Shown: positions 1 through 64,000 of the stretch, in pieces
Layout: every line of letters starts with the position of its first letter
How positions within the stretch are numbered: position 1 is the first letter of the stretch
Assembly: GCA_951406725.2 (NCBI GenBank)
Contig: OX597828.1
Location: 42,842,001-42,906,000 of the forward strand
Length of the DNA: 64,000 bases
Direction of reading: 5' to 3'
From: Octopus vulgaris
Taxonomy: Eukaryota
The notes under the pieces: generated by a model
The model's database searches: none
What the model was told of the DNA's origin: nothing
Seen by the model: the letters and a program-made list of their open reading frames with translations, nothing else
Position numbers and translations under genes: made by a program

Positions 1-549
1 ATTAATCAATTAAAACCAGTGGCTTAGCATATTTAAAAAATCCGAAGATTAAAAATTATGTTACATACAACATTAAGAGGAATGACCACTAAAAGTGGAC
101 ACCTAATATACGGAACATAGACGTCAAATCGCCATTATCACGAAGAGTGTGTTCTCAAGAAAAATCTCAGCAAAACACCAAAATGTAAAAATGAGCAATA
201 CAAATGAAAATATACGAAATAAAAAACGATTACCATGGTTTCACTTGTTAATATTTACGTATGTTTTATATTTCGTATATTTTCATTTGTATTGCTAAGT
301 TTTACATTTTGGCCTTTTGCTGAGATTTTTCTTGAGAACACACTTTTCGTGGTAATGGCGATTTGACGTCTATGTTTAGCATATTAGGTGTCCACTTTAG
401 TGGTCATTCCCCTTAATTTTGTATATATATATATATATAGCCTGGTCGCTTAGCCAGCGGGGTGGCGTCATTTGAAGGCTAAAACAATGCGAAGCGCATT
501 GTGACCAGCGATGTGTAGCAACATTTGATAGCCTGGTCGGTCACGTGGT

Positions 550-595
<46 letters not shown>

Positions 596-619
596 GTATA
601 AAGTATAAAGTACTGTTTC

Positions 620-1520
620 CATATTAATGGGTTCTACCCAAAAAGTTTTCTAACCGTTGAGATATAAATATCATTTAATATTCGGATGAATCGTTATGGT
701 TTGGTGTGTATTAAAGAGCAGACTTTTTGGCCGGTCTCATAAGTTGCAAGAAAGTACGAGAAACAACGAGCGTAGAATGTAAAGAAAAAAAAAATGAAAC
801 GAGAAATAAAAGCATGGAATAAGGGTTGATAAAAATTTTCTCTCCTTGTTCTGTTAAAAGGAGAATTAACAACGTTTGGGGTAGTGAATTCGACGGGGAA
901 ATGTTAACGTTTGTGATATTGTAAGTTTAGTCTGGAGAGTGTGGTATTTTCTGGTTGGATAATAGAAACTTTCCTAATACTTTCATTTAGCGAAAACTCG
1001 GATCTAGAAATCTGTAGGTTGACGGATTTTTTGGATTTAAAAAAAGATAATTAGTTCTTACAGATTTCAAAACCTGCAATTACTTGACCCATCAGTATAC
1101 TGAGAGGATCATTCTACGCTGCTCCAGTTGAAGATATATGAGGTATTGTTGGTGTTCAAGTTCCAAATGTGGAACTTCTCTTGCTATATACTGGTCATCA
1201 TATCTTTTTTTAAAGTCACTTTCACATAGACCAAAATACTTTTCCCTTTGAGTTTCCTTATTTTGTAAAACTGAGTTGACCCCCAGCTTCGAAAACCCCT
1301 GAGTTAACCATGCAAGTCTGGTCAAGTGGGAAAATGTTTGCGTCGCTGCAGTCACATTTTAGAGTAAGCACCTGGTGTGCCTTACATGTAATGTTTTCAT
1401 GTTTGGTCAACATCTGTAAAGATCCTTCCCTGAATGCCCATTAAAAATTTTCTTGTATTTATGGTTATCAGGGAAGTTCTTATATATCAAGACAAAAATT
1501 TTTCTATCTTTGTCATAACA
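620..1520 (-). pseudogene. Decayed PLE 3' part (GIY-YIG domain, possibly Hydra-clade type)
   Basis: Broken frames give KCDCSDANIFPLD (cf. CNCR..CPL) and KYFGLCESDFKKRY (cf. YIGLTE..FKKRY); (TA)n flanks. Confidence 0.6.
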
Positions 1521-1622
1521 TTCAAAGAGGACTGGGTGGAGCTAAACATATAAAATTCCCAGCTCTACTTTTAGGCTTCGTACTCTTGATAACCGGGGTT
1601 GTTGGCCGCACACACGCACATG

Positions 1623-1743
<121 letters not shown>

Positions 1744-1815
1744 TATAGATACATATATACATACAAATATATACTTGTATGTGTATATATATACATTCAT
1801 ACATACATACACACA

Positions 1816-1867
<52 letters not shown>

Positions 1868-1907
1868 TTCATACATACATACATACATACATACATACAT
1901 ACATACA

Positions 1908-1943
<36 letters not shown>

Positions 1944-2177
1944 TATATTTTTAACGGAGAGAAAGAGTGAGAGAAATAACGTGGTAATTGTTGCTATCGT
2001 ATGGTTGCATTGTTAACGACACAAACCATGTTGCTAATGCGATAATTCGCTGCCAGTTTATCCATATGATTGTTATGAAGCTACAAATTCGATTTCAATA
2101 CCGAACAAAGACGCTCTAAGAAAATAAATGAAAAAAAAAATAAAATGCAAACAAGACAGACACCGCGACAAAAGAAA

Positions 2178-2221
<44 letters not shown>

Positions 2222-2600
2222 CTATACCTTCCTTTTATAAAAAAAAAAAAACCCGGAAAAAATGTTCAAAGAAATCTGCGAGGAACTTAAGAACGTGTTA
2301 ATAGTCTTACTATTCTTCAACGGAATTGTCCATTAAGCTAGAATCTTCAAACTGGTAGTGATTTTGTTCAGAGTCGAGAAACAAGAAAAATGGCTGAAGT
2401 CACTCTCGGTTCTATCTTTTCAATGTAACTTTGAAGCTGTTTGGGGGGGGGGGGAATGCTTCTCAACTGAATCCTTTTCCCTTTCATATGTAATCGCATT
2501 ACGTTATAAATTGGCTGGAAAAAAGACGTCGTTTTGTGTTTTGGTGAGTTTCTTTGGCTGATGTTTGTTAAGATGTGTTGTTATGTACGTGTGTGTGTGT

Positions 2601-2663
<63 letters not shown>

Positions 2664-2689
2664 TGTGTCTGTGTTCAATGTCTGCTGCG

Positions 2690-3460
2690 TATATTCGTTG
2701 CCTGTTATGTTTGTTTGTTGACTGTTGTGTGTGTTCTTTGTCTGTTGTGTGCGTTCGTTGACTGTTCTGTGTGTTCTTTGCTTATTGTGTGCGTTCGTTG
2801 CCTGTTGTGTGCATTCGTTGCCTGTTGTGAGCGCTCGTTGCCTGTTGTGAGCGCTCGTTGCCTGTTGTGTGCGTTCGTTGACTGTTGTGCGTTCGTTGAC
2901 TGTTGTGTGCGTTCGTTGACTGTTGTGTGCGTTCGTTGTCTGTTGTGTGCGTTCGTTGCCTGTTGTGTGCGTTCGTTGACTGTTGTGTGCGTTCTTTGCT
3001 TGTTGTGTGCGTTCGTTGCCTGTTGTGTGCATTCGTTGCATGTTGTGTGCGTTCGTTGCCTGTTGTGTGCGTTCGTTGCCTGTTGTGTGCGTTCGTTGCC
3101 TGTTGTGTGTGTTCGTTGCCTGTTGTGAGCGCTCGTTGACTGTTGTGTGCGTTCGTTGCCTGTTGTGTGCGTTCGTTGCCTGTTGTGTGTGTTCGTTGCC
3201 TGTTGTGAGCGCTCGTTGCCTGTTGTGTGTGTTCGTTCTCTGTTGTGTGCGTTCGTTGCCTGTTGTATGTGTTCGTTGTCTGTTGTGTGCGTGCGTTGTC
3301 TGTTGTGTGCGTTCGTTGCCTGTTGTGTGTTCGTTGCTTGTGTGTGTTCGTTGACTGTTGTGTGTGTTCCTTCTGTGTTGTGTGTGCTCGTTGCCAGTTG
3401 TGTGCGTTCGTTGTCTGTTGTGTGCCTTCGTTGTCAGTTGTATGTGTGTTCTGTGTTGGG
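2690..3460. repeat. 20-bp minisatellite (GTTCGTTGCCTGTTGTGTGC)n, roughly 38 units
   Basis: Clear 20-bp periodicity with eroded edges. Confidence 0.92.
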
Positions 3461-3901
3461 TGTTTCTGATGTGTTAAAGTAACTGTAATTTGTAAAAACG
3501 CGCGTGCGCCTGTGTGTATGTGTATTCGCGTATAAGCGTGTTTGTCGCGTGCAGTGTGTGTGTGATTATACATATAAATAAATACACAGATGCACATATA
3601 CATTTATGTACATTGAATAAAACAAACGAAGGAGAAATCTGTGTGTGTCTGTGTGTGTGTGTGTGTGGGGTGTATGTGTGTGGGTGTGTGTCTGTGCGTC
3701 TGTGTGTGCTTGTGTGTGTGTATTTATACGCAGAAGATCGACCGAAAGTGACATCCTTGAGTGCAAAATCCGACATTTCGGACATGGTCCTTCTGCCGGG
3801 AAAATTCAACTGGAGGGAAGTGCAAGAAAGTCCGCACAGTATCTCATTTTCTGTGCTTCAGAAACTGGCTAAAACTGCTGCGATTTTCTACGCACAGATA
3901 C

Positions 3902-3961
<60 letters not shown>

Positions 3962-4072
3962 TCAGGGTGAAAACTCGATAAATGTAAGCACCTGTATATG
4001 CCAGCTAGTAGCATAGGTGATAGGATATATGTAGCAAATGAAATAAATGAAAAACAGGACACAAAGGATGTT

Positions 4073-4165
4073 GCGGTACATATGTTTCGGGCTTTATAGA
4101 ACAACTTATTCTTACGTCAATGCATAATCGACATTACAGATAGTTCAAAAGCCTTCTTCAGCCGC
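4073..4165 (-). ncRNA. Type I hammerhead motif with long extended stem II
   Basis: Minus strand: gcgg|CTGAAGA|aggcttt..~50 nt..aaagccc|GAAA|catat|GTA|ccgc; stem III palindrome acatatgt. Confidence 0.8.
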
Positions 4166-4308
4166 GTGCAATTGCTACACCAAAGACTTGTATCACATTA
4201 TAAAAGGTTATGTCGATAATGCATTCATATGAGAATAAGTTGTTCTATAAAGCCCGAAACATATGTACCGCAACATCCTTTGTGTCCTGTTTTTCATTTA
4301 TTTCATTT

Positions 4309-4360
<52 letters not shown>

Positions 4361-4377
4361 GAGAGAGTGACAGAGAC

Positions 4378-4430
<53 letters not shown>

Positions 4431-4870
4431 CACACACAGACACACATAAATTCTTCTTCAATCCCTCCTTCTCTCTCTCTGTCTCTCCCTGTCTCTGTTT
4501 TTCTGTCTCTCTCCGTCTCCAATAATCTTTCAGTCACATTATTGCTTCATTACGCCCTCGGATTTCTTTCCTATCTCTAACGTTGTCATCTTACAACACA
4601 TACAACAACAATAACAACAACGATATAGTCTCTCTCTCTCTCTCTTTCTCTCTCACACACACACTCACACACGCATCCATACACACACGCGCGCACACAC
4701 TCACTCAAACAACCACATCCTTCTTGTAGAGACCTATGCGCTTACACACACAAAAAAATATACGGACATATACATGTTCCTATTGCATTTTTGGCCTCTA
4801 ATTTGATATGAGGATTACACCGTTTCTCCATCGCTTCTTTTTCATATATTTGCTATACATACATAGATGA

Positions 4871-5012
<142 letters not shown>

Positions 5013-5014
5013 CC

Positions 5015-5057
<43 letters not shown>

Positions 5058-5123
5058 GTATGTATATACACATATTCAAAGACATATATGTGTTTATATA
5101 TATATATGTGTTATATATATGTG

Positions 5124-5180
<57 letters not shown>

Positions 5181-6038
5181 TATGTTTGTGCACGCACACA
5201 CACACACACACATATATATCAGCTATTGCTCTCTTTGCTAGCGAGAAGAGACCATCTGCGAACTATAAAGAATTTCAATTCCTCCAAAGATAAGACAACC
5301 AACATTAAAATCCTATTTGCTACTTTTATTTGTTATTTATTATATTTTTGTTTCATTTGTGCCATCGCTTTTTTATTCAGAAAAAAATAACAACAACAAA
5401 AAACGATGTCTTTTCTAAGGGGGTAGTTTTACTACATTTCACAAATATCCAATTTACTTATCTTATTTAGAACTCGAGAAAGATAAAATTGAAATGTCTT
5501 TTTAAAAGTCTTTTACCTCGCCTGTAGTATTTAAGTATAAACACAGACGTGTGTGCGAAACGTAGTAATTCCTCTTCGTAGATATAAAGATAAACTGAAG
5601 ACTAATATCGAGCTTACTGAAAAAAATATATCAGAGTTTGAGGAATATGCTGCTGACCGTTGTAGGAAGGAGAAAATCTGTCAATATGGCATCTGGAGCT
5701 ATATCAACGCAAGGAGTGAGTACTTCGGTGATTTAAGACAAGGTCAAAAGATTGCAGTTTCCTTTTACTGTTTTCAGTATAAAGGATGTTGGCTGGTTTG
5801 CAATAACGAAGCAGATGAGGTGGAGTGTCTCACAGGAAGCACAAACAGTAAAAAAATGTGAAGTAAAAAGCAGAAAGTAAAACTCATTTGGTTTTATATG
5901 TTGAATACGACGAGCGAGCCTATCATATGCATGTATAGATGTCTGTGGCAGTGAACGAACTACAAAGATATTATTACATATTGCTATACATTGAATATTT
6001 TACTTTACATTTAATGAGATATGAAACGAAAACTAGTA

Positions 6039-6092
<54 letters not shown>

Positions 6093-6097
<5 letters not shown>

Positions 6098-6133
6098 TCT
6101 TTTTAGTTTCAGCTCAGAGCTGCGGCCATGCTG
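6093..6133 (-). mobile_element. Ultra-short LINE 3'-end insertion (~40 bp) at a microsatellite junction
   Basis: Minus strand CAGCATGGCCGCAGCTCTGAGCTGAAACTAAAAAG closely matches the LINE terminus at 37796-37830. Confidence 0.65.
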
Positions 6134-6166
<33 letters not shown>

Positions 6167-6276
6167 TGTATGTATGTATGTATGTATGTATGTATGTATG
6201 TATGTATGTATGTATGTATGTATGTATGTATGTATGTATGAATGTATGTATGTATGTATGTATGTATGTATGTATG

Positions 6277-6321
<45 letters not shown>

Positions 6322-7039
6322 TTTACGTATTTTTGTATATATATTTTTGTATACATATATACACACGTATACATATGTATATATGTGTTTGTGTGTGCGT
6401 GTGTGTGTGTCTTCGTGTTAGGTTTTTCTTCTCTACCACCACATGACAACCGCTGCTGGTTTGTTCACGTCCCCGTTACTTAGCGGTTCAGCGAAAGCGA
6501 ATGATAGCATATGTACAGTGCTTACAAAACTAAGTATTGGAATCATTTAGCTCGAATAAAACAACTGAAAGCGGTGCTCCAGTATGACTGCATTCCAATG
6601 ACAGATACAAGAAAAAAAAAGTGCGGGGTGGGGACTACAAACAAAACAAGAAATAAATTAAATATCAAAGAATCCATGAAATGTCAGTCCTTTCTTCGCC
6701 ACAACCCATCCAAACTTTAAAGAATTTCGTACACTGCAGATATCCTTAGCTAACTCTACATTGACTACAAAGCGAACAGCTGTGAAATTGATAGCCGTGC
6801 TGTTGTAGATAATTGTTTAGAGTTTCTATAAGATGAGATATTTTGGCTCCAAGCCATCGAGCCACCGACCTGCTCGACTGCTAAAGGCCAATGTAAGTGG
6901 GTAAGGTTAATCACCTTCTGCAAACCTAGATGGATAAGCTAGGTACAAGAGGGGTGGTATATCTACCATCCTGAGTACCCGGTTGTATTAGAAATAGTAG
7001 CAAAGTCACTCTCTCTCTCTTCTTTTTTTATAGCAATGA

Positions 7040-7400
7040 TAAAAACGAAATTCCTGCGGTAATTGGTGCGCTTGGCGCAACACTCAAGCTGCTACCTCAA
7101 AGAACGAAGAATATTGGAATTGAGACACGCATTGTCGACCTGCAGATTTGAGGAGACTTGTTGTCATCAAAATACAAGGTAGCATTTATGCTAATTAAAT
7201 TTGCATGTGATGAACTTGGAATTGTGTCAATTATTGTTGGGGCCTTGGGGACAGCATTAGAAAGCATCAAGTGGGACATAAAGGAAATCGGAATAGGGCC
7301 TAGTAGAACTGTTACAAATGCTTTACCTCCTTGGTACGGCCAGAATAAGGGCATAGAATGATATCGTAGGCTGCAGGTAGTAAGTCTACCGCGCATGCAA
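7040..7400 (+). pseudogene. Relic of RLE-type non-LTR retrotransposon C-terminus (R4/Dong-like)
   Basis: IVSIIVGALGTALESIKWDIKEIGI and a second IPAVIGALG motif near 7050. Confidence 0.55.
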
Positions 7401-7658
7401 GAATGTACAGGTTCCAACGAAAACTGAGTTGCAAAGAAAAAAATTATGGTAGTTTAAAATCTTTTTGAGTAGTGGGGGAGTGAAGATAATTATATCAACC
7501 CCAATGCTTACTTAACTGGTAATTATTTCATCGACCCCGGAAGGATGGAAGAACAAAGCCAGCCTCAGCGGAATTTGAACTCAGAACGTAAAGACGGACG
7601 AAATGCCGCTAAGCATATCGTCTGGCATGCTAACGATTCTGCCGGCTAACTGCCTTTA

Positions 7659-8004
<346 letters not shown>

Positions 8005-8010
<6 letters not shown>

Positions 8011-8364
8011 GATAAGGGGGAGCATCATAGCCATGTGTTGAGATGGATTCTTTGGGGTTTGAATAATTCACCTCTGGAAACATGGGTGGTTCTTTCAACA
8101 TCCTTAAACAACCCTTATTCAGGGACCTTTTGAGCGGGATGGGCTACTTGACCTGAAGAAAATTCTAACTGGGCCCCACCTGCAAGGTCATGCGCTGTTT
8201 ACCTTGATATGATATCACCATGTCGCGCACATATGGTTGTGATGCATCTGCCTGGTGTACCCTTATCAGACGGGTAGTCATGATGGGTATATTGGGCTTC
8301 GTATATTTTACCCCAGTGTCACTTTGATGACATGAACTGCTCTCTCACATAATAATAATAATAA
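8005..8364 (+). mobile_element. Retroposon 3' fragment ending in (TAA)n, inserted in a (TAA)n tract
   Basis: Unique ~350 bp flanked by (TAA)n on both sides; no ORF. Confidence 0.45.
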
Positions 8365-9424
8365 GCCTGAAATTTTTTTGTGGGAGAAAAAATATTGTGG
8401 ATACTTATTTTATTTGTATCACAATATGAACATAGAAAATAGTTTGATGCGAATAAAATTCAAATGAACATACATTAACGTGAAATATACAATATGTATA
8501 AGAGGTGCCTACACATGTTTCAATCTGGTCACTATGTAAACAATGCTTCGGAATATTCGAACCATGTTAATAGTTTTAGATGTAAAAAAATAACAACAAA
8601 GTGTCTACGTATCACGAGGGCTATCTCATTCAATAGGCTAATGCTTATATGCTTTTCCACAGGAATACAAATTGGTGGTAAATAGCTTTCTAGAGAAGAT
8701 GGATGAGGACTACATATTCATATGTTTAGTATTTACGTAATGTAAACATTAGTTTGTTCGAAAAGTAAGAGGGGACGCCGATGGAGTAATAGTGGGAGGT
8801 ATTAGCTAATGTAAATGTATGTTTATATATATATAAGTACGTGATATATAAAATCTAACTGGATAAGCGATATAACTAAAAAAGATTTTTGATGTGTTTA
8901 AAACGTGAATTTCCCAAAGTAGAGAAGGTGAGACCAGTTTTGGTTCTAGCTATTGGGAATAATCCTTACTATTTTGATTTGTGGCTCATAGTCAGAAAAT
9001 GAGAATTATGTCGTTTGCCTGCAGCAGCATGGCATCTCGAAGTTTTGTTTAAGCTTCGGATATTCTGAAATAAAATGCTTGCATAAAACATTCAAACGGA
9101 ATGAGCTTTTTCGTTTACATATGGGAAAACAATCAATAAAAAATTCCTTTTTTCTTTTAAATGTAAACGCTGCTCCTTTTAAGAACCAAATATCTTTGGA
9201 AAAAGTCGTAGAAATTTTCTGTGGTTCTTCGATGAATGAATTTATTGGGTGGGTGGGGGGGGAGCATTGAAAGAACTTGTGGTTCATCTTTGGCTTGCTG
9301 CTATTATATAACAGATCCCTAGCATTTGAAGACCCTTTTTTTGTTTTTGAGGGCAGTCAATTACAGTTTAGCGAAGAAACAGTAAATGGTTAAGTGAGCT
9401 TTCAAAATTTTTATCTTATGAATA

Positions 9425-9527
<103 letters not shown>

Positions 9528-9949
9528 ATAATTAAGAAATGAAAATAAATTAAATTTAGGAAATCTTTGGAAATATTCACTCGTTGGTTTAGACTGCAAA
9601 TTGGATTATGCCACAAAACATTTTATTTCCTTAATTAAGAATATTCGATTTGTTTTTTTGTTTTTTTTTATTTGAACTGTGAGCTACTACAGCGAATTTT
9701 AGATTAAATTTTGATATTGAGAAGTACGTATGAATATTGCTTCATCTGAATTTAAAGATGACATATCTTTACTAAAACTAGACACTAAATTTTATATCAT
9801 ATTGGATGGTGATTCACATTCACATTTGTATGAAATGAACTTTCGTTAGTCGTTTGACAAGGTTCAAATTTATTTGTATCTAAAAAAATTAGCTGTGCTT
9901 ATATTAAATTCAACTATAATTCATAAACCACTAAATAATTTTATGACAT

Positions 9950-10680
9950 CTAATGCTATATCTAACTAATTTATCAATAATGACCTTGTGTGATACATAC
10001 AGGTCGTCGTCCCTGTATAAGCCGCTGTCTCTCACATCACAACGTTGAAAATATTTCATGCGAATGGATCAAAATATATATTCCTATAATATTGCGTTAT
10101 TCAGTCATTTTGTATGACCCACGTAAGCATCAAACACATTTATCATTGCCTTTTCTTTCTTACTCTGGATGTGTTACCGAGAAAACAATAAAAGATTTCT
10201 ATGCTTGCATAGAATTCACTAAATTGCCTGATACTGTTGTCAAAATCCAAGGCTTTGAGATGAAGGGATTCAGTTATGGAAGGATAATATTCTATAATAT
10301 CAAACTGAGTAAATTTACTTTGTTGTTTGCCGCTAATACTACATTCTGAGACACAATTGTTCCATAATGGAAGAGAAATTCCATTTATTATTCTAAATAC
10401 AATTGAATCTAGATTGTGCTTCCTAACTATGTTTAGATCAGTTTTGGACGAGTTGATTAACCTGCATTTAGGGGTTACTAGAGAAACCAACATCAATCTA
10501 TGTCTCTTAAGAGCAATGCATTGTGGGTGAGAAACTATATATGCTACTCTGCCGTCTCTATCGAGGGCAGTGTCGACTTCATTAGTTTCTAGGCTTCTGG
10601 ATTTGTATATGTTGGTGCCAAAGCTTTGGTAAATACAAATAATGTTGTTGGATAAGTGTCTGTTATAAGTGTATTTGTCT
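9950..10680 (-). pseudogene. Decayed PLE reverse transcriptase fragment (possibly Hydra-clade type)
   Basis: PKCRLINSSK, KFTQFDIIEYYPSITESL..KALDF, and GLYRDDDL at ~10000-10024 in broken frames. Confidence 0.75.
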
Positions 10681-11561
10681 ATGCCGTAAAGATGTTTTGT
10701 CTTGTCCGATGATACATGGATTTTTCTTCGTGGAATTTCGTAATGATGCTAAATGGTAAATTCTTCTTTAAAGAGCCTTGGAAGAAAATGTGGTATATAC
10801 GTACATATATACAAATATATACATACATACATACATACATACATACATACATACATACATACATACATACATACATTCATACATACATACACATATACAT
10901 AAATATAGATGTACACACACACACACACATATATATGTATGTACGTTTATATATACATACATACATACATGCATACATACATATATATATATATAAATAT
11001 ATATATATATATGTATATGTATACATATACACATTGATATATTGATACATGCATGTCTGCATGTATGTGCGTATATGTATGTGTGTTTCTGCGTGCACGC
11101 ATGCATACGCGCGCGCGTATGTGATTGTGTGAGTATGTGCATGTATAAGGGAAAGGAACGTGAAAGACAGAGAGTTCATCTGAGAGTAAGGTACAGAGAA
11201 AAGGTTCGTGTGGGGGATGAGACAGAGACAATGAGGAATAGAGACCGAGAGACTGAGAGACAGAGATAGAGATAGATAGATACATAGGTAGACAGACAGA
11301 TAGATAGAGAGAGAGAGAGAATGAGAGAAAGAGAGTGAGAGAGAGAGAGAATGAGAGAAAGAGAGTGAGAGAGAGAGAGATAGGTGATGTAGAGGTATTG
11401 ATAGACAGAGGTAGTGATATAAAAGTCAGCAAAGGTTATCACAGCTCGACGTAGACCAAATGTTTCCAGTGAACGAAGACGTTTTGTTATGTCTGATAAA
11501 ACCAAATCTAGTAAGTGGCGCCCTCTACCGCCCACCCACCCCTCCTCCTCCACGTGCACCC

Positions 11562-11594
<33 letters not shown>

Positions 11595-11733
11595 GCTCTC
11601 TCTCTCTCTCTTTCTCTTTCTCTCTCTCTCTCTCTGTCTCTCTTTCTCTTTCTCTACTTCTGAAGTTTTGCAGATGTTACCCTCGTGTTCTACTGCTTAT
11701 TGAAGTCGTTGTTGTTGTTGTTGTTGTTGAAGT

Positions 11734-11767
<34 letters not shown>

Positions 11768-11820
11768 CCCATCGATGCTACGTTTTATACATTCGCTGCT
11801 GTTTATCCCGATTTTTACTT

Positions 11821-11860
<40 letters not shown>

Positions 11861-11984
11861 CAGTAGTAGTAGTAGTAGTAGTAGTAGCAGCAGCAGCAGT
11901 AGAAGTAGTTGTAATTGTTGTTGTTGTAGTTAATTCTGATGTCATTTTTGTAGTTGCTAAAATCGTCACTGTTGTTGTTGCTCT

Positions 11985-12016
<32 letters not shown>

Positions 12017-12230
12017 TTGTTGTTGTTGTTGATACTGATGCTATCGGCTTCCATGTTGTCGCTGATTGTTGTTGTTGTTGCTTTTTATTATTGTTATCAT
12101 TGCTAATGTTGTCATTTATTTTTTTATTGCTTTTGTTGTTGTTGTTCTTGTTAATGCTGCAGTTATTATTATTATTGTTAATTTTATCGTATTTTTTTAT
12201 TTCTGATGGTGTTTGTTGTTGTTGTTGTTG

Positions 12231-12522
12231 CTCTTCTTCTTCTTCTTCTTCTTCTTCTTCTTCTTCTTCTTCTTCTTTCTCTTCTTCTTCTTCTTTCTCT
12301 TCTTCTTCTTCTTCTTCTTCTTTTCTTCTTCTTCTTCTTCTTCTTCTCCTTCTTCTTCTCCTCTTCTTCTTCTTCTTCTTCTTCTTCTTCTTCTTCTTCT
12401 TCTTCTTCTTCTTCTTCTTCTTCTTCTTCTTCTTCTTCTTCTTCTTCTTCTTCTTCTTCTTCTTCTTCTTTTTCTTCTTCTTCTTCTTCTTCTTCTTCTT
12501 CTTCTTCTTCTTCTTCTTCTTC
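12231..12522. repeat. (CTT)n microsatellite
   Basis: Direct reading. Confidence 0.95.
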
Positions 12523-12619
12523 TGTTCTTTTTGATGTTGCTCATACTGTTGATGTTCTTCACGATGTTATTGATGCTGCTGCTGTTGTTGTTGTTACTGT
12601 TTATTGTGTACAAACGTGA

Positions 12620-12883
12620 GTGTGTTAGTGGTTAGAGTATTCGGATCACGATCGTATCGTCGTGAGTTCGATACCAGGCTGCGCGTTGTGATACACTTGA
12701 GCAAGACACTTTATTTCGCGTAGCCTTGTCAGATTCTGTGTCACGCTGAATCTCCCCGAGAACTACGTTAAGGGTTACATGTGTCTGTGGAGTACTCAGC
12801 CACTTGCACGTTAATTTCACGAGCAGGCTGTTCCGTTGATCGGATCAACTGGAAAAATCGTCGTCGTAACCGATGGAGTGCCA
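12620..12883 (+). mobile_element. tRNA-derived SINE family C
   Basis: TAGTGGTTAG A-box, GAGTTCGATACC B-box, CTTGAGCAAGACACTT core-like motif. Confidence 0.7.
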
Positions 12884-13297
12884 CTGTTTCTTGCTGTTAT
12901 CGTTCCTAATATCTTTGTTGTTGTTGCCCCTGTTTACACTATTGAAGACAGTGTTGTCTTCAGCTTGCCATGACCAAGTTGTTCCAACCGTAGCCATCCT
13001 GTCTTTTTATTCACCAAGGAGATGCAGGAGTACGAATTTGCAGATGTGGAAGAGGAGAAGAAAAAACTGATGGAGGCGTTAAAAGGCATCACTTGGCAAG
13101 AATTATATTACGGTTTCGAATAGTGTAAAACGCGTCTGGACCGATGCATTGCTTCAAATGGAGAATACTTTGAAGGCGATAAAAGTGTAAACTTGTAAAA
13201 CTAAGTGAATAAAATAAGATTGCAAAATCCTGGTTTCTTTTGGGTACTTCCTCGCATGCGTGACAACCAGTTAGTTGGAACCCGGCCATGAAAAAAT

Positions 13298-13875
13298 AAT
13301 CTTTTCTATTCTAGGCACAAAGCCTGAAATTTTTGGGGAGTGGGCCATTCGGTTAGATCGACCTCAATACGCAACTGGTACTTAATTTATCGACACCGAA
13401 AGTATAAAAGGCAAAGAAGACCTCGGCGGAATTTGAACTCAGAACGTAAAGACAGACGCAATACCGCTAAGTATTTCACTTGCCTTCCTAACACCGCCTT
13501 AGGGAGCTAAAGATTCTGCCAGTTCGTCGCTCCTAATGCTTCTATTTATTCTTTTTTACTCTCGGCACAAGGCCCTAAATTTTGGGGGAGGGGGCCAGTC
13601 GGTTAGATCGACCCCAGCACGCAGCCGGTACTTAATTTATCGATCCCGAAATGATGAAAGGCAAAGTCGACCTCGGCGGAATTTGAACTCAGAACGTAAA
13701 GACAAACGTAATACCTATTTCTTTATTACCCACAAGGGGCTAAACACAGAGAGGACAAACAAGGACAGACAAACGGATTAAGTCGGTTATATCGACCCCA
13801 GTGCGTAACTGGTACTTAATTTATCGACCCCGAAAGGATGAAAGGCGTGCTAACGTTTCTGCCACCTCGCCACCT
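13298..13875 (-). mobile_element. SINE family B tandem multimer
   Basis: Reverse-complement modules. Confidence 0.8.
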
Positions 13876-14382
13876 TCCGGCCATTATAAGAATAACAACC
13901 TATGACAGCATTATTCAACCTATCTCAAGCTGTGGACTGGCAGAATTGTTAGCACAAGGTTTTGGTGCATTTCTTTCGGTTCTTCACGTCCTGAACTCAA
14001 TTTCCGCCGATGTCAACTTCACTTTTTCTCTTGTTCGGGGTCAATTGAATAATTACCAGTCGAACACTGAACGCGATGTGATCGACTTACCTCTTCCCTT
14101 AAAACCAAAACGTTCCAAAATTTCAAAGCATTATTTAACCTTTTCGTGGTCACGTTGTTCCAGTTCAGTCAGCTGTAGAAATAAATGAGTTTCGACATCA
14201 CTGGTGCCAAGCTGTATAGGTACCTTTGCCTTTGCCGTTGATAACATCGGTAGCGTGAAGAGAAGGGAGCCTGGTATCCATGGGTGACTGTTGGTCTTTT
14301 ATAAAAGACCTAAGCCGGACTTGAACCTCGGAGTGGAACTTTCTAGGTGCAATCCCATGGACATTCATGACCGAAGAAGAGT

Positions 14383-14434
<52 letters not shown>

Positions 14435-14567
14435 TCAATAAATGGTGGGGTTGTGTTGAACGCACGTGGAGAAATGATAAGTAAGGAAAAATTTTTTTAA
14501 AGATGCAGAATGCTCAAATGAAAGAAAATTTTAATAAAATGAGAAATTGATAAAATATATAAATATG

Positions 14568-14642
<75 letters not shown>

Positions 14643-14689
14643 GTATGTACATGTATGTATATATACATATGTATATATATATATATGTA

Positions 14690-14735
<46 letters not shown>

Positions 14736-14833
14736 ACATATATACATACATACATACACACACACATATATATACTTATATACATACATATATATATATA
14801 CATACATACATACATACATATATATATATATTT

Positions 14834-14927
<94 letters not shown>

Positions 14928-15052
14928 TAAATAATAGAGAATCCCTTGAATTAGCTACTTAAGTTGAAGCACCAAGTCAGTCCGGTATTATCCGCACAGC
15001 TCGAAGTACGGTGAATAAAATCAAAATAAGCAACAGGATATCAAGTAGTGAT

Positions 15053-15136
15053 GCGGTACGACCGTTTCAAGCAGCTTCATTTAATTGAACAATGCAATCA
15101 TTGCATCAATTTGAATGCAGTGCCATCTTCAGCCTC
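15053..15136 (-). ncRNA. Type I hammerhead motif, inverted partner of 15241-15324
   Basis: Minus strand: gagg|CTGAAGA|tggca...tgctt|GAAA|cggtc|GTA|ccgc. Confidence 0.7.
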
Positions 15137-15240
15137 ACAGTTACAATAGCGTCAACATTAAGTTCTTCCATCTTCTTGCTCTGTTAAAGTATTTGAGAAA
15201 AATTATATTATTGTGTCCCACATTCTATATATTTATTTGT

Positions 15241-15324
15241 GCAGCTGAAGATAGCATCGCATTTAAATTGATGTTATGATTGCATTATTCAATTAAATGG
15301 AGCTGCTTGAAACGTTCGTACTGC
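15241..15324 (+). ncRNA. Type I hammerhead motif with long extended stem II
   Basis: gcag|CTGAAGA|tagca..catttaaattga..tcaattaaatg..tgctt|GAAA|cgttc|GTA|ctgc. Confidence 0.8.
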
Positions 15325-16212
15325 ATTATTACTTAATATCCTGTTGCTTATTTTGATTTCATATATATATGTATGTGTGTGTATGTGTGTGTGTGTTTTC
15401 TTTTGTAGCTTTTGTCGGCCCGGAGCCTTAGTAGAAAACACTTGACCAGGGTGCCATTGAACCCAGAAGCATATGGTTGGGAAGCAAAGTTCTTACCATG
15501 TAGCTACGCCTACGCCAATGACTTCATTAGACAATTGGTTTCCTTTCAACAGTTTCTCACTCTATGGGGTTCGAATCAGTGCAGATTCATCATTAACTTT
15601 CATCATTAACCCGTACTTCAACATCACCACACACACACACACACCACTACGCACACAACCATCATAGCCATCACCACCATTACCACTACGCACTCCTCCC
15701 ACGCTAACGCCACCGCCATCAGCACTAAAACTGACATAATAACGACGACCATCATCACCACCACTGCTAGTACTATCACCTATACCACCACGAACAACAC
15801 TCCTATTGCTACTCCATCACCGACAACAAAACAATAACAACCAACCAACACCGCAACCATCATCACTACCGTATCACTCCACCCCACACAGCCATCACCA
15901 CTACCATCAGAGTACCACCACCACCACTACCACCGCCGCCGCCACCTTCATCGGAATGAATTCTACTACATCTAACCATCAAAGCTACCTCAACATCACA
16001 CCATCGCTATTCTACCACCACACCACCACCACCACCACCACCACCAACATCACTACCAACACCACTACCAATCCAGCCACCACCATCACCATCACCACCA
16101 CCATCATCAACACCACCGCTACCCCCACCACCACTATCACAACTATCACCGTCACAATCACAAACACCACTACCAATCCAGCCACCACCATCACCATCAC
16201 CACCACCAGAAC

Positions 16213-16303
16213 CACCCCCACCCCACCCCACCCCACCCCACCCCACCCCACCCCACCCCACCCCACCCCACCCCACCCACCCCACCCCACCCCACCCCAC
16301 CCC
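16213..16303. repeat. (CCCCA)n pentanucleotide tract
   Basis: Direct reading; (TGGGG)n on minus strand. Confidence 0.9.
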
Positions 16304-16614
16304 ACTACCATCACCAGACCCACCACCACCACCACCACCACAACCACCACCAACAACAACAACAACGACCCCACCACCAATTCTGTGATTCTTCTACTGG
16401 TTTGTTCTCGTTTCTATATCTCCTACCGACGACTCCTTCCCGCGTTTCTCATTAACTTTGGCCTCATTAAGTCGGTCACCGTCGCAGCACTAATTAACAC
16501 TTAAGCTTTCCTTCATATCTCTGAACCCCCACCACCACTACCACCTTCCCCGATACCGAACATTTCCCTCCTACCCTTCATCTTTTTCTCTTCAGATCTT
16601 TTTCCAACCAAATC

Positions 16615-16645
<31 letters not shown>

Positions 16646-17250
16646 CTTCTTCTTCTTCTTCTTCTTCTTCTTCTTCTTCTTCTTCTTCTTCTTCGTCGTC
16701 GTCGTCGTCGTTGTCATTGCCGCGGCCGTCATCTCCTTCCATCACCTTCCCCTCACCTCCTTCTCCTCTCCATCTTTTTTTCTCCTTTTCCTTTCCCTAC
16801 TACCTCGTCTTTTACGTTTCATCTTTGAATCTTTCATCGTTTATTGCCCCCCTCCCACTCCCACCCAATCTACTTCTCTTCTTCTCTTCTCCGCTTTATC
16901 TCTTTCATCTTTGTCTTTCGTATTAGATCATACACACACATTCACACACACACATTCACACACACACATTCACACATACACACATACACATACGTTACAT
17001 ATACAAATAATCACACATGCGCAACATATCCACATTTCCCCATACCTGCCCTTCTTCTTCTTCTTCTTCTTCTTCTTCTTCTTCTTCTTCTTCTTCTTCT
17101 TTTTATTGTTGTTGTTGTTCTTCTTCTACTTCTTCTTCTCCTTCTTCTTCTTCTTCTTCTTCTTCTTCTTCTTCTCCTCCTCCTCCTCCACCTCCTCCTC
17201 CTCCTCCTCCTCCTTCTTCTTCTTCTCATCCTCCTCCTTCTTCCTCCTCC

Positions 17251-17281
<31 letters not shown>

Positions 17282-17418
17282 TCTTCTTCTCCTCCTCCTC
17301 CTCCTCCTCCTCCTTCTTCTTCTTCTTCTTCTTCTTCTCCTTCTTCTTCTCCTTCTTCTTCTTCTCCTCCTCCTCCTCTTCCTTCTTCTTCTTCCTCCTC
17401 CTCCTCATCCCCCTTCTT

Positions 17419-17449
<31 letters not shown>

Positions 17450-17834
17450 CCCCTTCTTCTTCTTCTTCTTCTTCTTCTTCTTCGTCTTCTTCTACTACCT
17501 TCCATTCCTTCGTTTCTTTTGTCTTTTTCCTTTTCCTTCTTCTTCTTCCAAATCTTCACTTATCTTTTTGTTTCATTTCATCTATTTATCTCCTCTCCAT
17601 CTCCCCCATTACCCTCACTCTCTTTTCATACATAATCTCCCCCTCTCTCCGTCTAACTCTTTAAATTATCTAGCTATCTTTCTGTTTGTCTATGTATGTG
17701 TAAACCTATAGGTATACACATACACACACTCTATATACATCCCTCTCTCTCTCTCAGTCTCTCTGTCTCTCATTCTTCCTCCCTCCCTCCTTCCCCCCAT
17801 CTCTCTATATATGTATGTATTTTGTTTTGCTTGT

Positions 17835-18095
17835 TCCTTCTCGAGCCACGCCTGGCTCATGAGGGCCGGTTTCCCGGTTTCCGTGGCGTATAGGTTCCCC
17901 ACCTGGACGGGACACCGGTCCGTCGCAGGTGAACTGCAAGATGTAGGAGGAAAGAGTGAGAGAAAGTTGTGGCGAAAGAGTCAGCAGAATTTCGCCATTA
18001 CCTTCTGTCATACATACATCGCCTTGTCAAAGATTCGAACCCGCGATCCCTCGACCGCGAGTCCGCTACTCTAACCACTAGGCCATGTGCCTCCA
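17835..18095 (-). mobile_element. tRNA-derived SINE
   Basis: Minus strand head GGAGGCACATGGCCTAGTGGTTAGAG...GGGTTCGAATC. Confidence 0.75.
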
Positions 18096-18214
18096 TTTGT
18101 ATGTATATACATAGTCAAATCGAACATTAAAATAATAAATAATAAAATAACAATAGGACGTACACATGAAATGTAATAGCTTGACGCCCAGTAAAGGTGG
18201 GAAAAGCGTGTGTT

Positions 18215-18248
18215 TTTTTACATTTCAAGCATAGCTCTTCGTCAGAAA
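18215..18248 (-). ncRNA. Minimal type I hammerhead motif (slightly decayed) in a PLE-tail-like relic
   Basis: Minus strand: ttt|CTGACGA|agagc-tat-gctt|GAAA|tg|TA|aaa. Confidence 0.65.
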
Positions 18249-19007
18249 GAGGAGAACATGCGCGCGCACGCACAGACACACAGGCACACAGGCACACACG
18301 CACAGTTTATATCCTTGGTAGAACATGGCGTAAAACAATGAGAAAGTGGACGTCATCCAACAGTGCCTATGAAAGCCAGTCACCTGATGACGTGCGAGTA
18401 AGCAGTATTATATTTACATGCTATTTACATAATAAAATACTAACATGCATAATATGTGAAACACTCAGCAACTAATAGCTGTTGCTAAAGCACAGTTGTA
18501 GCAATTCTAGGTGGCAGCACTAACAGTCGCCAGTGAAATTTCCCACGTGAATAATCGGTGACCTATCTCCAATGTCCACTATGTTTTTCACTGTATAGGT
18601 GTACGCAGTTGTCTTCCTTCGCTAAATATGTACGCATCCATACAAGTAATCATCTTGAATGCAGAAAATTCGATTTAAGTTTTTAAAACCTTATGTGAGC
18701 ACATTTTTGTCTTTGTGCAAAATTACGTTGCGCGCGCACAAAACTTTTGTGCGTGCGCACAAACGATCACATTTCAGACAACATTGCTTATCCACTACTT
18801 TCGACATTTTTTTAGCATAAAAGTTTGGGAAAAAATCAAAAAAAAAGAAAAAAAAAGATTAATCTCATTCAGCGGATTTATTTTATTTTTAGATGAAAAC
18901 GTAATCTTAACTTACTTCGGTATCTGCAGATTTAATCAGAAAAAACATGAAAAAATCATGATAGAGTCTCACTTTCTTTTTATCAATGTTTTCCAACTAC
19001 ACATAAT

Positions 19008-19460
19008 CCCTTCTACTATAAGGGACAAGGCCTGAAATTTTTGAGGGGAGGGGAAAGTCGATTACATCGACCCCCCAGTGCTTGACTGGTACTTAATTTA
19101 TCGACCCCGAAAGAATGAAAGGCAAAGTCAACCTCGACGGAATTTGAACTCAGAACGTAGCGAGGGGCGAAATACCTATTTCCTTACTACCCACAAGGGG
19201 CTAAACACAGAGGGGACAAACAAGGACAGACATAGGTATTAAGTCGATTACATCGACCCCAGTGCGTAACTGGTACTTAATTTATCGACTTCGGAAAGGA
19301 TGAAAGGCAAAGTCAACCTCGATGGGATTTGAACTCACAACGTTGCGACGGGCGAAATACCGTTCAGCATTTCGTTCAACGTGCTAACGATTCTTGTTTC
19401 TTTATTGCCCACAAGGGGCCAAGCATAGAGGGTACAAAAAGGGATTAAGTCGATTACATA
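19008..19460 (-). mobile_element. SINE family B multimer
   Basis: Reverse-complement modules. Confidence 0.8.
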
Positions 19461-19969
19461 ACTGTACATAACTCTCTTTCTCCTCCTTCCACCAGTCCTC
19501 CTCCTCTTCTTCCCCTAGTCCTCCTCCTCTTCTTCCCCTAGTCTTCCTCCTCCCCAATCCTCCTTCTCTTCCCCTAGTCCTCCTCCTCCTCCCCAATCCT
19601 CCTCCTCTTCCCCTAGTCCTCCTCCTCCTCCTCCTCCCCAATCCTCCTCCCCCTAGTCCTCCTCCTCCTCCCCAATCCTCCTCCCCCAGTCCTCCTCCTC
19701 CTCCTCCCCTTCACCTAATTCTCCTCCTGATTCTCCTCCCCCTTCTCCTTCTTCTCCCCCGTCTCCTTCTTCTCCTCCTCATTTAAGGTCTGTTTTCCGT
19801 GTTGGTACGAGTACGACGCTTCGACAGGAGCTGGCGAACCGGAGAGCAGCACCAGGCTCCATTTGTCTGCTTTGGCATGGTTTCTACAGCTCGATGCCCT
19901 TCCTAACGCTAACTTTACATTGAAGAAAAAAAAAACAACCAAAAATGCTATCACTCGATTATAATGTTA

Positions 19970-20267
19970 CTAGCAGTATCGCCCGGCGTTGCTCGGGTTT
20001 GTTAGGGAAATAACTATATAAGCATTTTTAGAGAGTTACTTCCCTTATATAATAGCAAAAAATGCATTAAAAATGGGAAAAAATGATGGTTATTTATGTT
20101 TTAAATCGTAGACTCATCGTAGACGCGCGCTAATACCCAGAAGGGCTCGATATGAATCACGACTATAAGATACCCGCTTTTGGTTAAACTGCACCGCAAA
20201 ATGTGGGAGTAGTTATGAATCTAAATCGTAGGAGACAGACACACAACTTCACTTTTATATATAAAGA
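19970..20267 (-). mobile_element. Non-autonomous Helitron (~298 bp)
   Basis: Minus strand begins A|TCTTTATATATAAAAG and ends CCCGAGCAACGCCGGGCGATACTGCTAG|T (GC hairpin, CTAG end, A/T insertion site). Confidence 0.85.
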
Positions 20268-20880
20268 TAAACGACGAATCTACATATTACAATATCGTCG
20301 TTATAACAATGTATATATGTTCTCAGGAAACTGTCATCGATTTCATGAGTCCTCGCAATTACATAAATATTAGAATCGTCTGAAACTCCTATGCCTCTTG
20401 ATGTGTGACATAATTATCAACATGCACGTATCAATTCATTTGTTTGTTAACGTCCTTGTTGCCTTGCTTCGTGCTATTTTCTCAAATGCAAAAGACTATG
20501 GAACAAGGAGAGAGTGCATTAGACTAGCGCGGAATGATTGTATGAGAGGAACGACATCGATAAGATCATAGACTGTGACGAAAGGACTTTGTCAAGCAAA
20601 TTAAAATAATTGACTAATTAGCTGTTTATTTAATTAAAAAAATGAAAGAGAAGTGAACTGCAAATGGTGCGTCAATGTTTCTTTTGAAATAGCAACGCTC
20701 CCAAAGTACAAAAATATCTGTTCAAACATACGAGTTCACATCGATAATTTTGGAAATCGAATACAAAGACTGACACATATATCAGCATATATTAAAATAT
20801 AAGCACAAACACGAATACATATATATGTTTGTGTATTTGTGGGGGTGAGTTTGTGTGTGTGTATATATGCGTGCAACGGA

Positions 20881-21568
20881 AGGCAGCGAGCTGGCAGAAA
20901 CGTTAGCACGCCGGGCGAAATGCTTTGCGGTATTTCGTCTGCCGTTACGTTCTGAGTTCAAATTCCGCCGAAGTCGACTTTGCCTTTCATCTTTTCGGAG
21001 TCGATAAATTAAGTACCAGTTAGGCACTGGGGTCAATGTAATCGATTTAATCCGTTTGTCTGTCCTTGTTTGGCCTCTCTGTGTTTAGCCCCTTGTGGGT
21101 AGTAAAGAAATAGGTATTTCGTTCTGAGTTCAAATTCCGTCGAAGACGGCTTTGCCTTTCATCCTTTCGGGGTCGATAAATTAATTACCAGTTACACACT
21201 GGGGTTGATGTAATCGGCTTAACCCCTTTGTCTGTCCTTGTTTGTCCCCTCTATGTTTAGCCCCTTGTAGGCAATAAAAGAAATAAGAAACTTTAGCACG
21301 CCGGGCGGTATTTCGTCTGCCGTTACGTTCTGAGTTCAAATTCCGCCGAGGTCGACTTTGCCTTTTATCTTTTCGGGGTCGATAAATTAAGTACCAGTTA
21401 CGCAGTGGTGTCGATGTAATCGACTTAATCCGTTTGTCTGTCCTTGTTTGTCCCTTCTGTGTTTAGCTCCTTGTGGGTAGTGAAGAAATAGGTATTTCGT
21501 CTGCCGTTACGTTCTGAATCCCTTTGTCCTTGCTTGTCCCCTCTGTTTAGCCCCTTGTGGGCAATAAA
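20881..21568 (+). mobile_element. SINE family B tandem multimer
   Basis: At least three repeated modules of the same sequence. Confidence 0.85.
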
Positions 21569-22245
21569 TCTACCATACACACACAAGTATGTATGCATGT
21601 ATGTATACATACATTTGTCTTTTTTCAGTTTTCGTTTACCTAATCTACTGACGAGGCTTTGGTCGGCCCGAGGCTGCAGTAGAAGGCACTTGGTCAAGGT
21701 ACTACGCAGTGGGACTGAAGCCGGAACCATGTGATTGAGATGCAAGCTTTTTACCACACGGCCACAACTGCGCCTATCATACATATGCGTGTGTGTGTGT
21801 GTGTAAACAAGTCACTAATCAGAGTCTAAGGGTCTAAAGAAACGAATGTGTCTGTGGGTGTTGGGAGGGGCGGGGAGGCTGGTCGCGTGTTACATCGTCA
21901 AATTTTGTATCGTGAATCTTTTGGACTTCTCAAATGTTCAGAATCTTTTTCTCCGTCTGACACAAAATTTACACAAACTCAACAAACTTGCCCTTAACAC
22001 ACCGCAACTGTGATACTTCGGAGATGCTTAATGCACTTAAGTTGACTTATGACCTAACTAGGTCACATTCGCGTTCCTTCGTCTACTTAGAGTTGTGTAG
22101 TCTCTACAAATGTTATGACACAGGAATTCATTTTAATCAGCGCTAAATATACATTCATACATGCAAACACACTCATATATATATATATATATATATTTAT
22201 ACATACATGTATAAATATGTATAAATATATATGTATATATATATG

Positions 22246-22295
<50 letters not shown>

Positions 22296-22382
22296 TATAC
22301 ATACATATATATATATACATATATATATACATATATATTTATACATATATATATATACATATGTATATATATATATATATCC

Positions 22383-22441
<59 letters not shown>

Positions 22442-23346
22442 ACTTATAAACAAAGGCAATAGAAAAATTATTTCAATGCCAATATGCTGAGAACAGACTT
22501 TAAATCGTAAATTTCCACATTTATAATATACATTTACTACAGATACACGTCGTGCTGAAATCGAGGAAAGCGAGCCAACAAAAATCTTTTAAAAAGTTCA
22601 TTATTTCTATATTGAATCAATTTCGGGATTAATTCTATGGATTTTTCCCTCTTCAGTAGAAAATACGATAAGAAATAAATGAAATACTTACATGCACCCC
22701 TAGATAAAAGCGAAAGCAAGAACCATGTGTACACATAAGTGTCCCAGATATATCTAAATGTAAAATCCTTTATATATATGTTTGTATGCATATGTAGATT
22801 TGGTGATCCAAAAAAGAAAATGGAACTCAAAACATGAGTATAAGTATATACATTTTATTATCATTAATAATCAGGAAAAGTTAAAGATTAGTTTCAGGGC
22901 CAAAATTCTCGGTCTTCGAGAATTGTGACACTCTGAAACTACAGCCGATTATCAATAGTTTATATGTACACGCACGCACGCACGCACGCACGCACGCACA
23001 CATACACACATGCATCGGGTTTCCGTACAGTTTGCGGTTACCAAATTCACTTGTAAGACCTTGTTCGGCTCAGGGAGTGTATTAGACCCTTGTTCAAGGT
23101 GGAACTGAACCTGAAACCAAGCGGTTGCATAAGGAGTTTCTCGATCACTGAGCCCTGCTTCGTATTTATTATCACGTGCCAACACTGAATAAGAAAGAAT
23201 CCCATTGGCTGTGGCTTGCTTCCCAGCCACATGGCTCCAGGTTCGATACACTGCGTGGCACCTTAGGCAAATGTTTCTGTTATAGGTTCGAGCCGACCAA
23301 AGCATTGTGAGTAGATGTGGTAGACGGAAACTGAAAGAAGCCCGTC

Positions 23347-23396
<50 letters not shown>

Positions 23397-23693
23397 TTTA
23401 TTTAATAGCAGCAGAAATTCAACAAAACCTGTTACTCGGAGTTTCACGTTCCCGTTCAGGTTTTGTTGAATTTCTGCTGCTTTTAGATAAAGCATATTAC
23501 TCCACCCTTGGCATTTGAGTACTCTTTTTTCTACCTTGTTTCACATTTATGTGTTTACTGCGGTATATAAATACATATATAGATCATACATATACATATA
23601 TAGATCAAAACAGTTTGATTCAAATTCGTTGGTACTCTTGAGTTTCAAGCGTGATGTTGGCCGTCAGCCATTTTGAATTTGAATTCAAATTCA

Positions 23694-23740
23694 AAATGGC
23701 TGACGACTGGTATCACGCTTGAAACTCTGGAGTACCATTT
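23694..23740 (+). ncRNA. Type I hammerhead motif in a palindrome; mirror copy on minus strand ~23630-23673
   Basis: aaatgg|CTGACGA|ctggtatcacgctt|GAAA|ctctgga|GTA|ccattt; stem I 6 bp, stem III actc/gagt; stem II weak (decayed). Confidence 0.7.
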
Positions 23741-23982
23741 GTATTGATCCATACATATAACTCCCAGTAAATTGGTTGAACGCCCTTCTAACGTTTGTCC
23801 CCCCACTTGTATATATACATATATATATATATGTGTGTGTGTGTATGTGTGTCTGTGTGTTTGTGTTTGTGACTGCGTTTGTCAAGCAACACCGTTTGAC
23901 AACCGAGGCTGCTCTGTTTGCGTTCCTATGTCGTAGCAGCTCAGCCAAAGTGACCGTTAGAATAGATATCAGGCTTACAAAA

Positions 23983-24013
<31 letters not shown>

Positions 24014-24412
24014 AAAGATACTGCAGTTGATTCATTCGACTAAAACAAATTGTCTAAGGTGGTGCTCCGGCATGGCCACAATCTAATGATTGACACAAGT
24101 AAAAGAGTAAAAGAGAAAAAGATACTACCGATCAGAGTTAACGTAACAAGAGTCTATTCAATCAGCTGTTCAGGTTAATGTCATTAATATAAACAATTAA
24201 TTATTACAAATGATTAATTATTAATCCTAACTTTTTATAGTATGACATCATTAGTTGCACGCTTAATTTAGCATGATCATTCGTAAATCGTACAGAAACA
24301 TTTTGCCAACAATACCATGAATTTTACACACGCACACACACACACACATACACACACACAATAAGTGATATGTGTATTCAAATACATGCATGCAAGCATA
24401 CATACATATAAG

Positions 24413-24451
<39 letters not shown>

Positions 24452-24453
24452 GC

Positions 24454-24497
<44 letters not shown>

Positions 24498-24498
24498 G

Positions 24499-24539
<41 letters not shown>

Positions 24540-24802
24540 ATAGGGTTGGTATTATTATAACACCATCACAAGTGGTAAGCGAATCATTAGCCGTACAGGC
24601 AAATTAATAAAATATATACATACAAGATTAGATATGTACATATATATATACAGGAGGGTACTACGTGAGTACCTATATCGCTAGTGATAGAAGTCAAACA
24701 ATACTTCTGTACCACCGAATAGTCACAAATCCATTACAGAAAATATAGGAAAAAATATCAGTAATGGATTTGTGACTATTCGGTGGTACAGAAATATATT
24801 TG

Positions 24803-24883
<81 letters not shown>

Positions 24884-25221
24884 ATAAGTAGTGGACTATA
24901 ACACAGTAATTTTCCTTTGTATAACGGTCTTTTTTCATAGCGCTTTTCAGATGGCCAGATAACCAGAGAGATGGTGGTGTGGATTTCTACCTCGGCATCC
25001 GAAACTCAGAGTTTTAACATTGCTACCGAATAATTGTCACATATTATTTTACAGATAAATTTCCTGAGGTCCCTTTCTTTCTTTTGTTATCTTACCGTTT
25101 TTACCACAATATATGTATATATATATATATATATTATATGTAGAAAAATACAAACAGGGACAAGAACGTAAAACATTTAGGAGACGATACAAAAAACACG
25201 GACGGGACTTTCGAAGCCTTC

Positions 25222-25544
25222 TTGTTTGTTTCAGTCATTTGACCACGGCCTTAGTACTTATTCTATCTTTCACTTTTGCCGAACCGCTAAGTTACGGAGA
25301 CATAAACACACCAACATCAGTTATCGAGCGATGGTGGGGAGACAAACACAGACACACAAATACACACACACACATATATACGACGGGCTTCTTTCAGTTT
25401 TCGCCTACCAAATCCACTCACAAAGCTTTGTCAGACCAAGGCTATAGTAGAAGACAATTGACCAAGGTGCCACGCAGTGGGACTGAACCCGGAACCATGT
25501 GGCTGGTAAGCAAGCTACTTACCACACAGCCACTCCTGCGCCTG
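25222..25544 (-). mobile_element. SINE family A (internally deleted)
   Basis: Reverse-complement match to head and tail. Confidence 0.8.
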
Positions 25545-25545
25545 T

Positions 25546-25587
<42 letters not shown>

Positions 25588-25840
25588 TTGATACTGACTT
25601 CGATGTTTCGGCCAGATAATCCATCATCCGACTGTGATCCTTTAAAGCTAATCTTGGCTTTACATAGCATCTGCTGAGATGAGATTTTCCTGAGGTTTGT
25701 GGCGTTCAACGAAATCGATCACAACGCCAGCTCATCATCATCCACCCTTCGACCTAATTGCCATTGAACTGAACCACACAAATCCGATAAGATTTCTATC
25801 TCAACATGGACAATATAAAGTCAAGATTAACTTAATGCCC

Positions 25841-25890
25841 CACAGTTCGATGATGGCTCAGCTGGCCGAAATTTCGAAGTCACTATCAAT
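25841..25890 (+). ncRNA. Decayed type I hammerhead motif; inverted partner 25587-25636; related copy 29872-29920
   Basis: agt|TCGATGA|tggc-tcagctg-gcc|GAAA|tttcgaa|GTC|act. Confidence 0.6.
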
Positions 25891-25920
25891 ATTATTCTAG
25901 TTAAAGAATAATAAATTTGT

Positions 25921-26150
25921 AGTATTTATGCCCACTTAAATGTGAATGTTCTGTGAGAACAAGCTACACTGCGGTAGATAGCGCGAGAGAAACTCTCATA
26001 TTGGTTTTTTGTGCAAGGTACACTCCACTAGCGATATAACCAAGAGTGCCTTTTGTACCAAAAGTCGATATGTGTGTTTCTCTCGTGATATCTACCGCAG
26101 TATAGTTTGTTCTAAGAGAACATCCACGTTTAAATGGGGATTAATATTAC
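25921..26150. mobile_element. Foldback/MITE-like imperfect palindrome (~230 bp)
   Basis: Arms pair nearly end to end, e.g. ACTGCGGTAGATA / TATCTACCGCAGT and GAGAGAAAC / GTTTCTCTC. Confidence 0.7.
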
Positions 26151-26187
26151 ATTCCTCTATCGCTCAAATCTATTACCTTTTTTAAAA

Positions 26188-26572
26188 TTTACTTGTCTCA
26201 GTCATTAGACTGCGGCCATGCTGTGGCACCATCTGGAATTTCATTTTGTTTTTAGTGGAGTGAATCTACCCAGTACTTCTTTTTAAAAGCCTATTACTTG
26301 TTTTATCGGTCTCTTTTGCCAAACCGCTAAGTTACAGGGATGCAAACACACCAACACCGGTTGTCAAGTGGTGGTGAGGGGACAAACACAGACACAAGGG
26401 CAAATACACACACACATTCACACAAGTACGACGGGCTTTTTTCAGTTTCCGTCTACCGAATCTACTCACAAGGCTTTGGTCGGCCCGAGGATATTGTAGA
26501 AAACGTTGTCTCACAGTGGGACTGAACCCGGAACTATGTGGTTGAGAAGCAAGCTTCTTACCACACAGCCAC
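26188..26572 (-). mobile_element. SINE family A
   Basis: Reverse-complement match. Confidence 0.8.
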
Positions 26573-27347
26573 AATATAGTTTTGATAAGTATGTACTGGA
26601 CAAAAGTATGGAGTAACCTTTCCTATTTTTGTAATATTGTTATTATAACTAAACATGAACTTAATCATCGTCAGTACGTTGGGTAAAAAGCTTAGCGGCA
26701 TTTCGTCCGTCTTTACGTTCTGAGTTCAAATTCCGCCAAGACTGACTTTGCCTTTCATCCACTCGAGATCGATAAAATAAGTACCAGTAGTGTGCTGGGG
26801 GCGATGTAATCGACTTGCCCTCTCCCTCGGAATTACTGGTCTTGTGCCAAAAATTTTAAACCATTCTTAAAATATATTCCTTTGCTCAAACGTGTTCTAA
26901 TTTCGTAAAAAAGCGCTTAGCATTTTCTCTAACGCTGGGTACACAAATAAGAAAGTTCGAGTTTAAATTCAACGCGGAATGATAGCTGAGAAAACTCGCA
27001 CCTCAAGGCTGTACACTCCCAAGTGGGTCAGAACAGAAAGAATTTCACCAGCTGCGTTCACGCTTGTATTCATAACACATAACCTCAAATTCAAACATAA
27101 ACCCTGTTAATACAGAACTAAGGTGAGGTGAGCAATTAATCTATGATAGGAATTTTCCAAAAATGAATTAAATATTTACGGTTATAGAATGGTTATGGAA
27201 CCAATGAACTACAACGAATCGTGAACTAACTTTCCCATGTGTAGAATTTCTTTCATTGAAAATGTCAGCCAGCAAATGTCGAATTTTAATAATTGATCTT
27301 GTTACATTTATTTATTTATTTTATTTATTTATTTATTGTTGTTGTTG

Positions 27348-27466
<119 letters not shown>

Positions 27467-27691
27467 TAATTTCGGAATTAAAATAATGTTGCAAGCTTTC
27501 ATAATTCATGATGTTAATTTAATTAAATTGTGAATGAAAAGCGGTTTCGGATAGAGTGGAATATGAAGTCCCCCCGCTCATCACTTTTGCTCTCTTTACC
27601 TCTTTCTGTCTGTTTGCTTCTCTCTCTCTCTCTTCCTTTCTCTCTGTTTCGCATTTGCCCTGTTTTTCGCTCTCTTTCTCTTTCTTTCTTT

Positions 27692-27737
<46 letters not shown>

Positions 27738-27873
27738 TCTTTATTTCCCTCCTCCCAGCACCACCACACTGGGGAAAATTAGCTAGTAGTTACTTGGTAA
27801 ATCATCCCATATCACATCAGTCTATAAATAGGGAAGGTTCACACACACACATAAATATATATCTGTGTGGTTG

Positions 27874-27919
<46 letters not shown>

Positions 27920-28002
27920 CATATTTAAACATTTTTTTACATACATACACATTTATATATATGTATGTGTGTGTGCATATATATATGTATAGGCATGCAT
28001 AA

Positions 28003-28058
<56 letters not shown>

Positions 28059-28059
28059 G

Positions 28060-28111
<52 letters not shown>

Positions 28112-28173
28112 ATGTATGTATGTATGTATATATATAAATATATGTATAAATATATTTATATATTTATTCTTAT

Positions 28174-28230
<57 letters not shown>

Positions 28231-29144
28231 CATACATACACATAACATATAATTCCAGTTAGGAGAATTTGGTATATAGATTGTAAATTACTTTGATGGA
28301 ATTTTGAGCTTATGCATTATAGCCACAAACAGATGAAAGTGATAAAGAATTAATAGGAATACAAGTAAATGGTAAACTATAATTTTCAGAATTTTTCTGA
28401 CTCGGCCGCCATTGTTATCTGTTATTTAGGCTCCGGTTCTGTTGTTGTTTAACCCCAAGTGTGTTGTGATCAAACGCACCTACGATCAAATGTATTCTAC
28501 CTATGAATATCCATTTCCTTCTTCAGACATATTAATCATAGTATCCTATGTGATATTCTTCCATATTTGTAAGACTGTTAGGTGTTTTCTGAATGAGATT
28601 TGGCTGTTGTTTTCAGCATTTCGTACGGCCGTATAGATGCTACTTCATTGGTTCAAATGAGGCTAGTAAAACCTATTTTAGATTACTAAGACCAGACTTT
28701 TGCTTTTAAAACCTGTTGTAAATTAGTAAGTTCAGCCATAAATTAATAAGTCCAGACGTATATTAGACGAGTCTTAAAATAATTCGTTTTTGTTGTGTAA
28801 CTCAAGATCAACCTCGCTTTAGAAAATCACCGAGCACATGCATTCCATTTATGACTATCCCGTCTTTTGGGTATATATTAACCAACGTGTCATTCGTTTG
28901 TCTTTTGCAAGCGTTGATGCAACTGTGGAGCATTTCTTCGGCACAACATACTTTGGTACCTTGCACAATTATCTTCCATAACATTCCAGGTTTCCATTCA
29001 AGTTTCGTAAAGGAAATGTGGTGAACTGGAGTGGACTGTGGTGGACTGTGGTGGACTGTGGTGGACTGGTGGACTGGAGTGGGGGGGGGGGAGCAAAAAA
29101 AAAAAAAAAAAAACCATCGGAGAAATTGTACTTAGGCCAAAATT

Positions 29145-29950
29145 TAATCGGTCGTCCATTTTAATACCATCACCTGGACTTTGGGTTCCTAGAGCAGAAA
29201 TCCGTTTGCTGTAAGGATTCAAAGTATGTCGCTGTTCTGACCTTCTCAGCGCTCTTGGATGCCATCTGAAAAGTCATTGGCGATACCATTCTACTTCTTT
29301 ATAAACTACAAAAATAAAGCCTATGACTGGGATTTGAATTTATGGGATCGATTGGCAACAAAGAGACTTTCTCATTATCCTGATTTGTGTTTTACCTGAC
29401 AGTGTTCGGCAACTTGTTGTCAGCGTCGTATAAGTAAAGGATGTTCCGTGTGGATTTCTAATGCCATTATAGGTTTAATACAAGATTTTAATAACATTGC
29501 CAGACAATGGGTCAATTATAGATCTCCAATACGCCAGACCGTTCACCGCGTATTGAGTAAGCACTGGCTTTTCGAATAAAACAAATTTGTTGTGTTGTTG
29601 CGTTACTGAGCTGAGCATTGATACAGTTATGATTGTTAATGTCTTTCCTGGTTTGAGAAACACATTCACAGCTATTCAAACGGCTTTGTGCGGTTTGAAT
29701 AGCTGAACCCAAAGTCCGGGTGATGGCATTAAAATGGACGACGAAGAGAATTATCCTCAGAACAGAGACCTTGCAGCAAAAGTATATCTGCTCTAGGAAC
29801 CCAAAGTCCATGTGACGGTACTAAAGAGGACGAGGGATTAATCTGGAAATCAGGTATCAACAAATACTTTCCACAATTTTCAGACGTTGGTTTAGCTGGC
29901 CGAAACTTAGAAGTCACTATCAACAACATTCTTGTATAAGAATAATCTAT
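29145..29950. mobile_element. Decayed PLE relic with inverted 3'-end copies
   Basis: 29150-29218 is the reverse complement of 29769-29835 and in part 29706-29741; encodes ISALGTQSP, resembling a GIY-YIG C-terminus; HHR remnant at 29872-29920. Confidence 0.55.
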
Positions 29951-30569
29951 TTGTACTTTACAAAAGCATAGATAAGACCATTAGATTAATATAAAATCGT
30001 TTAAATTTTAATATAATTGAATTTAAAAACGAACATTGTATGTATATACATATACATACATACATACATGCATATATATATATATATATGTGGGAGTAAT
30101 AATAGAGAGAGTGAAAGAGTGGGTATGTGAGAGAGAGAGGGAGTGACCACTGAACTAACATACTGAACGAACAGACACATTTAGTCTTTTTGTGATGGTA
30201 ATGGGGTGATAGTAATAGTATGAGCTGTAGTTGTGATAGAGGCGGAGGCGGTGGTGATGATGATGGCGGTGGTGGTGGTGGTAGCCGAGGAGATGAGGGA
30301 TGAAGTAAGAGTATGCGATGTGAAAGACAGTGGTGACGGTGATAGAGGGGAAGGCGGCGAAGTCAAAGGTATTGATGGTGGTGGCGTCAAAAGTCTGCAT
30401 GGTTTGTATATGGAAGATGTACTGGCAATGATGGTGGTACTCTTGTTTATCATACAGCTTTGCAATATGTTCCAAGTCGACAAATGATATCATTGTTTCG
30501 ATGAAAATTGTTCATCGCTTGAAAAATATTGCTGAAGTTTAATAAAATTTAATATGTACTCCATGGGCA

Positions 30570-30990
30570 GCAGGAGTGTCTGTGTGGTAAGTAGCTTGCT
30601 TACCAGCCACATGGTTCCGAGTTCAGTCCCACTGCGTGGCATCTTGGGCAAGTGTCTTCTGCTATAGCCCCGGGCCGACCAATGCCTTCTGAGTGGATAT
30701 GGTAGACGGAAACTGAAAGAAGCCTGTCGTATGTATGTATATGTATATATATGTATGTGTGTGTATATGTTTTTGTGTGTGTGTTTGTCCCCTTACCATT
30801 ACTTGACAACCGATGCTGGTGTGTTTACGTCCCCGTCACTTAGCGGTTCGGCAAAAGAGACCGATAGAATAAGTACTGGGCTTACAAAGAATAAGTCCCG
30901 GGGTCGATTTGCTCGACTAAATGCGGTGCTCCAGCATGGCCGCAGTCAAATGACTGAAACAAATAAAAGAGTAACAGAGAGTAAAGAGTA
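30570..30990 (+). mobile_element. SINE family A, full length
   Basis: Colinear with 58293-58686. Confidence 0.85.
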
Positions 30991-31492
30991 ATGCGTAAAG
31001 TGTCATTGTTGGGACCAAGGCCTAATGAAGAACCCTCCTCAGGGGCCAGCTTAAATGCCGCCCGATAGGGCTGCGTTTAAGTTAGTATATGTATCTGTAA
31101 GAGAACAAACATGCAAGAATCACTCCTCCCCCAGTAAACCTCTAATACCACATAATGTTTTGCATCCTTAACATGTTTTTTTTTTTTCTGTCTGTACAGA
31201 AAGAACGATCTAAGGACCTTCCAGCAGCTTTCCGATGGATTCCAAATTTAGCGGATCCCTGGTTTCCTTGCCACCGGAAAATCCAGAGCGAATGACATTG
31301 CAGTTTGGGTAAAGCATCGCGCTGTTCTGAAGATACGTGGACAACGAGTTTGTCTACGAAAAAAAAAAAACACTATAAAAAGACATGAGAGATGCCCCCA
31401 AGATAAACGCGCAATATGAAATCTAAATTTCATCTAAACTGATGTAGTTGTTCCATAATTGTTAACACATAAATATATATGCATTCTTACCT

Positions 31493-31536
<44 letters not shown>

Positions 31537-31920
31537 CACAGACACACTCACAGAAGCGCTCATGTAGAAACACACAAATACATACATTTGTGTATACGTT
31601 ACTAAATCATAGATTGATATCCATACATACATATTTGTGTGCATACTAGCGAACATACAAAGCATACATACACGCACGCAAATGCACCCTCCCCAAACAC
31701 ACACATACATACACACACATACACAAAGATACGTGCACACAAATATACATGCATACAAACTTCATATATAGGTACATATAATCATACATGCACGCACACG
31801 CAAATAAATGCATATAACTATTCATACACGCGCATACACATTCACACACATACTCATTTACACGCACACGTATATATTTGTGTGTATACGTACATTCATA
31901 TGCATGCATATATGCATATA

Positions 31921-31972
<52 letters not shown>

Positions 31973-31982
31973 CATGCAGATA

Positions 31983-32015
<33 letters not shown>

Positions 32016-32018
<3 letters not shown>

Positions 32019-33131
32019 AGTTAGTTAGTTAGTTAATTTGGCTCAAAAGCAAATAGCAAGGCCATGTAGGGGGACATGGAGTTAAGTACAGGGTGGTGTT
32101 CATGTAAAGAGTTCAGGCCACTTGAGGTCCAGGGAGGCTTTGAACAAAGCGGTCGTCGGCATCTTCACCATCTCGTCTGGCAGCTTGTTCCACGGATCCG
32201 CAACCCTGACGGAGAAAGCTCCTCTCCTTCGATTGAGATGAAATCGTCGCAGGTAGAGCTTTTCGGAATGACCCCGCAGCCGACGCTCCGGAGCAGGAGT
32301 GAAGAACAGCTCTTTCGAGAGGTTACACTTCCCGCTTATGATGTCGTGGGCGAGAATGAGATCACCACGGCGGCGGCGTTTTTCAAGAGAATAAAGGTCG
32401 AGCGTCCTCAGCCTTTCTTCGTAGGACAAATTTTTGAGACCATGAACCAGGCGGGTAGCCAGCCTCTGGACTCTTTCGAGGTGCTGTATGTCTTTGAGGA
32501 GATAAGGAGAAGAGGCTTGAATCCCATACTCCAATATGGGTCTCACCAGCGTGACATAGAGTGGCAGGAATATGGCTGCTGTGAGCACTCCGAATGACCG
32601 TCGAATCAAAAACAGAATTCCGCGCCCTTTGTTGGCAGCATGGACGCACTGGGCCGAAGGCGAAAAGGAGGAATCCACCAAGATACCCAGGTCCTTTACC
32701 TGATCGGTCCTCTCCAGCAGCAGACGACCCGGCTCGAAATCAAGTTGAGTTGTAGGAGTAGAGCCGACAGGCAGATGACAGCACTTTGACACGTTCAGAC
32801 ACAGGTCCCAATCGTTAGACCACTTCCAAATTTGGTGGAGGCATCGATGAAGATCCTCTATACTACCGCGAGGAGCGACCAGTTTGATATCGTCGGCAAA
32901 TAGAAGGGTGTGTTGCGTGAGGTCGTCGGGCAAGTCATTTATGAAGACTAAGAACAACAAGGGCCCAAGCACTGAACCTTGAGGCACGCCACTGCTCGCA
33001 CTGGAGACGTCGGACCGCGAACCATTAACTTGAACTTGGAAGGAGCGATCTGAGAGGAAGGCACCAACCCATCGTACAATATCCGGATGGAAACTATATG
33101 CTTGAAGCTTGACAAGTAGTAGGCGGTGGTT
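32016..33131 (-). mobile_element. 5'-truncated CR1/L2-group LINE with intact RT C-terminal frame and (TAAC)n tail
   Basis: SGVPQGSVLGPLLFLVFINDL, LFADD, KDLGI, VRPILEY, LERVQR, SLEKRRRRGDLI; stop at 32100; short 3' UTR; GTTA repeats 32016-32035; (TA)n flanks. Confidence 0.93.
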
Positions 33132-33165
33132 TATATGTATATATAATAGAAATATGTTACAAAAA

Positions 33166-33205
<40 letters not shown>

Positions 33206-33872
33206 TATATAGATGGATGGATGCGTAGTATATGGATTGACGTATACACATGTTTATAAATATATGCATCAATCCGGCCATATACACATGCAGACAGTCA
33301 ACCCTGCCTTTCATGCATTCGCATTCATTTATGAATGCATCCATGCAAATATTCAAATATTCATACACACATACACGCATAGTTAGAAGCATACATACGT
33401 ATAAACATATGCAGATGTGTAGATATTAAAGCTATGACTTTTTATTACATCGTTAATTTGTCAATAGTAAATGTGGGTGAGGTGTGACCGCCAAAAAAAA
33501 AAATAATAAAAAAGTGGTGGGGAATCGTACCCATCCCTTGTATAACAGCAGGCTGCAATCCTATATTAATTATTCTCTAACCAACAGATTCGTTTCTGAT
33601 ACGACGTTGATTCACCAATATCCGGATCCATTATGTGAGAGATCGGCAATAGATAAGAGAATAAATATATGAAATATATAATAAAAAATGCGATATTCCA
33701 CGTGGGATCGATCCAGCCCTACGATAATGATCTGTCGGAGGACAGGAGAGTTACAGAGTTACCGAGTTTTGAATTATCGCCATAACGCTGTACATATAAG
33801 CAATAATGCAATGTAAGCGCGAAATACATGTGCATACATGCGTACGCAATCTTCCTATATGCTCAAACATAT

Positions 33873-33918
<46 letters not shown>

Positions 33919-33950
33919 ATACATATATATGTATATACATGTATATATAC

Positions 33951-34013
<63 letters not shown>

Positions 34014-34200
34014 CATATATATATATATATATGTATGTATATATATATGTATATATATATATATATGTATATGTATATGTATATATATGTATATGTATAC
34101 ATATATATATATGTATATATATACATGTATATATATATATTATATACATATATATATACATATATATATAGATATAGTTATATGTATGTATATATATATA

Positions 34201-34328
<128 letters not shown>

Positions 34329-34696
34329 CATAAGTACTTATGCTTATATATGGTTATTGTATATAATGTAATTATAAAATGAAATCAGGAATTGGGACGC
34401 GAAACATATGACCGAACGGCTGGAAATGTTTCTATGAACATTCTCTTGATTAATCAGAGATAACAACGTACACACCAAGCTCTGTATATGTATATATATA
34501 TATGTGTGTATGTATGGAAGTGTACGTGAAGAAACAGAAAGAGTGAGGTGTTTGGCAGAGAGAGAGACAGAGAGAGAGAGAGACTGTAAAAATACATGCA
34601 CTCACACACATATGCCAGCCAATACGCATGCACACAAGATTTTTAATAAATAATGGATAGAACTGCAGCAGCCACATGAGTAATAAAGGCAAGAAA

Positions 34697-35520
34697 TCTT
34701 TTCTGCTCAAGGCAAAAGGCCCGAAATTTTGGTGGGGAGAGGGCCAGTCGATTAGATCGATCCCAGTGCGTAACTGGTACTCAATTTATCGACCTCGAGA
34801 AGGATGAAAAGCAAAGCTGAGCTCGGTGGAATTTGAACTCTGAAGTAAAAAGACAGACGAAATACCTATTTCTTTACTACCCACAAGGGGCTAAACACAG
34901 AAGGGACAAACAAGGACAGACAAACGGATAGGTATTTCGTCTGTTTTTACATTCTGAGTTCAAATCCCGCCGAGGTCGACTTTGCCTTTCATCCTTTCGG
35001 GGTCGATAAATTAAGTACCAGTTGCGTACTGGTGTCTATCTAATCGACTGGTCCCCCTCACCCAAAATTTCGGGCCTTGTGCTTAGAATAGAAAAGAATA
35101 TTACACGGTTCTAAGTTGGTGAGTTAGCAGAATCGGTGGCACGCCGGGCAAAATGCTTAGCGGCATTCTGTCGGTATTCACGTTCTGAGTTCAAATTCCG
35201 CCGAGGTCGACCATTACCTTTCATCATTCCTGGGGTGATAAAATAACTACAAACTTGCTGGCCTTCTGTAAACCTTTGAAACCTATATTACACGGCTCAA
35301 AGTCGGTGAGCTGTCAGAATCGTTGTCATGCCAGACAAAATGTTTAACGGCGTTTCGTCCGTCTTAACGCTCTGAGTTCAAATTCTTTCAAGTTCGGCAT
35401 TTCCTGTCATCCTTTTCAGGTCAATAAAATAAGTACCGATTGATCACTTGAGTTGATGTTATCGACTTTTCTCATCCTTTGAAATGACTGGCCTTGTGTC
35501 AAAATTTGAAGCCAATATTA
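34697..35520. mobile_element. SINE family B cluster: inverted pair followed by two older tandem copies
   Basis: Minus copy ~34697-34929 abuts plus copy ~34929-35100; further plus copies at ~35115 and ~35300. Confidence 0.8.
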
Positions 35521-36110
35521 CACGCTTCTTAATTAATTCGAAACCTAACTTTGCGGCCAAATGAATCTTAACGTTGTTGAGTTTTTATATTTTCTGTTTT
35601 GAACATAACCATAAAATGAACGTACTGGTGTGATATCCAGATATCTTATTCCATACTCACGGCTCTAAGTTAACCATGATTCCCGACACAGTTGTCTTCC
35701 ATTAGTGTCTTTCTGTGGTTTTTGAAAAAACCTCGCGGTTCACGAATCAATGCATTGGTTTACGAGATAATGGCTTAATTGGCGAGTGACTTTTATTATT
35801 GCGAACAGTGTTCTGTGACAGTGCTCTTTACTATGATCTCGGACTTTGGTAATTGTTGTTAATTCGATCAAGCAAGTTGGAGGAACTCGGAAAATATACA
35901 AACGGACGTAGTTCAGGAAAAGTCTTAACTGATGCGAAAGACTGACATGTGTGTGCGAGTGTGTGTGTATGTATGTATGTATGTATGTATGTATGTATGT
36001 ATGTATGTATGTATGTATGCATGTATGTATGTATGTTTGTGTGCATGTATGTATGTGCATATATGTAAACATACATTAATACATTATATATATATATATA
36101 TACATAATAC

Positions 36111-36165
<55 letters not shown>

Positions 36166-36332
36166 CTCTTAGCTTAGTTTTTCCTTGGGGATGGCCAGAT
36201 TGGAGCAATCTCAAGATTAATCAGCCGAAATTGCGAGGATGATCCGGTTCTTGACTGAAGATTAAAGGCTTCGAGTGACCCGTCAGTGTTTTCTTGTCCC
36301 ATTTTGTATTATATATATATATATATATATAT

Positions 36333-37841
36333 AAAATGCCCTATTCATAAAGGAGATAGCAGAGCGGAGGCCAATAACTACAGATCTATCTCTCTGACCT
36401 CACACATCAGTAAGGTCATGGAACGAATAGTCAGAAGGAAACTAATCACCTTCCTTGAAGAAAATGACTTGCTGCCTGACACCCAACATGGTTTCCGACC
36501 AGGAAGAAGCTGCTTAACTCAGCTCCTACAACACTATGACTGGGTGCTGAAACGACTGCTCAACCACTCAAATGTGGAAGTCATATATCTCGAATTTGCA
36601 AAGGCCTTTGATAAAGTCGATCATGGAATGATATGTCACAAACTACGTGATCTTGGCATAGTTGGAAAATTGGGAGAATGGCTTCATGACTTTCTGAAGG
36701 ATAGAAGTCAGGCGGTAGTAGCCAATGGGGCCACTTCCATTAACACGCAAATAGTAAGCGGTGTTCCGCAAGGCACTGTTTTGGGACCACTACTGTTCAT
36801 AATGGCCCTCACAGACATGCACTCAGCCACGTAGAGAGCCACGATCACAAGTTATGCAGATGATACAAAAGTTTCACAGGCAATATAGAAAGCCTGAAGA
36901 CACTAAGCACCTGCAATGTGAGCTGGACAAAATATACAAGTGGGCTGAAAAGAATAGCATGCAGTTCAATGCTGAAAAGTTTCAAGCTTTATGCTATCAG
37001 CATGCAAAACTAAATGCAATATCCAATAAATACACTGGACCTGGAGGGATATTGCAATCCCAGAGGCATAATCAGTGCGTGACCTGGGTATTTACATGAG
37101 TGATGATGCAACCTTTCATGTTAAATTGGCAATGAAATGTAGGCGGCTGACCGGATGGATTCTTAGAACCTTTAGAAGAAGAGACCAGAAAACCATGATT
37201 GTCCTCTGGAGGACACTTGTACTAAGCCACTTTGACTATTGCTCTCAGCTATGGTCACCATCCAGTGTCAAGTTAATCACAGAACTTGAGGCGATCCAAC
37301 GAAGCTACACGAAGAAGATAGCCTCTATGCAGCATATAAGCTACTGGGAAAGACTCAAGAGATTAAGACTCCATTCCTTAGAGCGTAGGCGAGAAAGATA
37401 TGCCATAATATACATCTGGAAGATCCTAGAAGGACTTGTCCCAAACTTTGTCATCGAGAGTTACACAAATGCTAGAACTGGGCGCCACTGCATAATGCCA
37501 AGGACTCCAAATTTGCCATCAAGATGTAGGACAAGATACTGTGATAGCCTGGGTTTCAGAGGCCCACAGCTCTTCAATATCCTCCCGAAGAACCTGAGAG
37601 ACCTACATGGGGTGGATGCAGATGTCATTAAAATAAAACTGGATCTGTTCCTGTCAGGTTTCCCAGATGAACCAACTTCACGGCAGGAGGTGCAGATGAG
37701 AGCAGCTGCATCGAACTCTCTCATGCACCAAATGGGCAATTGCTAAAAAGCATTCGTGAAGTAAAATCATGTAGCAACACCAAATGGCGGTGCCCCAGCA
37801 TGGCCACAGCTCGTGAGCTGAAACTAGATAAAATAAAATAA

Positions 37842-37845
<4 letters not shown>
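36333..37845 (+). mobile_element. 5'-truncated, disrupted CR1/L2-group LINE (RT) with (AAAAT)n tail
   Basis: PIHKGD..NYRSISLTS, QHGFRPGRSC, AKAFDKVDHG, SGVPQGTVLGPLLF, YADD, SLERRRERY; in-frame TAG 36832 and frameshifts; (TA)n flanks. Confidence 0.92.
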
Positions 37846-37885
<40 letters not shown>

Positions 37886-38011
37886 CTGAAATTGCGAAGA
37901 TGATCCGGTTCTTGACTGATGATTGAGGGCTTCGAATGTCCCGTCCTGTGTTTCTTGTGTCGTCTTCTAGGTGTTTCACTTTCTTGTCCCAGTTTGTATA
38001 TTTTTTACTTT

Positions 38012-38074
<63 letters not shown>

Positions 38075-38087
38075 CATACATATATAC

Positions 38088-38118
<31 letters not shown>

Positions 38119-38277
38119 TGTATGTATGTATGTATGTATGTATGTATGTATGTATGTATGTGAATAGTTACGAATGTGGCTGTGTGGTTAAGAAACTCTC
38201 ATTGGAATCACGTGTTTTCAGACTCGGTCCCACTGCGCCGTGCCGTGGACAAGTGTCTTCTGTACCTTCGGGCTATA

Positions 38278-38321
<44 letters not shown>

Positions 38322-38982
38322 TAGAGATAGATAGAGAGAGAGAGAGAGAGAGGAAGACGAAGAGATTGTGTGTGTGCATGTATGTATGTGTGTGCACTTA
38401 TTTTTGTGTGTGTGTGTGTGTAAAAGTAATAGTAAATAATATAATGGCTAATTATGTGGTTAGCTAAATTTACTTAACACCTTTTTGAAATACAAACAAA
38501 AAAACCTTCTTCCAGTTTACTAGAGAATGGATGGAAAGGAGTAACAAAAAGCCAGTTGAAATCCATTTTCATCTTGATGAAGGCAAACGGATGTTAAAGC
38601 GTTACTTGTTTTTATTCGTTGTTTCTGTGCCGTTTTTAGGCTCGTGGCTTAGCAGTTAAGGTGACCTGCTTTACGATCTCATGGTCGTGAGTTCAATTCC
38701 CAGTGACGAGTTATGTCCTGGGGCAAGACACTTTATTTCACGTCGTACCAGTCAACTCAGCTGGCAAAAATGAGTAGTTTGTTCTTATTAGTTATTCGTG
38801 TGTTGTTTTTGTTTATATATGTAAGCAGGTACATTGATGTATATGAACGGTTTCAGACTCGGTCTGAATACTACCACAACATGGCAAAAGAGACGGATAG
38901 GATAAATACCAATTGTGTGTGTGTGTATATATATAATTATATATATATATATATATATACCATATATGTGTTTATGTATATA

Positions 38983-39515
38983 CAGGGTGTCCCAAAAAAA
39001 TGTATACACAACTTAAATAATTGTAAATTTGGGGTTTATTATAATTCGAATAATTTTCAACATGTAAAAGAATTTACAAATATCATTCTATTGTCTTGTT
39101 ATCGCATGTTCTCAAACTGATGTCCGTTCTGCTCCAGACACTGCTGACAACGCGAAGCGATGGAATGGCACACATCATGGAACAATTCCCTTGGGATATT
39201 CGTACATTCATGTTCAATGGTTGCCCTCAATTGAACGACTGTTGCAGGTTTCTGTGCGTAGACTTTGTCCTTTAGGTATCCCCATAAAAAGAAGTTTAGT
39301 GGTGTGAGGTCTGGTGAACGTGGGGGGTATTCGACAAAACATCTCCGTCCAATCCACCTATTTGGCAAGATCCCATCAAGAAAGGATCTAACATCGCGAT
39401 GGTTGTGTGGAGGTGCCCCATCTTGCTGGAAATAAAACTCTTCCTGTTCAAAGTCTTCTCTAATGCTTGGCATGACAGACTGTTGCAGCAAGTGTATACA
39501 TTTTTTTGGGACACC

Positions 39516-39518
<3 letters not shown>
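38983..39518 (-). mobile_element. Internally deleted Tc1/mariner element with 27-bp perfect TIRs and TA flanks
   Basis: CAGGGTGTCCCAAAAAAATGTATACAC at 38983-39009 and its reverse complement at 39492-39518; FQQDGAPPH..WIGR..PPRSPDLTPLNFFLWGYLK. Confidence 0.93.
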
Positions 39519-39594
<76 letters not shown>

Positions 39595-40466
39595 ATTATA
39601 TAAATATACATATATATATGTGTGTGTGCGTGTGTGCGTGTGTGTGTGTGTGTACTGATGGCTATTTGTTTGACAAAACATCATTGAAGTCGATGTCTCA
39701 AACATGGCCGCCGTTCAATGACTGAAACAAGTAAAAAAAATAAAATAAAATAAAACGAGACACAACATAAAATGAATAAATAAAATGAATAAATAAAGCG
39801 TCCCCTTTTGTAACTCTTTCTCGTCTCATCCAACAATAAATTAACGCCGTCACAACCAGCCATCAAAATCTGTCTACGCGAAAGAAAAGAGTTCCACTTT
39901 GATAAACGCTTATAATGGCGTTGTTGAACAACACGGCTTTGTTGTCCCCACATCGACATAGTTCTTCACAATGACGTGACTATCACAACCGCCTCCCACC
40001 CCACACACGCACGCACACACATAAAAAAAGAACACACTCGCATGTGTACATGTAAAAGCATATATACCGTGTCACTCACATACATACATACATACGAAGA
40101 GTCAGAACATTCATTCATTCATTCATTCATTCATTCTTTCATTCGCTTGTATGTATATTCATTCATTCAGTCATTCCGTCATTCATCGTGTCTGCTTGTT
40201 ACGTTGTCGTGTATTCTTTAACCTTCAGAGCAAGGTTTATCAACGTATTCATGCAACAGGATTGGATTTCAAAATCTTGTTTGTCCTCGTACTTTTGTTG
40301 GTGCGTTTGTGGGTAACTGTACGTAGTCAGACTTCATTATTGTGCCTATACACATATAGAGTATGCATGCATGCATGTATGTATGTATATGTATGTTTGT
40401 ATTTATGTATGTATGTATGTATTTATGTATGTATGTATGTATACATATATACATGTATATACGCAC

Positions 40467-40515
<49 letters not shown>

Positions 40516-40705
40516 TATATATTCATATAAATATAGACATAAATACATATATATATATGTGTGTATATATATATATCTAAATATATATGTATCCATATAT
40601 ATGTATATGTATACATATATAGATACACACACACCTATACATACATTTGTTTATATACACACAAATATACATATATATATATGTATATATATATGTATAT
40701 ATATA

Positions 40706-40740
<35 letters not shown>

Positions 40741-40786
40741 ACATATATACATATATATATATACTTTTATAAAAATACATTAATGC

Positions 40787-40823
<37 letters not shown>

Positions 40824-40923
40824 CGTCCACATCATTATATATATATGTGCGTGTTTGTGTGTGTTACTTTACCTTGTCATTTTAAATTAAAAACCTGCGT
40901 TCACCTACTTATTCAAAGAAAAT

Positions 40924-41757
40924 ATATACATACATACGTACATACATACATACATACATACGTACATACATACATACATACATACATACATACATACATA
41001 CATACATACATACATACATACATACATAAATACATGCATACGTACGTACATACATATATACGTACGTACATACATACATACATACATACATACATACATA
41101 CATACATACATACGTACGTACATACATACATACATACATACATACATACATACATACATACATACATACATACATACATACATACGTACGTACATACGTA
41201 CGTACGTACATACATACGTACGTACATACGTACATACATACATACATACACACATACATATATACATACATACATACATACATACATACATACATACGTA
41301 CGTACATACGTACATACATACATACATACATACATACATACATACGTACATACATACATACATACATACATACATACATACATACATACGTACGTACATA
41401 CATACATACATACATACATACATACATACATACATACACACATACATACACACATACATACATACATACATACATACGTACGTACATACGTACGTACGTA
41501 CATACATACACACATACATATATACATACATACATACATACATACATACATACGTACGTACATACGTACATACATACATACATACATACATACATACATA
41601 CACACATACATACACACATACATACATACATACATACATACATACGTACGTACATACGTACGTACGTACATACATACATACATACACACATACATACACA
41701 CATACATACATACATACATACATACATACATACATACATACGTACGTACATACATAC

Positions 41758-41788
<31 letters not shown>

Positions 41789-41838
41789 AGTACGTACGTA
41801 CGTACATACATATATACATACATACGTACGTACGTACA
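40924..41838. repeat. Long (CATA)n microsatellite with CGTA/CACA variants
   Basis: Direct reading. Confidence 0.95.
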
Positions 41839-42347
41839 TGATGAAATAATCAAAAGAAAAAGGTGCAGAGGACAGCAACACCAACAAGAACAACAGCAAA
41901 GAATACAATAGAAAATGTTACAAAAAAGCAGAACAAAATAAATAACGAAAATTCAATTGAAATCAAGTGACACTTGTTGGTGTTGTTGTTTGGGTTGTTG
42001 TTGTTGTTGTTGTTGGTACTGTAGTTATTGTTGTGCGTCGTATTTCTGTGGTCATTTATTCTGAAAATAAGTGTTTAACTTTCTGAGTCTGAGTGTGTAT
42101 GTGTCAGTGTGTATGCGTGAATGTGTGTGTATGTATGTATGTATGTATGTATGTATGTGTGTGTGTATGTATGTATGTATGTATGTATGTATGTATGCAT
42201 GCATGTATGTATGTATGTATGTATGTATGTATGTATGTATGTATGTATGTATGTATGTATGTATGTATGTATGTATGTATGTATGTATGTATGTGTATGA
42301 GTGTAAGAAAACAAATATTTACGTGTACCTTGTGTGCTTTTCTGTGC

Positions 42348-42398
<51 letters not shown>

Positions 42399-43034
42399 AG
42401 TATGTATGTGTGCATATATTCACACAGACATATGCATATCGCTATGGGTGAGTGTGTAGTGTGTGTAGTGTGTGTAAGTGTGTGTGTGTGTGTGAGTGTG
42501 TCTAGATATATAAGATATATGTGAATAGATATGGGTATGTATGAACGTATGAAACTATTGAAGAAAAATACACACACACATACATATGTATACACAGGCA
42601 TACAAACACACACATACACACATATACATATATGCATGAATGTATGGTTGTATGTATGCATGTATGTGTATACGCACGCATATATATTCTCATACATACA
42701 TACATAATGCTCATATACATATGCACGTATTCGTTTATATATTCGTGCACATATATACATACACGTATTTATGTGTGCATATGGTTGTGTGTGTATATAT
42801 GTATGTATGTGTGTGTCTGTGTGCGGTGTGTGTTTGTGTGTGTGTATGCGTATGAATGTATGTATATATATATGTGTGTGTATGTGATTGTGTGTGTGTG
42901 TATACGTGTGTGTGTACACACAAAAGCCAGTTTACCTAATTAGTAGTTTAACACAAAAGGCAGCCATTGAGAAATGGCGGAAGTTCGAAAACGTTCGTTA
43001 CAATGGCAGACAAAGAAGAACTGTTACACTAGAA

Positions 43035-43450
43035 GGGTGGCGATGTTGGTAGTTGTGGTGGTGGTGGTGGCGGCGGCATCGCCGGCAGTGGTGGTTGTGG
43101 TGATGGTGGCGATGTTGGTAGCTGTGGTGGTGGTGGTGGTGATGGTGGTGGCGGCATCGGCGGCAGTGGTGGTTGTGGTGATGGTGGCGGTGGTGGTAGT
43201 GTGGTGGTGGTGACGCTGTGGCAGTGGTGGTTGTGATGTTGACATCGGTGGTGACGCCGATGGCGGCGGCGCTGGTGATGTTGGTGGTTGTGGTGATGGT
43301 GACAGCGGTGGTGGTAGTGGTGGTGACGCCGATGGCGGCAGTGCCAGTGATGTTGGTGGTTGTGGTGATGGTGGTAGTGGTGGTGACGCCGATGGCGGCG
43401 GCGCTGGTGATGTTGGTGGTTGTGGTGATGGTGACAGCGGTGGTGGTAAC
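43035..43450. repeat. GTG-rich minisatellite with ~60-66-bp higher-order units
   Basis: Recurring GGTGACGCCGATGGCGGC..GGTGATGTTGGTGGTTGTGGTGATGG. Confidence 0.8.
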
Positions 43451-43763
43451 GTTAAAGTGGCGGTGGCAGTGATAATGGTGTTTGTTTCGATTGCGTGGTG
43501 GTGGTGGTGGTGATGGTTGTGTGGTGATTCGGTTGCTGGTGGAAGAAGATGTAAAATAGCTGTGGAGGCTGTGCCTGGTGGTAGTGTTCATAGTTGTGTT
43601 TGCGTTAATGATCGTACTGGTGGTTGTAGTAGTGTCTGTGAGGGTGTTGATGGGGGAAATGGTGGTGAGAGTGGTGAGAGTGAGAGAGTATTCTTCTCCC
43701 GTTCACTGCTTCGTGTGTGCGCGTGTATGTTTGCATGCATGAATATGTATATATATATAGATA

Positions 43764-43930
43764 TAGGCGCAGGTGTGGTTATGAGGTAAGTAGCTTGTTT
43801 ACCAGCCACGTGGTTCCGGGTTCAATCTCATTGCGTGGCACCTTGGACATGTGTCTTCCACTATAACATCGGGCCAACCAAAGCCTTGTCAGTGGATTTG
43901 GTAGAAGAAAACTGAAAGAAACCCGTAGTA
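43764..43930 (+). mobile_element. SINE family A 5' half, interrupted at its (TA)n by the PLE
   Basis: AGGCGCAGGTGTGG...AAACTGAAAGAAACCCGTAG(TA)n directly precedes the pLTR. Confidence 0.8.
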
Positions 43931-43945
43931 TATATATATACTATA

Positions 43946-44248
43946 CACTCCCAGATTCTCCCACCCCCTTTCCTCACCAGCCTTCCCTCTACTACCCTAC
44001 CAAGAACTCACAACTACCTCGAACACACAAGTGCAAACAAGGGAGTCAGAGAAAGGCAGAATGCCACTTAAATCTGAACACTACTATAGAAATATTCTTT
44101 TAAAAAAACTTTTCTTCTAATTTTTCTAAATTTAATTATTTAATCGTTACAGTTGAAAAGGTCTCAAAATGACCGAAACCGGTACTGAAATGTTCACTAT
44201 AAAATTATTTTAGCATTTTCTATTTTTTACTTGTTTTTTCATATATAT
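43946..44248 (+). repeat. 5' pseudo-LTR (303 bp)
   Basis: CACTCCCAGATTCTC...CTTGTTTTTTCATATATAT, repeated at 48391-48693. Confidence 0.95.
44147..44190 (+). ncRNA. Minimal type I hammerhead ribozyme, U3-A8 core variant (5' pLTR)
   Basis: cag|TTGAAAA|ggtc-tcaaaat-gacc|GAAA|ccg|GTA|ctg: stem I cag/ctg, stem II ggtc/gacc, palindromic stem III accggt, predicted cleavage after GUA (44184). Confidence 0.8.
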
Positions 44249-44307
44249 CAACTCGTGTGTTCCTTTTCACCCTTATACATATCATTAACCCACACGAGAT
44301 ACAGAAA

Positions 44308-45543
44308 ATGCCGACAAAAACAGACACAATCACCTCCATAAACGAAGAAATACTGAAAGAACTCAAGAAAATCAACACAAATTTGTCAACTTTTTTTAAC
44401 AAATTCGACTCGACACTTCAACCCAATCGAGAGAACAATGAAGAAACAGATACGAAAAATACAACCTCCGAAATTGTCGAAAACCTTGGAAACTTATGCG
44501 AAACAATTAGAACATTTTTCTCTAACAACGCTAACCAAGGACCTCCAAACGCGTCAATATATGGGATCAATACTCTAACAACATACCAAATGAAACACCA
44601 CATAATACCACAATGGAACAAATCACTCAGAGATAGAAAGTTCGCCTTTTGGAAGATGATCCAAAACAACAACAAAGCGGATATATACGAAAAATGGCTC
44701 AACCGGACCCCGTTAATCCTCCCACGTAAATTCCAGTTCAAAGCTATTACAGAAGAACCTGAAACACAAAGACACCTCAGGGAGAGAATGGCACTGGAAA
44801 AAATGAAAATGGAAATAGAACTTCTGAAATTGAGGGCCCAAACGAATGAGGATAAAATAAAATCCACCGATGAAGATATCAACGAAGAAATTCGCAAAAT
44901 GACCCAAGGCCCAGATCAAGAGAAGTTCTCCAAACTATGGAAAGAGGACTGTGAAAAAGAAGAACTAAAATCTCTCCAACGCTGGGAGAAAAGCGCCACT
45001 TGGTTCTCAGACTATGAAGCCGTCTTTCAAACAGAGCACGCCTCCAACAACCCTTTCCAGAAAATAAGAAAACCAAAACAACACCCAAACACCGATACAC
45101 ACCTGTCTAAAAATCGGAACCTTCACTACTATCAAAAAAAGAATACAGGACCTAACCCCAACTCTGTAAGCAGCCAGCGATACAATATCAGGAATACCCC
45201 CACTTCAAGCAGAGAAAGGATAAATCAACACCCACAGCATAGACACTGCAACCTCATCCCCACCCAAAGGAGTTACCAACGAAATCTTCGTCCCATTAAC
45301 CGGTTAAACAACCATGCACAACAAACCCACACCACTTGCAATGATTACCAACGAAGGCCTCCTAGAACACCACACCCGAATATGGGATATCGGGATGCTC
45401 TCCTCAATACTGCTCCAAGAACACACACCACAAATCACAACAGGAGACCCCTAATCAACAAAGAACAACTATATACTAGCTACCGTCCCAACCACCGCAT
45501 TCATTTTTTAGACCCAATACGCAAACACAGAGACACAAGATAG
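44308..45543 (+). CDS. PLE ORF1, 411 aa from first ATG; predicted coiled-coil with basic/disordered C-terminus
   Basis: Uninterrupted frame 44257-45543, first ATG 44308; heptad-like segments (INEEILKELKKINTNL; LEKMKMEIELLKLRAQTNEDKIKSTDEDINEEIRKM); N/H/R/P-rich tail. Confidence 0.8.
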   Translation: MPTKTDTITSINEEILKELKKINTNLSTFFNKFDSTLQPNRENNEETDTKNTTSEIVENLGNLCETIRTFFSNNANQGPPNASIYGINTLTTYQMKHHIIPQWNKSLRDRKFAFWKMIQNNNKADIYEKWLNRTPLILPRKFQFKAITEEPETQRHLRERMALEKMKMEIELLKLRAQTNEDKIKSTDEDINEEIRKMTQGPDQEKFSKLWKEDCEKEELKSLQRWEKSATWFSDYEAVFQTEHASNNPFQKIRKPKQHPNTDTHLSKNRNLHYYQKKNTGPNPNSVSSQRYNIRNTPTSSRERINQHPQHRHCNLIPTQRSYQRNLRPINRLNNHAQQTHTTCNDYQRRPPRTPHPNMGYRDALLNTAPRTHTTNHNRRPLINKEQLYTSYRPNHRIHFLDPIRKHRDTR

Positions 45544-47834
45544 CACCAAACAAGCAGGAGGAACCAAAAGTAATAAAAATTATTAATCTAACTCACAAGG
45601 AACTAACAGCAAACCAAATAAACATACTTTCCAAAGGACTCAAGTTTACACCCACCCCACAACACCCCAACTACAATGAAATGAAAGAAGACATCGCAGA
45701 ATTCTGCAGAAAATTAAGACTTACTGAGGAGCTATACGATAAATACAACGAGGACGAATCGTTAGCCAGAAATAGGAGTAACTACACCCCCTCGAAAGGT
45801 AAGAATAAAACACTTGATGATTTCTGTGACCACATATCAAATTACCCATATCAACATATGCACAAACAAAAACACAAACCAAACTTCAGCAAAAAAGAAT
45901 GGGCTGAGTTGAACAAATTAAAACTAGATAAAACAATAACAATCAAAGAGGCCGATAAAGGGAGTGCTGTTGTCTTAATGGATACGACATTTTACATAAC
46001 TTTGGTACTTTCTATGCTGGAAGACACAAGATACTATGAAAAGGCACAAAACTACAGTCAACAAAAAATAATGAGGGAACTAAAATCCATATTAAACCCA
46101 TACAAAGCAGGGCTCACCGACAAAGAATATGATTATATGACCAATTTCACAAGTAAAACTAGCCAATTCTACGGTATACCTAAGATCCACAAAAGTGAAA
46201 AAATAAGCAACGCATGCAAGATAGCTACAGACAAAATAATTAAAGTCCCTAATCCTAATGACCTCAAATTGAGACCCATAATAGCAGGTCCCGCATGCGA
46301 AACCCACCGCCTCAGTAACTTTTTAGACACCCTGTTAAAACCACTCCTCAAACATGTCAAAAGCTATATAAGGGACGACTTAGATATGCTCAATCACCTA
46401 CCGAATACTATAAACAAAAACACCATACTGGTATCCTTCGATGTAGTCAACCTCTACTCCAATATCCCCCACAACCTAGGACTAGAGGCAATCCAATTCT
46501 GGCTAGAGAATCACGCCAACGAACTACCACACCGCATCAAAAAAGAATTTGTGATAGAAGGGGTTAAATTCATCCTGGAAAATAACTTCTTCGCCTTCAA
46601 TGACAACTTCTACCGACAAAAATCGGGGACTGCGATGGGTACACGAATGGCCCCCTCCTTTGCCAACCTAGTCATAGGATACCTAGAGATCAGTCTGTAT
46701 CGTAAGGTTCTAGAAAGATATGGCAGCCCTTTCTCCATCTACATAGAAAACAACTGGAAGAGATATCTAGATGACTGTTTCATCCTTTGGCATAAAAATA
46801 TAGAAAAACTCATAGAATTCCAGAAAATTTTAAACGGACTGGACGTAAACATCCAATTCACGATGGAATATAGCCAACAACAACTCCCCTTCCTCGATAT
46901 CCTCATTAAGAAAGCTAATAATATAATAGAAACAGACATATACTATAAGCCTACAGACTCTAAGCAATATCTTCCATTCAATTCATGCCACCCCAGACAC
47001 ACCAGGATGAATATCCCCTTCAATCTAGCAAAAAGGATATGCACTATAGTCTCTAACGCAAACACCAGAGACACACGACTACAAGAACTAAAAGATACCC
47101 TAATCACCAGGAACTATCCACCTTCACTTATTGACAAGTGCATTCAACGTGCCCTTCAACTTAACATCAAGGAACTGAGACATCCCAAATCAAAGAAAAA
47201 CTTACAACCAAAAGCCTTACCATACATCTCCACACACAACCCTCTCAATAACGAAGCCTTCGACACCATCCTCCACAACATACCCCTCCTAAAAAAAGAC
47301 CACAGAATGAACACAATCCTCCAAACACACACGATCATAAAAAGCAAAAGACAGCCTAGATCCATGAAAAGTCTCCTTACACAAGCCCGAATTCACTCTT
47401 CAACACAGAAGCCGACAGTAAAAAAATGTGGAAGACCCAATTGCGGGATATGCGACTATCTAATCGAGGGTTCGGAGTTCTCCTTCAAACAGGGACAACG
47501 GTTTACAGTGAAAAGCAACTTCACATGTGCTTCGGAGAACCTAATATACTCACTAACCTGCTCCGGGTGTCAAGAGCAGTACATAGGCCAAACAAAAAAT
47601 GGTTTGCGTAAACGAATGGCCCTGCACAGATCCCAGATAAAAATTCCCCAAAACAGAAAAATAGCTTTTAGCCAACACATAGATACTTGCGCCAACAAAA
47701 AAACACCAAACTTCAGAATTTTCCCCCTCTACCAATTTAGGGACGATACAACCTCGAGACAAAGAATAAGTAAAGAAAATCTCTTTATTACAAAATACAA
47801 GCCACTTCTTAACGGGTCTACGACAAACAATTAA
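45480..47834 (+). CDS. PLE reverse transcriptase + Zn-finger linker + GIY-YIG endonuclease (frame open from 45480; first ATG 45681)
   Basis: Motifs IINLT..LSKGLKFTPTP (upstream of first ATG), EADKG, YGIPKIHK, LRPII, SFDVVNLYSNIP, QKSGTAMG, RYLDDCF, LPFLD, YYKPTD, SCHP; CGRPNCGIC linker; NLIYSLTCSGC..YIGQT..R..H..H; no stops. Confidence 0.95.
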   Translation, partial: LPSQPPHSFFRPNTQTQRHKIAPNKQEEPKVIKIINLTHKELTANQINILSKGLKFTPTPQHPNYNEMKEDIAEFCRKLRLTEELYDKYNEDESLARNRSNYTPSKGKNKTLDDFCDHISNYPYQHMHKQKHKPNFSKKEWAELNKLKLDKTITIKEADKGSAVVLMDTTFYITLVLSMLEDTRYYEKAQNYSQQKIMRELKSILNPYKAGLTDKEYDYMTNFTSKTSQFYGIPKIHKSEKISNACKIATDKIIKVPNPNDLKLRPIIAGPACETHRLSNFLDTLLKPLLKHVKSYIRDDLDMLNHLPNTINKNTILVSFDVVNLYSNIPHNLGLEAIQFWLENHANELPHRIKKEFVIEGVKFILENNFFAFNDNFYRQKSGTAMGTRMAPSFANLVIGYLEISLYRKVLERYGSPFSIYIENNWKRYLDDCFILWHKNIEKLIEFQKILNGLDVNIQFTMEYSQQQLPFLDILIKKANNIIETDIYYKPTDSKQYLPFNSCHPRHTRMNIPFNLAKRICTIVSNANTRDTRLQELKDTLITRNYPPSLIDKCIQRALQLNIKELRHPKSKKNLQPKALPYISTHNPLNNEAFDTILHNIPLLKKDHRMNTILQTHTIIKSKRQPRSMKSLLTQARIHSSTQKPTVKKCGRPNCGICDYLIEGSEFSFKQGQRFTVKSNFTCASENLIYSLTCSGCQEQYIGQTKNGLRKRMALHRSQIKIPQNRKIAFSQHIDTCANKKTPNFRIFPLYQFRDDTTSRQRISKENLFITKYKPLLNGSTTNN

Positions 47835-48390
47835 TATACCTCAACTTTAGAATAAAAGAAAAAAATATATATACACACACAAATACTACACTCCATAGAA
47901 TCCATTACTAATCAGCCCCTTCATAGCTATATTTACACCCATTCATATTCTCCCTTCTCTGTTTTTTTCTTCTTCTTCTTCTTCATCATCATCGTTATCA
48001 TCATCATCGGCGTCATCATCATCACCACCATCTTCTCCTTCTCCTTCTTCTTCTTCTTCTTCTTCTTCTTCTTCTTCTTCTTCTTCTTCTTCTTCTTCTT
48101 CTTCTTCTTCTTCTTCTTCTTCTTCTTCTTCATCATCGTTATCATCATCATCGTCGTCATAATCATCACCACCATCACCATCATCTTCTCCTTCTCCTTC
48201 TTCTTCTTCTTCTTCTTCTTCTTCTTCTTCTTCTTCTTCTTCTTCTTCTTCTTCTTCTTCTTCTCACCCCTACCCCTTAAGTTTGTCACTAATGTTTTTT
48301 AGTATAACACCTACGCTAATTCTATAAACAATCCTGAATTGAACTGAGACTGCCAGCCGCCACTGACCATTCAAAATACGACCATCAGGG

Positions 48391-48681
48391 CACTCCCAGA
48401 TTCTCCCACCCCCTTTCCTCACCAGCCTTCCCTCTACTACCCTACCAAGAACTCACAACTACCTCGAACACACAAGTGCAAACAAGGGAGTCAGAGAAAG
48501 GCAGAATGCCACTTAAATCTGAACACTACTATAGAAATATTCTTTTAAAAAAACTTTTCTTCTAATTTTTCTAAATTTAATTATTTAATCGTTACAGTTG
48601 AAAAGGTCTCAAAATGACCGAAACCGGTACTGAAATGTTCACTATAAAATTATTTTAGCATTTTCTATTTTTTACTTGTTT

Positions 48682-48693
<12 letters not shown>
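48391..48693 (+). repeat. 3' pseudo-LTR (303 bp), running into (TA)n
   Basis: Identical to 43946-44248 on base-by-base reading. Confidence 0.95.
48592..48635 (+). ncRNA. Minimal type I hammerhead ribozyme, U3-A8 core variant (3' pLTR)
   Basis: Identical copy of 44147-44190. Confidence 0.8.
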
Positions 48694-48759
<66 letters not shown>

Positions 48760-48861
48760 ACATGTACATATATGTATACATATACATATATGTATACATA
48801 TATATATGTAAATATATATATGTATATTTATATATGTATATATGTATATATATGTATATAA

Positions 48862-48899
<38 letters not shown>

Positions 48900-48922
48900 T
48901 ACGGGTTTCTTTCAGTTTCTTT

Positions 48923-49702
48923 CCGTGTTCGTCCCTTCCTGTGTTTCACGTTCATTATATATAAAAACATTCATTCTTATATTATTGCGGCGTTACGTGC
49001 ACCCCCCCCCCCCCGTTTGTTTGTCCAATTTTAAACCCTGCACGACTTCTATACACACTGTCTTTCCTGCCCGCCATTGCTTCTTCACCAAACTTTTTGG
49101 CGCCCTCCGATTCTTCCCTCTCTTCCTCCCATCCTCCTCCCCTCTTCCTCCCATCCTCCTTAATCCCTTCTTTCTCCTTTTCTCTTGGTCACTGATTCTG
49201 TCCCCTGCCTTCCACCCTCTTTGATTCCCTCTCTCTCTGTCTCTCTTTCTCTCTCTCTCCTGCGACCTGCTGCTTCTTAAACCATTCTGTTGGCCTTCGT
49301 ATCTCGACCAACATGTGTCCCCGCTACCGAAACGGTAATTATTTCTACGCCAGCTATGTTGTTGTTGTTTTTGTCTCATTTGGTCTAAAGTCGTATGACA
49401 ACCACCGTTATATATGTTTTGTTTGTTCATTACCGTTTTCAATTTCGTTTTCGTCTCTTGTGTTTACATCCGTCTTGTGCGTTCACATTCCTGTCTTCTA
49501 CCAAGAAATCTAATGCTTACAGCTTAGTTTTTTTTCTTGGGGCTGGCCGAGTTGGAGCAAATATCAGAATTGAACAGCCGAAATTTGCTATGATGATTCG
49601 GTGTCTGACTGAAGATTGAAGGCTTCGAATGATTTGTCTGTGTTCCGTGTTCGTCCCTTCCTGTGTTTCACGTTCATTATATATAAAAACATTCATTCTT
49701 AT
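48923..49702 (+). mobile_element. Non-coding element with ~58-bp terminal direct repeats ending in TA (non-autonomous PLE-like)
   Basis: CCGTGTTCGTCCCTTCC...CATTCATTCTTATAT at ~48923-48980 and ~49645-49702; its 3' part resembles 36171-36310, 37884-38013 and (minus) 25140-25220. Confidence 0.65.
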
Positions 49703-49956
49703 ATATATATATATATATTGATTGATATATATATATATATTCTTTTATTCGAGTGCGTACCTCATACACACGCACACACACATATAGGCGCAGGCGTAAC
49801 AAATAAAACTGGCTATCACTTATGTTACGAGTTTGTAAACTACAGAATTATGGCGAAGGATGTAGGCCACATCTTCCTCTTACTTTCCCCTCCAACAGAG
49901 TGTAAACTTACTGAACGTGAAATGCCATCAAGGCAACCACCTTCACCACCACGCCT

Positions 49957-49987
<31 letters not shown>

Positions 49988-50566
49988 TAGGAACACCAGC
50001 AGCAACAAGTGAGATGTTTTCTGTTCTTCATCCTCATGATCGTCATCATCACCATACTAGCGTGATAGCCGTCACGTGTCGCGTAAATTCTGCTGTTATT
50101 TTGCCTCCTACATTTTCCAACATCGATAATATCAGAAAGCATGGCGTACATATAATTATTATAATTCAACTTATATCAAATTTCCTGGTATTTATAACAA
50201 AATCACGAGATGAATATTAATTTTCTAAAATTAAAGAAAAATAATTATTAATTTAAAATAAAATTAAATAAAGCAAATTTCTCATTTGCATATTTGCGAT
50301 AAATATATGTTTATATAATTATTTTTCTAAATTTTATCACTATAATAACAATCTACTCCATCGAAAACCTATCTCTGCAAAATTTTATTTAGAAAGGTTT
50401 CCATACATTGCGGAAAGTTACAAGATACTGCTATCGTGCCCCCATATATTAAATTTCTCTATCCCAGTCTTACTCCATCCCCATCTGTCGATACGGTGTA
50501 AAGCATGACGAAGAAACCGACCAAACAACCAACCAACCAACCAACCAACCAGCATTTATATTGGCT

Positions 50567-50938
50567 ATTATTTCCTCCGCCTTAACGAAGGCGGAGGTAT
50601 TATTTTCAGTCGTGTTTGTTTGTTTGTTTCAATATGGACAAGATATCTCAAGAACCACTGGAAGGATTCGGATGAAACTTTCAGAGATGTTTGGCCTTGT
50701 GACTGGCACGAGATGATTAGATTTTGAGATCGATCCGGTACCAAACAAAGGTGCTGGGTTATTTTTCCTGTTTCCCCCTTTTTTAAACTTAATTTTTGAT
50801 AGCGGTCATGTTCATTTTTAGTATTCTCGTTTGTGAGAGCAGTCGATATTCTCATTTTAAAATTCATCTCTGTATAATCATTGAGAGGACGTTGGTGTTG
50901 CCTTGGCGGAGATTTGCGCTCTCTGAGTGCTCTTGTTA
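50567..50938 (+). mobile_element. Helentron-associated interspersed element (HINE/DINE-1-like)
   Basis: 5' CCTCCGCCTT-AACG-AAGGCGGAGG palindrome, (GTTT)n, subterminal GGCGGAG repeat near 50905, 3' hairpin GCGCTC-TCT-GAGTGC, T-rich ends. Confidence 0.75.
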
Positions 50939-51377
50939 TTTAATGGTTTCAAGGCGGCGTGCTGACAGGGTTGTTAGCACACTGGACGAAATGCTTAGCG
51001 GTATTTCGCTTGTCGTTCCGTTCCGATGTCGACTTTGCCTTTCATCCTTTCGGAGTCGATAAATTAAGTCCCATGAAATATTGGGGTCGATGCAATCGAC
51101 TCATCCCCTCCCCTAAAATTGCTGGCCTTGTGCCTAAATTTGAAATCATTGTAAATAATGATTTCAAATTTTGTTACAAGGGTAAGTCGACGACATCGAT
51201 CCCAGTGCTCGACTAGTACTTATTTTATCGACCCCAAAAGTATGAAAGGCAAAGTTTACCAAGGTCGAAATTGAACGCAGAATGCAAAAACGGACCAAAT
51301 GATGCTAAGTATTTTGTCCGGCATGCCAGCGATTCTGCCAGTGTGTGTGTGTGTGTAAATGTGTGTGCGCATGTGTA

Positions 51378-51412
<35 letters not shown>

Positions 51413-51624
51413 TCATCTTTTGCTTGTTTTCATCAGAAGAGAGCGCCCCTGCGGGGGCACGGCATTTAAGGGTTTAGTCAAACCCTCCCGTACTTATTTT
51501 CTTTTTATAAGCTTGATACCAATTCCATCGATCTCATTTTGCGGAACCGGTAAGTTACATGGCCGTAACCAAACCAACATCGGTTTTAAAGTTGTGGTGG
51601 GAGACAAACATAACGACACACACA

Positions 51625-51655
<31 letters not shown>

Positions 51656-52038
51656 GCATGTATATGTATTTATATATATGTACATATATATATGTGTGCG
51701 TGCGTGTGTGTGTGTGTGTGTTGGTGTGTCTACGTCCTCTGTAACTTACCGGTTCGGTTGGCTTATAGAGAATAAGTCCTGGGGTCGATTTGATCGACTA
51801 AAGGCGGTGCTCCAGTATGGCTGCAGTCAAATGACCGAAACAAATAAAAGAATAAAAGAATATATATATATATATATATATATGAATAAATGAAAGAATG
51901 GAGTCGAACGAAGATTTTAACAAAATTCCTTTACTCTCGACCTTAACAGGTCGCTTCAACCGTGTTTTCTGACGTGAATTTGCTACCCAGGTATCGGTTA
52001 ACCGAATTTTCCATGCTAGGGTAATTCATTCACCTACT

Positions 52039-52107
<69 letters not shown>

Positions 52108-52206
52108 CGTAAAAGACTGTTTCTATTCCTGAACGTTATACTAATACATCCGTTTGTTTTGTACACCACCTGTCTTCGTCTTTTGTTTTTTTTTTCGTAA
52201 AACTCT

Positions 52207-52291
<85 letters not shown>

Positions 52292-53559
52292 TAGAGAAAA
52301 AGAGAGAGAGAGAAGCAGAGAGATAGAGAGAGTGAATATTGTTACGTCTAAGGCTATGGTACGTTGCATTTGAACGTCTTAGAGGGAACTTTAACAATCT
52401 TACAACATATTTCCAGTACAGACTACTTTTCAAATTGCTACACACTTTATCATAAATATATTGTTTAAAAATTCCACGGCGCTGTACTCCTCACGCCTGC
52501 ATATGTGTGTTGCGCGTGCATGTCTCTGTTTGCATATATACGTGTCTGCGTGTCTGTGTGTGCATAAGTACGTGTGTGTGTCTGTTTGTGTGTGCGTGTG
52601 TGCGTGTGCATGCATGTTGTAATGAAGAGTAGAGACAAGTCTCAGGTGCGGCATATTTAGTTAACAGCTAATCTTTTGAAAGTTCTTAATTAAGAGGAAT
52701 TTTAATTATAAGAACGGAAGTAGAGAAGATGAAGTAGTATAGCAACGAAGCATTGAAAGCTGATCTGTTTTTCAAATTGGCAATTATCAGTTTAGATTGA
52801 TCATAAGCTAATTATGTATAATATTGTTAATATAACTCGTTTAAATTACTTACGAAAAGGAGACAATCGGAGAGACAGTTTGTTCTAGCTCGGCTCGTTA
52901 GAAATAGCAGCCAGATGTCTGTGTGAAATAATATCCTGCAGTGTTGGTGGAGGCATGATGTGATTGATGGACAGTGCAGTCGACGAAATGGTCACAACGA
53001 AATGACTTGGATTATAAGGACGGTTAATTTTAGAGCGCAAAAAACTAAAAAAATATAAACAAGAACAAAAAAAAAATCAACAGATGACCGATAGAATAAG
53101 TACTGGGCTTACAAAGAATAAGTCCCGGGGTCGATTTGTTCGACTAAAGGCGGTGCTCCAGCATGGCCGCAGTCAAATGACTGAAACAAATAAAAGAGTA
53201 AAAGAGAGAGTAACTTTAGGATCATTAATAACAATGAGAAAAACAATACTTTCTAATTTTGGCACGAGGCCAGCAAGTTAAAGAAGAGAGGACAAGTCAA
53301 TTACACTAACCCCAGCTTTTGGGACTGGTACGTGTCTTTTCGACGCCGAAAGGATGAAATGTAAAGTCGGCATCGGCGGAATTTGAACGCAAAACGTAAA
53401 AAAATCGGAAGGGTTGCCGCTAAACATTTCTTCCAATGCGCTGACGATTCTGCTCGCGCGCCACCTACAAATTTTTTCTCACTTAGGTACAAGAGCTGCA
53501 GTTTTGAGGGGAGGGGGAAGTCAATTACGTGGAAACCAGTAGTTGATTGAAACTTATCT

Positions 53560-53772
53560 CCTTTACTCTTTTACTTGTTTTTGTCATTCGACTGCGGCCA
53601 TGCTGGAGCACCGCCTTTAGTCGAGCAAATCGACCCCAGGACTTATTCTTAGTAAGCCTAGTACTTATTCTATCGGTTTCTTTTGCCGAACCGCTAAGTT
53701 ACGGGGACGTAAACACACCAGCATCGGTTGTCAAGTGATGTTGGGTGTCCAAACACAGACACACAAACATAT

Positions 53773-53805
<33 letters not shown>

Positions 53806-53978
53806 CATATATACGACGAGCTTCTTTCAGTTTCCGTCTACCAAATCCACTCATAAAGCTTTGGTCGGCCCGAAGCTATAGTAGAAGACACTTGCGCAAG
53901 GTGCCACGCAGTGGGACTGAACCCTGAACCATGTGGTTCGTAAGCAAGCTACTTACCACACAGCTACTCCTGCGCCTA
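53560..53978 (-). mobile_element. SINE family A, full length
   Basis: Reverse complement of 58293-58686 pattern. Confidence 0.85.
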
Positions 53979-54001
53979 TGCAGAGAGAAAAAGAGAGAGA
54001 A

Positions 54002-54073
<72 letters not shown>

Positions 54074-54912
54074 GATAGCGTGATAACTGTAAAATATCAG
54101 CTAACTGTTCAAAAAGAACTATAACCTCTTATGCATACACGCTCAAAACAAAAACAAAACAAAAAAAAAAAAAAGAGAAGGAAAGAATATTAACGCAAAC
54201 GGCATTGGTGGTGCCTGAAGAATGCATATAAGAAACATAGTCGAAGTTTTAAAAACGTGAAACTAAAGAGCTCTTAGTATCGACGCACGAAAGAGAAAGC
54301 TACACTGCTAAGGTCTACTTAAAGTAGATTACGAATTCAAGATGTCTGCAAATAACATTTGACTCTGGTCTGTTTAAAAAAATTAATAATAGACAAGCAA
54401 CTGAACTGCAATGTCACAGGTTACTTTAATCTTAACTAATCCAAAGTAATGATAGCAATTCTCGTTTGTAAGATATAATATACGACGACGAGCATTTTGA
54501 TAGCAAAAGAAGGTAAGTCTAACAGCAGAGCAGTTACAACGGATGAAGATGCATTTCAGCAAAGTTTTTGTCTCCTCTTTCTGTACTACTTAAAAATGAC
54601 GTCATTTACCATCGTAAATAGCTTAAGGGGCACACCCATAGATGTGTATGCGTGCGTTCGTGTGTATGTGTGAGTGCGTGCTGTGTGTGTGTGTGTGTGT
54701 GTGTGTATTTTTAGTGTGTGTATGTGCATGGGTTTTTATCTGCGGATATTTATATGCGCATGAGTGTGTGTGTGTGCGTGTGTGTGCGTGTGTGTGCGTC
54801 AGTGTATTTATATTATGTATGGTATTAACAACTTCGTATGTGTCTGTATGTGAGTGTGTGTGTGCTTGTTTCTGTGCATGTGCGTGCGATTGGGTGTGCA
54901 TTCTTATATATG

Positions 54913-55160
54913 TGAAGGCACATGGCTCAGTGGTTAGAGCGTCGAGCTTACGATCGAATCCCGGACCGGGCTGCGTGTTGTGTTCTTGAGCAAGACACTT
55001 TATTTCATGTTGTTCCAGTTCACTCAGCTGTAGAAATGAGTTGCGATGTCACAGATGCCAAGCTGTGTCGGCCCCTTTGCCTTTCCCTTGGATAACACTG
55101 GTGGCGTGGAGAGGGGAGGCCGGTATGCATGGGCGACTGCTGGTCTTCCATAAACAACCT
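54913..55160 (+). mobile_element. tRNA-derived SINE (family C-related), truncated where the PLE fragment starts
   Basis: GGCACATGGCTCAGTGGTTAG head; CTTGAGCAAGACACTT; body similar to 14150-14380. Confidence 0.7.
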
Positions 55161-55687
55161 ATAAACAACCAAATTTCACAGTCTTCCCTTTCTACCAGTG
55201 CAAAGACGCAATCTCTCAACTAGAACGTTTAAATAAAGAAACTTTTTTCATTGAAAAATACAAAACACGTCTTAATATGTACGCATAACCAACTTTTATC
55301 TTTTTACATATTTCAGTTCACCATTACATCACTGTAAATAAATCCCCTACTAAACAAGGTTTTTGAAACTTGTCTATGTCTGTACACCTATATAATTCAC
55401 ACCCATTACTGACAGCTGAACAGTTATCTCCCCTACCCACAACAATAACAATAATAGCGACAAACAATTACCTCCCCTTATGTATCTACTTGTGAAGTCA
55501 TTCACTCGTGAATCTCATCGCACACAACACGGACAAAATTTCTTCTTAAGAAAAAATATATATTCAAATAAGTAAAACATAATATCATGAAGAGCGATAG
55601 CGAAACCGGTCGATATATTATAAATTATATTAAACCTATGTAAGTGTGCGTATTTTCCTTTTTTAATTTCTTATATATATATATATA
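55161..55687 (+). mobile_element. 5'-truncated PLE of a related but distinct family (endonuclease C-terminus, 3' UTR, HHR, TA tail)
   Basis: 55163-55288 translates KQPNFTVFPFYQCKDAISQLERLNKETFFIEKYKTRLNMYA*, which aligns with ORF2 end KTPNFRIFPLYQFRDDTTSRQRISKENLFITKYKPLLN; HHR and (TA)n follow. Confidence 0.85.
55582..55616 (+). ncRNA. Minimal type I hammerhead motif (C3A change) in 3' UTR of truncated PLE
   Basis: atatc|ATGAAGA|gc-gata-gc|GAAA|ccg|GTC|gatat; stem III palindrome accggt as in the full-length element. Confidence 0.75.
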
Positions 55688-56022
55688 CTCACTGTCCTGT
55701 TTGTGTTACTAATTTTGACCCTCCGCAAAATCCCAAATTTTATTTAATTTGTGTCGCGGGAGCAACCGTTTTAATCGAAAGCCCATATTGTTGATAAATG
55801 CTCGAAATACGAGATTAGAAAAACTGCCAACAACGGATGAAGGGTCCTACTTTATGTTGTTAGTCATGTTTTCCATTTATGTCTTTCAATATTCGGAAAA
55901 ATAATTCATGTTCCATGCACGCGTACTTCGTATTTTTTGTCGTACACGTTTCATGACGTCTTGTGCCCACATATGTATATAAACATACGTATAGATGTAT
56001 GTACCTATAGGTATGTATATAT

Positions 56023-56080
<58 letters not shown>

Positions 56081-56253
56081 TTATAAATAGCTATATATCA
56101 TTTTTTGACTGAACACCACGCATTCTCTTCCAAGTAAGTTTCATCTATGTATGTATGTATGTATGTATGTATGTATGTATGTATCTATCTATCTATCTAT
56201 CTATATATCTATCTATCTATTTATGTATGTATGTATGTATGTATGTATGTACG

Positions 56254-56331
<78 letters not shown>

Positions 56332-56353
56332 AGCTATCTATCTATCTAAGCTA

Positions 56354-56408
<55 letters not shown>

Positions 56409-56413
56409 CATAC

Positions 56414-56491
<78 letters not shown>

Positions 56492-56977
56492 TAAGAGAGG
56501 CGGGGAGGGTATGAGGAAAAGTCAAAGAGAAAGGAGAGCAGATCTTTCAAAACATTTTCTTCTGGCGATTGACATTATTACATAGTTGTAAATACAGACT
56601 TCCTCTAAACTACTACTACTACAAGTTGTTGTTCTTCTTCCCCTTCTTCTTTTTCTCCTTCCTCTCCTCCTCCTCCTCCTTCTTTTTTACCTCCTCCCCT
56701 CCTTCTTATTCTCCTCCTCCTCCTCCTCCTCCACCTCCATGTGCAACAGCAATGTAGTAATGTATTATTTCACCTTTCCGATTGAATAATCCATCTCAAC
56801 ACTATCAGAGATTATCTTTCAACGATTGTTGTCTTGGAACCAGAATCTGGAAACAGAAGAGTAGGAGGAAGTAGAAGAAGAGGAAAAGGAAACAAAGTAG
56901 AGTGGGGGGAGGGGGATATAGGGTGTGGGTGGCGGAGCATTGAGTGAATTTGGTCGGAGTAAGAATCAGAAAATACT

Positions 56978-57035
<58 letters not shown>

Positions 57036-57246
57036 TGTGTGTGTTGGCGGGGAAGGTTTCAGGCTTCTGTAATGATGATGGTGGTGGTGGAGAAGATATT
57101 CACAGAGGTGTTATCTGAGAATGTTACTGTCGTTGTTATTGCAGTCGTTAGTGGTGGTCGCGGTAAAGATGGTTATGGTAGTGAAGGTGGCGGTGGTGGT
57201 GGTGGTGGAGGAGAAGCATGGAGTCGAGAACGGAGATAGAGGGGGA

Positions 57247-57281
<35 letters not shown>

Positions 57282-57456
57282 TAGATAGATAGGGAGTGAG
57301 AAAGAGAGGCAGTGAAATGGTGGCGGGCATTTGAGGTTAGGGTGAGGCTCTTCAGCGCTTTCTGATAACCCCTTGACCTGAATTAGAGCACACATATCTG
57401 TGTACTTATATACACTTGCCTTGCCATGCTTATACATACATACATACATACATACA

Positions 57457-57522
<66 letters not shown>

Positions 57523-57569
57523 TACACACATATATATATATACACGTATATGTATATATGTGTGTATGC

Positions 57570-57622
<53 letters not shown>

Positions 57623-58292
57623 GACACACAGAGCAAAAGTGTGAGAATGAGCGAGAGAGAGAGAAAGAAAGAGAGAAGCACAACACTTGTCGATGAAGGT
57701 TAGATATACATATATACATCTGTACACATACACTCCCTTGTAGATCTAAATACAGTTACACACACCTTTTTTTTTACAATCATCATATCTTAGGATTTCC
57801 CACTGTATAAGATGTAATTTGAATCTTTTACTCACTGGCACTCGTACGTACATTATGCCTACATACATACGTACATACGTATGTACTTACATACATAAAT
57901 ATATACGTATATAGACTCGCGCATACAGACACACTCAAACACTCCTTCTTAGTCTCTTCTTATTCATACAAACAGGGAAATAGTGAAAAGAAGAACGAGA
58001 TTAAAAGGGTGTGTCAAAAAAGATCTTGTCATATACACAGCTATATACATTCGCTCGTTCACTCACAAACATGCACACATACATGAACACATTCACACAC
58101 ACACGTACACACACATACTGACACTCACACAGACAGACATGCATACACATACGCGGGTATGGACACATTCAGAACATAGTTACACATCTCTGCGCACTCA
58201 TGGTTGTGTATGCGCGTATGTATAAGGAAAATAGGGCTCAGTACAAGATATAAAGAATAATTGTATTCATTTGCTTGCGACTTACCTTATAT

Positions 58293-58686
58293 AGGCGCAG
58301 GAGTGGCTGTGTGGTAAGTAGCTCGTCTACCAGCCACATGGTTCCGGGTTCAGTCCCACTGCGTGACACATTGTCTTCTTCTATAGCCGCGGGCCGACCA
58401 AAGCCTTGTGAGTGGATTTGGTAGACGGAAACTGAAAGAAGCCCGTAGTATATATGTATATATATATATATATGCGTGTGTGTGTTTGTCCCCTAGCATT
58501 GCTTGACAACCGATGCTGGTGTGTTTATGTCCCCGTTACTTAGCGGTTCGGCAAAAGAGACCGATAGAATAAGTACTGGGCTTACAAAAGAACAAGTCCC
58601 GGGGTCGAGTTGCTCGACTAAAGGCGGTGCTCCAGCATGGCCACAGTCAAATGACTGAAACAAGTAAAAGAGAGTAAAGAGTAAGA
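58293..58686 (+). mobile_element. tRNA-derived SINE family A, full length, with internal microsatellite
   Basis: A/B-box-like head (GTGGCTGTGTGGTAAG, GGTTCAGTCCC); tail GGCGGTGCTCCAGCATGGCC..CAGTCAAATGACTGAAAC plus A-rich repeats; many copies in window. Confidence 0.85.
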
Positions 58687-59344
58687 GTATATCTTGAACT
58701 TCAAGAATTCTTCGACATCTTCCACAACTACTGCTGTTCTGTAATAAAAATAAAATAAAAATAAAAATAAAACGTGACAAACAAAAAACAAAAAAGAAAC
58801 AAAAAAAAAGAGGAAAAGAAACACTAAAAACGACCTAAAAACAGAAAAATATTAAGCACAAAAACTGTTAAGAGAGAAAATAAAACACTGTCTTATGGGC
58901 ATTCATATACAACATTATCTAACGTCTCACCATGCATTTACAACAAGGAGCAGTCGCAATCACCATGCAACAGAACTCATTAATACTTGTTAGAAAAAAG
59001 TTAGCAGTGAATACATGCCTATTCTAGAGAATTTCTTGCAAAAGTAGATGACTAATGATGGAAGCATTGTTCATATCACACACAGCACGATCCTGAACTA
59101 TACACACGGACAATATACATTGGTCATAAGCAGAAGTACGCAGCTGTTATGTATGAATCTCACAGAGACATTATTAATACCAAAAGACAGTCTTAATCTT
59201 CAACTTAATTTAGAAGTTGTGTTAGAACACAGAAATTATGAGTTATTTAAAACCTCAGTGGATCACTCAGAGATTCTGCCATAATAAACGACGCAGTATT
59301 CTGTGTTAGAAAGTATTACAATTCCTTCGATAATGTGTATAACA

Positions 59345-60057
59345 AGGCGGCGAGCTGGCAGAATCGTTAGCACGCCGGGCGAAATGCGTAGCCGTATTTC
59401 GTCTGCCGTTACGTTCTGAGTTCAAATTCCGTCGACATTGCCTTTCATCCTTTCGGGGTCCATAAATTAAGTACCAGTTACGCACTGGGGTCGATGTAAT
59501 TGACTTAATCTGTTTGTCTGTCCTTGTTTGTCCTCTCTGTGTTTAGCCCCTTGTGGGTAGTAAAGAAATAGGTATTTCGTCTGTCTTTACGCTCTGAGGT
59601 CGACTTTGCCTTTCATCCTTTCGGGGTCGGTAAATTAAGTACCAGTTGCGTACTGGGGTCGATCTAATTAAGGCGACGAGCTGGCAGAAACGTTAGCACG
59701 CCAAGCGAAATGCTTAGCGGTATTTCGTCTGTCTTTACGTTCTGAGTTCAAATTCCGCCGAAGTCGACTTTGCCTTTCATACTTTCAGGGTAGGCAAATT
59801 AAGTACCAGTTGCGTACTGGGGTCGATCTAATTAAGGCGGCGAGCTGGCAGAAACGTTAACACGCCGGGCGAAATGCTTAGTGGTATTTCGTCTGTCTTT
59901 ACGTTCTGAGTTTAAATTCCGCCGAAGTCGACTTTGCCTTTCATACTTTCAGGGTCGGTAAATTAAGAACCAGTTGCGTACTGGGGTCGATGTAATTGAC
60001 TGGCTCCATCCCCCTCCCCAAAAGTTTTGGGCCTTGTGCCTAGAATAGAAAAGAATA
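59345..60057 (+). mobile_element. tRNA-derived SINE family B, tandem/chimeric multimer
   Basis: Repeated GGCGGCGAGCTGGCAGAA..GAGTTCAAATTCCGCCG..GTCGACTTTGCCTTTCATCCTTTCGGGGTCGATAAATTAAGTACC modules (about 4). Confidence 0.85.
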
Positions 60058-60736
60058 TGTATAACAAACCATATGAAGCCTGTCTACAGTAAAGAACCAT
60101 TGATTCTGGAGATGTAACCGTGAAGAATCTAAAAATGTTGATGGTAGATTTAGAAAAATTGATAAACCGCAACCACAGCGAAATGCAGTACCTTTCCCAC
60201 TCGTTATCACTTCTAGGACGACTGTGTTCTACCTAACTCTCTCTGAAATATATTTTATCACTGTACGTCTTTGAAAGAAATTTCCTAGTCGAAACACCCG
60301 CAGCTTCTGGCATTTAAACAACATGTATCCGTTAAGCATGTGGTATTATCTTTTATCTTTTACTTATTTCAGTTATCAGATCGATATTGTTTCCTTTATT
60401 GATCTATATTTCTTGTAGTCACTGACCTACAGATGTTCAAGCCAGGCGTTGCTCATCCATCACATCAGTATCGGAACATTGACTTAAATATGAACAGGCC
60501 AGACTTCTAGGAGAGATTGCACTGCATATGTTTAGATTGGATATCTGCTACATCAATCACAGTCGTCTTGGTTTCATTGACTAACAGATGGTCAAGCGAG
60601 ACATCTGGTTCACTATTCACATCGCTCTAGAAGAAATTCTCGCACAGATCTTAAAGCTGGACTTCTTGTACTTTAATGAAATAAGTCTGGGAGTAAGACC
60701 TACAAAACAAGCACCACCGAATTACTAAAAAAAGCA

Positions 60737-61146
60737 ACAGGAGTTGGCTGTGTGGTAAGTAGCTTGCTAACCAACCACATAGTTCCGGGTTCAGTCCCAC
60801 TGCGTGGCATCTTGGGCAAGTGTCTTCTGCTATAGCCCCGGGCCGACCAATGCCTTGTGAGTGGATTTGGTAGACGGAAACTGAAAGAAGCTCATTGTAT
60901 ATATACATACATACATATATATTTATATATATATATGTATGTGTGTGTTTGTGTGTCTGTGTTTGTCCCCCTAGCATTGCTTGACAACCGATGCTGGTGT
61001 GTTTACGTCTTTGTAACTTAGCGGTTCGGCAAAAGAAACCGATAGAATAAGTACTGGGCTTACAAAGAATAAGTCCCGGGGTCGATTTGCTCGACTAAAG
61101 GCGGTGCTCCAGCATAGCCGCAGTCAAATGACTGAAACAAGTAGAA
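60737..61146 (+). mobile_element. SINE family A, full length
   Basis: Colinear with 58293-58686. Confidence 0.85.
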
Positions 61147-62019
61147 AAAACCCCCCCACCAAATGGCGATATTTGCTGTCATTGTTAGCCCTTTGTTAGG
61201 CTAGACTGAGCTGGTTTACAACCAAAGTCAGTCAAGCCATAACCTCCCTGTTTTTCATTTGTAAAGGGAACTTAAGATCATATAACTTAGCAGGACCTTA
61301 AACAAGGTGACTGTTGTGATTTTAATGCGTACAGCAGACTGAACAATTTAACGACACTGAAGAACCAGATGTGCTTGTTGTTGTTATTGTTGTTGAAATA
61401 TAGATTAAAACCTTGATCAGTCCCCATCCAGGAGACTTATGATTAAAAAAAGGTCCCATTCGTAAACATCCTGTATTTGGTTATCAATAACTAAATCAAC
61501 CAATCTATCTCGACTTTCCATTATTTATAAAAGAAGCCTGTGGTATGAGGGAGATACTTCTGTCATTTCTCTCAGATAAAATAACGACGTGGCGGTACCC
61601 TCCTTGTTTCATTGCTGCTTATAACCATACTTTATTTAATGGTAATGTTTAACGGAAGAAACTGGGCCCATGGCACATGTAGGCAGTGTTATTGCTGTTG
61701 TTGTTTCTGTAGTGGTGACAATTGTTTACTTTATCAACATAGTGTCCGGCTCTTAACGTCTTGAGTTCAAATTCCACCTGTCTTTCATCCTTTTGGGTTT
61801 GATAAAATAAAGAACCAGTCAAATACAGGAGTCAATGGTAATCATTAATCTACCATCACTCCTAAAAATTCTGGACTTGTACCCCAAATTGAAAGAATTA
61901 TTAATGTGCTTCATTACTAATATTGTTGTTATTGTTGTTGTTGAGTTGTTTTGTCTCTCTTGTTGTGGGTGTTTCTGTTGTTCCTGCTGTTGCACTTTGT
62001 GGTGTTACTGTCTATTCTA

Positions 62020-62400
62020 CGAGGGTGAGTCAAAAAGTAATGCCATTTTGTTTAGGACAGGTATAATTACCAACACAGGGACATGTATCCTACATCTAAA
62101 TGCTGCTAGTCCTCTGTGGATCACATCCCTACTTCTCAACATAGTCACCGTTTCTCTCAGTAGCAATGTTCCACCTTCGAATGAGAGCATGATCATTGCC
62201 CTGTAAAATTCTGTTCTTTGAGTCACTTCTTCACTACAGTTTTCGCTTCCTCGTCACTGGAATAATGTTTGCCTCTCAAACCCTCTTTCATGGAGCCGAA
62301 GAGATCATAGTCTGAAGGCGCTAAATCTAAATCGAATGAGGCGATTGTCTCCCTTGTCCTGATGCTTGTGTGTGGTTGAGCATTGTCAGGGTTGAGAAAA
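62020..62400 (-). mobile_element. Mariner transposon remnant (one TIR plus decayed transposase C-terminus)
   Basis: TA|CGAGGGTGAGTCAAAAAGTAATG terminus; minus strand reads DLAPSDYDLFGSMKEGLRGKHYSSDEE and RRWNIATERNGDYVEK in broken frames. Confidence 0.8.
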
Positions 62401-62733
62401 CGAGCACCATTTGAACACTGGACGGTCGACGTAATCGACTTGTTTCTTCCTCCAAAAATTCAGCCCTTGTGCTTTCATTAGAAAGTATTATTCACGGTGG
62501 TGAGCTGGCAGAGTCGTTAGCAAGCCAGACAAAATACTTAGCGTCATTTCGTCCGTCTTGACGTTCTGAGTTCAAATTCTGTCGAGGTTTGACTTTGCCT
62601 TTTATCCTCTCGATGAAAAAAGTACCAGTCGAGCACTCGGACGATTTAATCAACTAATCCCCTTCCCACGGCGTGCCTTAGTGGTTCAGGTATGCAGCTC
62701 AAGATTGTAAGATTGTGAGTTCGATTCTCGGCT

Positions 62734-63878
62734 ATATATGGTTATTCTTAAATACGTTTCAGCCCGAAGGCAGTGGCCATGCTGGAGCACCTCCAGTTAG
62801 ATATATGGTTATTCTTACATACGTTTCAGCCCGAAGGCAGTGGCCATGCTGGAGCACCTCCAGTTAGATATATGGTTATTCTTATATACGTTTCAGCCCG
62901 AAGGCAGTGGCCATGCTGGAGCATCTCCAGTTAGATATATGGTTATTCTTATATACGTTTCAGCCCGAAGGCAGTGGCCATGCTGGAGCACCTCCAGTTA
63001 GATATATGGTTATTCTTATATACGTTTCAGCCTGAAGGCAGTGGCCATGCTGGAGCACCTCCAGTTAGATATATGGTTATTCTTATATACGTTTCAGCCC
63101 GAAGGCAGTGGCCATGCTGGAGCACCTCCAGTTAGATATATGGTTATTCTTATATACGTTTCAGCCCGAAGGCAGTGGCCATGCTGGAACACCTCCAGTT
63201 AGATATATGGTTATTCTTATATACGTTTCAGCCCGAAGGCAGTGGTCATGCTGGAGCACCTCCAGTTAGATATATGGTTATTCTTATATACGTTTCAGCC
63301 CGAAGGCAGTGGCCATGCTGGAACACCTCCAGTTAGATATATGGTTATTCTTATATACGTTTCAGCCCGAAGGCAGTGGCCATGCTGGAGCACCTCCAGT
63401 TAGATATATGGTTATTCTTATATACGTTTCAGCCCGAAGGCAGTGGCCATGCTGGAGCACCTCCAGTTAGATATATGGTTATTCTTATATACGTTTCAGC
63501 CCCAAGGCTGTGGCCATGCTGGAGCACCTCCAGTTAGATATATGGTTATTCTTATATACCTTTCAGCCCCAAGGCTGTGGCCATGCTGGAGCACCTCCAG
63601 TTAGATATATGGTTATTCTTATATACGTTTCAGCCCCAAGGCTGTGGCCATGCTGGAGCACCTCCAGTTAGATATATGGTTATTCTTATATACGTTTCAG
63701 CCCCAAGGTTGTGGCCATGCCGGAGCACCTCCAGTTAGATATATGGTTATTCTTATATACGTTTCAGCCCGAAGGCTGTGGCCCTGCTGGAGCACCTACA
63801 GTTAGATATATGGTTATTCTTATATACGTTTCAGCCATACGGCCGTGGCCATGCTGGAGCACCTCCAGTTAGATATAT
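62734..63878 (-). repeat. 67-bp tandem array (~17 copies) derived from LINE/SINE 3' terminus
   Basis: Period 67 (AGCCC at 62761, 62828, 62895); minus unit contains GGTGCTCCAGCATGGCCAC-GCCTTCGGGCTGAAAC. Confidence 0.93.
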
Positions 63879-64000
63879 GCATATTGTTGTTACACCAACA
63901 ATACTGTTGTTGCTGTTGTTGCTGTTACAGCTGTTGTTGTTAACGTTGTTCTTGTTGCGACTGTTTTTGTTGTTGTTGTTGTCAACATCGACATTACGAT

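Follow-up and report, generated by a model that had tools for sequence, protein, structure and literature searches.

Natural hammerhead ribozymes in which the C3-G8 pair covaries to U3-A8 were reported by Perreault et al. 2011 (PMC3088659), where such variants are stated, citing Przybilski & Hammann 2007, to have already been active in vitro. The text of that study that was examined does not analyse these natural examples as parts of Penelope-like elements (PLEs), and it yielded nothing on the effect of placing A17 opposite U3. Within PLEs, Cervera & de la Pena 2014 (PMC4209133) used their own descriptor for U3-A8 hammerheads and obtained ~1,300 matches. The U3-A8 core of the octopus element described here, which a sequence-only reading of the locus had pointed out, is therefore not new, being already present in natural hammerheads and in PLEs of Schistosoma, and by itself it adds little.

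Cercyon PLEs of Schistosoma mansoni, as described in PMC4209133, share with the octopus element a type I hammerhead in both pseudo-LTRs (pLTRs), U3-A8 in place of C3-G8, a G10.1-C11.1 pair, a palindromic stem III predicted to be dimer-dependent, and copies that are mostly dispersed and truncated; the circle hypothesis is also common to both, and a circle model for PLEs is a published proposal. The two differ in stem II, of 4 bp in octopus versus 7-8 bp in Cercyon, and in the extra base between 9 and 10.1 that the octopus element lacks. Octopus stem III has, unlike that of Cercyon, a palindromic insert of 2 nt, a feature also of the PLEs of Drosophila, rotifers and shrimp (PMC4209133). The octopus copies are also near-identical, unlike those of Cercyon, because the family is young.

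In the Poseidon element PAc of Anolis (Frangieh et al. 2024, PMC11167929), as probably in octopus, two adjacent internal reverse transcriptase (RT) start sites 3' of the hammerhead define a 30-40-nt tail, and AT-rich targets are cut and extended on both strands. PAc has a C3-G8 core, a single ORF, and start sites that lie inside this ORF and are non-homologous to the target, whereas the putative octopus start sites, UA runs matching (TA)n, lie in the 5' UTR, with inverted pairs using one site each. Cleavage by the PAc hammerhead required the protein, and no RNA-seq read had either terminus at the cut (PMC11167929). Neptune-clade PLEs (Craig et al. 2021, PMC8557442; killifish Neptune, PMC12602865) resemble the octopus element in protein features, namely a C-terminal GIY-YIG endonuclease (EN), a CX2-5CxxC linker and a separate ORF1, in their (TA)n targets, and in forming partial tandems as well as inverted copies that have the tail at one end; the Fig. 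1 legend of PMC8557442 also mentions a PLE ORF1 set apart by a frameshift. Metazoan non-LTR retrozymes (PMC7229834; bioRxiv 10.64898/2026.07.22.740005) likewise carry type I hammerheads and occur as tandem copies, and retrozyme-type repeats of 353-362 bp with both core types are found in the octopus genome. Unlike the coding octopus element, retrozymes are short and non-coding, and for these animal retrozymes a circular RNA intermediate has been demonstrated experimentally (PMC7229834), which counts towards a circle in octopus. On a PLE circle or target-annealed priming, the literature searched, with subscription journals and supplements outside the search, offered proposals and no demonstration, and none of the retrozyme and PLE texts covered described a coding PLE circle of 4.4 kb.

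The window analysed here is a stretch of 64,000 nucleotides from Octopus vulgaris (contig OX597828.1, positions 42,842,001 to 42,906,000), numbered below from its first letter. It contains a full-length, intact Neptune-like Penelope retroelement with ORF1, RT, zinc finger and GIY-YIG, one member of a young family of very high copy number, arranged as follows:

43946 to 44248, plus strand: 5' pLTR, a partial upstream tandem unit, same as the 3' repeat
44145 to 44192, plus strand: 5' type I hammerhead, from sequence and covariation
44240 to 44248, plus strand: UA run 1, +56 to +64 from the cut, the commonest 3' end of genomic copies
44274 to 44282, plus strand: UA run 2, +90 to +98 from the cut, the second 3' end of copies
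44308 to 45543, plus strand: ORF1, 411 aa
45480 to 47834, plus strand: ORF2, a stop-to-stop open frame of 784 aa, -1 relative to ORF1
45504 to 45510, plus strand: slippery heptamer U UUU UUA, in frame with ORF1, where ribosomes may shift -1 into ORF2
47960 to 48265, plus strand: (CTT)n/(TCA)n microsatellite within the 3' UTR, approximate limits
48391 to 48693, plus strand: 3' pLTR, terminating at the +64 site within the (TA)n target
48590 to 48637, plus strand: 3' hammerhead, a copy of the 5' one, from sequence

The pLTRs are identical at 300/300 positions (43946-44245 versus 48391-48690), and beyond these the match runs on as far as 44248/48693, within the TA target. The precise insertion junction is blurred by TA microhomology. 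ORF2 contains an RT domain (PF00078), a zinc-finger-like CX4CX2C linker (CGRPNCGIC, ~47427-47453) and a GIY-YIG endonuclease (PF01541, E 4e-4, slightly below the cut-off). An RT followed by a C-terminal GIY-YIG, together with pLTRs, a 30-40-nt tail and copies in partial tandem or inverted arrangement, marks this as an EN+ Penelope-like element, and the CX2-5CxxC linker between RT and EN and the (TA)n target flanks are Neptune features; this linker is common to Neptune and Nematis. The element is filed as Neptune-like only, a placement made from sequence features. For ORF1, no Pfam family over the cut-off and no usable atlas match was found; its N-terminal 252 aa share 44% identity with the ORF1 of a sister family (F3, the present family being F1). 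Counted from the predicted 5' cut, its ATG (44308) starts at base 124, as had been claimed, and a 7-codon uORF begins at +6. The slippery heptamer is also present in F3 in the same frame, and ORF1 may be joined to ORF2 by -1 frameshifting at this site; no convincing stimulatory hairpin was found 3' of it in F1 (-1.8 kcal/mol in pseudoknot-free folding). UA run 1 is a probable RT start site, and the 34 nt separating the two UA runs are the PLE 'tail' described in PMC11167929 and PMC8557442. Microsatellite unit lengths differ among copies.

The two hammerheads are identical, lie in 303-nt direct repeats, and are the only such motifs that a structure-checking descriptor returned within the window. 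In the 5' one, CGTTACAG (44145-44152) precedes the core TTGAAAA (U3-A9, 44153-44159), with U3 at 44153 and A8 at 44158 (48598 and 48603 in the 3' hammerhead). Stem I pairs 44145-44152 with 44185-44192, including CTG at 44185-44187 and one A.A mismatch; stem II spans 44160-44174 (GGTC 44160-44163, GACC 44171-44174); GAAA lies at 44175-44178; and stem III is the palindrome ACCGGT (ACCGGU in RNA, 44178-44183), followed by A17 at 44184, after which the cut is predicted (after 48629 in the 3' hammerhead). All of these letters recur 4,445 nt further 3' in the second repeat, and the sequence check returned motif letters, coordinates and spacing just as the sequence-only reading gave them. The motif has the type I core (N3-U-G-A-N-N8-A...G-A-A-A...U-H with a Watson-Crick 3-8 pair, here UUGAAAA/GAAA/UA), three stems around it, of which I and II covary, and open ends in stem I, with stem III pairing only as an intermolecular palindrome. 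Like the minimal dimer-type hammerheads of PLEs, it stands in both pLTRs, has a short palindromic stem III, and is predicted to be more stable as dimer than as monomer. We are highly confident that the motif is a real hammerhead of PLE type, of a kind already known. The sole match in an Rfam scan, Hammerhead_HH9 at 19.7 bits (E 0.42), is below the gathering score of 52, a model cut-off suited to larger canonical motifs and not class-defining.

Genome-wide, the 32-nt core (N7 free) has 1,825 exact occurrences, and many family copies keep the ORF2 frame open. The pattern TTGANAA-N12-20-CGAAACCGGTA, which imposes no pairing constraint, has 2,709 matches versus 2 for a reversed control, and the families behind these matches pair their own stems; it is therefore the counts and the own-stem pairing, not folding, that set the motif apart from chance. 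At position 17, Y17 gave 4,950 matches versus 260 in the control and G17 gave 168 versus 108, near background, and position 17 thus obeys the not-G rule. In canonical hammerheads, G17 inactivates through pairing with C3. The U3-A8 patterns (2,709 with A17 and 4,950 with Y17) exceed the 1,676 matches of a comparable C3-G8 pattern, the patterns differing in detail. A CUGANGA search does miss the family, as had been anticipated, returning just one same-family C3-G8 copy, and CUGANGA alone gives too low a hammerhead count for this genome. That copy (C13:524775), considered as a case of within-family 3-8 compensation, is a single diverged one whose pLTR is 89% identical, and was given little weight.

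Stem I reads CAG/CUG in F1, GAUAU/AUAUU in F2 and AGAAAU/AUUUCU in F3, and pairs at 4-5/5 positions within its own family versus 1-4 across the three groups, as counted by script (a MAFFT alignment of six hammerheads was out of structural register and unused). Stem II occurs as GGUC/GACC, GAUG/CAUC, and GU/AC or GC/GC. Both stems are compensated across F1, F2 and F3. F3 is a PLE with an ORF2 57% identical, and the tie of F2 to PLEs is weaker (ORF matches in 5/39 of the loci given). Homologous repeats switch between C3-G8 and U3-A8 and the 3-8 pair covaries: a U3-A8 repeat (L224) and a C3-G8 repeat (L208) are 75% identical over 530 nt, with stem I compensated. In an older subfamily, F1b, A10.1.C11.1 replaces G-C and is unpaired.

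When folded as a single strand, the monomer was no more stable than shuffles (z -0.7 to -1.3). Two co-folded copies form an intermolecular ACCGGU helix (p 0.92-0.99), the active dimer is predicted at -24.7 kcal/mol versus -2.2 for the active monomer, and the palindromic stem III is predicted to need a dimer to act. Covariation and co-folding thus bear out what was claimed: hammerheads of PLE type, their U3-A8 core compensated and their palindromic stem III predicted to be dimer-dependent. Absent from that account was the pairing of U3 with A17 (p 0.84 in the predicted dimer), which is predicted to slow cleavage; the lowest-energy dimer fold (-26.9 kcal/mol) also beats the active one. Because U3 can mispair with A17, cleavage is probably weak or protein-assisted. 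A literature search for C3U/G8A double mutants found none. The monomer stability, the Rfam score far under threshold, the unpaired 10.1-11.1 of F1b, which speaks against a working hammerhead, and single changes in genomic copies at positions 3 (n=11) and 8 (n=4) could all mark a decayed, non-catalytic remnant hitch-hiking in a young family. We consider this very improbable, given that core letters are retained and stems covary across families with proteins only 57% identical, that the 3-8 pair covaries between homologous repeats with G17 at background, and that such single changes are expected from post-insertion decay among 1,825 copies.

The ends of copies were surveyed for 53 cores at the first 40 loci of contig C1, chosen regardless of ends. 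Their 3' ends lie at +64 (n=35), +98 (n=16) or +41 (n=1), with one run-through and none at the cut, and the +64 and +98 ends are the UA runs that match the (TA)n target. All 18 segments that reach the upstream (5') cut continue past it, the 30 nt 5' of the cut being 28-30/30 identical in every crossing, without a stop or added bases. Truncations short of the 5' cut (n=31) are scattered from +106 to +1275, and upstream extensions begin at no fixed point, the shortest being ~110 nt and the longest over two units. Since copies end 64 or 98 nt past the cut, never at it, and 18/18 run through the upstream cut, the linear cut 4,445-nt monomer proposed in the sequence-only reading cannot be the insertion template. 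That genomic copies continue across the predicted cut site makes it likely that the RNA copied was either a re-ligated circle or an unprocessed transcript rather than an excised linear fragment.

Each inverted pair divides the two sites between its copies (+64/+98 in F1), in 33/33 cases in F1 and 4/4 in F3. Direct units at the same locus differ at 44/19,025 sites (0.23%) versus 4,620/399,114 (1.16%) between loci, and tandem units have locus-private variants in common (12 pairwise counts, mostly from few loci, L149 and L171, 'private' meaning absent from other sampled loci only). A homologous template jump on linear RNA, in which RT, on reaching the RNA 5' end within the 5' repeat, would switch to that molecule's own 3' repeat in the manner of LTR strand transfer, would account for this within-locus identity and for multimers without a circle, and has been discussed for Penelope elements (PMC3846280). 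The clean identity across all 18 crossings argues against it, as does the jump that a cut monomer would require after only 64-98 nt at every insertion, and we regard it as improbable.

A ligated circle primed internally appears to be the best fit, with the circle step itself held at even confidence. The two hammerheads would pair via their ACCGGU palindromes and cut slowly as a dimer, weakly or assisted by protein, and a host ligase would join the 4,445-nt monomer into a circle. The endonuclease would nick within (TA)n, whereupon each DNA strand, by its nicked end, would prime on one of the two UA runs (+64 or +98); the non-homology of the PAc start site to its target stands against this priming model. 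The element's own RT would then cross the sealed junction, perhaps circling more than once, which would give pLTRs, tandems and inverted pairs. A close rival, to which we grant a serious if somewhat less than even chance, is that RT copies uncut read-through RNA of partial or full tandems, while the hammerhead cuts only a minority of transcripts and serves another step (uncapped ORF1/ORF2 mRNA or a transcript-level limit). If tandem parents have identical units, their read-through RNA would leave the same ends and shared variants as a circle; genomic head-to-tail full-length tandems carry the junction that a circle would, and possible full-length parents are present (L146/L147, L149, L171). 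For PAc, the single PLE examined in vitro, hammerhead mutants left insertion unchanged and uncut RNA was the chief substrate (PMC11167929). PLE hammerheads cleave poorly even as dimers, and here the predicted U3-A17 mispair, which would attenuate cleavage, and a lowest-energy fold that is not the active one also count against a circle. Yet a direct tandem was present at only 1/40 loci sampled regardless of ends, and extensions copied from uncut RNA should shrink with each generation unless multimers are regenerated, whereas they exceed two units with no fixed start. An mRNA role would fit the cap-independent translation that type I hammerhead cleavage can drive in viral UTRs (PMC13725137) and the ORF1 ATG 124 nt past the cut, but not the intervening uORF.

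The role of PLE hammerheads has been called unclear (PMC8557442), and they were dispensable in vitro (PMC11167929). A young family with many copies with open ORF2 and very regular scars is a good substrate for deciding between a circle and an uncut precursor, and its scars already eliminate one model, the linear cut monomer as template. Tentatively, and as less likely than not on the whole, we propose a 4.4-kb coding circle, hammerhead-cut and ligated, which would be primed twice simultaneously by an enzyme dimer as the nicked (TA)n strands each anneal telomerase-like to one of two UA runs 34 nt apart on one RNA, with rolling RT generating pLTRs and tandems and the U3-A17 mispair acting as a cleavage brake. 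If this is true, the one-site-each pairs (33/33 in F1, 4/4 in F3) and the 18/18 read-throughs would be the genomic signature of the whole PLE cycle.

The sequence-only reading had placed a hammerhead motif in each end repeat (pLTR) of the Penelope element (PLE), 4,445 nt apart; both position and spacing hold, the letters being found in place and a second copy lying 4,445 nt downstream within a repeat identical across 303 nt.

Features of the element (window coordinates; motif parts read from the sequence)
43946-44248 and 48391-48693: pLTRs
Stem I: CGUUACAG/CUGAAAUG, one A.A mismatch
Hammerhead core: U3-U4-G5-A6-A7-A8-A9
Stem II: GGUC/GACC, 7-nt loop
After stem II: GAAA, palindrome ACCGGU, then A17 at 44184
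44308-45543: ORF1, 411 aa
45480-47834: ORF2 open frame, 784 aa, -1 to ORF1 and overlapping it; RT, CX4CX2C linker, GIY-YIG
45504-45510: slippery heptamer U UUU UUA, ORF1 frame, in the ORF1/ORF2 overlap; encodes His-Phe-Leu

Judged by its RT, CX4CX2C and GIY-YIG traits and (TA)n targets, the element is Neptune-like, an assignment by traits, not tree (accessible text of PMC8557442). The 32-nt hammerhead core occurs 1,825 times in the genome, and a 300-aa RT piece has 131 scored genomic matches, whose 97-100% identity marks the window element's family, F1, as young. The heptamer, present in every anchored F1 copy (46/46) and keeping its frame in the sister PLE family F3 (L129, minus strand near 3502; ORF2 57% and ORF1 44% identical to F1), is inferred to be a candidate -1 frameshift site from ORF1 to ORF2; no clear structure was found 3' of it in F1. 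An upstream ORF of 7 codons (44190-44213) starts 6 nt past the predicted cut. The element is hosted by the (TA)n tail of a repeat that we take to be SINE-like, and similar tail sequence lies inverted beyond its 3' (TA)n tract (about 43770-43945 and 48900-48925 for these flanks). Runs labelled as three other organisms (X15-X19) contain 80-87% of the element's words, suggesting a family common to close relatives or recently transferred.

Because neither single-copy folding (stability no better than shuffles) nor an Rfam scan (HH9 sub-threshold match only) supported the motif, the case for a hammerhead is comparative. A U3-A8 pattern without pairing constraint gave 2,709 genomic matches vs 2 in the control, sorting into families with differing, self-complementary stems.

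Stems by family
F1: stem I CAG/CUG; stem II GGUC/GACC
F2: stem I GAUAU/AUAUU; stem II GAU(G)/(C)AUC; 48 matches
F3: stem I AGAAAU/AUUUCU; stem II GU/AC in older, GC/GC in younger copies

Stems thus covary, each family pairing its own. In an older F1 subfamily, F1b (L038, L048, L051), A10.1 stands unpaired opposite C11.1 in place of G-C, a state with which it apparently propagated. U3-A8 cores with C17 or U17 (4,950 matches vs 260 control) are well above control and those with G17 (168 vs 108) near it, as a not-G rule at position 17 predicts. C3-G8 cores also occur (1,676 vs 90), and in one case a U3-A8 repeat shares 75% identity with a C3-G8 repeat over 530 nt; the 3-8 pair therefore covaries between homologous repeats, bearing out the proposed compensated core. 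A lone F1-family copy (L036/L057, G000:C13:524775-524806) has both core positions canonical C3-G8. Retrozyme-like tandem repeats of 353-362 bp, with C3-G8 or U3-A8 cores, lie at L191-L217 and L221-L229 (contig C1), several of them arranged, as in the PLE, in inverted arrays and with two closely spaced termini in (TA)n.

Sampled copies do not end at the predicted cut (after A17; +n, nt downstream), although the search pattern stops at A17 and would detect them. Among 53 cores (first 40 C1 loci in the core list), 0/53 ended there: 35 ended at +64, 16 at +98 and one at +41, and one runs on. Forty loci picked from 131 protein matches for 784/785-aa frames gave 33 ends at +64, 25 at +98 and 14 running on, plus four core-mismatch copies ending about +64 and one broken inside the core. 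At each of the two sites a UA run gives way to genomic (TA)n, and all outward-facing inverted pairs (33/33; 12 + 21) have one end at each; F3 pairs do likewise at +149/+191 (4/4).

On the 5' side, every segment that reaches the cut reads on past it (18/18, which puts the upper 95% bound on stopping at 15%, though the crossings are partly dependent on one another), 31 truncations scatter from +106 to +1275, and the window's own copy reaches 239 nt past the upstream cut. The 4,445-nt cut monomer earlier proposed as template thus fails in its linear form, given these read-throughs and the 0/53 ends; linear RNA cut at both hammerheads is ruled out as template, since priming at +64/+98 leaves only 64-98 nt of cDNA. 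Our best reading, at roughly even odds, is that the template is a hammerhead-cut, ligated circle: the hammerheads would cleave as a dimer, the cut RNA would be ligated, and rolling reverse transcription, primed internally at both UA runs, would follow. Such a cycle would account for continuity across the junction, for lengths that vary and exceed one unit, for tandems whose units are homogeneous, and for a fold under selection. A close rival, to which we give about one chance in three, is that uncut read-through RNA is the template and the ribozyme serves translation or control; uncut RNA is what PAc, the Poseidon element of Anolis, used in vitro (accessible text of Frangieh 2024, PMC11167929).

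Units within a locus differ by 0.23% (direct) and 0.18% (inverted), and different-locus copies by 1.16% (382 sampled pairs); private variants common to units of one locus gave 12 and 29 pairwise counts. In a few comparisons inside one locus, the units are told apart by sites that are polymorphic across the family (22 and 17 sites). Many of these come from L166 and L125, apparently separate insertions; some arms may therefore descend from different parents. Near-identical multi-unit tandems at L146-L147 (C9:10.67-10.69 Mb), L171 (C9:55.71 Mb) and L149 are candidate products of more-than-unit copying.

For the dimer cleavage that the circle reading invokes, the predicted fold pairs two motif copies through ACCGGU (p 0.92-0.99); U3 pairs with A17 (p 0.84) and the active dimer lies 2.2 kcal/mol above the lowest-energy fold, so slow cleavage is predicted. 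By analogy with C3-G17 pairing, a precedent in hammerheads, U3-A17 pairing may act as a brake.

Much of this framework is already known: the accessible texts describe a hammerhead in each pLTR, its dependence on dimers, the U3-A8 variant and a proposed circle (Cervera & de la Pena 2014, PMC4209133), natural U3-A8 hammerheads (Perreault 2011, PMC3088659), and the tail and two start sites of PLEs (Craig 2021, PMC8557442; Frangieh 2024, PMC11167929). In these texts we found no account of the strict rule of one site per arm, of both UA sites matching the target, or of the 18/18 read-through count; supplements and subscription papers may hold one. The ends and read-through provide a useful and testable mechanistic side result for this family.
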